The translations under genes were made by a program, and so were the position numbers. Of a DNA stretch of 64,000 nt, positions 1 through 64,000 are shown in pieces. Below the pieces are notes generated by a model. It was not told where the DNA came from, did not search any database, and worked only from the letters and a program-made list of their open reading frames with translations. Each line of letters starts with the position of its first letter. Within the stretch, counting starts at the first letter, position 1. The stretch is from the NCBI GenBank assembly GCA_964549935.1, contig CAZJVT010000002.1:121336-185335 (forward strand). Reading direction: 5' to 3'. Origin of the DNA: an uncultured Candidatus Saccharibacteria bacterium. GTDB lineage: Bacteria; Patescibacteriota; Minisyncoccia; UBA6257; 1-14-0-10-44-23.

Positions 1-217
1 TTTCCGGGGCAATAACAGTGACCATATCTTTCGAGCAAAGATCACATTTGCGTTTATAAAGCGTTCGCTCATTACGAAACATGATCCGCCTCTGAAATCG
101 ACAATCCGGGCAAAACGTCGGAGCCGGTACGGACATCTTCTCGTAGAACGCAAAGTCCTCCGGCTCAACGGTAAAGTTCTGCTTACAGTTTTGGCAGGTT
201 TTTGTCTCTGGCTGCAT
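1..217 (-). CDS. Partial Cys-rich zinc-ribbon protein (N-terminal 72 aa only; gene runs off the window start). Paralog of the N-terminus of 8643..10370.
   Basis: Reverse complement of 1-217 reads ATG(217)...MQPETKTCQNCKQNFTVEPEDFAFYEKMSVPAPTFCPDCRFQRRIMFRNER... The motif C-x2-C...F.V...D..FY.K..VP.PT.CP.CR.QRR matches 8643..10370 (CRQCSSTFKVEADDIEWYKKFKVPPPTLCPNCRMQRR). It is absent from the ORF track because it is truncated. Confidence 0.45.
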   Translation of the reverse strand, partial: MQPETKTCQNCKQNFTVEPEDFAFYEKMSVPAPTFCPDCRFQRRIMFRNERTLYKRKCDLCSKDMVTVIAPE

Positions 218-255
218 TACCTTTATTCTACCGCCTACCAGCCAGAAACTACAAC

Positions 256-1368
256 CTACGATACCTTAGCAATAACCCCACCGCCGAGCATCTGCCCATT
301 CTTTGCGTAAAAGACAGCGGACTGGCCGGGAGCGACAAATTTCTGCGGCTTACCAAAAGTAATCGACTTACCCTTCATCGTCGCCGGGAAAACCGACTGA
401 CGATAACGGACGCGAACGTAGACGGGAATGGGGCGAGATCCTTCGGCTTCAGGATGACGCTGGGAAATGAAATTTACATTGCTCAATGTCACTTTAGTTG
501 AGTAAAGTGCCTCATCACCTTCGGGTGCGAGGGTTACCGTATTCTTTTTGCTGTCTTTTTTTGCAACGTAGAGCGGGACCGGAGAACCGCCGATGCCGAG
601 CCCCTTGCGCTGACCAATCGTAAAATGGTGCGCGCCTGTGTGTTCGCCAAGCACCTTACCGCTCATCGTCAGCACCTTCCCCTTTTTCTGCGGGATAAAC
701 TCGTCTAAAAACTCCGGGAGTGAAATCTGCCCGAGGAAACAAACTCCCTGCGAGTCCTTTTTCTCGGCATTTGGCAGTTTATACTTCTTTGCTAAGCGGC
801 GAACCTCCGTCTTTTTAATTAAATCGCCGAGCGGGAACAAACAATGCTTGAGCTGCTTTGGCGTAAGCATCCAGAGGAAGTACGACTGGTCCTTGTCAGA
901 ATCACGTGCAGCGTACAACTTGTAACGTGTAACGTAGGAGGGGGTCTTTTTGCCGTTTTGCTTTCTCGCCGACGTTTCACGTTTCACGTTTAACGTTTTA
1001 CGTTTAACGTAGTGCCCGGTGGCAACGTAGTCAGCACCAAGCTCCATGGCGCGCTTAAAAAACATCCCAAACTTAATCTCGTGATTACACATCACATCCG
1101 GGTTTGGCGTGATACCGCTGCGGTAGCCCTCCACCATATAATCCACCACCTTCTGCCGATACTCCTTCTCAAAATCAAAAACGTAAAATGGAATTCCAAG
1201 CGTCTCGGCGGCGCGGCGCGCATCCTCGGCATCCTGTTCAGCGCAGCCATCTACATTCCAGCAACGCAAATGCACCCCAACGACGTTATAGCCCTGGTCC
1301 TTTAAAATCCCGGCGGTGACGGAGCTATCTACCCCGCCGCTCATCCCTACGAAAACAGTCTTTTTCAT
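256..1368 (-). CDS. mnmA: tRNA-specific 2-thiouridylase MnmA
   Basis: N-terminal PP-loop MKKTVFVGMSGGVDSSV, DYVATGHY and DQSYFL motifs; TAG stop. Contains a repeat-encoded insert KRKTLNVKRETSARKQNGKK between HYV and DSDKDQSYFL. Confidence 0.9.
   Translation of the reverse strand: MKKTVFVGMSGGVDSSVTAGILKDQGYNVVGVHLRCWNVDGCAEQDAEDARRAAETLGIPFYVFDFEKEYRQKVVDYMVEGYRSGITPNPDVMCNHEIKFGMFFKRAMELGADYVATGHYVKRKTLNVKRETSARKQNGKKTPSYVTRYKLYAARDSDKDQSYFLWMLTPKQLKHCLFPLGDLIKKTEVRRLAKKYKLPNAEKKDSQGVCFLGQISLPEFLDEFIPQKKGKVLTMSGKVLGEHTGAHHFTIGQRKGLGIGGSPVPLYVAKKDSKKNTVTLAPEGDEALYSTKVTLSNVNFISQRHPEAEGSRPIPVYVRVRYRQSVFPATMKGKSITFGKPQKFVAPGQSAVFYAKNGQMLGGGVIAKVS
916..1012. repeat. 7-nt-periodic array pair (GTAACGT x2 ... 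ACGTTTC/ACGTTTA/ACGTTTT x5) lying inside the mnmA coding sequence, in frame
   Basis: Direct reading: gtaacgtgtaacgta ... gacgtttcacgtttcacgtttaacgttttacgtttaacgtag. On the minus strand it translates to KRKTLNVKRETS. Confidence 0.7.
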
Positions 1369-1373
1369 TCGGC

Positions 1374-1919
1374 CTACAGCTTACCTAAGTATTTGGCAGC
1401 TTTCAAGATGAGCACGCAACTCTGCGCATGAATTATTTTGCAGTCCATAACCATTTGCACTGCCTCTGCAAGTTTCACTTTGTGAATTTTGATAAGCTCT
1501 GACCCATCAGGCCTCGGTGCCCCAAACGAAAGTTTGCGAGCGATAAATTGCCACGAGGGCGCAAATAGTGCACTTGTCATCGGATCTACCCGGCCGAGCT
1601 CAATCCACTCCTGCGCTTCGATACCAGACTCCTCTTTGAGCTCACGCTTCGCAGTCTGCAGCGGTGTTTCGCCAGGATCGACTGCACCGGAAACGACTTC
1701 GAAGCTTTGCTCGCCTATCGCGTAGCGGAATTCTTCCGTCAGGTATGCGTAACCATCATCGTCTATCGCAAGGATAGAAGACCCCTGCGCCATATTCACT
1801 AAAGCAAATGTTCCCTCTGAATTGTCGGGTCGTATCACCTGGTCGAGCCGAAGAGTTACCCATTTGTCGTGGTATCGCTCCTCACTCGATTTAATTTTCC
1901 ACGGGCCGTGGTCCTGCAT
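1374..1919 (-). CDS. NUDIX hydrolase
   Basis: Nudix box GAVDPGETPLQTAKRELKEESGI. Confidence 0.75.
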   Translation of the reverse strand: MQDHGPWKIKSSEERYHDKWVTLRLDQVIRPDNSEGTFALVNMAQGSSILAIDDDGYAYLTEEFRYAIGEQSFEVVSGAVDPGETPLQTAKRELKEESGIEAQEWIELGRVDPMTSALFAPSWQFIARKLSFGAPRPDGSELIKIHKVKLAEAVQMVMDCKIIHAQSCVLILKAAKYLGKL

Positions 1920-1921
1920 AC

Positions 1922-2461
1922 TTAACCGATAAACTTTTGAAATACCGTCAATAACTTTACGACATAACCCTTTGTCTTTTCATCAATCAGATTGCCGGCC
2001 TCATCAAAAATTCCCGGCACAAAACCATTCACATAAAATTCTGGCTGACCCAGAACGCGAGCATCAAGGTAGAGCAGGATTTCTTTCAAATGACTCTGCG
2101 CAACTGCAGTGCCAACAGAACCGCCCGCACCCATCATCGCAACCGGCTTACCGGCCCAAGCATTGTCGCCGTAGGGTCGACTCGTCCAGTCCAACAAATT
2201 TTTAAGCGCGCCGGGGATTGAGCGGTTAAATTCCGGCGTAGCGATGATGATGCCGTCTGCCGCACGAATCTTTTGCTTAAGCTCGGTGGCTGCAGCCGGA
2301 AACTGCGCTTCGAGATCCTGGTTAAACATCGGCAACTGACTAAAGTCGATAATGGTTACGCTCATCTCCGCAGGCGCAGCAGCCACAACAGCGCGCAGCA
2401 AGCCCTTGTTAATCGACTTCTCTCGTAGACTGCCGGCGAATGCAATAATGTTTTTTGCCAT
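1922..2461 (-). CDS. NADPH-dependent FMN reductase family flavoprotein
   Basis: MAKNIIAFAGSLREKSINKGL...IIATPEFNRSIPGALKNLLDW, typical of the SsuE/YieF-type FMN_red fold. Confidence 0.75.
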   Translation of the reverse strand: MAKNIIAFAGSLREKSINKGLLRAVVAAAPAEMSVTIIDFSQLPMFNQDLEAQFPAAATELKQKIRAADGIIIATPEFNRSIPGALKNLLDWTSRPYGDNAWAGKPVAMMGAGGSVGTAVAQSHLKEILLYLDARVLGQPEFYVNGFVPGIFDEAGNLIDEKTKGYVVKLLTVFQKFIG

Positions 2462-2521
2462 ATTTTTATTGTATTAGATCCCTCGGCTTCGGGATGACGC
2501 AACTAGCGTCATTTTAAATTT

Positions 2522-3910
2522 TTATTTTGAAAAGTGCGCTCGGGTACTTTTTAACTGTTCAGCGTTGTTGGCGGTGACCCAGTAGCCGACGTGACGATGC
2601 AGGACAAGCTTATTCGCGGCAGCCAGCTTCGGAAAGATATCGTTTTCAATCATGAAGCGCCCCGACATCCCATCAAATACATCCGGCTGTAAATAATAAT
2701 GCCCAATACTCACAAGCCCGTGCTCCGCACTGGGGTCTTTTTCTTTGAACTTGCAAACTCGCTTGTGCTCATCGCACTCAATCAATCCAAATGTTTTCGC
2801 ATCGCTGATATCAGCGGCCGAGAGCACGTTGTATTTGTTGCCACAACTATGCCGAATGAGCGAGGCTAAGCTAACATCCGCAAAGTCGTCACAGTTGATG
2901 CCGATAAACGACTCGCGAGTATCACCAAGTGCTAATTTCATTGCACCGCCAGTACCAAGCGGCTCCTGCTCAATGACATAGGAAACATCAGTGTGCCCAT
3001 TTTCCTTGAGCCAAGCGACGACCATCTCCGCCTTATAACCAAGCGCGAGGTGAATATTGAAAAATCCCTGCTTATGCAACTCATCAATCTGCCGCTGCAG
3101 CATCGGTTTGCCGGCCACATCAACCAAACACTTAGGCTTATCTTTTTCATTTTCGGGCATTCTCGTCCCCCTGCCCCCGGCTAAAATGATGACCGGGATG
3201 TGATATTTTTGATCCGCTGTAATTCGATACTTATCGCGCAAAACCGCCTCGGCTTTTTCGATGTCTTCGGGGTAACCAATCGGAAGCCAAAAATCAGACG
3301 GCTCAACAAAAAAAACGTGCTCCTGCATCATCTGCCGAATCTGATCGGTTGCCCAATACTCACCGGTGCGACTGAGAGCTGCCGGATACTGGAAAATCTT
3401 GCTGCTTAAAACAAAAACTGCCAGCGAAACTAGATTCGATTTAGGGTTTTCGGGAGTCTCCTCGAAACCGATCACTTTCCCCTGTGCATCTGCTTCGATT
3501 ACACCGAAGCGCTTGGGATTTTCGTGCGTATGCACTAAAACAGCGTGATCATGTTTGAGTAGTTTCTGTATCGCAGCCGTACTCTGCAAATCGTCGCCCA
3601 TCATAAACAAAAACTTCTCGTCTGAACCAATCAGGTCTTTGCAGAGCATCAAGGCATGCCCGGTACCGAGCTGCTCCTTCTGCCAAACATATGTAATTGT
3701 ACGGCCGTCAAATTTTTTACCAAAGTATTTTTCAATCTTCTCACCCTTATAACCGATGATAATGAGGAGCTCATCAATCTCTCGGGGTAGGCTTTCGATG
3801 ACATGCTGCAAAATTGGCTTGCCAAGAACCTCGAGCATCGGCTTCGGAGTCTCGAGCGTGAGCGGACGCATCCGTTTCCCTTCCCCGGCGGCAAGAATAA
3901 TGGCTTTCAT
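2522..3910 (-). CDS. Tandem (two-domain) sugar-phosphate nucleotidyltransferase
   Basis: Two NTP_transferase N-termini: MKAIILAAGEGKRMRPLT...KPML and IPVIILAGGRGTRM...KPKCL..AGKPML. Confidence 0.7.
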   Translation of the reverse strand: MKAIILAAGEGKRMRPLTLETPKPMLEVLGKPILQHVIESLPREIDELLIIIGYKGEKIEKYFGKKFDGRTITYVWQKEQLGTGHALMLCKDLIGSDEKFLFMMGDDLQSTAAIQKLLKHDHAVLVHTHENPKRFGVIEADAQGKVIGFEETPENPKSNLVSLAVFVLSSKIFQYPAALSRTGEYWATDQIRQMMQEHVFFVEPSDFWLPIGYPEDIEKAEAVLRDKYRITADQKYHIPVIILAGGRGTRMPENEKDKPKCLVDVAGKPMLQRQIDELHKQGFFNIHLALGYKAEMVVAWLKENGHTDVSYVIEQEPLGTGGAMKLALGDTRESFIGINCDDFADVSLASLIRHSCGNKYNVLSAADISDAKTFGLIECDEHKRVCKFKEKDPSAEHGLVSIGHYYLQPDVFDGMSGRFMIENDIFPKLAAANKLVLHRHVGYWVTANNAEQLKSTRAHFSK

Positions 3911-3913
3911 AGT

Positions 3914-4047
3914 TAGCGTTTAACGTACAGCGTAAAACTTGTAACGTTTGACTACAAGCATACCAAAATTGACCAAAGTATCAAAATGTACTAAAATTGC
4001 CTTCATTAAATCTTAACGTTCCACGTTGCGCGTTTCACGTTACATAC
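3914..4047. repeat. Two 7-nt-periodic ACGT-type arrays in the divergent intergenic region between the nucleotidyltransferase gene and efp
   Basis: agcgtttaacgtacagcgtaaaacttgtaacgtttgac (3914-3951) and cttaacgttccacgttgcgcgtttcacgttacatac (4012-4047). Confidence 0.6.
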
Positions 4048-4051
4048 TCCC

Positions 4052-4633
4052 ATGCTCGCATATAACGAACTCAACGAAGGTGTCATGTTTGTCTACGAAG
4101 GTCAGCCGTACCAGGTTATTTCCTTTGCATTTTTACGCATGCAGCAGCGTAAACCAGTTGCGCAGACCGATATCAAGAATTTAATAACCGGCAAGCTTTT
4201 GCAGCGCAACTTCCACTCCAACGAGGTCTTTGAAGAGGTGGAAATCGAAAAAGAAGAGTGTAAGTACATGTACAACACCAAGGGCCAGTTCTGGTTCTCG
4301 GCTAAAAACGACCCGAGCAAGCGCTTCTCTCTTACTGAAGAGCAGGCCGGAACTGCCGCTCACTTCACCAAGCCGAACACGATTGTCACTGCGCTTCGCT
4401 GGAAGGGCGATATCATCAACGTCCTCTGGCCTATAAAGGCTGACCTCAAAATCACCGAGACTCCGCCGGGCGAAAAGGGCAACTCGGCCAGCAACACGAC
4501 TAAGACGGCGAAAGTTGAAACTGGCGCAGAGATTCAGGTCCCGATGTTCGTCAACAATGGCGACATCGTCCGTATCAACACCTCGAGCGGAGCTTACGTC
4601 GAGCGCGTCGAGAAAGGAGCCGGAGGTTTATAA
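4052..4633 (+). CDS. efp: Elongation factor P
   Basis: Full-length EF-P; C-terminal GAEIQVPMFVNNGDIVRINTSSGAYVERV; TAA stop. Confidence 0.9.
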   Translation: MLAYNELNEGVMFVYEGQPYQVISFAFLRMQQRKPVAQTDIKNLITGKLLQRNFHSNEVFEEVEIEKEECKYMYNTKGQFWFSAKNDPSKRFSLTEEQAGTAAHFTKPNTIVTALRWKGDIINVLWPIKADLKITETPPGEKGNSASNTTKTAKVETGAEIQVPMFVNNGDIVRINTSSGAYVERVEKGAGGL

Positions 4634-4676
4634 CGACACCAAATCAAAACAGCCCGCGAGGGCTGTTTTGATTTAC

Positions 4677-6530
4677 TTACTTTCTACGTTGCTGTGGCGG
4701 CGGGCCGCTTCTCTGCCCCGGAGCCGGAGGTCGCGGTTGCTGACGCGGAGCTCCTGCCAGATTTTGTCGCGGCGGCTGATTCTCTGAAGGTTTCTGCTGC
4801 TGTGCGGGCCTTGGCGCTTGTGGCTGTAGTGGTTTTTCTAAAGGTTTAGCTGCTGAAGCAACATCGCGGCGTTCGTCCTCACGACGCTTTTCTTTGACCG
4901 GTTTGACCTCTGCCTTTTCAACATCAAATTCGATACCCATCGCCGCCAAAACGTCCTGGGCTCTCGCCTGCTTCTCGGCCTTCGGTTGCTTAATAAGTTT
5001 CGGCGCTTTAATCTCGCCCTTCTTAACTTTTTCGTAACAATCCGAACAGTAAACGGGACGATTTGGATTTGGCTTAAATGGTGTCTTAGCTTCTTTGCCG
5101 CAGACTGAACAGACAGCAACGAACAGCTCGTCTCCTTGTTTATTAATGCCCACCATCTCCGGACTCTGCTTAGAAGCCTCCTCCGGGGTTTCGGCCAAAC
5201 TCGAACTCCAACGCGTGATTTCAGTTTCAACCTGGAGTTGTGATTTGGTGTATAGGCGACGCGAGTGCTCGATGATAACGGCCTCACCCGGCGCGTCTAC
5301 GTTGGCCTTAAACGGTATAAGCGTATGCGCAGAAAATGGTCGGGCGTTCATACCGGCGACCATCAAGCGCACATAGAAGTGATAGTTCGGCAGGTTGACG
5401 ATATCCGGGATCATAAACTCCGGCTCAAGCTCCGGCTCTAAAAACTCTGCATCCGTAGCACCAACGCGGAAAATGACGAGCGTACCGCAGTTACCAAAAA
5501 CTGCGTCTCGCACCTTGGTCGACATATCTCCACTGACGAGCTGACCGATATACTGGTGCGCCACCGTCAAATTTAATCGATACTTACGAGCCTCAGAGAG
5601 CACGCCGGCAAATGAATCGGTGGCAAAGTTTTGGAACTCGTCGACGTAGAGGAAGAAATCCTTACGCTCATTTTCTGGAATACGCACGCGCTCCATCGCC
5701 GCCAGCTGAATCTTCGTGATGAGCATTGCGCCAAGCAGCGCCGAGTTGTCTTCTCCGATACGTCCCTTTGAAACGTTCACAAGGAAAATCTTGCGCTCGT
5801 TCATCATCTTGAAAATATCTATCGTGCTGTGAGTCTGACCGACGGTGTTACGGACGAGTCCGGTCGACAAAAACTGACCGACTTTGTTTTGAATCGGAGC
5901 GATTGCCTCACTGCGGAACTTGTCCTGCCATTCCTCGTACTCACTAATCCAAAACGCCCGAACGACGGGGTCTTTGACGTTAGAAACAATTTTTTGGCGG
6001 TAGTCTTTGTCTACCAGCAGACGCGGAATACCCAGCAGCGTCGTACCCGGCGTCTCAAGCAGCGCAAGCACGGCGTTGTTCATAATGTATTCCATACGAG
6101 CACTCCACACGTTACTCCAAATCTTGGTAAAAATACCCATCAGACCTGAAGCGACTAAGTGTTTGTACTTCGGGTCGGGCAGCTCGAGCACGTTAAAGCC
6201 CATTGGGAATTCCGTATCCGCCGGGTTAAAGTACACGACGTCGTCGAGGCGTTCCTTTGGAATCATTTTTAAAATACCTTCAACGAGCTCACCGTGCGGG
6301 TCAACGACACAAAGTCCGTCCCCGTTCATCACGTCCTGCGAGATGATATTGTGCAGCATCGAGGACTTGCCGGTACCGGTCTTACCGATAACGTACATGT
6401 GCTGACGACGGTCTTTGCGCGCAATGCCAAAAAGCCGCTCCTCGCCGCGGTAGTCAGTTTTGCCAAAATAAACAACGTCGCTCCCGACCGCATGGCCGGC
6501 GTTGCCGCCTCTCTGAATCGTTTCGGACAT
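4677..6530 (-). CDS. Type IV coupling protein (VirD4/TraG/TrwB)-like or HerA/FtsK-like P-loop ATPase. Carries a C-terminal YacG-like zinc ribbon and a Pro/Gln-rich tail.
   Basis: Walker A VIGKTGTGKS, DPHGEL, DEFQNF and AHQ motifs. C-terminus CSVCGKEAKTPFKPNPNRPVYCSDCYEK. Start placed at MSETIQ (6530). The track ORF extends to 6599 across an ACGT heptamer array at 6541-6570. Confidence 0.7.
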   Translation of the reverse strand: MSETIQRGGNAGHAVGSDVVYFGKTDYRGEERLFGIARKDRRQHMYVIGKTGTGKSSMLHNIISQDVMNGDGLCVVDPHGELVEGILKMIPKERLDDVVYFNPADTEFPMGFNVLELPDPKYKHLVASGLMGIFTKIWSNVWSARMEYIMNNAVLALLETPGTTLLGIPRLLVDKDYRQKIVSNVKDPVVRAFWISEYEEWQDKFRSEAIAPIQNKVGQFLSTGLVRNTVGQTHSTIDIFKMMNERKIFLVNVSKGRIGEDNSALLGAMLITKIQLAAMERVRIPENERKDFFLYVDEFQNFATDSFAGVLSEARKYRLNLTVAHQYIGQLVSGDMSTKVRDAVFGNCGTLVIFRVGATDAEFLEPELEPEFMIPDIVNLPNYHFYVRLMVAGMNARPFSAHTLIPFKANVDAPGEAVIIEHSRRLYTKSQLQVETEITRWSSSLAETPEEASKQSPEMVGINKQGDELFVAVCSVCGKEAKTPFKPNPNRPVYCSDCYEKVKKGEIKAPKLIKQPKAEKQARAQDVLAAMGIEFDVEKAEVKPVKEKRREDERRDVASAAKPLEKPLQPQAPRPAQQQKPSENQPPRQNLAGAPRQQPRPPAPGQRSGPPPQQRRK

Positions 6531-6618
6531 ATGAATAGTATAACGTAAAACGTAAAGCGTGTAACGTTTTCGCCAATTGCGAAGCAAGGCGTTAATCACT
6601 CAAAATGCGAAGTAAAAT

Positions 6619-6969
6619 CTAGAGCCTCCGTATGATTCCCCAAAGCATCTTGCCTATTCTATCGGCCTTCGCGAGAAGACGCTGATAATCCTCAGCAGAG
6701 ATATATTTTTGTCGTAAAGCAAAATCAATAATATATACTGACTCGCGCAACGAGCCGTAGGCTATTTCTGCAAAATTTTTCAGCACCGCCTTCCGCTGCC
6801 GAGCATAACCCTCGATATAGTTTAAGGCGACAGAAAGGGCAGATCTACGAAGCTGAGAAGTTACGCCAAATAATTCTTCTTTTGGGAATGACCGGGTAAC
6901 GCGATATATGTCGTCAACATATTCGTCTAACAATTTTTGAAATTGTTCGTGAAAATTCTCTTCCGCCAT
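6619..6969 (-). CDS. Four-helix-bundle protein (23S rRNA intervening-sequence protein family)
   Basis: ELFGVTSQLRRSALSVALNYIEGY... pattern of TIGR02436-like proteins. Confidence 0.7.
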   Translation of the reverse strand: MAEENFHEQFQKLLDEYVDDIYRVTRSFPKEELFGVTSQLRRSALSVALNYIEGYARQRKAVLKNFAEIAYGSLRESVYIIDFALRQKYISAEDYQRLLAKADRIGKMLWGIIRRL

Positions 6970-6989
6970 ATCTTTTGCATTCGCTAGTT

Positions 6990-7034
6990 TACGATCAACG
7001 CTTCACGATCTACGTTCTACGCTTCACGATCTAG
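6990..7034. repeat. 7-nt-periodic array (CGATCAA/CGCTTCA/CGATCTA/CGTTCTA...) filling the pepA to 4HB-gene spacer
   Basis: acgatcaacgcttcacgatctacgttctacgcttcacgatctag. It overlaps the pepA stop codon. Confidence 0.65.
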
Positions 7035-8581
7035 CCCAAGGTTTCACGTACTTCCGCCCACTTCATCGCAAGCGTCACAAAGTAGCGTACGCCAAAACCG
7101 GCTGCGCCCTTGCTAAGCTGCTCCTCCTCCGGGTTAGTCGTCATGCGCGGGGCCATATCGATGTGGGCAAAGTTAGCACCCTTAGCGAAGTGAGATAAAA
7201 ACGCTGCACCGTGCGAAGCGCCACCCCAACGAGTGTTAGTACGATCAGTATTGATGACGTCCGCCAAATTACCTTCAACGTCCTTTTCAAACTCTTCAGT
7301 CAGCGGCAGCGGCCAGACGCGGTCGTCACACTCATCACCTATTTTTTCAAGCGCATCCTGGAGTTTTTTATTATTTTTTACAAACAGTCCCGAAAAACGC
7401 GTACCAAGTGCAACCATCGCGGCACCGGTCAAAGTCGCCAGCGTCACGATGAGCTCCGGCTTCTTTGTCTTTGCGTACTCAATAGCGTCGGCGAGAATCA
7501 CGCGGCCCTCGGCGTCAGTGTTACCAATTTCGATTGTCTTGCCACCGTAAGCCTTCACGATGTCTCCTTGGCGATAACTGAAACCACTGACCATGTTTTC
7601 GACGGCTGGGATTAAGCCGATTATGTTAATCGGAATCTTAAGCGCAGCAATAGCTTTAATCGCGTAAATGACCGCGGCACCGCCCGACATATCCATGTGC
7701 ATCTCCGCCATCGAGGAGCCCGGCTTTAAGTTGAGCCCGCCCGAATCAAACGTTACGCCCTTACCGATAAATGCGATCGGGCGCTCCGTCTTTTTACCGC
7801 CGCTATACTCCATAATCACCAGACAGGGCTTACTAGCCGAACCCTGACCGACAGCCAAGATTGCATTCATACCCTCCTGTTTCAAACGTTTCTCATCAAA
7901 AACTGTGACTTTAATGGAACCATTCCCGCCTTTGGCGGGACCTGCGGCGTTCGTGACAGTACGCGCAGCCTCGGCCATTCCCTCCGGCTTTAAGTCGCTC
8001 GGCGGGAAGTTCGAAAGCGTACGGCATTCATTCAAACTCTCAGCCATTATCTCGCCGACTTTAACCATCTCGGAACACTTCTTGGCCTCATGATGCGTTG
8101 CGAGCATAACCGTCTCGACACGCTTCCAGCCGTCTGCCGGCGGCGTCTTAAACTGCTCACTGAAGTCGTAATGGGCGTAAAGCGCGTTCCCGGAGACAAG
8201 CGCACACATCCGCTCGGCGTTAACATTGTTACGCTCAAAGTCATCTACGTAGATAGCGGCGACTTTAAAACCCTCCACCTTGGCCGTGCGGATAAAACGA
8301 CGCGCTAAAAGCACGAGCTTCTTCTCCGTAAAATCATTCTCGATCGCGACAAAAGCAAAAGCCGGAATATTATTGAGACGAATGAGCTTGCTCTCGCCCG
8401 CTTTACGCTGACGGCTAGCGGCATAGTTTTGAAGTAGCAGCTGGTCAGCCTTAGAAAGCAGAGAAAAAAGTTCGCCCCAGACCTCTGGCTTCCCTTTGGA
8501 ATCAAGCCAAACCGGCAGTAAAATCACATCGACGTGTTTAAGCGAGGCAGCGGTCGGCTTTGTTTCAATAGTAAATTTCAT
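7031..8581 (-). CDS. pepA: Leucyl aminopeptidase (M17 family)
   Basis: M17 signature NTDAEGRVILADAI; typical N- and C-domain layout. Confidence 0.85.
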   Translation of the reverse strand: MKFTIETKPTAASLKHVDVILLPVWLDSKGKPEVWGELFSLLSKADQLLLQNYAASRQRKAGESKLIRLNNIPAFAFVAIENDFTEKKLVLLARRFIRTAKVEGFKVAAIYVDDFERNNVNAERMCALVSGNALYAHYDFSEQFKTPPADGWKRVETVMLATHHEAKKCSEMVKVGEIMAESLNECRTLSNFPPSDLKPEGMAEAARTVTNAAGPAKGGNGSIKVTVFDEKRLKQEGMNAILAVGQGSASKPCLVIMEYSGGKKTERPIAFIGKGVTFDSGGLNLKPGSSMAEMHMDMSGGAAVIYAIKAIAALKIPINIIGLIPAVENMVSGFSYRQGDIVKAYGGKTIEIGNTDAEGRVILADAIEYAKTKKPELIVTLATLTGAAMVALGTRFSGLFVKNNKKLQDALEKIGDECDDRVWPLPLTEEFEKDVEGNLADVINTDRTNTRWGGASHGAAFLSHFAKGANFAHIDMAPRMTTNPEEEQLSKGAAGFGVRYFVTLAMKWAEVRETLG

Positions 8582-8642
8582 ACGCGTTTTAAAATTAGGA
8601 TAGTATTTCCTAGCTTACTCGCTTTCATTCTGAATTGCAAAA

Positions 8643-10370
8643 TTACAGTACCTCCTGCTGGTAACAGGCTTCGCAGTAGACTTTAAGGTTCCTGGCCGGA
8701 TCCCAGCCACTTTGCGTTTGCTTACCACAGAGACTACAAGATGTGACCCAGAGCTTGTAAGGTCGCTGCAATTCAAAACGAGCCCTTACGCGCTCTAAGG
8801 GATGCACTGTTGGCAGAGGCAGCTTTTTAGCACGATAAAAATCAAACTCAAATTGGGTCAGCCTAAATGGCTTACCGGATTGCTCGCAGATCAGTATTTT
8901 TTGCAGAATATCGCTGGGCACATTCGTGATGTCTTTTGGGATCGCCTCTCCACTCAAAACATTTGGCCCCGAAGGTGTGGTAACAATTTCAGCTTCTTCG
9001 TAATGCCAACCATTTGTTTTTATTTGTCCATCGGATAGAGGGAAAACTAGATTCGCATTTGAATCTTTGTAGGCGAAAGGATTTTCGGTAAGCGGAAAAA
9101 ATTCGCCGTACTCCCCGCGAGCGAGCATCGCTGTTTTTAGATCATCAACCAGCCTCCAGTATTCACTTTCTTCGTACTGCTTATTAAAAATACAAAACTT
9201 CTTATTTTTTAAAGCAATGCAGCCAAAAACATACTCGCAATTATTACATTCAGTGGAGTACTCTACATCATTTGAAACACGCACCATAACAGAAAATTTT
9301 GCGTTCTGGCATTTTGTTACCCCGGATGACTCATAAGCCTGGGATGAACCGCTCGAACCAAAAACATCCATCATCGTGTCGATGTTGTCCACATGCTGAA
9401 CGTACTTTAAGTCCTCTCCATTCACAATCTGGAAACAGTTTTTGCAGTTCTTTGTATGCCGCAATGTATTACCGGACGAGTTCTCGGTATATAAAGCGTC
9501 AACTGCCTTATGGATTGCTTTTTTGCATAACTCGCCGAAACGTTGTTCGTACTCCCGCAAAACATCTCTATCTCCTGTGTTGATTTCAGCCATCCTCTTT
9601 TGATACTCCTCTTTGGTCAGCTGTTCATTGAAAAAGCAATATTTTTTGTTACGCAAGTTAGTGCAACCAAAACAATTTGTGCAATTTTTGCAATCAAAAA
9701 GAAACCAGCTGTCTACGCAACTGATAGAGTCAGTGCAGAAAAAACAATTATATGACTGCTCAACAAGAGTGCACTCATAGCAGTTATCGCTCTCGAGGAG
9801 CCAGTTTGTATCAATTGAATTTTTTGAGCGAATTGGAATATAGCTGTATTGAATGTCCTCTGATTCGTAAGGAATCGAAACGTAATAGCAATTCTTTGCC
9901 TGCACTCCCGAAACTACATATTCACAATTAACGCTTTTTGGATCTTTACTAAGCGCTTGGCGTGGTGCCCGCTTACTAAGCGCGCTCCATTGTTCAAAAA
10001 ATGGAGCTTGCGGATCGAGTGGTTGGCCATACTCTGCCCCTTCCCAGCCGTCACCGTAATAGAAGGGGTCATCGAAAACAACTGCGGGGTTTTTAGCAGA
10101 ATAACAGGCCAGCATGCTTTCACTGTGGCCGGGCGCACTACATGGTCGACGATAAAACAGCGGAAGGAAGCTTACGCGATACCCCAGCCGCCGCTGCATG
10201 CGACAATTCGGACACAGTGTTGGCGGCGGCACTTTAAATTTCTTGTACCACTCAATGTCGTCAGCCTCAACTTTAAAAGTCGAAGAACACTGTCGACACC
10301 TGCGCTCGTGCGGCGCAAGCTCGCCAAGGATTTTTTTTATCGCTGCATCAAACTTCGGCGTTTTAGACAT
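8643..10370 (-). CDS. Large Cys-rich multi-zinc-ribbon protein with internal duplications. Function unknown.
   Basis: N-terminal ribbon C-x2-C...CP-x-C-R-x-QRR. Internal repeats NCxNCFGCTNLRNKKYCFFNEQ and ECNNCEYVFGCIALKNKKFCIFNKQ. C-terminal ribbon CSLCGKQTQSGWDPARNLKVYCEACYQQ. A paralog fragment lies at 1..217. Confidence 0.6.
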   Translation of the reverse strand: MSKTPKFDAAIKKILGELAPHERRCRQCSSTFKVEADDIEWYKKFKVPPPTLCPNCRMQRRLGYRVSFLPLFYRRPCSAPGHSESMLACYSAKNPAVVFDDPFYYGDGWEGAEYGQPLDPQAPFFEQWSALSKRAPRQALSKDPKSVNCEYVVSGVQAKNCYYVSIPYESEDIQYSYIPIRSKNSIDTNWLLESDNCYECTLVEQSYNCFFCTDSISCVDSWFLFDCKNCTNCFGCTNLRNKKYCFFNEQLTKEEYQKRMAEINTGDRDVLREYEQRFGELCKKAIHKAVDALYTENSSGNTLRHTKNCKNCFQIVNGEDLKYVQHVDNIDTMMDVFGSSGSSQAYESSGVTKCQNAKFSVMVRVSNDVEYSTECNNCEYVFGCIALKNKKFCIFNKQYEESEYWRLVDDLKTAMLARGEYGEFFPLTENPFAYKDSNANLVFPLSDGQIKTNGWHYEEAEIVTTPSGPNVLSGEAIPKDITNVPSDILQKILICEQSGKPFRLTQFEFDFYRAKKLPLPTVHPLERVRARFELQRPYKLWVTSCSLCGKQTQSGWDPARNLKVYCEACYQQEVL

Positions 10371-10422
10371 AGTTACTACTCAAATCTACTCTAGCTACTT
10401 TCTACTGTCTACTAACTACTGC
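10371..10422. repeat. 7-nt-periodic CTACT-type array making up the whole 52-nt spacer between the ATPase stop and the Cys-rich gene start
   Basis: agttact actcaaa tctactc tagctac tttctac tgtctac taactac tg. In mRNA sense this is NNAGTAG x7. Confidence 0.65.
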
Positions 10423-11928
10423 CTAAATCAGCGGCTCCGGGTTCTCCATAACCGGGGCTTGGGCAACACCGCCTTTGCCGCCGGTAATAATCGCCTTTTC
10501 CTGCGCGCTGCGAATGATTGTGGACTCCTCCTCCATAATCAACCTCTTGGCATCGCCAACCGGAATCGTGTACTTGCGGCGACTGGCCTCTACGATGCGG
10601 TCTTTGAAGTTCGCGTGGTTTGGCGGCATCACCTTGAGTGTCTTAGCTGAAAATGGGTCGTAGCTTTCTCCGTTGATCATCTCTTTGATATAAAACTCCT
10701 GCTTGCCCAGGTTGATCATATCTTTAACTTTAAAAATCGGTGCGAACTCGTCTTCAAGTACCACAGCGTCAGCGCCGCCGACACGAAAGGTAATAATCGT
10801 ACCAGTATTACCGAGTACGGCAGAAAGCACCTTTGGCAGCAGCTGGCCCATGTACTGGTGCGCGATCGTCAAACACAAACCGTACTTACGCGCCTCGGAC
10901 ATCAAGTTCTCGAATGTTTCGGTCACCACGTTTTGGAACTCGTCGATATAGAAATAAAAGTCTTTACGGTCACGCTCGTGCATACGCGCACGACTCATAC
11001 CCGCCTGCTTAATCTTCGTCACGAACATCGAACCGAAGAACGAGGAGTTTTCTTCGCCGAGTCGTCCCTTAGAAAGATTGATGAGCACAATCTTCTCCTC
11101 GTTCATCAACTTTTCCAAATCAATCTTGTTGGTTTTTTGTCCGAAAATATTGCGCAACATCGGATCAGACAAAAACTGCCCGAGCTTGTTGACGAGCGGG
11201 ATAATGGCGTCAGTATCAAACTTTTCACTCCAGTCCGCGAATTCAATTGCCCAGAAGCGCTTGACCATGTCGTCCTCGATATACTCGATAACCTTTTGGC
11301 GGTAGTTACGGTCAGTCAACATTGAAATCATGCCGCGCATCGTGGCGTGCGGGTAATCAAGTAAAGCGAGTGTGGTAAAACGAAACACGTGCTCCAGACG
11401 CGGCGTCCAGTTAGCACCGAACTGCTTTTCCATGACTTCGATAAGCCCCTGCGTCAACTGATGCTTAAACGCCGGGTCGACATTGGCGAGCGGATTAAAC
11501 GACGCCGGAAAGTCCATGTCAGACGGATCAATAATACAAACGTCTTCAATGCGTCGCTCCGGAATTGCGGCGAGCACGTCCTCGATGACGTCGCCGTGCG
11601 GATCCATCAAGCAAATGCCTTTGTTGAACTCTACATCCTGACGGATGAGCAACTCGAGTAGCTTTGTTTTACCAACGCCGCTTTTACCAATGATGTATAA
11701 ATGACGACGGCGATCGTCGCGCTTAATACCAAAAACGAACTTTTTCTCTTCCAGTGCAGCGACGTAGTTGGTGCGGCCGAAAAAGTTAATATCTTTCGGG
11801 TCAACTTTACCGAGCATCGGCAAATCGGGCGGCGGCGGTGCGTATTTAACAATCTGTACGCGAGCCGAAATCGGCGGGAGTTGCGCCGGTGTAGCAGCTT
11901 GCTGTGGTTTTACATCGTCTGGAGGCAT
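10423..11928 (-). CDS. Type IV coupling protein (VirD4/TraG)-like P-loop ATPase, paralog of 4677..6530
   Basis: Walker A IIGKSGVGKT, DPHGDV, DEFQNV and AHQ motifs; collinear similarity to 4677..6530. Confidence 0.7.
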   Translation of the reverse strand: MPPDDVKPQQAATPAQLPPISARVQIVKYAPPPPDLPMLGKVDPKDINFFGRTNYVAALEEKKFVFGIKRDDRRRHLYIIGKSGVGKTKLLELLIRQDVEFNKGICLMDPHGDVIEDVLAAIPERRIEDVCIIDPSDMDFPASFNPLANVDPAFKHQLTQGLIEVMEKQFGANWTPRLEHVFRFTTLALLDYPHATMRGMISMLTDRNYRQKVIEYIEDDMVKRFWAIEFADWSEKFDTDAIIPLVNKLGQFLSDPMLRNIFGQKTNKIDLEKLMNEEKIVLINLSKGRLGEENSSFFGSMFVTKIKQAGMSRARMHERDRKDFYFYIDEFQNVVTETFENLMSEARKYGLCLTIAHQYMGQLLPKVLSAVLGNTGTIITFRVGGADAVVLEDEFAPIFKVKDMINLGKQEFYIKEMINGESYDPFSAKTLKVMPPNHANFKDRIVEASRRKYTIPVGDAKRLIMEEESTIIRSAQEKAIITGGKGGVAQAPVMENPEPLI

Positions 11929-12034
11929 ATATAGTGTTCACGAACATACTAACTCACGAATCATACTAACGGCATAGTAAGATTGGAATTTTTTAGTTCG
12001 TATGCTTAGAGTGTTCGCATGTTAGTGATTACTG
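11929..12034. repeat. About 105-bp dispersed MITE-like repeat, copy 1 (second copy at 27066..27170)
   Basis: tatatagtgttcacgaacatactaac...gtatgcttagagtgttcgcatgttagtgattact. The ends are imperfect inverted repeats. It is nearly identical at both termini to 27066..27170. Confidence 0.6.
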
Positions 12035-12760
12035 TTAGAATTCCTTAAGCTCTTTTAAGAAATCTCGGAATGAAACAAGGGCTCGTTCAGCCTGATGACT
12101 GCTCATTTGGAAGCCCGGCGTGTGTGCGAGCTCGTTGCGCAAGCGGTGCGCCTCAAAAACTTTCTCAACTATTTTGCTACCGGTAAAACGAGCTTCGTTT
12201 AATCTGTCGGCAAAGGTCTCCCCTGGCATACCGCGCTGTTTTAGAACATGGTCAACGAGCGCGTCCGCTTCCATCACGGCCCAACGCAGGTTTTCCGGCG
12301 TACCCGTGTTGGCCCGATGCACAATATTAGACCAGTGACGCAGCGTCGCCGGATTGCCGGTCGGAGCATGCCCGCCATGAGCTGGTGCGTGCGCCTCGCC
12401 ATGCGCGCCGCCATGACCTCCGTGGGCATCGTGACCATGCTCGTGCGGCTTCAAGCCAAAGAGTGTCATTCCCTGTTTAAGTGGCCAGACGCGGACAAGT
12501 GCATACATACCCGTAATAATCAGAAGGATATCGAGGATGACAAAAATCGGCGTGATATTTTGCCGCCAAACGATTACAAAAACATCCCAGGCCTGAACCG
12601 CAAAGTCGCTAGCGCTAAAGCCGCTACCGAAGATACCGTGCTGTGTCCCCTCGACGAAGAAGGAAAGCCCGAGGTAGCCAAAAAACAAAGTTACGGCCGC
12701 CCAAACAGCCCAGACCTCTTGTTGGAGCAATTTGTGATGTATGTGGTGTCCGTCGGCCAT
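12035..12760 (-). CDS. Membrane protein with His/Gly-rich linker and a possible C-terminal HEPN-like (R-N-x-x-A-H) domain
   Basis: N-terminal TM helices; HEHGHDAHGGHGGAHGEAHAPAHGGH; C-terminal ...EAHRLRNELAHTPG. Confidence 0.5.
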   Translation of the reverse strand: MADGHHIHHKLLQQEVWAVWAAVTLFFGYLGLSFFVEGTQHGIFGSGFSASDFAVQAWDVFVIVWRQNITPIFVILDILLIITGMYALVRVWPLKQGMTLFGLKPHEHGHDAHGGHGGAHGEAHAPAHGGHAPTGNPATLRHWSNIVHRANTGTPENLRWAVMEADALVDHVLKQRGMPGETFADRLNEARFTGSKIVEKVFEAHRLRNELAHTPGFQMSSHQAERALVSFRDFLKELKEF

Positions 12761-12762
12761 AA

Positions 12763-14079
12763 TTATTTGAATTTATCTAAGACGCTTTCGTCAGCGTAAA
12801 TCGGCAAGCCGGCCGGAGCACCCATCTTACGACTCTCAACACGCTGCGTGAGCGGGCCGGTTGTGACTAAGATTGTCGGCGGGTGGAACAACGTGGCTAA
12901 CACTTCAGAGGTCAGAATATCGCTCCGCGAGCCCCACTTATTAAATGTGTGCCCGGAGAGCCACTGCCCCATCCACTCATGAATACCGAGCTCGCGTTCA
13001 ATCCAGAGGTGTAAATTTCGATTTTTACGTGCACGACGGCGAGTGCGTTTAAAAATAAACGGCGGGTCGAACCACCCCGGCTTGGTGTTCATGCGGTCAT
13101 TAAACACGAGACTGTTTAAGTCAGCTGCATTGTACTGCGCAAACGAACCTTTGATAGCACGTCGCGGCACACGGTCAGAAAAAATCTTACGCGGGGCAAC
13201 ATACAAAATACGGATGTTAGTATCAAACGCCGGCTTACTTAAATTGCGCTCAACGGCTTTTAAAATATCTGTCTGCCCCGGAGACTTTTGCAGAAGTGAC
13301 ATCTTGAGAGTGGCGGCAAGATCTTCCGCTGCTGCCCCGTGCCCCGCTCCTTTTGCCACCTGCGGCGTACGCAATTTTTCAACAATGTGTTCGTACTGAT
13401 GCCCCCAGTTTAAACCAGCAGGCGCAATATTGTACTGAATGCCGACAAACTCCTGCGGCCCGACGGCAGCGAGCGCCTCCATGAACACAGCCATCGGATC
13501 TACCTGATATTCTTCAGTGCTGCTTTCAAACTGCTGGTATGTTTTGATGGGATAGGCGGGATCTTTTGCAAATACGAACTCGTTGGCGTACAGATCCTTA
13601 CCGGCGAGCTCAAGCTCCAAGATATTGTGCGGAATCCACTTCGGCACGTAGTCTTCGGCCTCCACGATTTCTACCTCCGGGTATGTCGCGTACATCGCAC
13701 CTTTAAAAATACTGACGTACTGATCAAATACGCGGGCGTAAAAGTGAATCTCGCCGCCTAAGCTCACGACTTCAAACGTCCACCAAATAGTGATTTCACC
13801 GAGTCCATACTTTTCACCAATGTGGCCGGCCCAGTTACCCATACCGGAGATTGCGTGGAAAAACTGGTCCATACTGCGCGGACTGCGCGTAATTTCACGC
13901 GGCATTTTCATCTCTAAGAATTTGTAATTGAGCGAGACCTCGAAGGTACGATTACGCCAATACACCCACAGCGAGCGGACAACCGGGAACAAGAAAAAGA
14001 AAAGCGCCGCTGGCCAGATAGCCTTCAGAAATGAAATAATAACAGGTAGCGCAGCATCAAGCGCGTTTGAGAACCACAT
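12763..14079 (-). CDS. Hypothetical membrane-anchored protein. Its stop overlaps the start of 12035..12760.
   Basis: N-terminal hydrophobic segments followed by a large soluble domain; 3-nt gap to the downstream gene suggests an operon. Confidence 0.5.
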   Translation of the reverse strand: MWFSNALDAALPVIISFLKAIWPAALFFFLFPVVRSLWVYWRNRTFEVSLNYKFLEMKMPREITRSPRSMDQFFHAISGMGNWAGHIGEKYGLGEITIWWTFEVVSLGGEIHFYARVFDQYVSIFKGAMYATYPEVEIVEAEDYVPKWIPHNILELELAGKDLYANEFVFAKDPAYPIKTYQQFESSTEEYQVDPMAVFMEALAAVGPQEFVGIQYNIAPAGLNWGHQYEHIVEKLRTPQVAKGAGHGAAAEDLAATLKMSLLQKSPGQTDILKAVERNLSKPAFDTNIRILYVAPRKIFSDRVPRRAIKGSFAQYNAADLNSLVFNDRMNTKPGWFDPPFIFKRTRRRARKNRNLHLWIERELGIHEWMGQWLSGHTFNKWGSRSDILTSEVLATLFHPPTILVTTGPLTQRVESRKMGAPAGLPIYADESVLDKFK

Positions 14080-14117
14080 ACCTATACAGTATAGCAGAAA
14101 AGATGCCGAAAACGGTT

Positions 14118-14143
14118 CCGGGCGCCGCAGTAGCGGCGCCCGG
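14118..14143 (-). terminator. Hairpin ccgggcgccgc-agta-gcggcgcccgg downstream of the sigma-like gene. The same hairpin recurs at 23589..23614.
   Basis: 11-bp perfect stem. A near-identical copy with one substitution lies at 23589-23614 between dnaK and the next gene. Confidence 0.45.
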
Positions 14144-14159
14144 ATACCTACCTTCTCTC

Positions 14160-15221
14160 TTATTTAGCCATTGCCACGGCGTACTCGCCAGTCGGCATTC
14201 GCTTGAAATACTTTTTGTTCTGGAGGTTAAAGAGAATTGTCGTCTCTTTAAAGATTCGGTGCTTGAGCACTTTGGCGATCAAGTCCTTCGGCTTCATCGG
14301 ACCCTCACTCTGCAAAACGTGGAGCAAGATGTCGCGAATCGTACCGGCTGGAAGCGCATCGTGTTCGCGCAGGCTGTAGATACCGCGGCCAACGAGCAGG
14401 AAACGGCGGTCTTTGATGAGCTCGTTGTGAATAGTCTGGGTGTTAGTCTTGCGGCGTGGGCGCAAACGGCGAATCTCACCGGCGATTTCGTTAAAGTGGA
14501 GCGGCTTGCTCGCCTTTTTGAGAATCAAATAAATCCAGTCGCGAGAAACCTTCGGGCTTACCTCCGGCCACTCGGTCAAACCGAAGTCACCATACAAGTT
14601 GCTTCCGAACTTACGGCTGATATGCAAATAGTGACGAGCAACCTCGGCCTCAAGCTTGTGCAGCTCGCGAACTTCGTGGAAAAACTGTTCGAACTTTTTT
14701 TCGTTGATGGTCTCTCCTTTGCGCTCACGAAGGTGCTTAACCAGGGCGTCCAAAAACTCCTGCGCCTTCTGCTGGTGACCTTCAGAAAGGTGCCAGTGTG
14801 AGTTTAACTCCTCGTCCTCGCGGTGGTACAAAACTTCGCCGGAGATTTCAAGCAAAAAGCGAACCTGGTTGGCGAAGTTGACCGGCAAGTCCTTACCGCC
14901 ATCGGCAAAGTGCTTGAGGTCGGTCAGCAAGTGGTCCTCGCGGCGAACGCCACCGGTCTTTGTAAGCTCGCTGATAGCGTGTTTAACAAGCGCGGCGAGA
15001 TCTGAGCGCTGCATGTGCTTACGGACTTCGTTGATAGCTGAAGATTCAATCTGGCGGATGCGCTCACGGGTAACACCGAACGACTTACCAAGCTCGGCGA
15101 GGGTCTGTTCCTCTCCGGAATCCAGACCGTAACGCTTCGTCAGCACTTTGCGCTGGCGAGCATCAAGACCGGCAAAAAGTTGCTCAATAATCTGGGCTGT
15201 CGTTGGGTTGGTTTGTGTCAT
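14160..15221 (-). CDS. Sigma-70 region-4 domain protein (sigma-factor-like HTH DNA-binding protein)
   Basis: QRKVLTKRYGLDSGEEQTLAELGKSFGVTRERIRQIESSAI, a classic region 4.2 HTH. Confidence 0.6.
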   Translation of the reverse strand: MTQTNPTTAQIIEQLFAGLDARQRKVLTKRYGLDSGEEQTLAELGKSFGVTRERIRQIESSAINEVRKHMQRSDLAALVKHAISELTKTGGVRREDHLLTDLKHFADGGKDLPVNFANQVRFLLEISGEVLYHREDEELNSHWHLSEGHQQKAQEFLDALVKHLRERKGETINEKKFEQFFHEVRELHKLEAEVARHYLHISRKFGSNLYGDFGLTEWPEVSPKVSRDWIYLILKKASKPLHFNEIAGEIRRLRPRRKTNTQTIHNELIKDRRFLLVGRGIYSLREHDALPAGTIRDILLHVLQSEGPMKPKDLIAKVLKHRIFKETTILFNLQNKKYFKRMPTGEYAVAMAK

Positions 15222-15424
15222 GGGTTATAAAAAGCTATAAATTTGACAGTGTTGTATTGCTATTAAGGTAGCATTAATGGGATTTAATGTCAAACGCTAC
15301 CCCTTTCCGCTGCTCGAGCCACATGCAGTTTCTGCATTTGAATCGAGTGGCGGGCAGGAGCGTCGGTCTAAGACCGAGCTCCTGCGCCGTTTGCGACCTA
15401 GGCACCGGCTGAAACCGGTGATCC

Positions 15425-15991
15425 TCACTCTGCGTCATTGTGCTTGGCGAGGATCTGCCAGAGCACCTGCTCGATCGGACCGACCGAGTCCTTCGGGTCA
15501 GGATGAGCGCAGACGATGGGTGCATCGTTGGCCATCTTGTTTTCCCGGACGAGCCTCTTGAACGCCTTGCGACAGACACCGCAGGGCTCGAGCAACTCAG
15601 TCGGGACACCCGACTCGTTGTCGACTTGGATGTCGCCGACAACGCACCCGCCGATGATGTGGCGGTAGCCGGCACGCCACGCCTTGTGAATCGCGCGGCG
15701 CTCGGCGCAGCATTTCTTCCGCGGCTTCATCTCCTTGTGAGTGTGCCGCTTGATCTTCCTCCCGGCGACCTCGCCGCCGCTCTCGCAGAAACATTCATCC
15801 TTTTTGCGACAAGGACGCTTCATGTTTCCCGCGGAGAAGATCTGGAAGTCACCGCAGTCGTTTTCCGCCAAGAAGGCGGCGCCGACACAGAAACCGCGGT
15901 AACTATCCGCATCCTCGGCGTGTGCCACGCGCGCCGAGAGTATGAGGCCTTCCTTGCGAGCAAGGTAGGCAGCAAGCTTTCGGTCGTCCAT
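15425..15991 (-). CDS. CDA-fold cytidine/deoxycytidylate-type deaminase; high-GC cassette gene
   Basis: SYRGFCVGAAF...CCAERRAI...EPCGVCRKAF, i.e. C/H-A-E ... P-C-x2-C zinc motif. High GC. GGAGG ribosome-binding site 6 nt before the ATG. Confidence 0.55.
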   Translation of the reverse strand: MDDRKLAAYLARKEGLILSARVAHAEDADSYRGFCVGAAFLAENDCGDFQIFSAGNMKRPCRKKDECFCESGGEVAGRKIKRHTHKEMKPRKKCCAERRAIHKAWRAGYRHIIGGCVVGDIQVDNESGVPTELLEPCGVCRKAFKRLVRENKMANDAPIVCAHPDPKDSVGPIEQVLWQILAKHNDAE

Positions 15992-16041
15992 GGTGCACCT
16001 CCGAAAATGACCCGCAGAGTACGCCTCTGTGGTTAATGTAT

Positions 16042-16071
16042 ATTATATCACACAAATGCCTATTTTGTCAA
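16042..16071 (-). promoter_or_regulatory. Consensus sigma70-type promoter for the deaminase cassette
   Basis: Minus-strand sense TTGACA-18 nt-TATAAT, then about 45 nt of leader with GGAGG before the ATG at 15991. Confidence 0.55.
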
Positions 16072-16133
16072 TACCCCAGTACCAGAGCCTGCTGGCGCGG
16101 TACGGGGCTAAGGCTCAAAAAGTACATAACGAA

Positions 16134-16228
16134 AAAGCCCCCTCCAAAGGCGGGCAAGCCTGACGCGGGGCTTTAAGGATGCAGCAAGGGCAAAAAGCAA
16201 CCGGGCGGCCTACTGGCCGCCCGGTTGA
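16134..16228. repeat. U1 dispersed repeat module plus a 13-bp-stem hairpin that is the secDF terminator on the minus strand
   Basis: ccccctccaaaggcgggcaagcctgacgcggggctttaaggatgcagcaagggcaaaaagc, then caaccgggcggcc-tact-ggccgcccggttg. Minus-strand sense is hairpin followed by UUGCUUUUUGCCC. Confidence 0.6.
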
Positions 16229-16239
16229 AAATCCCCTAT

Positions 16240-16275
16240 TTACCCTACTGACTAACCGACTAACTGATTAGCCGG
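16240..16275. repeat. 7-nt-periodic CTAAC/CTGAC-type array abutting the secF stop
   Basis: cctactgactaaccgactaactgattagccggttaacg. Confidence 0.5.
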
Positions 16276-17202
16276 TTAACGATTCCGCTTACCCTGCCAG
16301 ACAACCAATAACGGGCTTGCGACGAAGATCGAAGAGTAGGTTCCGGCGATAGTACCAACGAGCATCGCGAGCACGAACCACTTCAAAGTCGCGGCACCGA
16401 GCAAGAATAAGACGGCGAGGACAATGAAGAGCGTCATCGACGTATTCAGCGAACGAGCAAAGGTCTCATTGATAGAACGGTTGACGAGGCCGCCGAAGTC
16501 TTCGTTGGCTTTACCGGTGCGAAGGTTTTCGCGAATGCGGTCGAAGACAACGATGGTGTCGTGTACCGAGAAACCGATGACGACGAGCACGGCGACGATG
16601 AAGTTGGTATCAACTTCGATGCCCATAAAGTGACCGAGGAAGGCAAACAGTCCGACCGGGATAATCGCGTCGTGGAACAAGGTGAGCAGCGTGATTAACG
16701 CGTACTTCCATGATGAAACCGGCTGGCTAACCTTGCGGAAGGCGTAGGCAACGTAAAGTGCGATAGCGATCAGGTTGATGCCGAAGGCCCAGAGCGCCTT
16801 ATCGGCAAGCTCGCGACCGATCGAAGCACCGATTGACTCAAAGGAGAGCTCGTCAAACTTTCCAAACTTTGCGCGAAACTCGGTGACCATCGCCTGGTGG
16901 GTCGGCTCGGTCATCTCTTTTGTTTTGACGATAAAGGTCGCCCCATCATCCTGCGGAGTCACGACGGCATCGGTAATCCCCTTAGCAACTAAAACCGCAG
17001 AAATGCTTTCCTGTGTCGGCTTCGCTAAAGTCGCCGGAGTTGTCGATGAAACAGCGACCGGAGTGAACTGGATCTGCCAGAGTGTACCTCCGGTAAAATC
17101 AATAGCCGGCTTAAGACCAAAACCAAAGTATCCGTAAATACTTGCGACAACGAGTACCGCCGAGAATCCGAGGAAGAGCCACTTGTGTTTGATGACGTTC
17201 AT
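16276..17202 (-). CDS. secF: Protein translocase subunit SecF
   Basis: MNVIKHKWLFLGFS...AIDFTGGT; six TM segments. Confidence 0.9.
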   Translation of the reverse strand: MNVIKHKWLFLGFSAVLVVASIYGYFGFGLKPAIDFTGGTLWQIQFTPVAVSSTTPATLAKPTQESISAVLVAKGITDAVVTPQDDGATFIVKTKEMTEPTHQAMVTEFRAKFGKFDELSFESIGASIGRELADKALWAFGINLIAIALYVAYAFRKVSQPVSSWKYALITLLTLFHDAIIPVGLFAFLGHFMGIEVDTNFIVAVLVVIGFSVHDTIVVFDRIRENLRTGKANEDFGGLVNRSINETFARSLNTSMTLFIVLAVLFLLGAATLKWFVLAMLVGTIAGTYSSIFVASPLLVVWQGKRNR

Positions 17203-17217
17203 ACGTGTATTTCTAGA

Positions 17218-18534
17218 TTAAGCTTTTTTCTCCGCGACCTTCTTTTCGTGCACAAAGATTTCAAGCAGTGTGCGCGTTACGGTAATCGCCGTAAACATCG
17301 AGACGATAACTCCGAGCAGGAGTGAGAGCGCGAAGCCTCGGATAAAGCTCGAGGTAAATCCGTACAGCACCAGCGAGGTGATCATCGTGGTGATATTTGA
17401 ATCACGGATTGACGGCCAGGCGCGGCGAAAACCCTCCATGATGGCGGCGGTCTTAGTAATTCCCTTCTTGAGCTCCTCTTTACTGCGCTCGAAAATAAGA
17501 ATGTTGGCGTCGACGGCCATACCGATAGAAAGCACGATACCGGCGATACCGGCGAGCGTCATCGTGATACCAAGTAGCTTGGTAATAGCGAGAAGCAAGA
17601 CGATATAGATAACGAGTGCGATTGAGGCGAAGATACCGAGCTTGCGGTAGTAGATGAGCATGAAGAGCATAATAATAGCTGTACCGATAAGACCGGCGAA
17701 GAGCGTTTTGTCTAAGCTGTCGGTACCAAGCGTGGCACCAATCGTCTGCTGACTAACAAGCTTAATCGGAGCAGCAAGAGCGCCGTCCTTAAAGCGGCTG
17801 ACGAGCTGCTGGGCCTCGGCAACGGTAAACTGACCGGTTATTTGCGCCTTACCGCCGCTGATCTTTTCGTTGACAGTTGGAGCAGTCAAAATCTGACCGT
17901 CGACATAAATCGCGACGCGCTTGCCGACATTTTTACCGGTCAAATCAGCAAACATTTTCGCCCCGGTGTCGTCGAATTCTAAGAAAACCTCTGGACGGTG
18001 TGTGACGTTGTCGAAGTTGAGCGTCGCGCTCTTGACGTAGCGACCGGTCAGCTCGGTCGGGACAAACCCCGGAGTTGGGGCGCCGCTGCTGGTTGGCAGG
18101 TCAATCACGCGACCGTCTTCAGTCGTGGCTTTGATAGAAGCACCCGGAGCGCTGACCATTCCTTCCTCTGCAAAAACGAGGAACGGCGTCTGACCAATCT
18201 GTGCGATGGCGGCGGAGGTGTCTTTAATGCCGGCGATATCCACGATGAGTCGGTAGGTGTCGCCCTGCTTGGCGGTTAAAACCTGCGGCTCACGAACGCC
18301 GGTGGAGTTAACGCGGGCTTCGATACGATCGCGGATACCGGAAACGACGTCGGCGCGGTCAGTGGCCGCGACACCGGTCATATCAACTTCGTAAACTAAA
18401 TGACTACCGCCGACGAGGTCGAGACCAAGACGCCACGGGCGGGTCTCACCCCAAAAGCTCGGGTGTAAAAAAAATACTCCTAATACAGAAACGACCGTCA
18501 CGATACCAATGAGTGCAAGTGCTCCTTTACGCAT
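17218..18534 (-). CDS. secD: Protein translocase subunit SecD
   Basis: LGLDLVGGSHLVYEV; C-terminal TM bundle; immediately upstream of secF. Confidence 0.9.
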   Translation of the reverse strand: MRKGALALIGIVTVVSVLGVFFLHPSFWGETRPWRLGLDLVGGSHLVYEVDMTGVAATDRADVVSGIRDRIEARVNSTGVREPQVLTAKQGDTYRLIVDIAGIKDTSAAIAQIGQTPFLVFAEEGMVSAPGASIKATTEDGRVIDLPTSSGAPTPGFVPTELTGRYVKSATLNFDNVTHRPEVFLEFDDTGAKMFADLTGKNVGKRVAIYVDGQILTAPTVNEKISGGKAQITGQFTVAEAQQLVSRFKDGALAAPIKLVSQQTIGATLGTDSLDKTLFAGLIGTAIIMLFMLIYYRKLGIFASIALVIYIVLLLAITKLLGITMTLAGIAGIVLSIGMAVDANILIFERSKEELKKGITKTAAIMEGFRRAWPSIRDSNITTMITSLVLYGFTSSFIRGFALSLLLGVIVSMFTAITVTRTLLEIFVHEKKVAEKKA

Positions 18535-18765
18535 GCAAGTAAGGGTTAATGAGTATTAAATAGTACGAGAAACAATAGAGAGCAGTGTACTGAAAAAAGG
18601 CTTGTTTAGCAAGGAGCTTTACTGGATATAATTCTTATTGTATTATCTAACAATCGAAAACGCCTCTATGGCGACTTGCTAGTCTTGTCGCTCATGGTTG
18701 CGATTGCATCGCATTGATAACCGCCGCCAAAGGCGGCTCGCGATAAGTTTGTCGAGATAGTAGCG

Positions 18766-18838
18766 CCCCTATAGCTCAGTGGTAGAGCAACGGACTTTTA
18801 ATCCGCTGATGATGGTTCGATTCCATCTGGGGGCACCA
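18766..18838 (+). tRNA. tRNA-Lys (anticodon TTT)
   Basis: Acceptor gccccta/tgggggc; D-arm tagctcagtggtagagc; anticodon loop cTTTTaa; T-arm gatgg-ttcgatt-ccatc; encoded CCA. Confidence 0.85.
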
Positions 18839-19041
18839 GCATAGAAGAATTTACCCCCGATGATCCATTGAGCCAGTAAACAAGGGATAATTTGGCGGTT
18901 CTAAATTTCTCCCCGTCAAATTTGATTTTTCCGAAAAAATCTGTTTCTGGAACCGTAGGCGGTCAGGATGCTTCAATTTCTACCACTTAGCTACGGTGTT
19001 CCTAGGTATAACCTTTGACGTAGGTAGTTGCGGAGGGTAGG

Positions 19042-19359
19042 ATGCATTTTATGGGGTCATTCTTTAGCTCAGTCAGTAGCGGCGTCCTAGTAGCCATTGT
19101 AGTGGCTGTATTCGGCTTAGGAACAGTCACGGTAAGGATTGTCAGCGGCCCCGCCAAGCAAGCTTCTAAAATCGGGGACCGTCTTATTGGCGCCGCCTGG
19201 ATTATGATGATTCTAGGTGCCGTTTTATTTGGTTCCCATCAGGGCCAATTCGTAAACCTGGGCGCCAATGATATTTATGCAATGCTCGGAGCTGATTTGA
19301 TGGGTCTTAGTATTTTTTTCTGGTGCGCTGGTAAGCTCAGCCGGTTATTTTTCCGATAA
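19042..19359 (+). CDS. Small hypothetical membrane protein
   Basis: Three predicted TM segments; lies just downstream of tRNA-Lys. Confidence 0.45.
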   Translation: MHFMGSFFSSVSSGVLVAIVVAVFGLGTVTVRIVSGPAKQASKIGDRLIGAAWIMMILGAVLFGSHQGQFVNLGANDIYAMLGADLMGLSIFFWCAGKLSRLFFR

Positions 19360-19363
19360 AGAC

Positions 19364-20239
19364 ATGACTGATAATACGCAGAAACAGCAAGGTAAAAATC
19401 CGTTAAAGACCGAGCTGGATGAGTCGCATGCTGCGAGAATCAAAAAGCTCAGGGACCAGGAACCGCAGCTTGCTATATTTCTCCAGAGACACCCTGACGC
19501 TCCCGCTGAACAACGCGAAAAGGATAAAATGGCCATCGCGATAGAAATTACACGCCTGGAGGCGATTCTTGAAGGCGTCGCCCCCTTCGTTTACAAGATT
19601 CGCGGATTGATTCCCGATATGCTTGCAGAGACAAAAATTGCAGCCAGCTATTTCATCTTCGGAAAAATATTGCAGAGTTTACAGGCCATATTCGTACTTG
19701 CGAGAGGTGGTTTCCACTATGAATGCATGGAACTTATCCGCTCTATAACAGAATCAAGTGACTTAATATTTTTATTCATGTCAGGCAATGATGAGTCTGC
19801 CGATTTGAAAAAGTGGTTTTCGGGTGGGATTGTTGCAAACGAAAAGGCCCGATTAGCAATGGAAAAATTCATGAATGAGCAAGCCGCTAAGGCAGGCGTG
19901 ATCTTGCCTGTAGGTCCAATGATGGCCGGCATCTATGGGGGTCTATCAAAATACACCCACATTTCTTACGGCGCCCTCCTTGATTCATACGACCTATATA
20001 AAAAGGATTTTGATTTCGGAAGGCAGGCGGGGCACCACTATACACAGCAAAGCAGTTTGCCGTATACAGCAGATGTACTTAACGCAACGATTGTTGCGCT
20101 CAAATTTTTCTATCACTCGCTAAATGATTCGGCTACTTTCGCAGAGCTAGACGCCGCTCTAAGAAAGATTGCCCCAGAAATGTACGACCCTGAGCGGATT
20201 GAAGAGCTTACCAAGCGCACGCTAGAGAGATTCTCCTAG
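19364..20239 (+). CDS. Hypothetical protein (291 aa)
   Basis: Long ORF with backbone-like composition and no recognised motif; sits between tRNA-Lys and a high-GC cassette. Confidence 0.5.
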   Translation: MTDNTQKQQGKNPLKTELDESHAARIKKLRDQEPQLAIFLQRHPDAPAEQREKDKMAIAIEITRLEAILEGVAPFVYKIRGLIPDMLAETKIAASYFIFGKILQSLQAIFVLARGGFHYECMELIRSITESSDLIFLFMSGNDESADLKKWFSGGIVANEKARLAMEKFMNEQAAKAGVILPVGPMMAGIYGGLSKYTHISYGALLDSYDLYKKDFDFGRQAGHHYTQQSSLPYTADVLNATIVALKFFYHSLNDSATFAELDAALRKIAPEMYDPERIEELTKRTLERFS

Positions 20240-20351
20240 AGCACATGGACTGGACATTTGTCTCAAAATAGTTTATTATCCTGCCTACGGTTTCGTTGGC
20301 ATTTTCGGCATGTGCCGAAGTGTTGCAACGAGCCAGACAAGGAGAGAAGCG

Positions 20352-20837
20352 ATGATGAAACGTTTCGGACCGCCCTACCTGACGAAAGGCTCCGATGGAC
20401 CGTTCGTTCTGGCGATGCAGATCGCCATCAAGGCCGCGATGATGCCGCACGAGGCGGCGCTCAACATCATCTGCGATGGCGAGTTCGGCGACATGACCGA
20501 GCTCGGCGTCAAGTGTCTCCAGTCCAACCTCGGCTTCGAGGGAAGCGGCGTCGACGGCTGCTTCGGGCCGAGGACCAGGGACGCGTTCTTCCAGAAGTAC
20601 GGGATCGACTTCAACTCGATGCCCTACGGCATCTTCGCCGGAGAGACCACCTGGTTCAACGGAGACAAGAACATGGGCGTCTGGACCGGCGAGATCGCGG
20701 AAGACCCGCGCCGGCCCTGCCGCTGCAGTGCCCCGTTCTTCCTCCACGACGAGGACGGGATTCCGGATCAGTGCTCGGGGTTCAAGGAGCCCGAGCAGGC
20801 CGCCACCTCCGGCAGCACCAACTGCGGGGGTCTGTAG
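20352..20837 (+). CDS. Peptidoglycan-binding-domain (PG_binding_1-like) protein; high-GC cassette gene
   Basis: AAGGAGAG ribosome-binding site then ATGATG. Motif DGEFGDMTELGVKCLQSNLGFEGSGVDGCFGPRTRDAFFQKYG. GC much higher than its flanks. Start refined from the track ORF 20310. Confidence 0.55.
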   Translation: MMKRFGPPYLTKGSDGPFVLAMQIAIKAAMMPHEAALNIICDGEFGDMTELGVKCLQSNLGFEGSGVDGCFGPRTRDAFFQKYGIDFNSMPYGIFAGETTWFNGDKNMGVWTGEIAEDPRRPCRCSAPFFLHDEDGIPDQCSGFKEPEQAATSGSTNCGGL

Positions 20838-20974
20838 GCCATGGAGGCGCTCGAGAGGAACCCCGACCCGCCTCCCGGCGGTCATGACCACTCGACGGGC
20901 AAGCACGTGAACTAGCCCGTCTCCAACGCCCGGCGCCACGGCAGCGCAAGCTGTCGTGCGCGCCGGGCCGCAAT

Positions 20975-21235
20975 TCGCCCCTACCTCGCCCAACCGTGAG
21001 GAGGGGCGTCGTAGTTTTTGCCCTTACTGCATCCCTAAAGCCCCGCGTCAGGGGCTTATATAATGATCAGTAAGGGCACACCCGGCGATTATGTATTCAT
21101 AAGCGGTAAGGGTGCTTCAAATAGTTTGCATCCTTAAGCGCCGCTTCAGGCGCTTTTTAAATTGAGGAGCGAGGAGCGCACCCGACGATTGCGTACTCGC
21201 AATCGGAAAGGGTGTTTCCATGCCCACGTACTCCG
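20975..21235. repeat. Composite cassette-end repeat: hairpin, TTTTTGCCC, U1 (reversed), U2, U3, U2
   Basis: tttttgcccttactgcatccctaaagccccgcgtcaggggctt...gcacacccggcgattatgtattcataagcggtaagggtg...gcatccttaagcgccgcttcaggcgcttttt...gcgcacccgacgattgcgtactcgcaatcggaaagggtgtttcc. The modules recur at 16134, 43864, 45971 and 46755. Confidence 0.6.
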
Positions 21236-21264
21236 TATCACTTTACCAAACTAAAGTGCCACCA

Positions 21265-22371
21265 TTAACTCACCTCCCCCTCTGACTCCTCGAGCAATTT
21301 TCGTAACTTGCCACTCACCTTCTTCGGCGTCTTTACTTCGAACTGGACATACAAGTCACCATGGTTGCGCCCGCCAAATCGCGGCATACCTTTTCCGGAA
21401 ACACGAAGTGTCTCGCTCAAATTAAATCCGCTTGGAATTTCTACGGTCGTTATCCCGCCGGCAATCACCGGCACCTCAACTTTTTTACCCAGCAAAATCT
21501 CCATTACTCCGAGCGTCTGGCGAATATACAAATCATCTCCCTCGCGGCGGAATACTTTGTTCGGTACAACGCGAATCTGGACGTATAGGTCGCCACTGCG
21601 CGCACCACGCTCGCCCGCCTCACCGGCTCCAGTGATTTTAATCAGCTGGCCGTCAGAAACGCCGGCAACTATTTCGATCTGCAAAGTGCGGGTCGCTGAC
21701 ACGCGGCCAACGCCTTTACACCCCTCGCACATCTTGTTTGGAATCTCGCCACGGCCTGCGCACTTCGAACACGCTTTCGACTGTGCAAAAGTACCAAAGA
21801 CTGTGCGGCGCGTCTCGCGAACCTCGCCCGCTCCTTTACAAACGTCACACTGTTTTACGCCGGCGGACTTTTCGTAACCCACTCCCTTACACGTACCACA
21901 CGAATCAAACGTTTTAAACTTTAACTCCTTCGTCACTCCCGTGTACGCCTCCTCGAGAGTGATTTCTTGAGTAATTTGTAAATCACTACCGCTTAAGTCG
22001 CGTGCCCGCGGACCGCCGCGACGGCGCCCACCGCCGAAAAATGTTTCAAAAATATCGCCGACGTCGCCAAGGTCGTCCATATTGATGCCGTTTACATCAA
22101 AACCAAATCCGCCCTGGCCGAAGCCGCCAAAGCCCGCTCCCTGCCCGCCAAAACCGGCGCCGGCAGCGCCGGCTTTACCAAAACGGTCGTACTGGGCGCG
22201 CTTCTCTTTATCCGACAAAACCTGATAGGCCTCGTTGATTTCTTTAAACTTTTTTTCATCACCCCCCTCTTTATCCGGGTGGTGTTGATGTGCCAGCTTC
22301 CTAAAAGCCTTTTTTATCTCATCCTCGCTGGCGGTTTTGCTGACTCCAAGTAGTTCGTAGTAGTCGGCCAT
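21265..22371 (-). CDS. dnaJ: Chaperone DnaJ
   Basis: J-domain with HPD; Gly/Phe-rich region; four CxxCxGxG zinc repeats. Confidence 0.9.
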
Positions 22372-22524
22372 AAATTAACGATGCAAATATACAAATGTAT
22401 ACTAATAATACGAATGGGCTGCAGAGGTGCAACTATATCTTAAAATACATCTCTTATCAAATAAACGCTGCAGCAACATTCATTGTGCTTTGCGCATTCG
22501 CACCCATTCGTATATTGGCATCGT

Positions 22525-23562
22525 TTATTTAATAAGTAATATCTCTTTCGGGCGCGATTCCGAACCGATGCTGATCACGCCGACAGAGAACAAAAGCGTG
22601 TATAGCAAATAGGTCAGGGCTAAAACCGGGAGTTTCACAATGATCAAAATGCTGCGCAGAGAGAAAGCCGCAAGTAAAAGCGCGAGTAGCGCCGCGGGCG
22701 CTCCCAGCCCAAGCGTATTCACCTTATCAAGTCCGAGCTGCAAAATGCGATAAGCATACTCGCCGATCGTTTCGTTTGGAGCGACGGGAATGCCGACCTG
22801 TTCGCCAATACGATCAAGTACGCCCTGTGTCGTGAGCTGCTCGGCTGCGCCTTGTTGGGCCACCGACAAAGCGGCAAACTGCGCCTGATTCAAAAGCTGC
22901 TTACGTACGTATTCACTTACAGCGTCATGCACTTTCGTATTTACCGTTACCGGAAAGTTGAGGGCATAGCTAATTGGCCTTTCCGCTCCTTTAAAAATCA
23001 ATTCGAATGTCGATTGCGGAACACCGCCTGCCGCTTGGTACAGGCCGATAGTAAATACCGCGGCAAAAACGGTAAAGGCTGTAAAAAATGAAGCATCGAA
23101 GGCGCTCGCGTATTTAAAAAACCTAATTTGCATTCCCTCATCAAACGTCGATCGCGCGGCGATGTATCCCCGAACGATGAAGGCGAAAAATAAAGCGGCG
23201 GCGGCAATAAACCAGCCGCTAATACCGACATAGAAAGAGAAAAGGACTGCGGCTGACTGTGCAGCAACGAGGACAATATTCCAAAACCTGCTCACAACTA
23301 ATATGGACTGCATAATCATCAGCGAAGCAAGGCAAACTGCTGCTGCGGCGATAACGCCGGCAGTCCCAAAGTTCGGAATATCTAAAAATCCGCGGATACT
23401 TATGCTAAACCAAATCGCGCAGGCAACGCCCAAAACACCAAAAATGCTTGCGTACAAGAAATCATGATCGACGCCGGCGCTAGCGACTTCAGAACTGATT
23501 TTCTGAGCCCCCTCGACGCTGTCGTCTTGCAGACCGCGCATTCGGATAAGCGGATTTTCCAT
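22525..23562 (-). CDS. Multi-pass membrane protein, hypothetical, lying within the dnaK operon
   Basis: Six or more hydrophobic helices; no recognised motif. Confidence 0.5.
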   Translation of the reverse strand: MENPLIRMRGLQDDSVEGAQKISSEVASAGVDHDFLYASIFGVLGVACAIWFSISIRGFLDIPNFGTAGVIAAAAVCLASLMIMQSILVVSRFWNIVLVAAQSAAVLFSFYVGISGWFIAAAALFFAFIVRGYIAARSTFDEGMQIRFFKYASAFDASFFTAFTVFAAVFTIGLYQAAGGVPQSTFELIFKGAERPISYALNFPVTVNTKVHDAVSEYVRKQLLNQAQFAALSVAQQGAAEQLTTQGVLDRIGEQVGIPVAPNETIGEYAYRILQLGLDKVNTLGLGAPAALLALLLAAFSLRSILIIVKLPVLALTYLLYTLLFSVGVISIGSESRPKEILLIK

Positions 23563-23656
23563 ATAGTTAGTATACCCTAGATGGAAACGTTCCGGGCGAC
23601 GCAGTAGCGTCGCCCGGCCGATCTCTCTATCCTAAATACTATCTACTAACTCCTGT

Positions 23657-25525
23657 CTACTGCCCCTTCGGCTGCTCACCCTCCGGCGGCGCTCCCGCCT
23701 CCGGACCGGCAGCTCCCGGCTGTGCGCCACCCTGCATCGCCGGACCCATTTTCTGGAGTTCGGCTCCAAGCGCATCAATTTCTTTTTTGATTCCATCAGC
23801 AGTACCGGTCTCGCGCGCAGTCTTTAAATCAGCAATGCGCTTGGTAATCGAGTCCTTAAGTTCGCCCGGCACCTTGTCGCCGCCATCCTTCAAAGCTTTT
23901 TCGGCAGTATAGATAAGCTGCTCGGCGTGGTTACGCGCCTCAGCCAATTCTTTTTTCTGCTTGTCGGCCTCGCGGTTAGCTTCGGCATCACGCTTCAACT
24001 TTTCAATCTCATCTTTGGAAAGTGCGGTCGAGGCCTCGATCTTAACTGTCTGCACTTTACCAGAGGTCTTGTCTTTCGCCGAAACTGAAACGATACCGTT
24101 AGCATCAATGTCAAAAGAAACCTCAACCTGCGGCATACCGCGTGGCGCCGGCGGAATCCCGTCGAGGATAAATCGAGCGAGCGTCTTGTTGTCCGCAGCC
24201 ATCTCACGCTCTCCCTGGAGCACGTGGATTTCTACCGAAGTCTGATTGTCCGCGGCGGTTGAGAAGACCTGACTCTTGGTCGTCGGGACGGTTGTGTTGC
24301 GCTCAATGAGCTTGGTCGAAACGCCTCCAAGTGTTTCGATACCGAGTGAGAGCGGTGTAACGTCGAGCAGCAGCACGTCTTTGACGTCGCCCTGCAAAAT
24401 ACCAGCCTGCACTGCAGCACCGGCGGCGACAACCTCGTCCGGGTTGATACCCAGGTGCGGCTCCTTGCCAAAAAATTTCTGGACAGCGGCCTGCATCGCC
24501 GGCATACGAGTCTGACCACCAACGAGAATCACCTCGTTAATATCGGCGACTTTAAAACCGGAGTCGTTCAAAACTTTTTCAACGATTTTAATCGAGAGCG
24601 CGATTTCGTTACCCACGAGCTCCTCGAGCTTGGCGCGCGTCATCTTCATCAAAAGATGCTTCGGCCCACTGGCATCAGAGGTTATATAAGGAATGTTGAT
24701 TTCGGTTTCGATTGAAGTCGAAAGCTCGTGCTTCGCACGCTCGGCCGCCTCCTTTAAGCGCTGGACCGCGAGAGCGTCTTTGCTGACATCAATACCGTCC
24801 TGCTTCTTATACTCCGCGGCGATGTACTCCTGAATCTTCTTATCAAAGTCGTCACCACCGAGGTGTGTGTCACCACCGGTCGCCTTAACCTCAACGACGT
24901 CGTCGCCTACTTCAAGCACTGAAACGTCAAAGGTTCCGCCACCGAAGTCGTAGACGACAATCTTTTCATTTTTCTTTTTGTTAAAACCGTAGGCGAGCGC
25001 GGCGGCAGTCGGCTCGTTGATGATGCGCTTTACGGTGAGCCCGGCGATTTCACCGGCGTTCTTCGTCGCCTGACGCTGACCGTCATCGAAGTAAGCCGGC
25101 ACGGTGATGACGGCTTCGGTAACCGGTTCGCCAAGACGCGCCTCGGCGTCGGCCTTAAGCTTGCCAAGCACCATGGCCGAGATCTCCTCCGGCGTATACC
25201 ACTTGTCACCCATCTTCACGTCCACACCACCATTCGCTGAAGCTTTGATCTCATACGGCAACCACTTCGCGTCACGAGCAACCTCCGGGTCGCTAAACTT
25301 ACGGCCGATGAGGCGCTTAACTGAAAAGATGGTGTTCTTCGGATTCGTCACCGACTGGCGCTTGGCCAGCAAACCGACGACGCGCTCGTTCGTTTTTGAA
25401 ACTGCGACGATTGACGGCGTAGTGCGATTACCCTCCGCATTTTCTAAAATTTTTGGCGCACCGCCCTCCATGACGGCAACCGCCGAGTTTGTCGTTCCCA
25501 AGTCGATACCAATAATTTTTCCCAT
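23657..25525 (-). CDS. dnaK: Chaperone DnaK (Hsp70)
   Basis: [22 protein letters not shown] and the rest of the Hsp70 architecture. Confidence 0.95.
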
Positions 25526-25561
25526 AGTGTTGTAAATATATAGTACAGTTTTTTGACCTTT

Positions 25562-26065
25562 TTATTTCACCAATTTTACTTTCGCCGCTCGGATAACTCT
25601 GCCTTCCATTTCGTACCCTGCAACCAACTCTTCTAAAATCTTGCCGGAGAGATTCTCACTATCCGGAGGTGCGTCTACCTCCATCATCGCCTCATGCTTA
25701 CTCGGATCAAACATATCTCCTTTCGCGACTGCGATTTTTTCGACACCCAAGCGTTTCAGAATTTCCAAAAATTGACTTTGAATCAGCGCAACGCCCTTGA
25801 CCGCCGGGTCATCTTTTTTGAATGTTGCGAGAGCAAAGCCAACGCTATCGAGCACGGGTAACAACTCACGAACCATCCGGACACTCGCGTAACCAGCCGC
25901 TTCGTCAAACCGCTTTGCTTCGTCTTTTTTATAGTTTACAAAATCTGCCTGGGCGCGCTTCCAACCGTTTAAATACTCATCGCGCTTTGCCTCGGCTTCT
26001 TGCAGCTTGGCCGCAAACTCATTTGCGGCGTCAGGCTGGGCCTGGTTGTTTTGATCGTCGCTCAT
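25562..26065 (-). CDS. grpE: Nucleotide exchange factor GrpE
   Basis: Coiled-coil N-terminus plus GrpE C-terminal domain; directly upstream of dnaK. Confidence 0.85.
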   Translation of the reverse strand: MSDDQNNQAQPDAANEFAAKLQEAEAKRDEYLNGWKRAQADFVNYKKDEAKRFDEAAGYASVRMVRELLPVLDSVGFALATFKKDDPAVKGVALIQSQFLEILKRLGVEKIAVAKGDMFDPSKHEAMMEVDAPPDSENLSGKILEELVAGYEMEGRVIRAAKVKLVK

Positions 26066-26153
26066 AGTTTTAGTGCTTCTATTTTAGTCGAGTTTGCACC
26101 TCTGTCAACCGTCCTACACAGCCAATTCCCCGAAGTACGAGTATAATGTACAT

Positions 26154-27065
26154 ATGCGCTCACTCAAAGGCAAAAATATTACCTGGTACGACATCGTCAA
26201 ACCAAACGACGAGGATCTGGCCGAAATCGTCAAAGTCCACCCGCTCCACCCGATTATCGTCGAGGAGCTCGCTCATCAAAGCAACCGAACTCGCATTGAA
26301 CACTACGGCGACTATTTATTTTTGGTCTACCACTTCCCTGAATACGACCCGGTGACCAAAACCAGCCGCCGCACCGAACTCGACTTCGTCATCACGAAAA
26401 ATAAAATCATCACCGTCCACTACGAGCCGCTTAAACAGCTCGACGGTCTTTTCGATTACCTCGGCAAAGATGCAAAAGAGCGCGCTCGTATTCTTTCCGG
26501 CGACACGCTGCTTGGCACCTATTATATTTTCGAACGCCTTATCGCCTTCAGCCTTCGCCAACTGCGCCACATCGAAGAAGAGGTCGCTAAAATCGGCGCC
26601 AACATCTTTACTGACCGCGAAGAAGAACTGCTACGCGACATTTCGACGATCAAGCGTGACATTATTGATTTCCGCCTCATCACCCACTCACAGGAGCACT
26701 TCTTAAACACGCTGCGTGAACTCGGCGAACGCTTCTGGGGCAAGAAGAGCGAGATTTATATGAACGACCTGGTCAACGACAACCAGCCGGTTCACCGCAA
26801 TATCGAAAACTACTACGAAACGATTGAGTCACTGGAAAGCACCAATGGCCAACTGCTTGATGCAAAAACCAACCGCATCATCAAACGCTTCACCGTCGGC
26901 GCGTTCCTCTTTTCAATTCCGCTCTACTTCGTCTTCTACTCCGAGTTTTCGTATATCCACGCCATCTTTGCAGCAACTCCGCTGGCGTTTTGGACCTCGT
27001 TTGTCGTTATTCACAGCGTCGTGATAACGCTTTGGTTTGTTTTCAAAAAACGGAAAATTATATAG
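26154..27065 (+). CDS. CorA-family divalent cation transporter-like protein lacking the canonical GMN motif
   Basis: Cytoplasmic N-domain plus two C-terminal TM helices. KRFTVGAFLFSIPLYFVFYSEFSYI occupies the place of ...PLTFIAGIYGMNF. Start placed at MRSLKG, with TATAAT 6 nt upstream. Confidence 0.6.
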   Translation: MRSLKGKNITWYDIVKPNDEDLAEIVKVHPLHPIIVEELAHQSNRTRIEHYGDYLFLVYHFPEYDPVTKTSRRTELDFVITKNKIITVHYEPLKQLDGLFDYLGKDAKERARILSGDTLLGTYYIFERLIAFSLRQLRHIEEEVAKIGANIFTDREEELLRDISTIKRDIIDFRLITHSQEHFLNTLRELGERFWGKKSEIYMNDLVNDNQPVHRNIENYYETIESLESTNGQLLDAKTNRIIKRFTVGAFLFSIPLYFVFYSEFSYIHAIFAATPLAFWTSFVVIHSVVITLWFVFKKRKII

Positions 27066-27170
27066 TGTTCACGAACATACGAACTCTCGAAACACACTAA
27101 CGGGAGTGAGATTTTTGTTCGCATGATTAGTGTGTTTGTATGTTAGCGATTACTATAAAAAACACATAGC
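27066..27170. repeat. About 105-bp dispersed MITE-like repeat, copy 2
   Basis: tatagtgttcacgaacatacgaactc...gtatgttagcgattacta; matches 11929..12034. Confidence 0.6.
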
Positions 27171-27232
27171 CGCCCGACACGACTAGAGGTGTTGGACGGC
27201 TTAGATTGCGAAGTGTCGGGTAGAACTAGCGG

Positions 27233-27670
27233 TCACTCGGGAACGAGCCTGGTGAAGTGGCCGTCGGAGGCGACGACGCCTTCGGGGCGAAGCGCCAGAA
27301 CCCAGTCGACGACCCTGATGAAGACCGGGAACTCTTCCCATGCCTGCGAGAAGAGTCTGTGTCTATACCAGAGGTCAACGATCACGTAGTGACAGGAAAC
27401 GGATGCCGCGGACTTGTAGGAATACGGATGCTCTTTGGTCCCGTACCCTACGACATAGTTCACTTGATCACCCCCGCTGTATGGCCGCGAGTCATACCGT
27501 CCATCGTCCGGGTTCGGTTCGAGGACGGTGATGCCGTCTTCCTTGGAGAGGTGGATCGGACCGGCCTTGCGCCGGGCTTCAGCGAACGAGAAGTCTCTAC
27601 TCATGTCTCCCTCCCGGAGCATGGCCGGACAATACCGGCATTGGTGTTTTCTACCCGAATTTGGGTGCAT
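27233..27670 (-). CDS. Hypothetical protein; high-GC cassette gene, leaderless
   Basis: High-GC ORF MHPNSGRKHQCRYCP... directly downstream of a perfect promoter. Terminator hairpin cccgacac...gtgtcggg plus T-tract at 27164-27215. Confidence 0.5.
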   Translation of the reverse strand: MHPNSGRKHQCRYCPAMLREGDMSRDFSFAEARRKAGPIHLSKEDGITVLEPNPDDGRYDSRPYSGGDQVNYVVGYGTKEHPYSYKSAASVSCHYVIVDLWYRHRLFSQAWEEFPVFIRVVDWVLALRPEGVVASDGHFTRLVPE

Positions 27671-27672
27671 AT

Positions 27673-27701
27673 ATTATACACCCATTTATCTATTTTGTCA
27701 A
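27673..27701 (-). promoter_or_regulatory. Consensus promoter TTGACA-17-TATAAT, with the -10 element 2 nt from the ATG (leaderless)
   Basis: Minus-strand sense TTGACAaaatagataaatgggtgTATAATatATG. It shares the TTGACAAAATAG -35 context with the promoter at 16042..16071. Confidence 0.55.
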
Positions 27702-27742
27702 TCCCCCTGCCCTAAGTTTTCTTTTTCTAGTAAACTAGATAC

Positions 27743-29179
27743 ATGCGTATTTTTGACACCCTCTCCGGCGAGAAAAAAGAACTCAAGCAGCCAAAGGCGT
27801 TTGGGATTTTTAAGAAGCCAATTAATATGTTTGTCTGCGGACCGACTGTTTACGACTACCCGCACATCGGCAACGCGCGCACGTTTGTCTTCTTCGATAT
27901 GTTTACCCGCTACCTGCGCAGCCAGGGTATACAAATAAAGTATTTGCAAAACATTACCGACATCGACGACAAGATTATCCAGAAGGCCAAAGACGAAAAC
28001 ACCACCTGGCAGGAGGTGAGTAAAAAGTACGAGGCGATTTATTTTGCCGACCTCAAGGCGCTCGGCGTGGATACTGCAAACATGCAGTTTGCGAAAGCGA
28101 CCGAATTTATTCCGGAAATTATCGCCCAGGTAAAGCGTCTGCGCGACAAAGGCTTCGCCTACAAAATCGATGGCGACGGTTGGTATTTTGATATCACGAA
28201 GTACGTCGGTTACGGCGAGCTCGCCCACCGCACGGTGCAGCAGGCAGAGGACGGCGTCACCCGCGTGGATAACAGCGACAAGAAGCGTAATGCGGGCGAC
28301 TTTTGTTTGTGGAAGTTGAGTTCGCAAATCGTAAATCGTGAATCGCAGATCGTTGAAAAAGCAGAACCAAGCTGGGAAAATGCCGAGCTCGGTGCCGGCC
28401 GCCCGGGTTGGCACATCGAGGACACGGCAATAACCGAAAAGATTTTAGGCGCGCAGTACGATATCCACGGCGGCGCGATTGACCTCAAGTTCCCCCACCA
28501 CGAAGCCGAACGCGCGCAGCAGGAGTCCGCGAGCGGCAAAACCCCGTTTGTGAACATTTGGATGCACGCTGGCTTTTTGACAATCAACGGAGCGAAGATG
28601 AGTAAATCACTGGGCAACTTCCTGACAGTTGATGACGTGCTTAAAAAAATGACGGCGGACGAGTTCCGGATGATGCTGCTCATGACCCACTACCGAAAGC
28701 CGCTGGATTTTACCGATGAGAGAATGCATTCTGCAAAAAAAGTTATTGCTCAAACCCATGAATTACTTTGGGAGCTCATTCAGGCTAAATCAGAAAAACG
28801 AAATGAAGCGATGGAAAATGAATTCGCTGTGGCTCGTCAAAAATTCGACGAATTTATTAATGATGATTTTGATACCTACAAAGCGTTTGGGTTGGCAATC
28901 GGCGTCTTAGAGAACCAAGCGCATGCGCTAAGAGGATCTTTGACTGCTGACCAAGCCCTAGAGATTTCCAATTACATTAAGAAAATCTTCGCCTTTTTCG
29001 GCATAATACTGCCTACTCCGGAAATCCCTGAACAAGTCCAAAAACTACTTGAGCAGCGCGAGTTATCCCGTGTTAATAAACAGTTTGCTCAATCTGACGC
29101 CTTGCGTAAGGAAATAGAAGGGTTAGGATATGTCATAGAAGACACTCCTGCCGGACCGCTCGTTTTACCTAAATCGTAA
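27743..29179 (+). CDS. cysS: Cysteinyl-tRNA synthetase
   Basis: HIGN and KMSKS motifs. Contains an extra SQIVNRESQIV segment encoded by an ATCGT heptamer array at 28322-28354. Confidence 0.9.
   Translation: MRIFDTLSGEKKELKQPKAFGIFKKPINMFVCGPTVYDYPHIGNARTFVFFDMFTRYLRSQGIQIKYLQNITDIDDKIIQKAKDENTTWQEVSKKYEAIYFADLKALGVDTANMQFAKATEFIPEIIAQVKRLRDKGFAYKIDGDGWYFDITKYVGYGELAHRTVQQAEDGVTRVDNSDKKRNAGDFCLWKLSSQIVNRESQIVEKAEPSWENAELGAGRPGWHIEDTAITEKILGAQYDIHGGAIDLKFPHHEAERAQQESASGKTPFVNIWMHAGFLTINGAKMSKSLGNFLTVDDVLKKMTADEFRMMLLMTHYRKPLDFTDERMHSAKKVIAQTHELLWELIQAKSEKRNEAMENEFAVARQKFDEFINDDFDTYKAFGLAIGVLENQAHALRGSLTADQALEISNYIKKIFAFFGIILPTPEIPEQVQKLLEQRELSRVNKQFAQSDALRKEIEGLGYVIEDTPAGPLVLPKS
28322..28354. 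repeat. 7-nt-periodic array (AAATCGT x2, GAATCGC, AGATCGT) lying in frame inside cysS
   Basis: tcgcaaatcgtaaatcgtgaatcgcagatcgtt. Confidence 0.65.
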
Positions 29180-29253
29180 AACGTAGATCGTAGATCCTGC
29201 TCGGAGGTCTCCCACGTTTCACGTTTTACGTTCTACGCTTCACGTTCCACGCT
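29173..29253. repeat. Inverted pair of 7-nt-periodic arrays forming a hairpin; spans the cysS stop and abuts the dnaB ATG
   Basis: aatcgtaaaacgtagatcgtagatc [ctgctcggaggtctccc] acgtttcacgttttacgttctacgcttcacgttccacgct. Confidence 0.65.
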
Positions 29254-30591
29254 ATGGCAACAAAACTCCCTCCACAAAACTTAGAGGCTGAAGAATCCGT
29301 CCTCGGCGGATTGATGATCGACCACACCGCCATAATCCGCGTCGCGGATATTCTTAAGACTGAAGATTTTTATAAGCCGGTACACGCCGCTATTTACGGT
29401 GCCTTTTTGAAATTATTTGAAAAGCGTCAGCCAATCGACATTTTGACGGTTACCAATGCGCTCAAAGAAGCCGGCCAACTGGAAAGTGTTGGCGGCGCGA
29501 CCTACCTAACCAGCCTTGCCGAACGCGTCCCGACCGCGAGCCACATCGAGCACTACGCCAAACTCGTAAAAGAAAAGAAAATCCTACGTGAGCTCATCAA
29601 TACTTCGGCGGAGATAAGCGAGGGGGCCTTCGCCTCCCCCGAGGACATTGCCACGCTGCTCGACCAAATCGAGAGCAAAATCTTTTCAATTTCGCAGGGC
29701 TCTGTCAGCCAAAAGTTTTTCCAAATTAAAGACGAGTTGAAGTCGGCCTACGAGCGTATCGAGCGCCTCCACCAAGGCGACGGCTCAATGCGCGGCGTCC
29801 CAACCGGTTTTACGGGACTCGACAACATTCTTTCTGGCTTCCAAAAGTCTGACCTGGTCATCATCGGCGCCCGTCCGTCTGTCGGTAAGACCTCGCTCGT
29901 GTTAAACATGGCGGCCCACGCGGCCATCAAGTGCGGACTCCCCGTCGGTATTTTCAGTATCGAAATGAGTCGTGAACAGGTCGTCGACCGTATCATCGCC
30001 GCCGAAGCCGGCGTCGCGCTTTGGAAACTCCGCACCGGTAAGCTGCGCGATGAAAACGACTTTGCCTTAATTCAAAACTCACTTGATACCTTGTCGCGCA
30101 CGCCGCTGTTTATCGACGACAGCCCGAGCCCGTCAATTCTCCAAATGCGCGCGATGGCCCGCCGCCTGCAATCCGAACACGGATTGGCGATGATCATCGT
30201 CGACTACCTCCAGCTCATTCAACCGAAAACCGGCAGCGACAACGTCGTCAGCCAGATCACCGAAATCAGCCGCGGACTCAAAGGACTCGCTCGTGAACTC
30301 AACGTGCCGGTTATCGCGCTTTCCCAGCTCTCCCGTGGCGTTGAAAGCCGCGAGACCGGAATCCCACGCCTAGCCGACCTGCGCGACTCCGGCTCTATCG
30401 AACAAGACGCCGACGTCGTTATGTTCATCTACCGTAAAGACCGCAACAAAGTCGGCCTCGACCCGGCAGACGAAAACATCGCCGAACTTATCGTCGCTAA
30501 GCACCGTAACGGTCCGCTCGGCACCGTCCAGGTCCGCTTCGACCCCGACACGACCACGTTTAAAAATATCGACACCCGCCATGCCGCATAA
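29254..30591 (+). CDS. dnaB: Replicative DNA helicase DnaB
   Basis: Walker A GARPSVGKTS and RecA-like C-domain; no intein. Confidence 0.9.
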   Translation: MATKLPPQNLEAEESVLGGLMIDHTAIIRVADILKTEDFYKPVHAAIYGAFLKLFEKRQPIDILTVTNALKEAGQLESVGGATYLTSLAERVPTASHIEHYAKLVKEKKILRELINTSAEISEGAFASPEDIATLLDQIESKIFSISQGSVSQKFFQIKDELKSAYERIERLHQGDGSMRGVPTGFTGLDNILSGFQKSDLVIIGARPSVGKTSLVLNMAAHAAIKCGLPVGIFSIEMSREQVVDRIIAAEAGVALWKLRTGKLRDENDFALIQNSLDTLSRTPLFIDDSPSPSILQMRAMARRLQSEHGLAMIIVDYLQLIQPKTGSDNVVSQITEISRGLKGLARELNVPVIALSQLSRGVESRETGIPRLADLRDSGSIEQDADVVMFIYRKDRNKVGLDPADENIAELIVAKHRNGPLGTVQVRFDPDTTTFKNIDTRHAA

Positions 30592-30952
30592 TTTCAAGCT
30601 CCCATTTAACATGGAATCGGTAGTCCATAAAGTTTCAGTGACTAGCGCAGTGAACGCCCCACTTTGGGCTTGCGGCGTCATTGCTCTGCCTGCTTTTTTC
30701 CTTGCAACCTACAATGAAGGCTGGCTTAAAATTGCTTTTTTTGTTGTCGGAGGAGTACTCATACTAACGTTTGTCGGTAGCTACTTACTCTTCGCGATCC
30801 GAAATCCTGATTACTTACGCTCGGAAGAATATCAACTAAAAAAAGAGTCTTTAAAGCTATTGGGAGATAGAGATAACCCTTTGCACGCAGAAGCTAATGA
30901 CTTAGTCGCCGTTGTAAATAATCCTGTTTTGCCGCCGCCGGCGAACGACTAA
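30581..30952 (+). CDS. Small hypothetical membrane protein
   Basis: Overlaps the dnaB end by 11 nt; two TM helices. Confidence 0.4.
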   Translation: MPHNFKLPFNMESVVHKVSVTSAVNAPLWACGVIALPAFFLATYNEGWLKIAFFVVGGVLILTFVGSYLLFAIRNPDYLRSEEYQLKKESLKLLGDRDNPLHAEANDLVAVVNNPVLPPPAND

Positions 30953-30956
30953 ATTC

Positions 30957-31241
30957 ATGAAGCTCTATCTGGTAACATATAATTCTGATGCTGTCGTCGA
31001 CCGGGCATCTTTTCATAAATTCATAACTGGTCTTTATCCAGCGTATTTCACTGATTGGTGGCACTACTTAGACAATGTCTATATTATTGCTACTAATCTT
31101 GATGTGAATAAGTTATATAATTTGGTATATCCAGTTATCCCAAACCAGAAGCTATTGATAATTGAAATTGAGCCAAGTAATAATCAAGGATGGCTCCACC
31201 CAGATGCATGGAAGTGGATCAATAAATACAGAGCGCAATGA
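30957..31241 (+). CDS. Hypothetical protein (94 aa)
   Basis: 4-nt overlap with recR (operon-like). Confidence 0.4.
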   Translation: MKLYLVTYNSDAVVDRASFHKFITGLYPAYFTDWWHYLDNVYIIATNLDVNKLYNLVYPVIPNQKLLIIEIEPSNNQGWLHPDAWKWINKYRAQ

Positions 31242-31819
31242 CCCCGGAAGCAATCAAAAAACTTGCGGCGTTGCTCGCGCAGCTTCCCTCGCTCGGTCCG
31301 CGTCAGGCCACGCGTCTCGCCTTTCATATCGCCGGGATGCAGACCGCCGAGGTTGCCGAACTGGCTAAAACAATCGCCGAAACTGCAAAGCTCAAGCGCT
31401 GCACGCAGTGCTTTAGAATTGACGCGCTCGAGAGTGGCAAGTGCACTATTTGCGCTAACCCGCGCCGCGAGCAAAACCTCGTTGCCATCGTCGAAAAAGA
31501 AACCGACGTCTTAACGTTAGAAAAAACAAAGGCCTTTAAAGGACGCTACCTGGTCCTTGGCGACCTGCCGAAGGACGGAATCCTTAGTGGCGAGCAAAAG
31601 CGTCGCCTGGCCAACCTCCACGGCAGTGGCACGCTCGCAGAAGTCGTCATCGCCTTCTCGCCAACTACCTACGGCGACTTAAACGCCAGCATCGTCTCCA
31701 ATGCCCTGCGGGGAGCGACACAAAAAATCACCCGCCTTGCCCGCGGTATCCCAACCGGCGGCGAAATTGAATTCGCGGATGAAGACACGCTTTCGGCAGC
31801 GCTTAAGAACCGGAACTAA
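31238..31819 (+). CDS. recR: Recombination protein RecR
   Basis: HhH region, C4 zinc finger CTQC...CTIC, Toprim domain. Confidence 0.85.
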   Translation: MTPEAIKKLAALLAQLPSLGPRQATRLAFHIAGMQTAEVAELAKTIAETAKLKRCTQCFRIDALESGKCTICANPRREQNLVAIVEKETDVLTLEKTKAFKGRYLVLGDLPKDGILSGEQKRRLANLHGSGTLAEVVIAFSPTTYGDLNASIVSNALRGATQKITRLARGIPTGGEIEFADEDTLSAALKNRN

Positions 31820-32438
31820 CGATAATCGCTCTGCCGGTAAATCCTTTTTTAAACTCCTCCAGCGGAACGAGTCGGTTTTCCCAATTCTGTTCTTTTATTT
31901 TTGACGTGTGGTGCACGTAAAACCCGCGTAGCTCGCCTCCCTGCTCCTCGAAGCCAACGACAACCGCAAGATGCCCGCCGTACTTTTTCCAAAATAAAAT
32001 TTTCTCTTTTAATGATTTGTTATTTTTGAACGCCCATTTTATAGAAATAATGGGGAGCTGACGGTTTTCTAAAGCTTCGCGTAACTCCTGCACGGTAAAG
32101 TGAGCGGCGCGCGCCTTATAATCAAAACTCTCGAGTAATCCCACGAGTCCCTGGTGACTCCAGCCTGCACTATCGCTATATGCCCCGCGAGCAAGGCCAA
32201 GGGCAATAAGTTTCTTAACAGAGGGCGTGAGCGGCTCCTTGCGACTCAACCGGAAACTATCCATTGCCATTTTCGAACACAAAATCCCGCAGCAGGACTG
32301 CATCCAATACGCCGCGTCTTCACGGCTGACGTATCCGAGCTTGTGCCACTCATCTAAATCCCAGTGTTGTCCGTAAAACGGAACTTGCATCTGCATTGCA
32401 AAATTATAACAGCTCCCGAAGGAGCTGTTATATATCAT
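31803..32438 (-). CDS. Papain-like (C39-type) cysteine peptidase domain protein
   Basis: WMQSCCGILCSKMAM resembles the C39 Q...CG.ACL.M catalytic-Cys motif, with a downstream GGHLAVVVG His region. Confidence 0.45.
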   Translation of the reverse strand: MIYNSSFGSCYNFAMQMQVPFYGQHWDLDEWHKLGYVSREDAAYWMQSCCGILCSKMAMDSFRLSRKEPLTPSVKKLIALGLARGAYSDSAGWSHQGLVGLLESFDYKARAAHFTVQELREALENRQLPIISIKWAFKNNKSLKEKILFWKKYGGHLAVVVGFEEQGGELRGFYVHHTSKIKEQNWENRLVPLEEFKKGFTGRAIIVSSGS

Positions 32439-32746
32439 TACTTGATTCCCGTAATCTCAACCTCGGTAAAAGGTTGTCTGTGGGTGTTCTTGGTGCGGCG
32501 GCGGGTCTTGCTCTTGTACTTGAAAACGATGACCTTGTCGTGGCGACCCTGCTGAACGATCTTGGCTGAAACAGCGGCGCCGGCAACAACCGGGGTACCG
32601 AGCTTCATAGCCTCTCCGTCAACGGTCAAATAAACCTGATCAAAGGTTACGGTGTCACCGACGGCTCCAAGAAGCTTCTCAATTTTAAGCTTGTCTCCTG
32701 GCTGCACGCGATACTGCTTTCCTCCTGTGTGAATGACTGCGAACAT
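32438..32746 (-). CDS. rplU: 50S ribosomal protein L21
   Basis: MFAVIHTGGKQYRVQPGD... Confidence 0.9.
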   Translation of the reverse strand: MFAVIHTGGKQYRVQPGDKLKIEKLLGAVGDTVTFDQVYLTVDGEAMKLGTPVVAGAAVSAKIVQQGRHDKVIVFKYKSKTRRRTKNTHRQPFTEVEITGIK

Positions 32747-32773
32747 ATAAATAAAAAATGCCTCAAAGGACTT

Positions 32774-33112
32774 TTATTGGTTGTTGACTACAATAACAAA
32801 TACGGCTACAAAAAGCAAGAGGGCGACCATTAAGCCTGTGATACTAAGCCCCAGAGCGAAAAATCCCTCTCGTTTCGACAGCGAACGCGCGAGCAGATAG
32901 TTCAGCAAAACGACGACTCCCCCGGTTACCACGGCACCGATGACATCAGCCTGCGAACCGGTATAATCCGGCTGACCGGCCTGCGTAAAGTGCAAAATCA
33001 ACTCGTTGCTCGGCGACAAATGTAAGTAGCCGTACCCGCCAGCGGCCAGTAAGATAACAACCGCTATAAGAAATAAGATGTTAATTAAACGCATGGTGTT
33101 AAACGTTATCAA
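32774..33112 (-). CDS. Small hypothetical membrane protein
   Basis: Three TM helices. Confidence 0.4.
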   Translation of the reverse strand: MITFNTMRLINILFLIAVVILLAAGGYGYLHLSPSNELILHFTQAGQPDYTGSQADVIGAVVTGGVVVLLNYLLARSLSKREGFFALGLSITGLMVALLLFVAVFVIVVNNQ

Positions 33113-33566
33113 TCAGCACCACCTTTTCTTTGAATGCCTTAATGAGCGGTGCGTGAACCCATAGAATATCTTTATTCGGCAGATCTTTCAAATCAAACCA
33201 CTCCCACTCCGAAAACTTTTCCGGCTCCATCAGCTTCGGCTCCCCGCTTACGCCGGTAGCCAGCATACCGAAGTGGATATACGGCTCCTCGCGGTTGTTG
33301 TTATTAAACACAACGACAAACTCCGCCGAAGCGGCCACCAGCCCAGTCTCTTCCTTGAGTTCCCGCAGCGCCGCCTGTACGACCGTCTCGCTCTTTTCCA
33401 AGTGCCCACCGGGCAGACCCCAAAAACCGGCACCAAAGGTGTTTTGTCGCTTGCCCAAAAGTATCTTCCCGTCTTTCACGACGAAGACATCAACCGCAGT
33501 AGTGAATTGGAGTCTAGAGGGCATAATGCTTTTTAAACTCCTCCATCGAGTTATACAAGTGCGCAT
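33099..33566 (-). CDS. NUDIX hydrolase
   Basis: GGHLEKSETVVQAALRELKEETGL. Confidence 0.75.
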   Translation of the reverse strand: MRTCITRWRSLKSIMPSRLQFTTAVDVFVVKDGKILLGKRQNTFGAGFWGLPGGHLEKSETVVQAALRELKEETGLVAASAEFVVVFNNNNREEPYIHFGMLATGVSGEPKLMEPEKFSEWEWFDLKDLPNKDILWVHAPLIKAFKEKVVLIDNV

Positions 33567-34107
33567 TCATACCAAAGGCCTTAGCCGCGGCGACGTTTTT
33601 CGCATCGTCATCCCAGAAGTCGATTTCACTTGGCTTCAGCTTGAGGTCTTTGGCGATATGTTCAAAGAACTTCGGGTCCGGTTTTTTGAGACCGACTCGC
33701 GCCGAAGAAAAGCGGTGCTCCTCATTGAACCACTTGCCGATCCCCTTCTTATGCAATAGGTCGTGCGTCCGATACTTCTCATTATTTGTCCCAAGGCCAC
33801 AGATAATGCCCTGCTGCTTGAAGTTATTAATAACGGCATCAAAGCGGTGGTCGACACGGTTTGAGTCCTCGTGGAACCAGTACTCAAAAAGCTCATCGAT
33901 GCTCTTCTCCCACTTCCACTCGGGAAGTACTGCCTGCACCTCCTCGCGCAAATCCGCGTGCCCGGTCAAACACTTCTGAAACGGCCCGCCGAAAAAACGG
34001 TCAAACGACTCCGCCGCCGGCGCACCCGCCGACTTCATAAGCCGTGAACTTAAAAACTCGCTGATTACGAGAACCCCGTCTGCGTCGAAAATGATTGCTT
34101 TGGGCAT
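33514..34107 (-). CDS. HAD-superfamily hydrolase
   Basis: Motif I IIFDADGVL. Confidence 0.7.
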   Translation of the reverse strand: MPKAIIFDADGVLVISEFLSSRLMKSAGAPAAESFDRFFGGPFQKCLTGHADLREEVQAVLPEWKWEKSIDELFEYWFHEDSNRVDHRFDAVINNFKQQGIICGLGTNNEKYRTHDLLHKKGIGKWFNEEHRFSSARVGLKKPDPKFFEHIAKDLKLKPSEIDFWDDDAKNVAAAKAFGMNAHLYNSMEEFKKHYAL

Positions 34108-34110
34108 ATC

Positions 34111-34893
34111 CTAGAGAGGCTTAGAAAACTTAATAATCATAAAGGCCGGTATTTTGCTAAGCTTAGCATAATCGAACGATGATACTTTTTTCATCACAGC
34201 TTGCGGCTTGGGTTCAACAAATTGATCTATCAAAAACCCAGCGTTTTTCGCTTCGGAGAAAATTTCCCCTAGCGGCTTGTGCCACGTAGTGACTGGCCCT
34301 ATGCTTTCTTGATGATCATTTATTTTTTTCGTTGACAAATAATCACCAATAATCTCTATATCATGGGCATCTTTTGAGATGACGGTGGCTAGCTGCCTTA
34401 CTTTACGACGCGCAGAATCTTCGGTCACAACACGTGCAGTATTGACTGGATGGAAACAAGAAAGGAGAAAAGATCCGCCCGGCTTCAAAACTCTAAAAAC
34501 CTCTGCGAGCCCCTTCTCCCAGTTTTGAAGATAATGCATCGCTAGACTAGAGTACGCAAAATCAAAATACTCTTTTTTAAAATCAAGTTGCTCAATGCTC
34601 ATCACACGGAAATCAGAACCAGGATAGCTTTTGCTAGCAATTTCAATCATTCCTTTGGCGATGTCGATACCAACAACCTCTCTGGGACCTAAAGACTTTA
34701 AGTGTTGTACGTCTTCGCCAGTCCCACAACCCAAACTAATAATTTTTTTGCCAGATAGATCTGGTAAAAGTGCATACATCGCTGGCTTCTCATATAAAGA
34801 ATGGTAAACGGACCCTGCTTTGTCACGAACGTGCTTAGCATAAGCCAACGCATTTTTGCTATACATGCGAATAGTTTTTTGGTCGGTAGCCAT
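34111..34893 (-). CDS. Class I SAM-dependent methyltransferase
   Basis: Motif I LGCGTGEDV. Confidence 0.75.
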   Translation of the reverse strand: MATDQKTIRMYSKNALAYAKHVRDKAGSVYHSLYEKPAMYALLPDLSGKKIISLGCGTGEDVQHLKSLGPREVVGIDIAKGMIEIASKSYPGSDFRVMSIEQLDFKKEYFDFAYSSLAMHYLQNWEKGLAEVFRVLKPGGSFLLSCFHPVNTARVVTEDSARRKVRQLATVISKDAHDIEIIGDYLSTKKINDHQESIGPVTTWHKPLGEIFSEAKNAGFLIDQFVEPKPQAVMKKVSSFDYAKLSKIPAFMIIKFSKPL

Positions 34894-34904
34894 AGATTTT
34901 TCGC

Positions 34905-34980
34905 TGGCGCTCTCACGGGGAATCGAACCCCGATTTCGCCCGTGAGAGGGGCGCTTCCTAAGCCATTAGAAGATGAGAGC
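34905..34980 (-). tRNA. tRNA-Glu (anticodon CTC)
   Basis: Reverse complement reads gctctca...cgccc-ctCTCac-gggcg...cgggg-ttcgatt-ccccg-tgagagc-g-cca. Confidence 0.75.
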
Positions 34981-35119
34981 AGTGGAGATATAATACAAAA
35001 CTTTGACAAAAAAATCAATTTCCGCAAAGATAAATGTCTGTGAGCCTCGCTTCGGGGCTCGAGAAAGGAGAAGGCCCATTAATACTTCAACTTGGCGTAC
35101 CAAACCGCATCCCGGCAAG

Positions 35120-35419
35120 ATGCTGGCATCAATGCGACTCGGATTCGATTACATCGAAGAGTACAACGCCTTCGTTCGGATCGGTCCTGTCGGCCCGGGA
35201 AATCCGGGGAAGCATCGAATCGAAACTCGAGACCGCTCCATGCGCGTTCCCGCTAGATCGGAAACCAAGTCCGGAGAGCGCCGCGCCAGACGCTACTTCG
35301 TGCTTGACGCTCTCGCAGGCGACAAGCGCCAGTGGTTCCTAAGGCACCTTGCCCCCTTCCTGAACGAACCGGGCGTCTACTACGTCGACGACGGCTTCAA
35401 GGTCGTTCCGGCCACCTAG
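35120..35419 (+). CDS. Hypothetical protein; high-GC cassette gene next to tRNA-Glu
   Basis: High-GC ORF ending at 35419. The start is uncertain: the track ORF begins at 35003 and ATG 35120 is taken here. Confidence 0.4.
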   Translation: MLASMRLGFDYIEEYNAFVRIGPVGPGNPGKHRIETRDRSMRVPARSETKSGERRARRYFVLDALAGDKRQWFLRHLAPFLNEPGVYYVDDGFKVVPAT

Positions 35420-35444
35420 CGCGGGAGCTCGTCGCGACGACCCG

Positions 35445-35480
35445 AAAGGAGTTCGTCCCGTGACGGGCTCCTTTTCGTTC
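35445..35480 (+). terminator. Intrinsic terminator of the high-GC cassette
   Basis: aaaggag-ttcgtcccgtgacggg-ctccttttcgtt. Confidence 0.5.
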
Positions 35481-35685
35481 TGACCGAAATCACTCCGTTA
35501 CAGTGTACTAGTACACTGTAACATGGTCAGATGAGATTTTTCGGAGTAAATTTAAGCTCAAATTCTCACGGCTCAACGGCGCGCCGTTGACCCGTGAGAT
35601 CCCTGGTGGCCTTGTGACAGAAGGCTTGCACCCAACGGCTCAACGGGCCGCCGTTGAGCCGTTCAGCCTAAAAACCCTTATCCCG

Positions 35686-35722
35686 TCTACTCTCCCCCTA
35701 TCTACTGTCTACTAAATACTAA
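35686..35722. repeat. 7-nt-periodic CTACT-type array abutting the murF stop
   Basis: ctatctactgtctactaaatactaactactg. Confidence 0.55.
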
Positions 35723-37018
35723 CTACTGCGCGCGAAGCGCGCTCACCGCCTTGCTCAAGTGAATACCGTGTGAGGCCTTAACAAGCACTAGGTCGCCGGG
35801 CTTGATAAACTCCCCGATGTTCTGGAGCGCCGAGACGTTTTCGACATACATACAATTTTTCTTAGCGATACGCGCCTTACTCGCCGCATCAGCGTAGTAC
35901 TTGGCCTGCGGGCCGACGGCGATAATCACGTCAAAAATCTTAGCGGCAAGCGCACCGATCTCCTTGTGCGCCGGCACCGAGAAGCTGCCGAGCTCGAGCA
36001 TATCCCCGATGATGGCGATTTTGCGCGCGGCCTTAATTTCTTTAACTGTCTCGATAGCGAGGCGCAGCGAGAGCGGCGAGGCGTTATAGCTGTCGTCAAT
36101 AATCGTGCTCTTATTAATCCCCGGCAAAAACTGCATACGCGAGTGCGGCGGTTTGTAGTACGCGAGCGCCTCGGAGACGTCTACGAGGTTTAAGTTAAAG
36201 GCGAGACCGACACAGGCGGCGGCCGCGGCTGAATAGGCCTGCGAGTAACCGAGCGTTCCGTTAATGCGCACCGGCACAAACGCACCGTCGTACCCCAATT
36301 TAAAAACGATACCAGTTGGTTTTAAAATACCGTCTTTGTTTTCTATTTTGTTTTCAAAATCAATTATGCGCACGTCGCAGTTTTCGGCGAAGCCAAATGT
36401 CAGCGAGGTGGCACGCGTCTTTTGGGCCATCACGCTCACGCGTAGCTCATCCCCGCTTAATACCGCCAGCCCGCTGGCCGGCAAAGCCTCGACGAGGTGC
36501 GCCTTTTCTTTTGCCACCGCCTCGGCGGTCGGATAAAACTCCACGTGTACCGGAATGTCGCCGACGGCGGTTACCACGCTGATGTTTGGTTTTACGATTT
36601 TCGTTAAGTAGGACAAATCCCCCGATTTGTCGGCGGCGTACTCAAGCACGAGCACCTCCGGGTAGAGCTTCTTCCATCCAAAGGCCAAGCGGAAAGAGCT
36701 GGTGATGATGATCCGCGAGAAAAACAGCACCTTCTGCCCCGCCGTTGGCGGGTTAGTAACATCGCGCGAGATAACCTCGAGCTCCTTTTCAGTCCAATCG
36801 CCGAGTACTGTCAGCGGCACGCCATACTCGCTGTTGAAGTTGCCGACATTGCAACGCGCCCGCTTCTTCTTCTCAAGAATGGCAAAAATAGCCTCTTTGG
36901 TTGAGGTCTTGCCGACGCTTCCGGTTACACCGATAACGACCGGCTTAAACTTGGCGATGGTCTTGTGGGCCAGCCAATTTATGATGCTTGTGAGTAGTAC
37001 CTTCAGCTTTTTCTGCAT
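35723..37018 (-). CDS. murF: UDP-MurNAc-tripeptide--D-Ala-D-Ala ligase MurF
   Basis: Mur ligase P-loop VIGVTGSVGKTSTKE. Confidence 0.8.
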   Translation of the reverse strand: MQKKLKVLLTSIINWLAHKTIAKFKPVVIGVTGSVGKTSTKEAIFAILEKKKRARCNVGNFNSEYGVPLTVLGDWTEKELEVISRDVTNPPTAGQKVLFFSRIIITSSFRLAFGWKKLYPEVLVLEYAADKSGDLSYLTKIVKPNISVVTAVGDIPVHVEFYPTAEAVAKEKAHLVEALPASGLAVLSGDELRVSVMAQKTRATSLTFGFAENCDVRIIDFENKIENKDGILKPTGIVFKLGYDGAFVPVRINGTLGYSQAYSAAAAACVGLAFNLNLVDVSEALAYYKPPHSRMQFLPGINKSTIIDDSYNASPLSLRLAIETVKEIKAARKIAIIGDMLELGSFSVPAHKEIGALAAKIFDVIIAVGPQAKYYADAASKARIAKKNCMYVENVSALQNIGEFIKPGDLVLVKASHGIHLSKAVSALRAQ

Positions 37019-37060
37019 ACCTTATATCTTAGTCAAAAATGATAGAATAAGCCACCTAGC

Positions 37061-37165
37061 AAATCCGAAATTCGAATATCGAAATCCGAAACGTTCCTGA
37101 TTAAATAATTTAAAGATTGAGCTCTTTTGTTTCGAGCTTCGTGCTTCGGATTTCGAATTTGAAAA
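37061..37165. repeat. Inverted pair of 7-nt-periodic arrays (TCCGAAA-type) forming a long hairpin between ftsI and murF
   Basis: aaatccgaaattcgaatatcgaaatccgaaacgttcc [33-nt loop] ttcgagcttcgtgcttcggatttcgaatttgaaaag. Confidence 0.65.
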
Positions 37166-37166
37166 G

Positions 37167-38810
37167 TTACGGTTTTTCGTTATCCGGCGGAACGGTGTAG
37201 TAGTTGAGCAGGAACTCGGCGAGGTCATGGAAGGCCGGAACAACGGTGGTGCCGGCGAGCGGTGCGTTTTCCGGTTCGTTTAATTTAATCAGCGCGATAA
37301 AGCGCGGCTTACTCGCGGGAGCAAAGCCGATGTAGGTATTGATAACCTTGTCGCTGTAGCCGCCGTGCACAAAGTCCGGAACAAAGGCGGTGCCTGTTTT
37401 ACCCGCGACGGTGTAGTTTGGAATCGCGGCAATCTTGGCTTTTGTAACCGCCGAGACCATCATCGCCGTCACCTGCTTCGCCGTCTCCGGCTTAATCACC
37501 TGCCAGGACTTTTTAGTATCCATTCCTTCGACAATATATGGCTCGTGAATCACGCCACCGTTAGCAATCGCCGAAAGCGCCGCGATTAAGCGAATCGGGG
37601 TAACCGCCACACCTTGTCCGTAGGAGGCCGTGGCGAAGTTGATGTCACGCGGATACTTTTCGAGCGGTGTCAGCCGACCACTCGCCTCGCCCGGCAAGCT
37701 GATGCCGGTTGGCTCTTTAAGAGCGAACTTAATTAAGTAGTTGTAAAACGTTTTGTGTCCGGTCTTTTTTTCTGCGAAGACCGTACCGGTGTTAATGGAC
37801 TGCTCGATGACGTTGGTCATCGTCAGCGTGCCGTGCGACAAAAGATCCCAGTTTTTGATCGTCTTGCCATCGGCGGTAAAGTAACCGGGGTCGTAAAACG
37901 TTGTCTCCGGAGTAATCGCACCGGTATCGATACCGATTGCCATCGTGAGCGGCTTAAACACCGAGCCCGGCTCGTAGAGCCCCTGTACCGCTGGGTTGAT
38001 GAAGTTTTCAAGCGGACTCTTACCGAAGTCGCTCGGGTCGAACGTCGGATAATTCGTCATCGCCAAAATTTTGCCGGTTGCGGGCTCCTCGACGATAATT
38101 GTGCCGCCTTTTGCGCGCTTTTCTTTAACCAAATTTTCGAGCAAATCCTCGGCGTGCTGCTGAATGTTTTGGTCAATCGTGAGCTGCACGGCCTTGCCCG
38201 GCTCCGGCGCGGTTACGACGCGTTCTTCGTCCAACTTACCCGGCACGCCCGCCAGACTGTCGTTTAAAAACTTTTCGATGCCGTACTGCCCCGCCGGCAA
38301 AGTGCTTTCATCCTTTTGGCTCACAAAGCCGACGACCTGCGCCGCCACTGTACCGAAAGGATACTTACGCCCGCGCTTAGTCGTTGCATACACGCCTTTG
38401 ATGTCGGCAGTTTCAATCGCCTTTACCTGTTCGTCGGTCGCCTTAATCACGAGTTCCTTATATAAGCTCCCCGAACCCGTCTTCGTAAGTTTGGCGATCG
38501 TCTCCTCCAGATCAAGATCAAGCAGCGTGGCGACCTGCGTCCCGGCTTCGGTCGCGTCATCAATTTCTTTTGGAACGACGAAAATAATGTTGTAGTCCTG
38601 GTTTACGGCGAGCGGAATCGAACGACCTTCTTTATCAATCATCGCTATTGTCCCTCGCTCGGCTACCAAGTTGGAATTCAAAAGTTGCTGCGCCTTTGCC
38701 CGCGCCGAGTAGGTATCGGCGTGCATAATTTGCAGCGTATACAAAGTACCTATTAGAAACAAAAAAGCACACGCAGTGCCGCCGATCAACAATCCAAAAC
38801 GTATCCGCAT
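37167..38810 (-). CDS. ftsI: Peptidoglycan D,D-transpeptidase FtsI (PBP2/3 family)
   Basis: SxxK motif PGSVFKP; N-terminal TM; located in the dcw cluster. Confidence 0.85.
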   Translation of the reverse strand: MRIRFGLLIGGTACAFLFLIGTLYTLQIMHADTYSARAKAQQLLNSNLVAERGTIAMIDKEGRSIPLAVNQDYNIIFVVPKEIDDATEAGTQVATLLDLDLEETIAKLTKTGSGSLYKELVIKATDEQVKAIETADIKGVYATTKRGRKYPFGTVAAQVVGFVSQKDESTLPAGQYGIEKFLNDSLAGVPGKLDEERVVTAPEPGKAVQLTIDQNIQQHAEDLLENLVKEKRAKGGTIIVEEPATGKILAMTNYPTFDPSDFGKSPLENFINPAVQGLYEPGSVFKPLTMAIGIDTGAITPETTFYDPGYFTADGKTIKNWDLLSHGTLTMTNVIEQSINTGTVFAEKKTGHKTFYNYLIKFALKEPTGISLPGEASGRLTPLEKYPRDINFATASYGQGVAVTPIRLIAALSAIANGGVIHEPYIVEGMDTKKSWQVIKPETAKQVTAMMVSAVTKAKIAAIPNYTVAGKTGTAFVPDFVHGGYSDKVINTYIGFAPASKPRFIALIKLNEPENAPLAGTTVVPAFHDLAEFLLNYYTVPPDNEKP

Positions 38811-38812
38811 GG

Positions 38813-39151
38813 TTACCGTTGTTCCAATAATGAAACTTTGGTCCCCTCGCGAACCGAGCCGTCGGCCAAAAAGGAGATGTAGTGCGGGTTGCTTTCTTTA
38901 ATATAACCAAGCCGCTCCGCCTGGGTAATAAGCGAGCGACTATCAATCATCGTGTACAAATCGTTTTTAAGCTTTGCGTTGGCGACATTCAGCTGGTCAA
39001 CCGTCTTAACGAGCTGATCACTGCCGCGGCGTGCGACGACCATCCGGTTGTAAAGGAAGATACTGGCTACGACGGAAACGACAATGACCCCGAGCAGGAT
39101 TTTAATCGCGCGCGAGGCGTAACGTTCCGGTTGTGCCTGTGAAATCGTCAT
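38813..39151 (-). CDS. ftsL: Cell division protein FtsL-like
   Basis: Small bitopic coiled-coil protein between rsmH and ftsI. Confidence 0.6.
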   Translation of the reverse strand: MTISQAQPERYASRAIKILLGVIVVSVVASIFLYNRMVVARRGSDQLVKTVDQLNVANAKLKNDLYTMIDSRSLITQAERLGYIKESNPHYISFLADGSVREGTKVSLLEQR

Positions 39152-40162
39152 TTATAAAAAAGTAATTGCCCGTAATTTTGCCGATCGGCTGCGAGGATTA
39201 CGTGCAAGCTCCTCGTCAGTCGCCATCATTGGCTTTTTGTTGATCAACTCTGCATCTCGCGATGCAGCGGTGGAGTTCGGTGTCTCCCCAGAATGGCCAA
39301 AGTTACTTTCGTAACCGGCACCCACCGAACGCCCACCGCTATTTCGCACGAATGCTTGAAAATGATGCTTAACAATCCTGTCCTCCAGTGAATGAAAACT
39401 GATAATCGCCACTCGACCACCTGGCGCCATAATGCTCGGTAACGATTCGAGCAATGACTCAAGTTGCTTAAACTCCTGGTTCACGTAAATGCGTAGCGCC
39501 TGAAACGTACGCGTCGCCGGATGCAGCCGCCCGCCTTCGTAGTGCGCCGGTACAGCCGCCTTGATTGCTTCGACAAGCTTCCCCGTCGTCGCAATGCCCT
39601 CCTTCTTTGCGTACTGCACGATGCTTTTTGCAATCGCATCGGCGTAGCGCTCCTCACCATACTCCCGAATCACCGCCGCTAAGTCAGCCACGGAAAGTCC
39701 GGCTAACACTTCTGCCAGCGATGGAGTCTCGTCGTCATACGTCATCAGGAGTGGCTCGTCTACATTAAACGAGAACCCGCGACCGGATAACGTCCCGCCG
39801 ACAATCTGCTCGGAGGAAAAGCCAAGGTCGAGCAAAAGCCCATCAAGCTTCGCAATGCCAAATTGCTGCATCAGCTTTGGAATCTGCGCATAGCTCCCCG
39901 CCTCGACGAGCACTCGCGTGCTGGCATCATGCGGCAATGTTTTTGCAGTCGCCTCGACTGCCCGTTTATCACGATCAACAGCGAGCAACACTCCCCCGGG
40001 CGTGACGCGCGCAAGCATCTCTCTCGCGTGTCCACCGGCGCCAAGCGTTCCGTCTGCAAATCGTTCTCCGGGCTTCGGAGCAAGGACCTCTAACACCTCA
40101 TGTAAAAGAACTGGAATGTGGGCCATTTGTTTTTTGCTGACGGCCCACGACTTACGACTCAA
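39152..40162 (-). CDS. rsmH: 16S rRNA m4C1402 methyltransferase RsmH
   Basis: IPVLLHEVLEVL...DGTLGAGGHA. Confidence 0.9.
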   Translation of the reverse strand: MSRKSWAVSKKQMAHIPVLLHEVLEVLAPKPGERFADGTLGAGGHAREMLARVTPGGVLLAVDRDKRAVEATAKTLPHDASTRVLVEAGSYAQIPKLMQQFGIAKLDGLLLDLGFSSEQIVGGTLSGRGFSFNVDEPLLMTYDDETPSLAEVLAGLSVADLAAVIREYGEERYADAIAKSIVQYAKKEGIATTGKLVEAIKAAVPAHYEGGRLHPATRTFQALRIYVNQEFKQLESLLESLPSIMAPGGRVAIISFHSLEDRIVKHHFQAFVRNSGGRSVGAGYESNFGHSGETPNSTAASRDAELINKKPMMATDEELARNPRSRSAKLRAITFL

Positions 40163-40200
40163 GCCTCACACTCAAGTCGTCAGTCGCGGGTCGCCCGCTG

Positions 40201-40632
40201 TTAAATGCCTAGTTCACCTAATCGTTCGGCGATCTCATCGCCGGCTGCCTCAGTCTTTGTTTTGTATTCGTTCCAAGCGGTCTCGTTCCAAATTTCAATG
40301 CGGTCATACACGCCGGCGATAACAGTCTGCTTACCAAGCTTCGCGTACTCGCGCAGATAATCCGGAACCAGCGCGCGACCCTGCGAATCAAGTTCAACCT
40401 CAACAGCACCGGCGAGCATCAAACGTTGAAACGCACGAGCGTTGGCGTTAGTCATCGGCAGGGCCTTAATCTTTCCGGCAATCTCAACCCAAGCATTTGC
40501 AGTGAATACATAGAGACAGTGATCGAGTCCGCGCGTGATGACCGCGGCGTGACTTAGATCAGACCGAAACTTCACCGGAATGGCGAGGCGGCCTTTGTCG
40601 TCTATTGAGTGTTTGTATTCGCCGATAAACAT
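40201..40632 (-). CDS. mraZ: Transcriptional regulator MraZ
   Basis: MFIGEYKHSIDDKGRLAIPVKFR; two MraZ repeats. Confidence 0.9.
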   Translation of the reverse strand: MFIGEYKHSIDDKGRLAIPVKFRSDLSHAAVITRGLDHCLYVFTANAWVEIAGKIKALPMTNANARAFQRLMLAGAVEVELDSQGRALVPDYLREYAKLGKQTVIAGVYDRIEIWNETAWNEYKTKTEAAGDEIAERLGELGI

Positions 40633-40641
40633 GGGTTCAAT

Positions 40642-40670
40642 AATTTACAATTGGCAGATAATTTACAATT
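40642..40670 (-). promoter_or_regulatory. Direct repeats AATTTACAATT x2 (18-nt period) just upstream of mraZ; candidate MraZ operator
   Basis: aatttacaattggcagataatttacaatt. Confidence 0.4.
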
Positions 40671-41024
40671 TTCAATAACGGAAAAACTTGCAGATTCTTC
40701 TCGAGCCCAACCTGGAACTTTGAGCTTATCTGTCTCGGGCAATTCTCGCAGCGGCTTGGCCGCGAGAGCATAGGATGCGGCGCCACCAGGCAACGACATG
40801 CGGTGCCCGAACAGCATAAGCGAGAAGTTATCCCCTGAATCGAGGCTTATCCCCACCTTTCTCCACAGTTCCCCACTTACCTACCGAGTATGCCACACTC
40901 TCCCACCTCGTCAAACCCAGACTGTGCATATGTTGTGCACAAGCTGTGCAGTTACACACAGGCTTGAGCTCAAATAGCAGCAAATACTGATATACTTAAA
41001 AGCAATACAAAAAAACTAAAAATT

Positions 41025-42716
41025 ATGGATCACCACAAAAAAGGTATTCATCACATGGAGATGCACAGCGCATTTGCCTGGCTGATGATCGGTATCGTAA
41101 CCGGAATGGCGATGACGGTTTTATACGTCGCTAATATTTCAGTCAGCTCGCTCCAGACCGTAGAGGCGGCCGGGAATAAAATTGTCGTTACCGGACCAGT
41201 CGCGGCCGGCTCCCGACTCCTAAGCACCTGGCTCTACGAGAGCGGAGGCGTCATTTCCGACGACCTACAAAGAGGCAAAATAATCAGCACCGCGGGCACA
41301 TACACCTTGCCGACGCCGAGCATGACGACAAACGGCCAATACTTTGGTGTTGCCGGCGACGATCTACCATCCGGTAAAGCATCGGGCGCTCTCCTTTTGA
41401 GCACGCCGGCCGGAGCTCCGGGCTTTCTCTACTTAAGCAAAGGATCCACGATTGATACTAATGGTGCTTATCTCAATCTGAACAAGGCATACACGCACAC
41501 CTTCACCGCTTACTATGTTAAGAAAAACGGCACTAAGGTTCCTGTCGCCTTCGCCGGCAGCTTCCTTCCTATCACCGATATCGAAAACATTCCTACCTCC
41601 TGGGGTTCTTACAACCGCGCCCGAACGACTGATGGGAAGAACTCAATCCAGGTTCCGGGTGGCATTCCTTACTACGTAAGCCCACAGCTTGGCATTCACT
41701 TCACAAACGTTCCTGAATCGGGTGACCAGGAGGCAAACCGTAAGTTCAATATATATCGGGCGCTCACCTTCCCTTCGCAGCCGCACAACGGCACCTGGGA
41801 ACTCAATATCCGCCAAAAAGTCTACGGTCACCCGGAGAGCGGTTACACCCTCATCAGCAAGACGTTTATCCCTGACCCGAATCGCTCACCAAAGCTTGAC
41901 CCTCTCTCTGACCAAAGTGTGATTGGCGGGCAAGCGCTCACCTTCACAGTAAAAGCAACCGACGCCGATGACGATGCAGTTGTCTACATTCCCTCAAACT
42001 TCCCGTCGGGCGCTCGCCTTGCAGGAGTTTCCGGTGTGTTTACCTGGACTCCGCCAACGACCTCCGTCGCCTACGACAAGACAATTACTGTCCGCGTCTT
42101 CGATAACCGTGGCGGTAGTGACAGCAAAGATATCAAGATAACTGTTTTGCCTACGCCGATTGCACCTCCGGTAGACACCGGCTCATCAACGAACACTCCT
42201 CCGGTCAGCGGTCCGGCGACGGAGAGCAGCGATATAACCTTCTCAACCGGCAGCGCGTATTCGGGTGTTTCAAACCATGCCCGCCGACCGAATGACGACG
42301 TTATGTTCACGATAAATACAAAGCCGAATGCCTCGCCGGTAGTTAAAAAAATTGTGATCACTTTGTCAGGATCAGCAATCGCAACTGGTACGCAGCCGTT
42401 TACGGTTCAGCTCATTAATGGGGGCGACGGCCAGCCTTTTGGCTTTGATTACGCCGAACACATCTGCTCTCCGGTTAACAGCAGCTGCCAAGTAACCTTC
42501 AACCCAACCTACACGCTTTCGGCGGGAGTACAGACACCACTGAAATTACGTCTTAATTCGACGAATTTTGCAAACTCGGCTTCGACGAACGACGTTCTCG
42601 TTGCTTCGATCCAAAATGCGGACGACGTAATGTGGGCAGAGCGCGTCAGTGGGCAGATGCACACAATTGAGACTTCGACAGTACCATTCAATATCATCGG
42701 GATCAGCTACGAATAG
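41025..42716 (+). CDS. Secreted or surface protein with a putative Ig (He_PIG/cadherin-like) domain
   Basis: N-terminal signal/TM segment; DPLSDQSVIGGQALTFTVKATDADDDAVVYIPSNFPSGARLAGVSGVFTWTPP. Confidence 0.6.
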   Translation: MDHHKKGIHHMEMHSAFAWLMIGIVTGMAMTVLYVANISVSSLQTVEAAGNKIVVTGPVAAGSRLLSTWLYESGGVISDDLQRGKIISTAGTYTLPTPSMTTNGQYFGVAGDDLPSGKASGALLLSTPAGAPGFLYLSKGSTIDTNGAYLNLNKAYTHTFTAYYVKKNGTKVPVAFAGSFLPITDIENIPTSWGSYNRARTTDGKNSIQVPGGIPYYVSPQLGIHFTNVPESGDQEANRKFNIYRALTFPSQPHNGTWELNIRQKVYGHPESGYTLISKTFIPDPNRSPKLDPLSDQSVIGGQALTFTVKATDADDDAVVYIPSNFPSGARLAGVSGVFTWTPPTTSVAYDKTITVRVFDNRGGSDSKDIKITVLPTPIAPPVDTGSSTNTPPVSGPATESSDITFSTGSAYSGVSNHARRPNDDVMFTINTKPNASPVVKKIVITLSGSAIATGTQPFTVQLINGGDGQPFGFDYAEHICSPVNSSCQVTFNPTYTLSAGVQTPLKLRLNSTNFANSASTNDVLVASIQNADDVMWAERVSGQMHTIETSTVPFNIIGISYE

Positions 42717-42717
42717 T

Positions 42718-42763
42718 TTAAGTAAACTAAAAAGCCCCGTGCGGGGCTTTTTAGTTTACTTAA
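42718..42763. terminator. Perfect 46-nt palindromic bidirectional terminator between convergent genes
   Basis: ttaagtaaactaaaaagcccc-gtgc-ggggctttttagtttacttaa. Confidence 0.7.
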
Positions 42764-43007
42764 ATAACTTGTGATACCATCTAACAAAAACTTCTTTGAT
42801 AAAAGTTTCGAACGAGCTGGAGCGACTGTTTTTATTTTTCACGCCCTTACGCAGCTTCGCGTAATCTTGTGGCAGCTGGTTTACCTCCCCCGTCGCCCAG
42901 CCAAGAATCTTTTTAAGTCCCAAGAGTGTAAATACAAAAATAGCAATGTAATACAAAACTGTGAGCGCGACAATGCCGAAAAGAATCCAAAGAATTAAAG
43001 ATAACAT
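42756..43007 (-). CDS. Small hypothetical membrane protein (83 aa)
   Basis: MLSLILWILFGIVALTVLYYIAIFVF... The track ORF extends to 43256 through a hairpin-rich high-GC region that is probably non-coding. Confidence 0.4.
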   Translation of the reverse strand: MLSLILWILFGIVALTVLYYIAIFVFTLLGLKKILGWATGEVNQLPQDYAKLRKGVKNKNSRSSSFETFIKEVFVRWYHKLFK

Positions 43008-43372
43008 CAAATTACAAATTTTAAATTGTAAACAACTTCGTAACAATACCATAGTTAGAAGCGTTACAAGAAGTAAGTGGGAGAAAGTTCTCGCCTCTTG
43101 ACACGGATGCCAAGACTTACCTATTCTTGCCCCGCGTTGCTCAGCCGTTTGCCTCTGATGCACGACGCGGGCAGTGAGACAGAAGCTCGGCTTCGGCTCA
43201 CTGCCCGCAACACAGCAGCAGACCAAACGCCTGGCAACCCCTTGGGCTCTGGTCAATTTTCACCATCTCTGTGTCGGAATGTCCTCGAAGTGTAGCTACG
43301 CACACTCCTTGCGGCATTCCTTCGTGAGCTGATGAAAATTGACCTAGAGCGCGGGGTAAAAATAGGTATGTC

Positions 43373-43401
43373 TTGACATCTTGCTTATAGCGTGCTATAA
43401 T
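43373..43401 (+). promoter_or_regulatory. Perfect consensus promoter TTGACA-17-TATAAT
   Basis: TTGACAtcttgcttatagcgtgcTATAAT, followed by a roughly 200-nt structured leader. Confidence 0.6.
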
Positions 43402-43601
43402 GACCTTGTCAGCTAATAAACGACTGCTCTTTGAAATACGGGCCACCGAACAGGTGCAGCCCGTTTTTTGTTACCCGCGTCTCTCCTGCCTTGCCTCGCC
43501 GAAGCTTCAGCGAAGGCGGGCGCCCAATACCAAGCCGGGCGTTCGCCTTCGTGGCTACTTCGGCGGAACAAGGCAGGAGGGAGTTCATCTCACAATATGA
43601 G

Positions 43602-43811
43602 ATGGATCGCGGTCGTCACGCGATTTTCAACCCACTCACCCTGTACACCCGTACTATGTCTAGAGCAATCGGGTTTGCGATCGCGCTTGTTACGATCGCG
43701 GTCTTCTTACCGGATGTCTTCCATTCGGTAGAAGCTCTTCTCCTGAAGAGTCTTGTTCTCGCCAATGCGAGTCTCGACTCGCTCGCTTCCGTCGGACACC
43801 TTGTCCGATAG
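43602..43811 (+). CDS. Small high-GC membrane protein (69 aa), putative
   Basis: GGAGGGA ribosome-binding site; MDRGRHAIFNPLTLYTRTMSRAIGFAIALVTIAVFLPDVF... An alternative ATG exists at 43597 in another frame. Confidence 0.35.
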   Translation: MDRGRHAIFNPLTLYTRTMSRAIGFAIALVTIAVFLPDVFHSVEALLLKSLVLANASLDSLASVGHLVR

Positions 43812-43863
43812 AGCTTGAGCACCATCGCCACCTTCAACAGGTGGCGGTGCTCGTTCGCCCTTG

Positions 43864-43959
43864 CTACATCCTTAAGCGCCGCATCAGGCGCTTTTATAAT
43901 TAAGTAGCAAGGAGCGCACCCGACGATTGCGCAATCGCAATCGGAAAGGGTGTTTCCAT
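43864..43959. repeat. Cassette-end repeat modules U3 and U2
   Basis: ctacatccttaagcgccgcatcaggcgctttt...gagcgcacccgacgattgcgcaatcgcaatcggaaagggtgtttcc. Confidence 0.6.
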
Positions 43960-43961
43960 GA

Positions 43962-44618
43962 CTAGCTTTTCCAATTTTCTTCTCTATCTGGATCACCGGC
44001 TAAAACTGCCGCGCAAATACGCTCAGCTCCCGAATTCTGTAATAATTCAGCGCATCTACGGAGACTTGCTCCAGAGCTCACAACATCATCAACCAGCATG
44101 ATGCATTTTGGAACAGGCTGCTTGTTCTTAAGCTGATACATAGCACCAGCCATCGCATCACGGTCCTTCCAGTTGTGGCGTTTTATAGGCAATTCTTTTC
44201 TGCGCGATAATAATTTATTATTTACAGAACAAGAGTAAGGCGTTTGCTCATTAATCACTTTAGCCAACGAAGACGCGAGAACTTCAATTGATCCGAAGCG
44301 GCTTGGTATCGGAACAAGCACAACCTGCCCGCCGATGCTTCTTATCCATTTTAAGATTTTGGGAATAAGGATTGGCCAACCCACCCGGGCAAGCTCTTTG
44401 GCGACATCAAGCTTTCCAGCTCGCGCCTCTTTTTTCATTCGATTCTTGAGATATGAAAAATAACCGCCACTCTCAAAAAGCCAGCCTGCAAAAACCATCT
44501 CGATTTCAGAGCCTTTCAGCAAAGAAAGATAACGAGCGTGCGCCCTCGTGCTCGAAAAAGGCTTAACAATTTCTGGCCGCAGGTCGACTTTAAAGTTGTT
44601 TGCCGCAGAATTTCTCAT
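43962..44618 (-). CDS. comFC: ComF-family phosphoribosyltransferase-domain protein (competence protein ComFC-like)
   Basis: C-terminal PRTase motif IMLVDDVVSSGASL. Confidence 0.7.
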   Translation of the reverse strand: MRNSAANNFKVDLRPEIVKPFSSTRAHARYLSLLKGSEIEMVFAGWLFESGGYFSYLKNRMKKEARAGKLDVAKELARVGWPILIPKILKWIRSIGGQVVLVPIPSRFGSIEVLASSLAKVINEQTPYSCSVNNKLLSRRKELPIKRHNWKDRDAMAGAMYQLKNKQPVPKCIMLVDDVVSSGASLRRCAELLQNSGAERICAAVLAGDPDREENWKS

Positions 44619-44628
44619 GTCCTTAGTG

Positions 44629-44700
44629 TGCGTCTTGCTGGGATCGGACCAGCGGCCTTCTCAATGTGAATGAGACGCTCTACCACTGAGCTAAAGACGC
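44629..44700 (-). tRNA. tRNA-Val (anticodon CAC); CCA not encoded
   Basis: Reverse complement reads gcgtctt-ta-gctcagtggtagagc-g-tctca-ttCACat-tgaga...gctgg-tccgatc-ccagc-aagacgc-a. Confidence 0.75.
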
Positions 44701-44740
44701 GTAGCAGTATTATCCTCAAACTTCGCTCTCCCGTCAAACC

Positions 44741-44766
44741 AAAACCCCGCCTTTCGGCGGGGTTTT
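44741..44766 (-). terminator. Intrinsic terminator after rplL
   Basis: aaaaccccgcc-tttc-ggcggggtttt. Confidence 0.6.
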
Positions 44767-44779
44767 GGGATTCGTTCGG

Positions 44780-44813
44780 CGTTACACGTTATACGTTTCA
44801 CGCTTCACGATTC
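44780..44813. repeat. 7-nt-periodic ACGT-type array abutting the rplL stop
   Basis: gttacacgttatacgtttcacgcttcacgattcc. Confidence 0.55.
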
Positions 44814-45185
44814 CTATTTCAATTCGACAGTCGCACCGGCTGCTTCGAGCTTTTTCTTGAGCTCTTCAGCGTCAGCCTTTGAGAGGCCCTTCTTGACCTC
44901 CTTCGGAGCACCATCAACGATATCCTTAGCCTCCTTCAAGCCAAGACCAGTCGCCTCACGGATAACCTTGATGACCTGGATCTTTTGCTCGCCGCCTGAC
45001 TTAATAACAACATCCCAAGCGGTCTTCTCCTCCGCAGCCTCACCGCCAGCTGCACCACCCGCGGCCGGACCAGCAGCCATAGCCGCTGAAACGCCAAACT
45101 TTACCTCCATCGCCTTCACGAGCTCGCTGAGTTCAGCTACGGTGAGCTTCTCAACGGCGCTGATGATTGTGTCAAAATCTGCCAT
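44814..45185 (-). CDS. rplL: 50S ribosomal protein L7/L12
   Basis: Typical Ala-rich linker and C-terminal domain ending ...[10 protein letters not shown]. Confidence 0.9.
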
Positions 45186-45227
45186 ATAGATAATTAATTT
45201 TCGATTTATAATTTACAATACTGACGA

Positions 45228-45746
45228 CTACGCTGCCGGCTGAGACTCCTTCTTCTTCGCAACCTCCTGCAAAGCGATCATGAACTTGCGAATCGGACCG
45301 GCCATCGTACCGACAACCTGACCAAGCAACACTTCGCGAGTCGGGAGTTTAGCAATGATGTTAAACTCGGCTGGCGAAACTGCTGCGTTACGATCGCGGT
45401 CGTAGGCACCAAGAACCTTGAAATCAACCTTCATTTTCGCAAGATCCTTGCTGAACTTAAAGATTGACGCGGCAACTGAAGTCAAATCACCAGGGCTAAA
45501 GACCGTGGCGGCCTGACTCTTACCCTCCAAAGCTTCGGTCGGGATTCCCGCTTCCTTGAGTGCAATTTTGAGCAAACGCTTTTTGAAAACTTTGAACGTT
45601 GCGCCGGATTTCTTGAGCTCGTTCTTGAGCTTGTTGATTTCTTTAGTTGGCGCCGCGGTAAAATCGGCAAAAATGAGTGCCTTACTGCCACTAACGAGCT
45701 TAGCGCTCGCTGCGACGTGCTCCTGCTTTTGTTTTTTTGTAAGCAT
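45228..45746 (-). CDS. rplJ: 50S ribosomal protein L10
   Basis: Start placed at MLTKKQKQ. Upstream of rplL, with a leader region at 45750-45950. Confidence 0.85.
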   Translation of the reverse strand: MLTKKQKQEHVAASAKLVSGSKALIFADFTAAPTKEINKLKNELKKSGATFKVFKKRLLKIALKEAGIPTEALEGKSQAATVFSPGDLTSVAASIFKFSKDLAKMKVDFKVLGAYDRDRNAAVSPAEFNIIAKLPTREVLLGQVVGTMAGPIRKFMIALQEVAKKKESQPAA

Positions 45747-45970
45747 GAAATTTATTCTATAAATTTCACCCCATGAGATACCGTACTCGGTCATCTCTTA
45801 GGGGTAACTATTGTTCGACCCGGGTTTTTAATAAAAAACGACCCGTATGGGCCGTAGAAAAACACAGAAAACGCAACTTTCGTTGCGACTCCTCGGCAGG
45901 ACTTACGTGTTCGCCTGCTTTCTACGGATGTGGATATAGTACATGAAAACCGCTAAGCCGTCAAACAACC

Positions 45971-46131
45971 GCGCCCTCCAGAGGCGGGCAAGCCTGACGC
46001 GGGGCTTTAGGGATGCAAGACCGTTGAAACACCCTTACCGATTGCGAATACGCAACCGTCGGGTGTGCCCTTACTGCTTAATTATATAAGCCCCTGACGC
46101 GGGGCTTTAGGGATGCAGTAAGGGCAAAACA
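45971..46131. repeat. Composite repeat: U1, U2 (reversed), U1, then a terminator hairpin
   Basis: cgccctccagaggcgggcaagcctgacgcggggctttagggatgcaag...(U2 reversed)...aagcccctgacgcggggctttagggatgcagtaagggcaaaacacg. Confidence 0.6.
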
Positions 46132-46368
46132 CGAAAGGGGCCGAGAGACTGCCACTTTCGTGGTACCTCGAGGCCCCTTCATTGCTTGCCCGGCTCCGCG
46201 CGGGTGTTGTCCCCGCGCGGAGGCCGATATTGTCGCGACGCTAGCAGCGTCGCGGCGGACGGTGGCCGCTCGGCCGCATGTTGGCCGGCGGCTTGCCACG
46301 AGGGTGCTGTGCGCCCCCGTGCTGGTGACCACGCCTGACTGCCGCCACCTTGAAGACCTTGTTGGCCC

Positions 46369-46590
46369 TCACGGCTGCATCCCCATGTAGGGGGCGCGAC
46401 CGACGATCTTGCTCTGGTTCGTCGGCGGCGGGAGTTTCCCGTTCGGCGAGATGAAGCTCTGAGCTCCCTTGTGCCACGCCCCGCCGTGGGGTCGGAGGTC
46501 CGACACCGGCGTCTCATCGAGCACTTGATGGGCCTGTGCCGCCTCGGAACGCCTTGCCCGCGACGATCGCGGACGTCCTTTACTGCTCAT
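46369..46590 (-). CDS. Hypothetical small protein; high-GC cassette gene
   Basis: GGGAGG ribosome-binding site 8 nt before the ATG. Promoter-like TTGATT-16-TATAGT at 46724-46751. Structured leader. The reading frame is uncertain in a very GC-rich region. Confidence 0.35.
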   Translation of the reverse strand: MSSKGRPRSSRARRSEAAQAHQVLDETPVSDLRPHGGAWHKGAQSFISPNGKLPPPTNQSKIVGRAPYMGMQP

Positions 46591-46754
46591 CCGGCGCCTC
46601 CCTGATCGAATCCCTTCCTCGCCATCGACCCCCCAAGGTCGGAGCGGGAGTTTTATCCTCGCCTAAAAGACAAAACTCCAGCTCCGATTCCTAGTGGAAT
46701 GAGTGCGAAAGAAGATTACAGAAACTATACACCTGACGCAATAAAAATCAATTA

Positions 46755-46797
46755 AAGCCCCTGGCCCGCGCTTTAAGGATGCAGCAAGGGCAAAACA
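46755..46797. repeat. U1 repeat module
   Basis: aagcccctggcccgcgctttaaggatgcagcaagggcaaaacac. The terminator hairpin ggggtcgt...acgacccc follows immediately. Confidence 0.5.
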
Positions 46798-46857
46798 CTA
46801 AGGGGTCGTTGACACCTCAGTGTACGACCCCCTGATTGCTCCTCCCTGACCTTGCGG

Positions 46858-47016
46858 TCAAATCTTCGCCAAACGGGCGATGATGTCCTTGTCCTCGGAT
46901 ACTTCGCCGAGGGCCTCCTCCGTTTCTTCTGCGGGCGCCATGATAGTCACCCGCAGCTCGGGGCAGAAGTACCCCGCCGAGCAGACCGGACAGACACGGT
47001 TGTCTTCGTCCATCAT
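46858..47016 (-). CDS. Small zinc-ribbon protein (52 aa), absent from the ORF track
   Basis: Ribosome-binding site GGAAGGAGGG then ATGATG; MMDEDNRVCPVCSAGYFCPELRVTIMAPAEETEEALGEVSEDKDIIARLAKI; TGA stop. A terminator and U1 module lie downstream. Confidence 0.45.
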   Translation of the reverse strand: MMDEDNRVCPVCSAGYFCPELRVTIMAPAEETEEALGEVSEDKDIIARLAKI

Positions 47017-47252
47017 CTTCCCTCCTTCCCGCCCCGCGCGCGAAGCGCGCGGGGCCGTGACTACTGATCAGTACCGCGGTTCGAACCCCGCGAACTTGCG
47101 CTGCGGATCACGCAGCACTTCGTAGATCGCCGGCGGCCCCTTGCGAGGCGGCACGATGACCGGACTTCCGGTGACCGTCTTCGGCGACGAAGCCGGCGAG
47201 ATGGGCTGCCCACCCACCGGCACTCCCTTGAGCGACACTCCGATGGTGCGCT

Positions 47253-47639
47253 TCACGAGCGCACCGTCTGAAAGGTCCGGGTCGCGGTCGTGTCGTCGTC
47301 GCATTCGCCCATTGCGCGGCACTGCTCCACCGCGGCATGGAAACGACTGAGCGCGAGCTTCCGCATCTTCTCGCGATAGGCCTTGGGCGAGACGAGCTGG
47401 TCCGGATCGACTCCGGCCACCGTCTTCTCGTCGTAGAAGACATGCTCGTCTTCCGTAGCGAACTCGACCATGCGCCCCGTGGGACGCGTGAACGGCGTCT
47501 TCCGTTCTTCGAGCACATCGTTCGGCAGATCGGCATCGCCGACCTCGCAGCAGTCGGCCCTTCCGCGGCCGACCAGCGACTCCGAGCCCGGGTCCTTCCC
47601 GCCACCCAGAGTCACTGCCAGAACCAAGAAAATGCTCAT
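47253..47639 (-). CDS. Small secreted protein (signal peptide); high-GC cassette gene
   Basis: GAGGAGG ribosome-binding site 4 nt before the ATG; MSIFLVLAVTLGGG...; promoter TTGACT-17-TATAAC at 47784-47812. Confidence 0.45.
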   Translation of the reverse strand: MSIFLVLAVTLGGGKDPGSESLVGRGRADCCEVGDADLPNDVLEERKTPFTRPTGRMVEFATEDEHVFYDEKTVAGVDPDQLVSPKAYREKMRKLALSRFHAAVEQCRAMGECDDDTTATRTFQTVRS

Positions 47640-47783
47640 CCTGCCTCCTCAATCCCTCTCTTGCCCCCTCGACCGCGTCAGCTCCCCCCGGAGCCAATCA
47701 CAAATCGAGCTTCAGGCGAGAAATCAGAGCTCGTCAAAGCACTGAATTCTCGCCTGAAAATAAAAAGGCACCTACAAAGAACT

Positions 47784-47812
47784 AGAGTGTGTTATACATC
47801 TATTGGTAGAAA
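47784..47812 (-). promoter_or_regulatory. Promoter TTGACT-17-TATAAC for the high-GC cassette. A 12-bp-stem hairpin (47716-47772) follows immediately in the leader.
   Basis: Minus-strand sense TTGACTttttctaccaatagatgTATAAC. Confidence 0.45.
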
Positions 47813-47908
47813 AAGTCAATAGCACTAGAGCCCGAGACTCACGCTAGAAACAGACGCATACCACACTTTCATTGTATGCCCGCTCGCTCAACTACGCAAT
47901 CAAACTTA

Positions 47909-48574
47909 TTAACTCCCGCGCTGCACACGCCACTCGTTAATCAACTTGTGATTGCCTTCCATCAAAACCGCTGGAACTTTTAAAGACTTTTTGCCGAGCT
48001 TAACCACCTCCGGCTTTGTATACACCGGGTAGCTGCCCTGATTTTCTTCGAGCGATTCTGTTTTGCCAAGAACTCCTGGGATCTGACGCGAGACCGCGTC
48101 GATGATAATGGCCGCACCCAGCTCTCCCCCGGTAATCACGTACTCACCGAGCGAGATCTCCTCATCGGCGACGTACTGCGCCACGCGCTCATCTACGCCT
48201 TCGTAACGGCCGCAGATAAAGATAATCTGATCGTAAAGCGCTAAACGTTTAGCGTCTTTATTGGTGAATTTTTCCCCGCGAGTGCTGAGCAGTATCACTC
48301 TCCTACGTTTCACGTTGCGCGTTTTACGTTTCACGGCCGCGACTGCGTCGGCAATCGGCTGAAAGGCCATTACCATCCCCGCCCCACCGCCATACGGCCG
48401 GTCGTCCACCTTTTTGTGCTTATCTTTTGAAAACGCACGAATGTCGTGCCCCTTTACGGCAATCAGCTTCTTTTCCTGCGCGCGCTTTAAAATCGACTCG
48501 GAAACGTACGAGTCGAGCATCTTCGGGAAAATCGTGAGAATATCAAACTTAATCATGGCATCTAGTTTTACCAC
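47909..48574 (-). CDS. trmD: tRNA (guanine37-N1)-methyltransferase TrmD
   Basis: SPOUT knot motifs RPYGGGAGMV and ICGRYEGVDERV. The loop KRKTRNVKRRR is encoded by the heptamer array at 48304-48336. Confidence 0.9.
   Translation of the reverse strand: MVKLDAMIKFDILTIFPKMLDSYVSESILKRAQEKKLIAVKGHDIRAFSKDKHKKVDDRPYGGGAGMVMAFQPIADAVAAVKRKTRNVKRRRVILLSTRGEKFTNKDAKRLALYDQIIFICGRYEGVDERVAQYVADEEISLGEYVITGGELGAAIIIDAVSRQIPGVLGKTESLEENQGSYPVYTKPEVVKLGKKSLKVPAVLMEGNHKLINEWRVQRGS
48304..48336. repeat. 7-nt-periodic ACGTTTC-type array lying in frame inside trmD
   Basis: tacgtttcacgttgcgcgttttacgtttcacgg. Confidence 0.65.
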
Positions 48575-48609
48575 GAATGCAAAAAAAATACAAAATACGC
48601 GGGAAACTA

Positions 48610-48834
48610 CTATTTTTTGTGCCTAGCTGTTATGAAAAGTAAAATGCCTATCAAAATAAGCGCTCCTGCTACTTTCAAAATCAGTATGCCTAAAAAAGCG
48701 AAAAAAAACGCGATCAACATACCCGCTGCTGCTGCAAACCCGCTAAAAAACGCAACGCATAGGGAAACTATAACCGGTAATGCTATTATACCAATTGCGA
48801 GGCCGAATGCGATTCTGGCTATACTCCTAAGCAT
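48610..48834 (-). CDS. Small hypothetical membrane protein
   Basis: Two TM helices; occupies the position where rimM usually sits. Confidence 0.35.
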   Translation of the reverse strand: MLRSIARIAFGLAIGIIALPVIVSLCVAFFSGFAAAAGMLIAFFFAFLGILILKVAGALILIGILLFITARHKK

Positions 48835-48850
48835 ATTCTTATCCTAACAC

Positions 48851-48904
48851 AAAACCCGCCCATCGCCTCGCAGAAGCTTTAGCGAAGGCGGGTGGCGGGT
48901 TTTG
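48851..48904 (-). terminator. Long imperfect hairpin terminator. Its core GAAGCTTTAGCGAAGGCGGG recurs at 43505 and, in frame, inside smc at 52400.
   Basis: aaaacccgcc catcgcctcgcagaagctttagcgaaggcgggt ggcgggtttt. Confidence 0.55.
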
Positions 48905-48939
48905 ACTGTCTGCTAGCTACTGTCTCCTGACTACTGGCC

Positions 48940-49383
48940 CTAGAACGTTAACTCGTCCGCGACCGGACCATCAAACTTCGGAGTGCTCGGCACATACGGA
49001 CCGGATGGAATCGCAGCCTCCTCCTCGTGGTGCGTCTGGGACGGCGCGTGACCGGCACCATAGGCGGTTGTCTGCGTCTGGCGCGGAGCAATCGGACGAG
49101 CAGCAGCCTCCGGACGGACGAAGGTCGAACCCTCCGGCTCCTCAATCTTAAGATTGACGCGAGCCTGGTGCTTAATACCGACGATACGCAGCAGTGAGCG
49201 AATCGCCTTTGCGGTTGCGCCCTGACGACCGACGACCTGGCCCATATCCTCTTTATGCACCTTCAAGCGAAGCAGCACGCCGAGGTCATCAATCGTGCGC
49301 TCTACCTTCACCTCCTCCGGATGATCAACGAGAGACTTTACTAAATACTCCAGAAACTCCTGATCTAAGAATTTATCTGCCAT
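48940..49383 (-). CDS. KH-domain RNA-binding protein (KhpA-like) with a C-terminal extension
   Basis: ...KVHKEDMGQVVGRQGATAKAIRSLL... (GxxG loop); lies between rpsP and trmD. Confidence 0.7.
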   Translation of the reverse strand: MADKFLDQEFLEYLVKSLVDHPEEVKVERTIDDLGVLLRLKVHKEDMGQVVGRQGATAKAIRSLLRIVGIKHQARVNLKIEEPEGSTFVRPEAAARPIAPRQTQTTAYGAGHAPSQTHHEEEAAIPSGPYVPSTPKFDGPVADELTF

Positions 49384-49539
49384 ACAATCATTTCTTTCAT
49401 TTCATTCAAACGACCTTTTAATATGTAATATTTACCTTGTCTAGTGTAACAAATCCTAAGAATCTGTAAACAAACGGGCGCCCTACTGGGCGCCCGTTTG
49501 TTTCTGTACGATTTGTGATACGCGCTTTGCGCGAAGGTA

Positions 49540-49824
49540 CTACTTCGCAGCCTTCACCTTCTTGATCTCGTGGTTTGCACGGGCTTTGCCCTCTACCACC
49601 TTGCTTCTAACGAGGAGGTTGTAGACGGTATCGCTCGCCTGCGCACCGACGCTCATCCAGTACTTCACGCGTTCAACTTTGAACTCGGCTTTCTTGGTGT
49701 GCGGGTTGTACCAGCCCAAATCCTCGAGCGAATCCCCCTTCAGCTTGCTGCGGCGTTCGCCGACAACAAGACGAAAAGCGGCCTGGTGCTTCTTTCCAAT
49801 TCTTTTTAAACGAAGTGCTAACAT
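49540..49824 (-). CDS. rpsP: 30S ribosomal protein S16
   Basis: MLALRLKRIGKKHQAAFRLVV... Confidence 0.9.
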   Translation of the reverse strand: MLALRLKRIGKKHQAAFRLVVGERRSKLKGDSLEDLGWYNPHTKKAEFKVERVKYWMSVGAQASDTVYNLLVRSKVVEGKARANHEIKKVKAAK

Positions 49825-49928
49825 AGTATTTGTTTTTTAAGTATCACTGACTCCGCTCTAGCAGCGCGGGGAGGCCCGCACAGCGAGGTCAGCAATGGGA
49901 GAAATAATACGCGAAAAGAGCCAAAGTG

Positions 49929-51053
49929 TCAACGCCGGTCCTCTAGAGACGGCGGATTATATTCGGGCAATTCTTCTTTTTTTATCTTTTCCCATTCTAA
50001 TTTGACCTTGTTGTTCAACTTAACAAACCCGAAACCTTGCGCCTTTCCCTGCTCATGCATTCGCCGTAAATTACCCGAAAAATCATGGGCATTGCCATAA
50101 ATTATCGCAATAAACTTCTTACTATCCTTAACTGCCCCTTGAAGGGCGGCATCGAGAGCAATGTCCTCGCGTTGATTTTGTAACTGAATGACAGGGGCGG
50201 TATCTGCCTCTTTCAAAACTCCCTCCTCGTCTTTTTTATACATCTCCCTAGTCATTGCCTCAGTTTTGTCTACCACCTCTTTATTTTCGGCGGCCCGCAC
50301 GCGGAATATATGTTCGGAGCGAAGTTTTTCGGCAGCTCCCCACACCCAGATGTTTTCGCCGGCTATCAGCCGATCATTCTTGAAATTTGCTCTTGCAGAA
50401 GATAGGGCTTGCAATAAGGCTTCCGGGAGACGTTCGGGTTGAGGAGTTGCTTCGTACGCAGTGAAAAAATCATTGAGACGACAAAGTAGAAAATAAGAAA
50501 ACAAAGCTTTCCCTTCATCGCGCGGAAAATCACCCTCTGCAAGCCGTTTATAATACCCGTTGGTCCACTGCATTATAGTTTGGCCAACGACGACAAATTT
50601 TTTCGCTTCCAAATCTTTGGAAAGCCGGTCAACTGCGGCATCGTCTTCGGCAAACATTTTTTCAATATCCGGAGTCACGCCTTCCACATAGACATCCTCT
50701 ACTCCATGCGTTTTCCGTAAATACAGCAAAGCCTCTTCGATAGCCTTTTGCGCTTCAATAACTGCAGCCTTGGTACGAGGAGCAGCTTCAATGTCATTGA
50801 GATTGTGCTGACCATGAAACTGGCCGATGTGAACGATGTAGCGCTGTCCTAAAGATTTCCATTCGATGTCGAATTTTTCACTGAGAACACCAAGATCGTC
50901 TGGGATTTTTTCAATTTTTTCTTCAATGGGTGGCGGGCTGTCCTGCAAAATACTGCCCCCGGCACCTAGGACAGCAATAATAAGCAATTCTCGAATCTTT
51001 TTTTTGAGATCAGGATTTTCAGAGCTGTGCTCTGATTTTTCGAAGCTCGCCAT
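49929..51053 (-). CDS. Hypothetical protein (374 aa) with an N-terminal hydrophobic segment
   Basis: No recognised motif. Confidence 0.5.
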   Translation of the reverse strand: MASFEKSEHSSENPDLKKKIRELLIIAVLGAGGSILQDSPPPIEEKIEKIPDDLGVLSEKFDIEWKSLGQRYIVHIGQFHGQHNLNDIEAAPRTKAAVIEAQKAIEEALLYLRKTHGVEDVYVEGVTPDIEKMFAEDDAAVDRLSKDLEAKKFVVVGQTIMQWTNGYYKRLAEGDFPRDEGKALFSYFLLCRLNDFFTAYEATPQPERLPEALLQALSSARANFKNDRLIAGENIWVWGAAEKLRSEHIFRVRAAENKEVVDKTEAMTREMYKKDEEGVLKEADTAPVIQLQNQREDIALDAALQGAVKDSKKFIAIIYGNAHDFSGNLRRMHEQGKAQGFGFVKLNNKVKLEWEKIKKEELPEYNPPSLEDRR

Positions 51054-51058
51054 ACAAA

Positions 51059-53257
51059 TTAAACTTTTTGTACTATCTGCTCTGCCTGCTCAATCTTAAT
51101 CGAAAGCAGCTTACTTGTTCCATCTGCAGCCATCGTAACTCCGTAGAGCACGCTGGCGGCTGACATCGTCGCGCGGTTGTGGGTAACAATTACAAACTGC
51201 GTCTTTCCGCCAAAGTTTTCGACTAAGTTGGCAAAACGCTTGGTGTTGTTTTCGTCGAGCGCCGCGTCTACCTCGTCTAAGACTAGAAATGGCGGCGGGC
51301 TGACCGCGATAAGCGCAAAGAGCACGGCGATAGAAACGAGGCTGCGCTCACCGCCGGAGAGCAGATCCAGGCCCTTGATGTTTTTACGCGGAATCGAGAG
51401 CTCGATATCCAGCCCAGCCTCCTGGGCCTGCTGCTCCTCTGAAATTTCCGGAACTGGGCTTTCCTCGCCCTCCATAGCTTTAGCGACGGATGGGTCTTTC
51501 TTCTCTAAATGCAGCTTCGCCTTACCTCCGTTGAACATTAAACGGAAGTAGTTGTTGAACTCATCGTTAACTTTATGCAGTGAGCTCGCGAACTCCTCGT
51601 GCAACTTTCTCTTTAAGTCCGCGATAAGCTGCTTTAAGTCCTTGCCGGCCTTCTCGAGGTCGGTTATCTGCTGCTCCAAAAAGGCATAACGCTCCTCCAT
51701 CTGCTTGGCCTGCTCAATCATTGCTGGGTCGATGTCGCCAATAGCAGCAAGTTCGCCGCGTAGACGCAACATTTTGCGCTCCAGCTCAGCCAAACTCGCC
51801 CCATCCGTTTCTTGCGCAGTAAAATCAGCCAAGGCTCGGCCGGACTGCTTTGCCTGATGCTCGAGCTCATTCCGGCGCATCGTAATCTTTTCTCGTTCAA
51901 ACTGCAGACGGCTCTTTTGCGTCTCGAGTCCGTTAATTTCATTTTGCTTGGCCTGCACTTTTTCAAAGGCGGCTTTAAACAGCACGTTAAACTCACGCAT
52001 CTCACCGGCCAACCGGTTTTCCATCGTGCCCAATTCTTGTAGATGCTTTTCGAGCTGCTCAAGTTCGCCGAGCAGCTTCTTTTTTACAGCACCGAGCTCC
52101 TCGTGACGCGTCTGCGCCTCACGACTCCCACCGTCTAACACGCCTTCAATCTTCTCCGAAAGCATCTTGAGCAGCTGCTTAATCGCAGCAATATCGTCAG
52201 CCGCGAGCGCCTTATTGACCGCCTCTTTCGCGTCCTTAACCACAGCCAGTAACTCCGCCTCTTTGACGGTCGCCTTGGGTCGCGAGAGTAAAAACTCAAT
52301 CTCCGCCTCTAATCTTCCGAGCTCTTTTTGAATCTGCCCGCGACGCTGCAGTAGCTCCGCTTGTTTTTGTTTGAAAGTGTCGTACTCACTCTTGGCCGGC
52401 TTGCCCGCCGAAGCTTCAGCGAAGGCGGGCTGACGCTTCTCTACTCCCGCGAGCTCCTCGCGCAAAGCGTGTAGCTCCTTAGCCTTTTCAGCGAGCTGAC
52501 CATCAAGCAGTTTTACCTGTGGCGCGATTCTTTCTTCATCAATGGCGAGCTCAAACAGCTTCGCGCCGAAGTAGGACTGCTCAAACTGCGCGAGCTCGGC
52601 CTTAACCTGATCGTGCTTTTCGAAGCGGCCTGCCTGGCGGCGCAGCAGACGCAGTGACGGCAACAGCTCCTCGACGAGTGCCTTGGCTTTATCTAAATTG
52701 ACCTGCGTGGTCTCGAGCTTGTTTTCCGCCTCGTGCCGCTTAATCTGATACTGGCGCAATCCCAAAACCTCCTCGAGCATCACGCGGCGCTCAATCGGCG
52801 AGGCTTTAATAAACAAATCAGCGTTGCCCTGGTTAATAATGGCAAAACCTTTGGTACCTAGGCGTGCTTTTGAAAAGAAATCAACGATGTCGCGCATGCG
52901 CACCTCCCCGTCGTTAATAAAGTAGGCGGAGGTGCCATCACGAGTGACGCGGCGGCGAATCGTTACCTCGGTGTAGTCTACCGGGAAAAAGTGCGTGCTG
53001 TTATCAAACGTAATTTTAACTTCAGCGAAGCTGGAGCGTGGGCGCGTCAGCGTACCGGAATACAAAAGGTTCTCGCTTTTTTCCGCACGAATGTTTTTAG
53101 CCGAGCTTTCACCGAGAATCCAACGCAACGCGTCGATGACGTTTGATTTACCGCTTCCGTTTGGCCCGACGATGGCAGTTACCCCGTCGCCAAATTCCAG
53201 CGTAGTTTTATTCGCAAAACTCTTGAATCCGAATAATTCGAGGCGCTTTAAATACAT
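51059..53257 (-). CDS. smc: SMC-family chromosome-segregation ATPase, unusually short (732 aa); no obvious hinge
   Basis: N-terminal GPNGSGKSN; C-terminal LSGGERSLVSIAVLFAL...LVLDEVDAALD; coiled-coil middle region. A GAAGCTTCAGCGAAGGCGGGC repeat is inserted in frame. Confidence 0.75.
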   Translation of the reverse strand: MYLKRLELFGFKSFANKTTLEFGDGVTAIVGPNGSGKSNVIDALRWILGESSAKNIRAEKSENLLYSGTLTRPRSSFAEVKITFDNSTHFFPVDYTEVTIRRRVTRDGTSAYFINDGEVRMRDIVDFFSKARLGTKGFAIINQGNADLFIKASPIERRVMLEEVLGLRQYQIKRHEAENKLETTQVNLDKAKALVEELLPSLRLLRRQAGRFEKHDQVKAELAQFEQSYFGAKLFELAIDEERIAPQVKLLDGQLAEKAKELHALREELAGVEKRQPAFAEASAGKPAKSEYDTFKQKQAELLQRRGQIQKELGRLEAEIEFLLSRPKATVKEAELLAVVKDAKEAVNKALAADDIAAIKQLLKMLSEKIEGVLDGGSREAQTRHEELGAVKKKLLGELEQLEKHLQELGTMENRLAGEMREFNVLFKAAFEKVQAKQNEINGLETQKSRLQFEREKITMRRNELEHQAKQSGRALADFTAQETDGASLAELERKMLRLRGELAAIGDIDPAMIEQAKQMEERYAFLEQQITDLEKAGKDLKQLIADLKRKLHEEFASSLHKVNDEFNNYFRLMFNGGKAKLHLEKKDPSVAKAMEGEESPVPEISEEQQAQEAGLDIELSIPRKNIKGLDLLSGGERSLVSIAVLFALIAVSPPPFLVLDEVDAALDENNTKRFANLVENFGGKTQFVIVTHNRATMSAASVLYGVTMAADGTSKLLSIKIEQAEQIVQKV

Positions 53258-53304
53258 TGCTTATATTGTACAGGATTGGCGTTCCGAAAACTACAGATCG
53301 CGAC

Positions 53305-53790
53305 CTAGTAGCCCTTCTGTATGAAATTTACACTCGTCGGAACATTAAAGATGCTCTCGCCACCCGTCCAAACAGCACATTCAAAACCCTGCATCCCATA
53401 CGTAGGTATGGCCTGATAATATGCCGCTGCCGTTGTACCGGATTGCGTAGAGCTTTTTGAAGCGCCGAAACTTATCTTTCCGTTGTCGGTAGCCCACGTG
53501 TATGACATATCATCGCGAACTAAATGATAATCAACAGCAACCCGAGTCGACCCCATCTTGGAAACAATCTCAGTACGCACCTTATCCGGTGCAAGGTACA
53601 TAGTTGTCCCTGTCTTGTCCACACACTTATACATCGCCCCAGTTTTTGTCTCTGCTGCAGCAAACAGCGCCTGCGTTTGCGGGTCTCCTACTGGTTCAAT
53701 TACTGCTACTTTCCCACCGGAATTACTGAAAACGTAATACCCTAATCCGAGAGCAGCCGCGATCACGATGATGATAATGAACATTTTCAT
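53305..53790 (-). CDS. Hypothetical secreted protein
   Basis: Signal peptide MKMFIIIIVIAAALGLG. Confidence 0.45.
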   Translation of the reverse strand: MKMFIIIIVIAAALGLGYYVFSNSGGKVAVIEPVGDPQTQALFAAAETKTGAMYKCVDKTGTTMYLAPDKVRTEIVSKMGSTRVAVDYHLVRDDMSYTWATDNGKISFGASKSSTQSGTTAAAYYQAIPTYGMQGFECAVWTGGESIFNVPTSVNFIQKGY

Positions 53791-53807
53791 CTTGATAGAA
53801 AGAAAAA

Positions 53808-54290
53808 TTACATTGTCGGCGAAACCGGGGGCTGTTGATTCGGGAGGGTTGGTGCCTGGCTCACAGTTGCCATACCGATGTAATACGGACGAACCTGCAT
53901 AAGCAGATAGAGCTCAATCGCTATTGAAATGAGAGCCGTTACGACATTACCCATCAACAAGCTGCCGATTGCCCCAACGGCGACGCTGTAAAACATAAAA
54001 GTCCAACCCGTCTTCGCCCGTTTAAACAAGCCCGGAACGGCCAATATATTAAGCACAATGCCGATTACAAGGAAAATCCAGTACCAACTAAAGAAACCGG
54101 ACATTGCCAGCCCTCCGTAGGTCGCAAAATACGAGCCAAACCCTAAAACAGCCAGTATCGCCGGAATGCCCAGCAAAATCCCGAGAATCGCTAAATATGG
54201 AGCGACTTTCACAAGAAACTCGCGCAGACCGGTCGGAAGCGCTGGAAGACTTGCATTAATTCCCTCGAGCCAAGTAATTAAACTGTCCAT
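53808..54290 (-). CDS. Hypothetical membrane protein
   Basis: Four TM helices. Confidence 0.45.
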   Translation of the reverse strand: MDSLITWLEGINASLPALPTGLREFLVKVAPYLAILGILLGIPAILAVLGFGSYFATYGGLAMSGFFSWYWIFLVIGIVLNILAVPGLFKRAKTGWTFMFYSVAVGAIGSLLMGNVVTALISIAIELYLLMQVRPYYIGMATVSQAPTLPNQQPPVSPTM

Positions 54291-54348
54291 AGTTTAATAA
54301 ATATTTAATATTGACTTTTATCAAGCATACCATGGAACTCTAGGCTGA

Positions 54349-54942
54349 TCATGCCCGCTGTAAATAATAGCCTATATAGAGAATATAGAAGGCTGTCCAG
54401 GCAAATGCGTAGAGAACCAGCCAGCGGTCCGGGTAACGCTGAAACGAGCTCCTAAAAATAAACTTAATGAGCGCGGCCAAAAGAACGCCGGGGGCAACGC
54501 GCACGATACGGTTAAAGACGGTCCAGAGTAAAACAGAAAGTAGCGGCAGGTGCGCACTAAACGCAGCGAAGGCGTAGACCTTGAGCGGCGGGATGATACC
54601 GTTTGGTAATAAAATATTATATGGCAACCCGTGACTTACCTGACTGACGGTTTGCGTGATTAAATTTTTATGAATACCGGGAATGTGCGCCAAAAATCCG
54701 GCTATCGGAAATGAAGTATACGTATAAATAATGTAGGAAAATGTCACGGCCGTAAGGCCGCCGAGGATTGCAAAGAGCCAGGCGCGGATGCTGCGACGCG
54801 GCTCAAAAAGTACCAGGAAATAAATGTACACGTCCGGCACGATAAAAAAGGCGATCCCTTCCGCGAAGCCCCACCAAAAACCTATCAAGGCGGCGGCGCG
54901 CTTCGACCGAACCGGCGCAAGAGTTTCGAGCATAGAACTCAT
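54349..54942 (-). CDS. Hypothetical membrane protein
   Basis: Multi-pass. Confidence 0.45.
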   Translation of the reverse strand: MSSMLETLAPVRSKRAAALIGFWWGFAEGIAFFIVPDVYIYFLVLFEPRRSIRAWLFAILGGLTAVTFSYIIYTYTSFPIAGFLAHIPGIHKNLITQTVSQVSHGLPYNILLPNGIIPPLKVYAFAAFSAHLPLLSVLLWTVFNRIVRVAPGVLLAALIKFIFRSSFQRYPDRWLVLYAFAWTAFYILYIGYYLQRA

Positions 54943-54961
54943 ATCACCAGTATAACGCGCA

Positions 54962-55588
54962 CTACGCCACTCGCCTTTTGTGACTGCGATAGATATACCA
55001 CAAAATCAGGCTACTGGTTATCGCCGCGAAGAAGCACCAAACCGAGGCAAAGGTCGCGGAGTAGAAAAGCTGCGCGATAACGGCGGCGAGTAAAACTATG
55101 GAATCGAGCAGGCGTAGGAGCGGCTTGTGGCTCATCAGCAGCGCGCCGAAAACCGCCAGCGAGTAGAGTATCCCGCCGACAAAATGAACTGGTACAATGA
55201 CACCGTAATCAATGCTCTGCCCGACGACGTGAATATTCAGCGGGTGCATAATCAGCCCGATAAGCGAAAGTAGCGATGAAACCGCGCCCATGGCGATAAA
55301 CCAGCGCAGGATTTTTCTACTCCCTCGGTCGAGGTAGTACATCGCAACCGGCACGTAGACCGGCCACAGCAGATAAGCGAAGAAAACAAACCCATACCCG
55401 GCAAGTAACGACTGTTCGCCGCGATTTATAAATAACCACTGCACTCCCTCCAGACCCTGTTGCACCGCAAATAAAAGCGAGATGAGCGCGGTTAGTTTTT
55501 GTTTCTTACTTGCGAACTTGAGCGAGCCGACACCGACCGCAGCAAGCCCGCCGCTTGCAATGAAGCTAGCTTCAGGAGAAAAACACAT
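54962..55588 (-). CDS. Hypothetical membrane protein
   Basis: Multi-pass. Confidence 0.45.
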   Translation of the reverse strand: MCFSPEASFIASGGLAAVGVGSLKFASKKQKLTALISLLFAVQQGLEGVQWLFINRGEQSLLAGYGFVFFAYLLWPVYVPVAMYYLDRGSRKILRWFIAMGAVSSLLSLIGLIMHPLNIHVVGQSIDYGVIVPVHFVGGILYSLAVFGALLMSHKPLLRLLDSIVLLAAVIAQLFYSATFASVWCFFAAITSSLILWYIYRSHKRRVA

Positions 55589-55591
55589 GGA

Positions 55592-56296
55592 CTAAATAAG
55601 CGGCTTGCGTTGCTTTTCAATAATCTCCAGCGCCTTTTTAGCAGCATCTACCTCGCCGTCCTGCTTACTCGGCCCACTGCCCTGCGCGATGAGCTGTTCA
55701 CCAAAGTAGACACCGATGCTGAAAACTTTTTTGTGATCCGGACCTTCACTGGAGAGCACGCGGTAGGTCGGAGTTATCTTCAGCGAGGCCTGCACCTTTT
55801 CCTGGAGCTGACTCTTAGCATCAACATGGAGCTCCTGACGGATGATTTCTTCTAAGTGACTCGTAACAAAAGTATTAATAAACTTACGCGCTGGGATATA
55901 CCCGCCGTCCTGGTAAATCGCACCGATGATTGATTCAAGCGCGTTGGCTAAAATAACATCACGAGCCCGACCCATATCCTTTGCTTCGCCGCGAGAAAGA
56001 AGCACGACGGCATCAATCCCCGCCTCTCGGGCAACTCCGGCAAGCATCACGTAGTTGACGAGCGCGGCGCGGACCGAGGTCATCCATCCCTCCTCCTGAT
56101 CCGGGTAACGATTAAAAAGCTCCTCGGTAATGACGAGTTCGAGTACGGCGTCGCCTAAAAACTCCAAACGCTCGTTGTGCGGGACCTTCCACTCCGGGTG
56201 CTCATTTAAATAGGAACGGTGAGTCAAAGCCTCATTGAGCAAGGCTTCATTCTTAAACTCGTATTTGATTGATGCTTGAAAGTCGTTTTTTGGCAT
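55592..56296 (-). CDS. rnc: Ribonuclease III
   Basis: ERLEFLGDAV signature plus C-terminal dsRBD. Confidence 0.9.
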   Translation of the reverse strand: MPKNDFQASIKYEFKNEALLNEALTHRSYLNEHPEWKVPHNERLEFLGDAVLELVITEELFNRYPDQEEGWMTSVRAALVNYVMLAGVAREAGIDAVVLLSRGEAKDMGRARDVILANALESIIGAIYQDGGYIPARKFINTFVTSHLEEIIRQELHVDAKSQLQEKVQASLKITPTYRVLSSEGPDHKKVFSIGVYFGEQLIAQGSGPSKQDGEVDAAKKALEIIEKQRKPLI

Positions 56297-56300
56297 AGGA

Positions 56301-58289
56301 CTACTGTAACATATTTAAAACTTTTTTTAATTGCGAAAAAACAGGGGCATCGCGCGGAATTTTTTCAATAGCCGAACAACGATTAAGGACGCCCTCAATC
56401 GCTTCCTTGTAAGCTGCGCGAAACTCAGAAGATTTAGCCGAGAGAGCCTTTTCTAAATCAGGGTGGTTCATTGAGTTGAACATGCTGGCAAGAAATTCCG
56501 CCGGATTGTCTTGTGCGTGACCAGCGTTTTCAACATTTGGAAGGAAATGATCCTCATTAAGTTCCGCGAAAAAAGAACCCGCGACAAGAAGCTCTGTGTG
56601 CAGCTTCTTTAAAGCATCATCCGCAGTGATGCCAAAGCGCAAATCAATGACATGAATCGTCTCGTGAAAACCCGTCACGCGCTGTGAGCCTTTTTCTTTA
56701 AAAATTTCATCTTGTAAATTAACTATTCTTGGGTCTTTGCGGTTTACAAAAGCATTTGCCCGCCTCGAGTTCACGACATATATAGAATCAACAGCTCCTC
56801 CTTCTTCAAGACCAAAAAGGTTTTCGGCATCATGAATCCCGCTCGCAGCCTCCTCGAGACTTCTTTGGCTGGCGATCTTGAGGAAATTCTCAGAACTTAA
56901 ATTGGTGAAAATTCCATATTCCCCGATTTTCCGTACTGATGCCTCCGGCATACACTGCAGTAGGCCCGTAAACTGTGGCAAAGAAAGATAGGTCAAATCG
57001 GCGCAAAGTTCTTTGGCTCGTGGCTCTTCTCCGTTACTTAAGAGAGCAAGGGGCGGCTGGACGATAAAAGAACGACCAACCTCCTTCCAATATTTTCCGC
57101 CATCAGCTTCAATTCTTTCGAGTGTCCGAATCGGTGAACCCAAAACAATATTGCCGAAATTATCTTTTTCGCATTTAATTTCCACGGAAGAGGTGGTCGC
57201 CTTCCCCTGCTCTGATTCAGGGAAAAACTTACGAAAGAAAAGCTCTCGAACTTGGCCGTTGACCTTAACCTTGGAATAAGCATTACGCGCCAGAATTTCT
57301 TTTGTTAGACGTAAATCGACTGGAGGACGATCTATTTCTGCGCCCGCTGGAAGAGCTTCGATCGTCACCATATCGCATGTTGAGAAAATAGCCTCAAGGT
57401 TCTTTATTTCTTCCTGGCTTACGGGCTGATCAGACAACAATTCATAAGTAAAATTTTTCTTTTCAATGTGTTCCGGCTGGATTGAGTCAAGGAAAACCTG
57501 CTCCTTAGTACGGTCTTGCTCGGACGCAAAAAGAACGTCAAGCTCTTGCTGCTGTTCAGCAGTAAAAAAATTACCTTTATTTGATTGTGCCCGTACGGCA
57601 TCAAGATTGGTCTGATAGACTAAGGGCTCGTCTAGGCTGAGGTCAATAAAACGAAGGGTCAGCTGCCCGTCCTTGCCTCCGCTTACCTGGAGCTGCAAAG
57701 AAGGAATTTGTAAGGTATCGCTTTCTGCCAAAGACGGGTCAATCTCTTTGTTGATTCCATATTTAATGGCAATAAAATCATCAACTGTTCCATCTACGTA
57801 TCGTGAGACATTATTTCTGTGCGCTATATCTGAGAGCGCTGGCTCCATAATAGCTGTCGCGAAAGAACGCGCACTTTTTTCGACTGAGCTGCTATCGATC
57901 ACGTAGCCCCCCGCTGCCTGCACTTTATAACCGAGCCCCTTAAACCTAGAAACTTCGGCCCGAAACTTCTTAGCCTGATCTGCGATTTTTTCATCAGATC
58001 GTTGCGCGGCTTCCTGATGAACATCTTTTGGAGAAAAATCCTGCTCCTTTTCAACTGCTTTGGTTGCCGCGCATGCACTGAGTACATTTAAAGCTGCAAT
58101 ACTGATACCTAGGGTCAGTTGTTTCTTGGCTCTCTCATCAAACAATGAACCTGCTGCTTGCCGGACTCTCTCGAAAAACTTTTCTCGAATCGTGCGCGAT
58201 GTGGCGATAAGAGTTGAGCCAAAATCCTCCTTCTCTACAGCGAGAACTGCCCCGTGTTCTTCGTTTTGCGCAAAAAAATGCTCCGACAT
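56301..58289 (-). CDS. Large hypothetical protein with a lipoprotein-like signal (LSAC) and an HExxH motif; possible metallopeptidase
   Basis: KKQLTLGISIAALNVLSAC lipobox-like; GFHETIHVIDLRFG. The true start may be internal. Confidence 0.5.
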   Translation of the reverse strand: MSEHFFAQNEEHGAVLAVEKEDFGSTLIATSRTIREKFFERVRQAAGSLFDERAKKQLTLGISIAALNVLSACAATKAVEKEQDFSPKDVHQEAAQRSDEKIADQAKKFRAEVSRFKGLGYKVQAAGGYVIDSSSVEKSARSFATAIMEPALSDIAHRNNVSRYVDGTVDDFIAIKYGINKEIDPSLAESDTLQIPSLQLQVSGGKDGQLTLRFIDLSLDEPLVYQTNLDAVRAQSNKGNFFTAEQQQELDVLFASEQDRTKEQVFLDSIQPEHIEKKNFTYELLSDQPVSQEEIKNLEAIFSTCDMVTIEALPAGAEIDRPPVDLRLTKEILARNAYSKVKVNGQVRELFFRKFFPESEQGKATTSSVEIKCEKDNFGNIVLGSPIRTLERIEADGGKYWKEVGRSFIVQPPLALLSNGEEPRAKELCADLTYLSLPQFTGLLQCMPEASVRKIGEYGIFTNLSSENFLKIASQRSLEEAASGIHDAENLFGLEEGGAVDSIYVVNSRRANAFVNRKDPRIVNLQDEIFKEKGSQRVTGFHETIHVIDLRFGITADDALKKLHTELLVAGSFFAELNEDHFLPNVENAGHAQDNPAEFLASMFNSMNHPDLEKALSAKSSEFRAAYKEAIEGVLNRCSAIEKIPRDAPVFSQLKKVLNMLQ

Positions 58290-58507
58290 TATAGCGTCTC
58301 AATGATTTTCTTTAATGCGGCGACTTCATCTTCGCAAATCTTCTGAACTTTCAGGGGGTCACCGTCTTTCAATGCACTTATTTTTTCTCCTACTGCAATT
58401 GCGAAAGGCTCGTAAAGCTCAGGGTATTTTGCCAATAATTCGAAAACTTCGAGTTGCTGACTACTCTCTAAATCGCGGACTAAATAAGCAAGATCAATTT
58501 GTGTCAT
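58289..58507 (-). CDS. Small hypothetical protein (72 aa)
   Basis: ATGA start/stop overlap with nusB. Confidence 0.35.
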
Positions 58508-58941
58508 GCGGTGGGATTCTCTTTCTGCATCTTATGATACACGGTACCAAGCACGCCGTTAATAAACTTACCGGAGTTCGGGCCGCCGTAACTCTTAGCC
58601 ATCTCAATCGCCTCGTCGATGGCGACCGGAGCCGGAACCTCTTTGCGGTCGGCAAACAAAAGTTCGTAGAGTCCGATGCGCAGGGCGTTTCTGTCTATCG
58701 GCGCGATCTGGTCAATCGGCCACTCCGGAGCCGCCTCCATGATCGTCTTATCAATCTCCTTCATATGCGTCACCACGCCCGTCTTAAGCTTCGACATAAA
58801 CTCCTTTTCGGCCTCAAGACCCGGACCAAACTCGGCGGTGTTACGCGCGATGATAGTATCGAGGTCTTCTTTCTGGCCATAAAAATCCCACTCATAGAGG
58901 GACTGCAAAACTATTGAGCGTGCTAATTGACGACTGGCCAT
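58504..58941 (-). CDS. nusB: Transcription antitermination factor NusB
   Basis: [18 protein letters not shown]...; start placed at MASRQ; TGA stop. Confidence 0.8.
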
Positions 58942-58956
58942 AGTGATAGATATACA

Positions 58957-58996
58957 ATAAACGAAAAACAATAAACAATCAAAGAAACGAAAACGG
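58957..58996. repeat. 7-nt-periodic A-rich array upstream of nusB
   Basis: caataaa cgaaaaa caataaa caatcaa agaaacg aaaacgg. Confidence 0.45.
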
Positions 58997-59022
58997 GGCT
59001 TGCGCCCCATTTTCTTACATTC

Positions 59023-59178
59023 TTATTTAGCAAGCCACTTCTTCGGGATAATCTTGTGCGGGAAGGTCGGCAGCTTGGTCTCCTTGTCTGCAACAATATT
59101 AAGAGGCTTTAAAGCCAAGTGGCTGCGGCGGCGGCGAACTTTACCGCTGGTAGGATGTTTAGGAGGTAGTGAACCCAT
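59023..59178 (-). CDS. rpmF: 50S ribosomal protein L32 (51 aa), absent from the ORF track
   Basis: MGSLPPKHPTSGKVRRRRSHLALKPLNIVADKETKLPTFPHKIIPKKWLAK. Confidence 0.65.
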   Translation of the reverse strand: MGSLPPKHPTSGKVRRRRSHLALKPLNIVADKETKLPTFPHKIIPKKWLAK

Positions 59179-59304
59179 AGTGGTAGCTGTAATTACTAAT
59201 GCAAAAGAGAATACCAGAAAGACTTAAAATATGCAAATGGGTTCTCTGTCGGGGCGGCGCGCGCGGCGCCGCCCCGATCAGATCGCTCCCGGCCGAAGCC
59301 GGGG

Positions 59305-59802
59305 CTACTTCTTCGGCTGCTCGTCCGTAGTGACGTACGACACGAGCGCGATGTCCTTGAACTTGATCCCACGCTCGGGCGCGCTGCGCCAACCAGCATC
59401 GTCATAGAAGACTGTGTCGCCACGCAGATAGGGCACGAGGTCACCGTTGGACCGGACTTCGATGACGAACTCGCCGTTCTCGCCCGGTACCGCCGGCGTT
59501 TCGTCGCCCGCCCACAGGTACAGCTCGCCTTCGTAGACGCAGACGTCGAGCCTGGTCACCGAGCAGAAGAGAGGCTTGTTCTGGGCCTTGGCAGCCTCCT
59601 TGATCTCCAGCAGCTTGGGTCGATGGACGAAGTAGTCCACCGGAACCTTGGCGCTACCGACGTAGTCGATCTTCTGGGTTCGGTCGAAATCGCCAGCCTG
59701 GGCCGTCTCGACTCGGGTGACCGCGATCACCGCAATGACGATTGCGACCACCAACGCAACCGGAATCGCCACCTTCATCATCTTATCCAACGGATCTCTC
59801 AT
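59305..59802 (-). CDS. Hypothetical membrane or secreted protein; high-GC cassette gene
   Basis: MMKVAIPVALVVAIVIAVIAV...; high GC; 12-bp GC hairpin terminator at 59252-59280. Confidence 0.45.
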   Translation of the reverse strand: MRDPLDKMMKVAIPVALVVAIVIAVIAVTRVETAQAGDFDRTQKIDYVGSAKVPVDYFVHRPKLLEIKEAAKAQNKPLFCSVTRLDVCVYEGELYLWAGDETPAVPGENGEFVIEVRSNGDLVPYLRGDTVFYDDAGWRSAPERGIKFKDIALVSYVTTDEQPKK

Positions 59803-60017
59803 CGAACCCTCCCTGCCACCTGCGGGACCATTCCCGTTTCGGACTCAACAACCCTAACAATTTTCTAGTAAAATCGTCAATTTGAGCCGGTGATTAAAAT
59901 GCGCTATCATATTAGTGTTAATTTTTTATCCAACTGGATAAAAAATTAAAAATAAATTGTATGTACACCCAATCTGCAACATATCTTAAACATCTTCCAG
60001 CGCGAGGTGTTTTTATT

Positions 60018-60056
60018 TTTTCCTATCTACTATCTACTGACTACTAACTACTACCC
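60018..60056. repeat. 7-nt-periodic CTACT-type array immediately 5' of the dnaE ATG
   Basis: tatctac tatctac tgactac taactac tac. Confidence 0.6.
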
Positions 60057-60058
60057 TT

Positions 60059-63000
60059 ATGAGCAAGTTCGTCCATTTACATACACACACGCATTACTCA
60101 TTGCTCGACGGGATGAGTAAAATTCCTGATTTAGTTGCTAAAGCCAAAGAACTCGGCATGACCTCACTGGCGATGACCGACCACGGCAATCTGTACGGCG
60201 CGATTGAGTTTTATAAAGAATGTTTAAAGGCCGGCATCAAGCCGATTCTTGGCGTTGAAGCGTATATCGCCCCGGGAGACCATAAAGACCGGTCCAGCGA
60301 CGGCGCGAACTCCGACCGGTACTACCACTTGATCCTTTTAGTCCAAAACGAAAAGGGCTGGAAAAACCTGCTCGAACTCGTTACGACCTCCTGGCTCGAA
60401 GGCTTTTACTACAAGCCCCGTATGGATAAGGCGATGCTGCGTGAGCGGCACGAGGGCTTAATCGCCACCTCGGCCTGTTTGGGCGGCGAACTTTCGCAGC
60501 TTATTCTGGCCAACCGACTCGCGGAGGCGGAAAAATTAATCCACGAGTATCAGGACATTTTCGGTAAAGAAAACTTTTATATCGAAATCGGCCGGCACCC
60601 GAAGATTCCGGATATCGAAAAAGTTAACCCGCACCTTATCGCACTGGCTAAAAAAACGGGTGCACCCCTAGTCGCCACCCAGGACAGTCACTACCTGAAC
60701 TCGGACGACAAAGACGTCCACGATATTTTGCTCGCCATTCAAACCGGTAAAAAAGTAAACGACCCGAAAAAGTTTACGCTCACGGACGACTTCTCGCTGA
60801 TGGCCGGTTCGCAGATGGAAAAGATTTTTGCCGACCTCCCCGAAGCAATCAGCAGCACGGCCGAAATCGCAGAGAAGTGCAACTTCTCGCTTGAGCTAGG
60901 TAAAATCCTGCTGCCGAAGTTCGATACGCCGGACGGATCGGATTCAAAGGCCTACCTGCGTAAGCTCGTTAATGAACGCGTCGCCGAACGCTACCCGAAG
61001 TTAGACGAAGTAACGACCACGCGCATTGAGTACGAACTTGGCATCATTGAAAAAACCGGTTTCGCCGATTACTTCTTAATCGTGCAGGACTTCATCAACT
61101 GGGCTAAGGACCGCGGTGTCGTCGTCGGCCCGGGCCGTGGTAGCGCCGCCGGTTCAATTATTTCGTACATCCTTCGCATCACCGACTTAGACCCAATTCA
61201 CTACGAACTGCTTTTTGAGCGTTTCTTAAACCCGGAGCGTATTCAAATGCCGGATATCGACGTGGACATCACCGACGTGCGTCGCGACGAGGTGTTTGGT
61301 TACCTCGAGGAAAAATACGGCAAGGACCGCGTTGCCCACATTATCACCTTCGGAACGATGGCGGCCCGCGCTTCAATCCGCGACGTCGGACGTGCGCTGG
61401 ATATCGAACTCGCCTTCTGTGACCGCCTCGCCAAACTTATTCCGATGGGTAAAGACCTGGATGAGGCTTTGGACGAAGTTGATGAGCTGGCCCAGATTTA
61501 TAAAGCCGATGAACGCGCCAAAACGATTATCAACGCCGCGCGTAAATTAGAAGGTGTCGCCCGCCACGCCTCGGTCCACGCCTGTGGTACGGTTATCGCC
61601 GCTGAGCCGCTGCCCCGCCGCGTGCCGCTGCAACACGCGCCACAGGATGATAAGGTCACTCTCACGCAGTTTGAAATGCACGCCATTGAAGATCTGGGCC
61701 TCCTGAAAATGGATATCTTGGGTCTTAAGAACCTGACTATTATAGAAGACACGATTCGCCTCGTGCAGGAGAAGACCGGCGAGCTGATGGATATGAGCAA
61801 ACTGCCGCTTGATGACAAAGCGACCTTTGAACTTTTCCAGAAGGCCGACACGGTCGGTGTCTTCCAGCTGGAATCCGGCGGTATGCGCCGCTACTTAAAG
61901 GAGCTCAAGCCGACGGAACTCGAAGACATCATCGCTATGGTCGCACTGTACCGCCCGGGTCCAATGGAACTAATCCCGAGCTACATCAACCGTAAGTACG
62001 GCAAGGAGGCGGTCTCCTACCAGCACCCGAAGCTGGAGCCAATCATGAAAAAGACCTACGGTATCGGTATTTATCAGGAGCAGATGATGCGCATCGCTTC
62101 AGATCTCGCCGGCTACTCGCTCGCCGAAGCCGACACGCTGCGTAAAGCCATCGGTAAAAAGATTAAAAAACTGCTCGACGAGCAGGAGGCTAAACTCGTC
62201 GCCGGTATGATTAAAAACGGCATTCCGGAAAAAACCGCCCGCATTATTTGGGAGCTCTTCCCGCCATTTGCCCGCTACGGTTTTAACCGCAGCCACGCGG
62301 CTTGTTACGCGATGATCGCCTACCGCACTGCTTATCTTAAGGCGCACTACCCGACGGAGTTTTTGACCGCACTCCTTAACTCCGAAAGCTCCGACATCGA
62401 CCGTATCTCATTCCTCATCGGCGAGGCGAAAAAAGCCAACGTCATTGTATTGCCGCCGGACATCAACAAAAGCTCCTCGGCCTTTGCACCGGAGGGCAGT
62501 AATGTCCGCTTCGGTCTGGCCGCCGTCAAAAATGTCGGTACCAACATCGTCGCAGCCATTATTGAGGAGCGTAGCCGTCGTGGCGAGTTTGCAACCTTTA
62601 GCGACATTCTTACTCGCGTGCAGCACAAAGACTTAAACAAAAAGTCACTGGAGTCGCTCATCAAATGTGGCGCCCTTGATTCATTTAATATCGAACGCAA
62701 TACCCTACTCGGGAGCATCGACGACATCACCAAATTTGCCCAGGCCGCGCGCAAAACCGCCGCGCCGCAAAGCGCAGGACTTTTTGGCAGCAGCTTTGTT
62801 TCAACAGCAGCCTCAAAAGCACTGCAACTTAAAGACGCGACTCCGGCAACGAATAAAGAAAAGTTGGCCTGGGAAAAAGAGTTGCTCGGCTTGTACGTCA
62901 GCGATCACCCGCTGACCATGATGGCGGCGCAAATTGAAACGATGAAGCCGACGAAGGTCAAGGACATGCTACTCGAGCGTAGCAACGTCAAAAACTACCG

Positions 63001-63235
63001 CGTCTGCGGAATGATCAGTTCGGTAAAGTCCATCATCACCAAAACTGGTAAGCCGATGTGCTTTGCCAAACTCGAGGACCACTCTGGCACCGTCGAGGTT
63101 GTCGTCTTCTCTGATGTCTACGCCAAAAACCAGACCTGCTTCAAAGAGGGTGCCATCATTGTCTGCATCGGCAAATTAAACTTTAGAAACGGCGAGACCA
63201 GCATGGTCTGCGATCAGGTGAAAGAAATAGTTTAG
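60059..63235 (+). CDS. dnaE: DNA polymerase III alpha subunit
   Basis: PHP domain HLHTHTHYSLLDG; polymerase core; OB fold; 1058 aa; no intein. Confidence 0.95.
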   Translation: MSKFVHLHTHTHYSLLDGMSKIPDLVAKAKELGMTSLAMTDHGNLYGAIEFYKECLKAGIKPILGVEAYIAPGDHKDRSSDGANSDRYYHLILLVQNEKGWKNLLELVTTSWLEGFYYKPRMDKAMLRERHEGLIATSACLGGELSQLILANRLAEAEKLIHEYQDIFGKENFYIEIGRHPKIPDIEKVNPHLIALAKKTGAPLVATQDSHYLNSDDKDVHDILLAIQTGKKVNDPKKFTLTDDFSLMAGSQMEKIFADLPEAISSTAEIAEKCNFSLELGKILLPKFDTPDGSDSKAYLRKLVNERVAERYPKLDEVTTTRIEYELGIIEKTGFADYFLIVQDFINWAKDRGVVVGPGRGSAAGSIISYILRITDLDPIHYELLFERFLNPERIQMPDIDVDITDVRRDEVFGYLEEKYGKDRVAHIITFGTMAARASIRDVGRALDIELAFCDRLAKLIPMGKDLDEALDEVDELAQIYKADERAKTIINAARKLEGVARHASVHACGTVIAAEPLPRRVPLQHAPQDDKVTLTQFEMHAIEDLGLLKMDILGLKNLTIIEDTIRLVQEKTGELMDMSKLPLDDKATFELFQKADTVGVFQLESGGMRRYLKELKPTELEDIIAMVALYRPGPMELIPSYINRKYGKEAVSYQHPKLEPIMKKTYGIGIYQEQMMRIASDLAGYSLAEADTLRKAIGKKIKKLLDEQEAKLVAGMIKNGIPEKTARIIWELFPPFARYGFNRSHAACYAMIAYRTAYLKAHYPTEFLTALLNSESSDIDRISFLIGEAKKANVIVLPPDINKSSSAFAPEGSNVRFGLAAVKNVGTNIVAAIIEERSRRGEFATFSDILTRVQHKDLNKKSLESLIKCGALDSFNIERNTLLGSIDDITKFAQAARKTAAPQSAGLFGSSFVSTAASKALQLKDATPATNKEKLAWEKELLGLYVSDHPLTMMAAQIETMKPTKVKDMLLERSNVKNYRVCGMISSVKSIITKTGKPMCFAKLEDHSGTVEVVVFSDVYAKNQTCFKEGAIIVCIGKLNFRNGETSMVCDQVKEIV

Positions 63236-63255
63236 ATGTTGTTATACTAACAATC

Positions 63256-64000
63256 ATGAAAAGAATCGGGCTCATCAGCCTCCTGCTCCTTAGTCTCCCG
63301 CTTATCGCCTCGGCATATGTCAGCCCCGGTAAACCAACTGGCTTTGTTAACGACTTTGCAAATGTTTTAAAATCCGAGGACAAACAAGTCATCGAGCAAA
63401 AAGCTCAAACCGTAAAAAATCAAACCGGTGCAGAAATCGCCATTGCCATCGTCCCCTCCCTCGGCGAGGACTCCGTAGAAGAATACGCGGTCTCGCTTTT
63501 TGAGGACTGGAAAATCGGACAGAAAGAAAAAGACAACGGCGTCTTGATCCTGCTTGCGATGGATAGCCACGATATCAAAATCGAAACCGGCTACGGCGCC
63601 GAAGGCAATCTGACCGATGCGCAGTCAAAGCAGATTATCGAGAAGATAATGGTCCCGGCCTTTAGAAATAACGACTTCGCCGGCGGACTAGCAGGCGCGG
63701 TTGAGGCTATTGGGCAAACCTTCGCCACCGGTGAGGTGTCGGTAACACAACCTGCGGGTAGTTTTCATTTCAATCTGTCGCCCAGCTTTTTTATCGCCCT
63801 GATGGTACTTTTCCAGATCTTAATAAGCATCATGGGTCGCAGCAAGTCTTGGTGGCTTGGTGGCGTGCTCGGTGGCATTGGCGCCACTGTTATCGGCCTG
63901 CTGTTTGGTTTTCTCTTCGCCGGCGCAATCGGTTTTCTTTTTCTTGTGCCGATAGGACTCTTGATTGACCGAGCCGTCTCGAAACAATACGCGGCGGCGG
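63256..64000 (+). CDS. TPM-domain (YgcG-like) membrane protein, partial; runs off the window end
   Basis: Signal peptide; TPM core GVLILLAMDSHDIKIETGYG; C-terminal TM segments; no stop before 64000. Confidence 0.6.
   Translation, partial: MKRIGLISLLLLSLPLIASAYVSPGKPTGFVNDFANVLKSEDKQVIEQKAQTVKNQTGAEIAIAIVPSLGEDSVEEYAVSLFEDWKIGQKEKDNGVLILLAMDSHDIKIETGYGAEGNLTDAQSKQIIEKIMVPAFRNNDFAGGLAGAVEAIGQTFATGEVSVTQPAGSFHFNLSPSFFIALMVLFQILISIMGRSKSWWLGGVLGGIGATVIGLLFGFLFAGAIGFLFLVPIGLLIDRAVSKQYAAA

Follow-up and report, generated by a model that had tools for sequence, protein, structure and literature searches.

Gene content and expression signals of the locus

The window, that is, the whole 64-kb stretch of DNA that was analysed, comes from an ultra-small CPR (Patescibacteria) bacterium and carries an open reading frame of 188 aa with an ATG start at 15425..15991 on the minus strand. 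The encoded protein contains the zinc-deaminase motifs CCAERRAI (residues 94–101) and EPCGVCRKAF (residues 135–144) and was matched by the Pfam family PF00383 (E 1e-6, 29 bits; gathering score 25). Within these motifs, C95-A96-E97 (15701..15709, minus strand) corresponds to the first zinc ligand and the catalytic glutamate, and P136-C137-G-V-C140 (15572..15586, minus strand), followed by R141, to the second and third zinc ligands. No second cdd or dCMP deaminase gene was found elsewhere within the 64-kb window.

The gene occupies a slot between secF and a sigma-like gene. Its upstream boundary is the secF terminator (16198..16227, minus strand), a perfect GC-rich 13-bp stem followed by a T-run, and this secF-trailing hairpin CCGGGCGGCCAGTAGGCCGCCCGG is also found 3' of secF in the related loci L002 and L015. 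It is followed by a sigma-70 consensus promoter, TTGACAAAATAGGCATTTGTGTGATATAAT (TTGACA-18-TATAAT, 16042..16071, minus strand), matching at 12 of 12 positions, with an 18-nt spacer and a TG extension; three such 12/12 sites were present in the whole 64 kb, and none was expected from shuffles. The consensus promoter was kept upstream of the slot deaminases of L002, L015 and L020, and in L018 the −10 region and the leader were retained. Leader hairpin P1 (CAGAG-GCGTA-CTCTG, 16015..16029, minus strand) lies a few nt past the inferred transcription start. A second leader hairpin, P2, was present in relatives and missing from the window copy, and the P1 and P2 stems of L002, L015 and L018 showed compensatory changes at 6 of 18 pairs. 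The Shine-Dalgarno sequence GGAGG (15998..16002, minus strand) is placed 6 nt 5' of the ATG, with GAGGAGG or GGGAGG at the equivalent place in L002, L015 and L018.

The 200 nt downstream of the deaminase consist of non-coding hairpins. The first of them (CACCGG-TTTCAG-CCGGTG, 15403..15420, minus strand) begins 5 nt past the stop codon and has no counterpart in L002. The second (15354..15385, minus strand) has a stem of about 14 bp with one bulge, and in L002 its sequence differs while the stem still pairs through compensatory changes. An imperfect 47-nt hairpin, CCGCCACTCGATTCAAATGCA..TGCATGTGGCTCGAGC (15307..15353, minus strand), follows; compared with L002, its stem is nearly identical (only two substitutions, near the 3' end) and its loop differs. 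Folding of the 146-nt 3' region gave z = −5.4 against shuffles. Rfam returned no match for the leader or the 3' hairpins, searched for the locus at E ≤ 1, for the whole window at the gathering threshold, and for L002, L015 and L018. The downstream boundary of the slot, outside the cassette, is the sigma-like gene (353 aa, Sigma70_r4 and HARE-HTH domains, 14160..15221, minus strand), which has its own promoter and adjoins secF in the relatives without the deaminase.

These features had in part been anticipated by a first-pass annotation. The CAE and PCxxC signature that it assigned to the 188-aa ORF agrees with the ORF call, the motifs and the Pfam score, and the TTGACA-18-TATAAT promoter that it proposed is a 12/12 site with a TG extension, conserved among relatives. 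A 15-bp-stem hairpin terminator had also been placed at 15355–15392: the hairpin was confirmed (15354–15385), its terminator role was not, as it lacks a T-run and was not called by the terminator scan. The results support a CDA-fold zinc deaminase gene with its own promoter, and the consensus promoter, 5' stem-loop, strong ribosome-binding site and 3' hairpins show it, at the level of predicted signals, to be a self-contained expression unit.

Fold, family and active-site pocket

An AF2 model of the 188-aa protein, built on a 49-sequence alignment (a run on two sequences, with a pLDDT of 53, was discarded), reached a mean pLDDT of 89 and showed C-terminal beta-hairpin topology. The strands E158–162 and E173–176 follow each other without an intervening helix, as the antiparallel hairpin of the CDD/CDA clade, and two further marks of this clade, C[H]AE in helix 2 and PCxxCR in helix 3, are present (C-terminal hairpin division; Iyer et al., 2011, PMC3239186). 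The top 41 Foldseek matches in the PDB were all cytidine deaminases (1r5t, 1zab, 2fr5 and 1jtk, among others), with E values of 1e-8 to 1e-5 and target TM scores of 0.68–0.81. Blasticidin-S deaminase (BSD) came next, behind about 40 CDA chains (E 5e-5 vs 8e-9).

The protein thus resembles the homotetrameric Cdd enzymes (TIGR01354; B. subtilis, human, mouse, yeast CDD1), which provide its best PDB matches by sequence and by structure, in its fold, its hairpin topology, its small stand-alone form and the elements C-A-E, P-C-x-x-C-R, F-x-V-G-A-A and G-x-N. It differs from them in scoring 12–26 bits against equivalog cutoffs of 74–216. All of the NCBIfam Cdd equivalogs (TIGR01354, NF004064, NF009076 and others) remained under cutoff (25.7 vs 113.65, 20.6 vs 74, 23 vs 216, 17.9 vs 129 and 12.1 vs 131). 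By contrast with the core distribution of Cdd, the gene is accessory here (see below).

An exhaustive HMMER search returned a family of 244 clusters (50% identity) at E ≤ 1e-3. In the family-profile search, members scored 104–215 bits, the window protein 173 and canonical Cdd at most 79. The family motif set comprises S-Y-R-x-F-x-V-G, G-x-N-x-K, K-x-C-A-E, Q-x-D-x-x-S-G, T-L-H-P-C-x-x-C-R and E-L-L-x-x-H, and the window protein carries it except for T133 (L here), H135 (E here) and E179 (Q here). Residues were counted in 160 family members and 8 canonical Cdd sequences, together with a pairwise alignment to mouse CDA. The catalytic set was nearly uniform in the family: E97 occurs in 160/160 members, C137 and C140 each in 159/160, A96 in 149/160 and R141 in 146/160, and position 95 is Cys in 145 and His in 15. 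Asn56 of the nucleoside pocket is invariant (160/160), and Phe34 is likewise retained in the pocket of the window protein.

The predicted sugar side of the pocket differs from that of Cdd. N56-M-K58 aligned with N-I-E of mouse CDA, and the N-x-E ribose-binding motif is absent; the position of the ribose-binding Glu holds Lys (K58) in 128 of the 160 members, compared with Glu in all 8 canonical sequences. A Ser is replaced by Arg (R32) in 151/160 and a Thr by Lys (K93) in 111/160, and the family has an extra loop of about 8 residues before PCxxC with conserved Q122 and D124 (Q-x-D). The canonical Phe at the cap position is His (H184). Together with an insert of 26–28 aa in the window protein, these residues set it apart from homotetrameric Cdd. 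A conserved Glu closing strand 5 (the ELLP region) is another trait of the CDD/CDA clade; in this short, uncertainly aligned C-terminal stretch, the residue of the window protein is Q179, E was counted in 73 family members, Q in 26 and D in 18, and 7/8 canonical Cdd sequences carry E.

The family consists of stand-alone proteins, and its members with a visible context or source name came from CPR/Patescibacteria-type genomes. One adjoins DHFR, with DCD and ThyA nearby, and another sits among NUDIX, Ham1, HAD and kinase genes; no consistent operons were seen. Some members were labelled “cytidine deaminase” by JGI annotators, and no characterised member was found via Pfam, NCBIfam, the PDB or a literature search. 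These data support the assignment of the window protein to a separate, uncharacterised subfamily on the tetrameric-CDA fold, apart from canonical Cdd. The earlier suggestion that this is something other than a housekeeping cdd is in line with the equivalog scores, far under cutoff, and with the separation of the family (104–215 bits vs at most 79).

The Cys/His/Lys-rich insert

Residues 59–93 (15713..15817, minus strand) form a Cys/His/Lys-rich insert, which follows strand 2 and precedes the CAE helix, next to the active-site Cys, with a net gain of 26–28 aa. Between Asn56 and Cys95 there are 38 aa in the window protein, whereas canonical Cdd and 95 of the 160 family members have 10 aa, in agreement with the Cys/Lys-rich insertion between VGAA and CAE noted at first pass. 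Of about 15 billion proteins, just two carried the insert, and C61, C67, C69, H83, H85 and C94 are conserved in the sole insert-bearing homologue. The AF2 model gave the insert a pLDDT of 52–57, against >90 elsewhere, and a Pfam search with the insert alone found no match. The nearest relative without the insert, P0013, lies on a contig of only 1.7 kb, too short to be informative on its gene context.

The slot between secF and the sigma-like gene in relatives

A related-locus search with a two-sequence alignment returned only the genome of L002, where the same gene lies in synteny with 54% identity and the flanking proteins share 78–90%. In relatives, the slot holds this gene, other family members (29–35% identity), a probable tandem CDA-like protein, or nothing: L016, L017 and L021/L022 have an empty slot, and L015, L018 and L020 have a different gene content there. 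The slot deaminases of the relatives share the promoter and the structured leader. Because the slot is empty or differently filled, the deaminase gene is, by genome comparison, accessory and apparently dispensable, and seems to be turned over or replaced quickly; the first-pass view of an accessory gene was supported in this respect. A metagenome scan that used the sigma-like protein as query yielded two weak matches, both irrelevant, and a search on either side of the cassette for direct repeats that would point to transposition gave short chance matches only.

Between the window and L002, the deaminase was the fastest-evolving gene of the syntenic block, with a dN of 0.39 vs 0.07–0.24 and an identity of 54% vs 61–90%. 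Since dS was saturated in every block gene, no dN/dS was calculated; a dN of 0.39 with saturated dS indicates that the protein is constrained overall. In a single rough NJ tree of the family, which gives a hint only, the two pairs of slot deaminases were not nearest neighbours.

Base composition

The deaminase gene had a GC content of 0.61 and a GC3 of 0.77, compared with 0.509 GC for the window and gene means of 0.517 ± 0.051 (GC) and 0.575 ± 0.078 (GC3). About half of the GC excess came from amino-acid composition (expected 0.556), and two other islands in the window, 20400–21000 and 46200–47400, were richer in GC. The slot genes were GC-rich across lineages and compositionally deviant in 6 of the 7 loci examined, and the high GC3 persisted between the window and L002 despite the saturated dS. 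The sequence had been called a high-GC, compositionally foreign island. The deviant composition holds (0.61 vs 0.509); a recent foreign origin would be an oversimplified reading, as the gene is syntenic in L002, with flanks at 78–90% identity, and is GC-rich there too. High-expression codon bias as the sole cause of the high GC3 was considered and rejected (L21 0.61 and EF-P 0.66 vs 0.77 for the deaminase; L018 contrast 0.80 vs 0.44).

Searches for toxin, defence and phage links

No N-terminal region for trafficking or toxin delivery was found, the 188 aa forming a bare deaminase fold with helix 1 starting at residue 3, and no cognate immunity ORF lay beside the deaminase; the next gene is the conserved sigma-like gene, present also without the deaminase. 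PADLOC (PADLOC-DB v2, E ≤ 1) gave no match for the window protein and three slot homologues, PHROGs gave none for the four slot deaminases, and BFVD viral structures gave none at E ≤ 1e-3. No toxin deaminase was present in the top 50 structural matches listed, all of which were CDA or BSD. The polymorphic-toxin deaminases (DddA, SsdA, SCP1.201, YwqJ and similar) are likewise zinc deaminase domains of small size, often evolving fast and deviating in composition, but they form the C-termini of large secreted proteins and have an immunity gene next to them; the window protein has neither a delivery region nor such a gene. The toxin-like nature that the first-pass annotation had envisaged was therefore not upheld by the bare domain, the negative immunity search, the metabolic CDA/BSD structural matches and the empty PADLOC and PHROGs searches.

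Comparison with insert-bearing and other deaminases

Several known deaminases share single traits with the window protein. The LmjF36.5940-like enzymes (PF14421) belong to a CDD/CDA-derived branch whose kinetoplastid members have a Zn-chelating insert within that domain and are suspected of editing nucleic acids; the branch is mostly eukaryotic, with a Bdellovibrio member also given (PMC3239186). In contrast to the window protein, their insert lies between strands 1 and 2 and they are fused to CCCH or Rossmann domains; PF14421 matched 3 of 49 family members weakly and the window protein not at all. The DYW RNA-editing deaminases share the C-terminal hairpin division and a strand 2/helix 2 insert with a basic residue (Table 1 of PMC3239186), but their motif is HxE(K), their architecture is PPR-linked and they come from another sequence family, and the searches run gave no sequence or structure match between them and the window protein. 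The tRNA C-to-U editor TrcP of Vibrio cholerae has a three-Cys/Glu CDA/BSD-like site interrupted by an RNA-binding basic module (PMC9553926). Unlike the insert described here, that module is a three-helix insert of about 135 aa, in a protein fused to a pseudouridine synthase and with no detectable sequence relation. BSD resembles the window protein in its CDA-derived tetrameric scaffold and three-Cys zinc site, and acts on a non-ribose cytosine nucleoside. It is less similar than Cdd, the Q-x-D loop and the basic residues are not BSD features, and no sign of an antibiotic context was seen here.

Discussion

With its fold, its catalytic Glu, the pocket Asn and all three Cys zinc ligands intact, the 188-aa protein is very likely to be catalytically active. 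The best explanation of the data, to which we give a probability of about 0.45, is that it is an accessory cytoplasmic zinc-dependent hydrolytic cytosine deaminase on the homotetrameric-CDA scaffold, probably acting on an anionic or phosphorylated substrate. By homology to solved CDAs, we infer that Lys58 stands where canonical Cdd has the Glu responsible for binding the ribose 3'-OH; this exchange, with the gain of Arg32, Lys93 and the Q122-x-D124 loop, suggests a substrate that is probably other than plain cytidine or deoxycytidine. A cytosine compound with an anionic group would be likelier, for example a nucleotide of the CMP/dCMP type or a nucleoside that is modified or bears a carboxylate; a strand of nucleic acid, scavenged from the environment or the host, would be a further possibility. 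The insert would be placed in the loop that in tetrameric CDAs enters the active site of the neighbouring subunit, and its six conserved Cys/His and many Lys/Arg would probably form a small second zinc-binding basic module, which may gate or extend substrate recognition. Zinc binding by this insert, modelled at low confidence, is a conjecture. Fast turnover and dispensability would suit an accessory role in salvage or detoxification, adapted to the substrates met locally, better than a core function.

The rapid divergence (54% vs 78–90% in the flanks), the patchiness and the high GC3 are unusual in a metabolic enzyme and would also fit a conflict gene. A nucleic-acid deaminase engaged in conflict or in editing, the latter also suggested at first pass, whose insert binds ssDNA or RNA, which targets phage or host nucleic acids or a specific RNA (e.g., a tRNA), and whose slot is diversified by an arms race, is nevertheless considered unlikely. 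Tetrameric CDAs are closed tetramers with a C-terminal cap residue, an architecture that normally excludes polynucleotides and that is predicted here too, with H184 for Phe at the cap. A nucleic-acid-binding domain, a defence-island context and a PADLOC or PHROG match are all lacking, most family members have no insert, and an unrestrained DNA mutator under a constitutive consensus promoter would be self-harming. These points stand against the highest dN of the block (0.39 vs 0.07–0.24), slot contents that differ among close relatives and slot pairs that are not nearest neighbours in the tree. The pocket is also lined by conserved Lys and Arg, and the PDB entry of the top structural match, yeast CDD1, bears the description “orphan C to U editase”. 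Precedents for the insert are its position, listed for the DYW deaminases, the Zn-chelating inserts of the LmjF36.5940-like relatives (both PMC3239186) and TrcP, whose CDA-type domain contains an inserted basic module and edits tRNA (PMC9553926). A broader form, in which the slot is a dedicated, rapidly diversifying deaminase locus of one CPR clade, with a conserved promoter and leader driving interchangeable CDA-fold enzymes (with insert, insert-less or tandem) that act on nucleic acids or nucleotide pools in conflicts with phages or host cells, appears quite unlikely.

CPR bacteria rely on salvage, which would favour an ordinary salvage cytidine/deoxycytidine deaminase, that is, a very divergent CPR cdd orthologue in which the insert and the fast evolution reflect neutral drift in a reduced genome. 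The NCBIfam and PDB matches, all cytidine deaminases, the retained catalytic set with Asn56 and Phe34, the name given to some members by JGI and the member beside DHFR, DCD and ThyA agree with this; the Lys at the ribose-binding Glu position in most members (128/160, vs Glu in 8/8 canonical sequences), the scores far under every equivalog cutoff and the absence of the gene from several close relatives do not. Drift is further opposed by the six insert Cys/His kept at 54% overall identity and by a high GC3 that persists despite saturated dS, and an ordinary Cdd is likewise considered unlikely. BSD, too, is not known to possess the ribose-binding Glu. Since BSD is the second structural neighbour, a BSD-like enzyme for resistance to, or detoxification of, cytosine nucleoside antibiotics or toxic analogues, exchanged among CPR bacteria, was considered: Lys58 could pair with the carboxylate of hexuronic-acid nucleosides, and the gene is accessory, patchy, strongly promoted and deviant in composition in 6/7 loci. 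Canonical CDAs outrank BSD in sequence and structure searches, however, no antibiotic-related neighbours and no ecological or experimental link were seen, and 244 clusters make a larger and more diverse family than expected for one drug; this reading is very unlikely. Highly improbable is a defence module that depletes the nucleotide pool by deaminating dCTP/dCMP on phage infection and is restrained by RNA, with the leader or 3' hairpins as antitoxin RNA, like the type III toxin-antitoxin system AvcID. AvcD is of the dCMP-deaminase type, with an additional NTPase domain at its N-terminus, and comes from a different division of the fold; PADLOC gave no match, leader hairpin P2 was lost from the window copy, and mRNA stabilisation is a simpler account of the 5' stem-loops. 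What such a module would explain is the structured non-coding RNA on both sides of the ORF, where the leader stems and one 3' hairpin covary, a pocket suited to anionic substrates and an accessory, variable locus; AvcD is a deaminase restrained by the small RNA AvcI (PMC10511110).

Base editors and several immune and toxin systems derive from CDA-fold enzymes. With its 150–190 aa and a rewired sugar pocket, this compact family would be an obvious candidate in which to find new substrate specificities, and in its two-member sub-branch a putative additional zinc module is placed where the active site opens. The locus offers, in addition, a clean natural instance in which the gene varies, its expression signals are conserved and GC3 remains high. 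If the conflict-locus reading were true, the insert would represent a new zinc-binding module for recognising nucleic acids, carried by the smallest deaminase scaffold, and the deaminase could be under the control of the RNA structures on either side; if the substrate were plain cytidine, this would be a routine divergent enzyme. The CPR-type genomes in which the members were seen depend on scavenged nucleotides, and the identity of the substrate would fill a gap in the map of their salvage.

Results

The deaminase gene of the window (15425-15991, minus strand) encodes a protein of 188 aa from an ATG start and was the only CDA-fold ORF detected in the 64 kb. The zinc-deaminase signature described in the first-pass annotation was confirmed by the motifs C94-C95-A-E97-R-R-A-I and E-P136-C137-G-V-C140-R-K-A-F and by a match to Pfam PF00383 (dCMP_cyt_deam_1; E 1e-6; 29 bits, gathering score 25). 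The gene's own promoter was likewise found 5' of the ORF (16042-16071, minus), where TTGACA-18 nt-TATAAT, with a TG extension, matches the sigma-70 consensus at 12/12 positions; three such 12/12 sites occur in the window and none in shuffles. A small leader stem-loop, P1 (16015-16029, minus), and a GGAGG sequence 6 nt 5' of the ATG complete the upstream signals. Three hairpins lie within 200 nt downstream (15403-15420, 15354-15385 and 15307-15353, minus), and this region folds at -70 kcal/mol (z = -5.4). The hairpin previously called a terminator was recovered, but the label was not upheld, since no T-run follows 15354-15385 and the terminator scan made no call there.

The protein scored 12-26 bits against the five NCBIfam cytidine-deaminase equivalogs, whose cutoffs are 74-216; orthology to canonical cdd, proposed as a counter-test, was therefore not seen, and on sequence grounds the gene is not a canonical cdd. 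Its best PDB sequence match was mouse CDA (E 6e-5). Among 5.8 billion cluster representatives, a word-indexed search recovered, apart from the query, a single homologue (P0002) of equal length and 54% identity; when 1.84 billion representatives were searched exhaustively with HMMER, 244 clusters were returned at E <= 1e-3. The family to which both proteins belong consists of stand-alone proteins of about 150-270 aa with the motifs S-Y-R-x-F-x-V-G, G-x-N-x-K, K-x-C-A-E, Q-x-D-x-x-S-G, T-L-H-P-C-x-x-C-R and E-L-L-x-x-H, and its profile separates members (104-215 bits) from canonical Cdd (<=79 bits) by a clear gap. Source names were few: three JGI entries are called 'cytidine deaminase', one of which (P0164) falls among the canonical-type matches (<=79 bits), and one from Candidatus Uhrbacteria is a 'hypothetical protein'.

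The AlphaFold2 model, built from a 49-sequence alignment, reached a mean pLDDT of 89 and a pTM of 0.82, with poor modelling confined to residues 60-92. In the Foldseek comparison with the PDB, the best matches were homotetrameric cytidine deaminases (yeast CDD1, mouse, human, B. subtilis and mycobacterial), followed by blasticidin-S deaminase as the next tier; no toxin deaminase was found among the top 50 matches listed. Of the sequence and topology synapomorphies given by Iyer et al. (PMC3239186) for the CDD/CDA clade, the protein has C[H]AE, PCxxCR and, in the model, the C-terminal hairpin, formed by strands 4 and 5; the Glu after strand 5 aligns with Gln, in a short C-terminal region of uncertain alignment.

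Residues of the pocket were counted in a 168-sequence alignment of 160 family members and eight canonical sequences. Glu97, Asn56, C137 and C140 are essentially invariant in the family, and ligand 95 is Cys in 145 members and His in 15. The N-x-E motif of solved CDAs binds the ribose 3'-OH through its Glu. This position is Glu in all eight canonical sequences and Lys in 128 of the 160 family members, and the same substitution was observed when the protein was aligned to mouse CDA by HMMER. Other family traits are Ser to Arg32 (151/160), Thr to Lys93 (111/160), the cap Phe to His184 (110/160) and an extra loop of about eight residues, with Q122 and D124, preceding PCxxC. The three new basic residues, predicted to lie around the sugar side of the pocket, would point to a substrate carrying an anionic group.

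The Cys/Lys-rich insertion of the first-pass annotation was also borne out. In canonical Cdd, as in 95 of the 160 family members, the segment between Asn56 and Cys95 has a length of 10 residues, against 38 in the window protein (15 of them Lys/Arg) and 36 in P0002; in the protein databases searched, the insert is known only from these two sequences. No Pfam match was obtained for it. C61, C67, C69, H83, H85 and C94 are common to both proteins, the middle of the loop not being conserved, and a putative second zinc site is plausible. The equivalent loop of tetrameric CDAs contributes to the active site of the neighbouring subunit, so the insert is well placed to alter substrate access.

P0002 is encoded at locus L002, from a MAG titled 'uncultured Candidatus Saccharibacteria' that is the sole named genome to carry the gene; the gene order is the same as in the window: secD, secF, deaminase, sigma-like gene (Sigma70_r4 + HARE-HTH), DUF8128 and T4SS-like ATPases. 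The neighbouring proteins are 61-90% identical between the two loci (SecD 84, SecF 78, sigma-like 90, DUF8128 87) and the deaminases 54%; dN is 0.39 for the deaminase and 0.07-0.24 for its neighbours, with dS saturated in all. Among named sequences, the sigma-like protein is closest to homologues from Candidatus Harrisonbacteria (61-63% identity), which makes the source's taxonomic label uncertain below the level of CPR/Patescibacteria. About 125 nt (16072-16197, minus) that separate the secF terminator from the promoter of the deaminase, including a second hairpin with a T-run (16137-16151), are absent from L002. Its syntenic region also lacks a 575-aa ORF of low GC (0.44) located between the M17 peptidase and T4SS-like ATPase genes (8643-10370, minus), whose C-terminal treble-clef zinc finger (zf_Tbcl_2) scored just below the cutoff. 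The 47-nt imperfect hairpin at 15307-15353 (minus), between the deaminase and sigma-like genes, has a counterpart at about 3262-3320 of L002; the stem is nearly identical (only two substitutions, near the 3' end) and the loop differs, whereas the flanking proteins differ by 10-46%. It had no Rfam match; its candidate roles are those of a small RNA, a site bound by a protein or an atypical terminator.

The content of the slot between secF and the sigma-like gene was located in relatives through orthologues of the latter (identity to the window's in brackets). L002 (90%) holds the 188-aa deaminase with the insert; L020 (87%) a 386-aa protein; L015 (85%) a methyltransferase and a 201-aa family member with a CGE motif; and L018/L019 (84%) a 178-aa family member. 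The slot is empty in L021/L022 (84%), L016 (80%) and L017 (73%). Identity to the window protein is 29% for the deaminase-like protein of L015, which matched the family by hhalign (probability 99.9%), and 35% for that of L018/L019; the two share 46% with each other. The adjoining L015 gene (3027-3902, minus), on the opposite strand to the deaminase, encodes a class-I SAM methyltransferase (Methyltransf_11/25). The L020 gene (136-1296) lies directly upstream of the sigma-like gene on a contig that ends before secF. Its product, without Pfam or PDB match, is internally duplicated (half against half by blastp, E 3e-9), with C-S-E...L-C-E-L-C-R in the first half and C-A-E...L-C-E-A-D in the second, and probably represents a tandem CDA fold that has diverged strongly, though hhalign gave a probability of just 6%.

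In L002, L015, L018 and L020, the slot gene is preceded by the -10 region TATAATATA and by a two-hairpin leader (2570-2640, 4002-4072, 284-352 and 32-100, respectively). A TTGACA -35 box accompanies the -10 region in L002, L015 and L020, and of the leader the window retains only P1. The leader's layout is ACCCA-P1-GGGCGG-P2-CCA, P2 being the second hairpin; compensatory changes were seen at 6 of 18 pairs in the three sequences compared, and no Rfam family matched. In a rough NJ tree, the window and L002 proteins were sisters, as were those of L015 and L018, and the two pairs were not mutual neighbours. No direct repeats were found flanking the cassette. The slot ORF was either replaced within conserved expression signals or has diverged beyond recognition.

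The deviant composition reported for the gene was corroborated (GC 0.61 and GC3 0.77, against gene-level means of 0.517 +/- 0.051 and 0.575 +/- 0.078). Under host codon usage a GC of 0.556 would be expected, amino-acid composition accounting for about half of the excess. Slot deaminases were GC-rich in every lineage (GC 0.54-0.62, GC3 0.60-0.80; locus GC 0.45-0.51), most extremely in L018 (GC3 0.80 against 0.44 in the adjacent gene), and two of three unrelated family members examined exceeded their surroundings by 0.08-0.11. A leftover of one ancient transfer was ruled out by the saturated dS, and expression-linked codon bias was rejected as the sole cause, GC3 being just 0.61 for L21 and 0.66 for EF-P. 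For the GC to stay high, either import from a GC-richer pool must have recurred or selection must act on the sequence.

Two islands are richer in GC than the deaminase against a background of 0.51: 20400-21000 (0.665), whose best ORF (20310-20837, plus) gave only sub-threshold peptidoglycan-binding matches, and 46200-47400 (0.62-0.65), whose ORFs gave no Pfam match. A second unit styled like the deaminase cassette occupies 27233-27701 (minus). Its perfect promoter (27673-27701; TTGACAAAATAG...TATAATATA, both ends common to the deaminase promoter) precedes a short leader with a hairpin, a ribosome-binding site (GGGAGG) and an ORF of 123 aa (27233-27604), which gave no Pfam match and lies where GC is raised (0.564 over 27257-27715); a hairpin with a T-run comes last. 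Accessory genes under strong promoters may thus form a class in the source genome.

Discussion

The best reading, to which we give a probability of about 0.45, is that of an accessory deaminase: the predicted enzyme would act in the cytoplasm on cytosine substrates that are anionic (phosphorylated or carboxylated) or in some other way non-standard, and the insert would be a substrate-gating module that probably binds zinc. Where other family members are encoded, the neighbouring genes tend towards nucleotide housekeeping: one adjoins DHFR, with DCD and ThyA near, another is surrounded by NUDIX, Ham1, HAD and kinase genes, and a third was uninformative. An ordinary Cdd is unlikely, because the equivalog cutoffs and the N-x-E test were failed and close relatives whose slot is empty do without the gene; the accessory, non-canonical character first suggested is supported by the same observations.

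The main rival, a nucleic-acid deaminase of conflict or editing, is favoured by the rapid turnover at the slot and by insert precedents in DYW, LmjF36.5940 (PMC3239186) and TrcP (PMC9553926) deaminases, and is judged improbable. Searches with the slot deaminases gave no match among defence models (PADLOC) or phage families (PHROGs), and viral structures (BFVD) gave none at E <= 1e-3. The earlier suggestion of a toxin was left without support: besides these negative searches, no delivery domain was found, the search for a cognate immunity gene yielded no such ORF beside the deaminase, and the structural neighbours are metabolic enzymes. A BSD-like detoxification enzyme is decidedly unlikely, and an AvcID-like RNA-restrained module (PMC10511110) more so still.

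With the accessory deaminase as the preferred reading, the locus is of note for an uncharacterised family with a re-wired pocket, an insert present in two known sequences, and a hypervariable slot under conserved expression signals.
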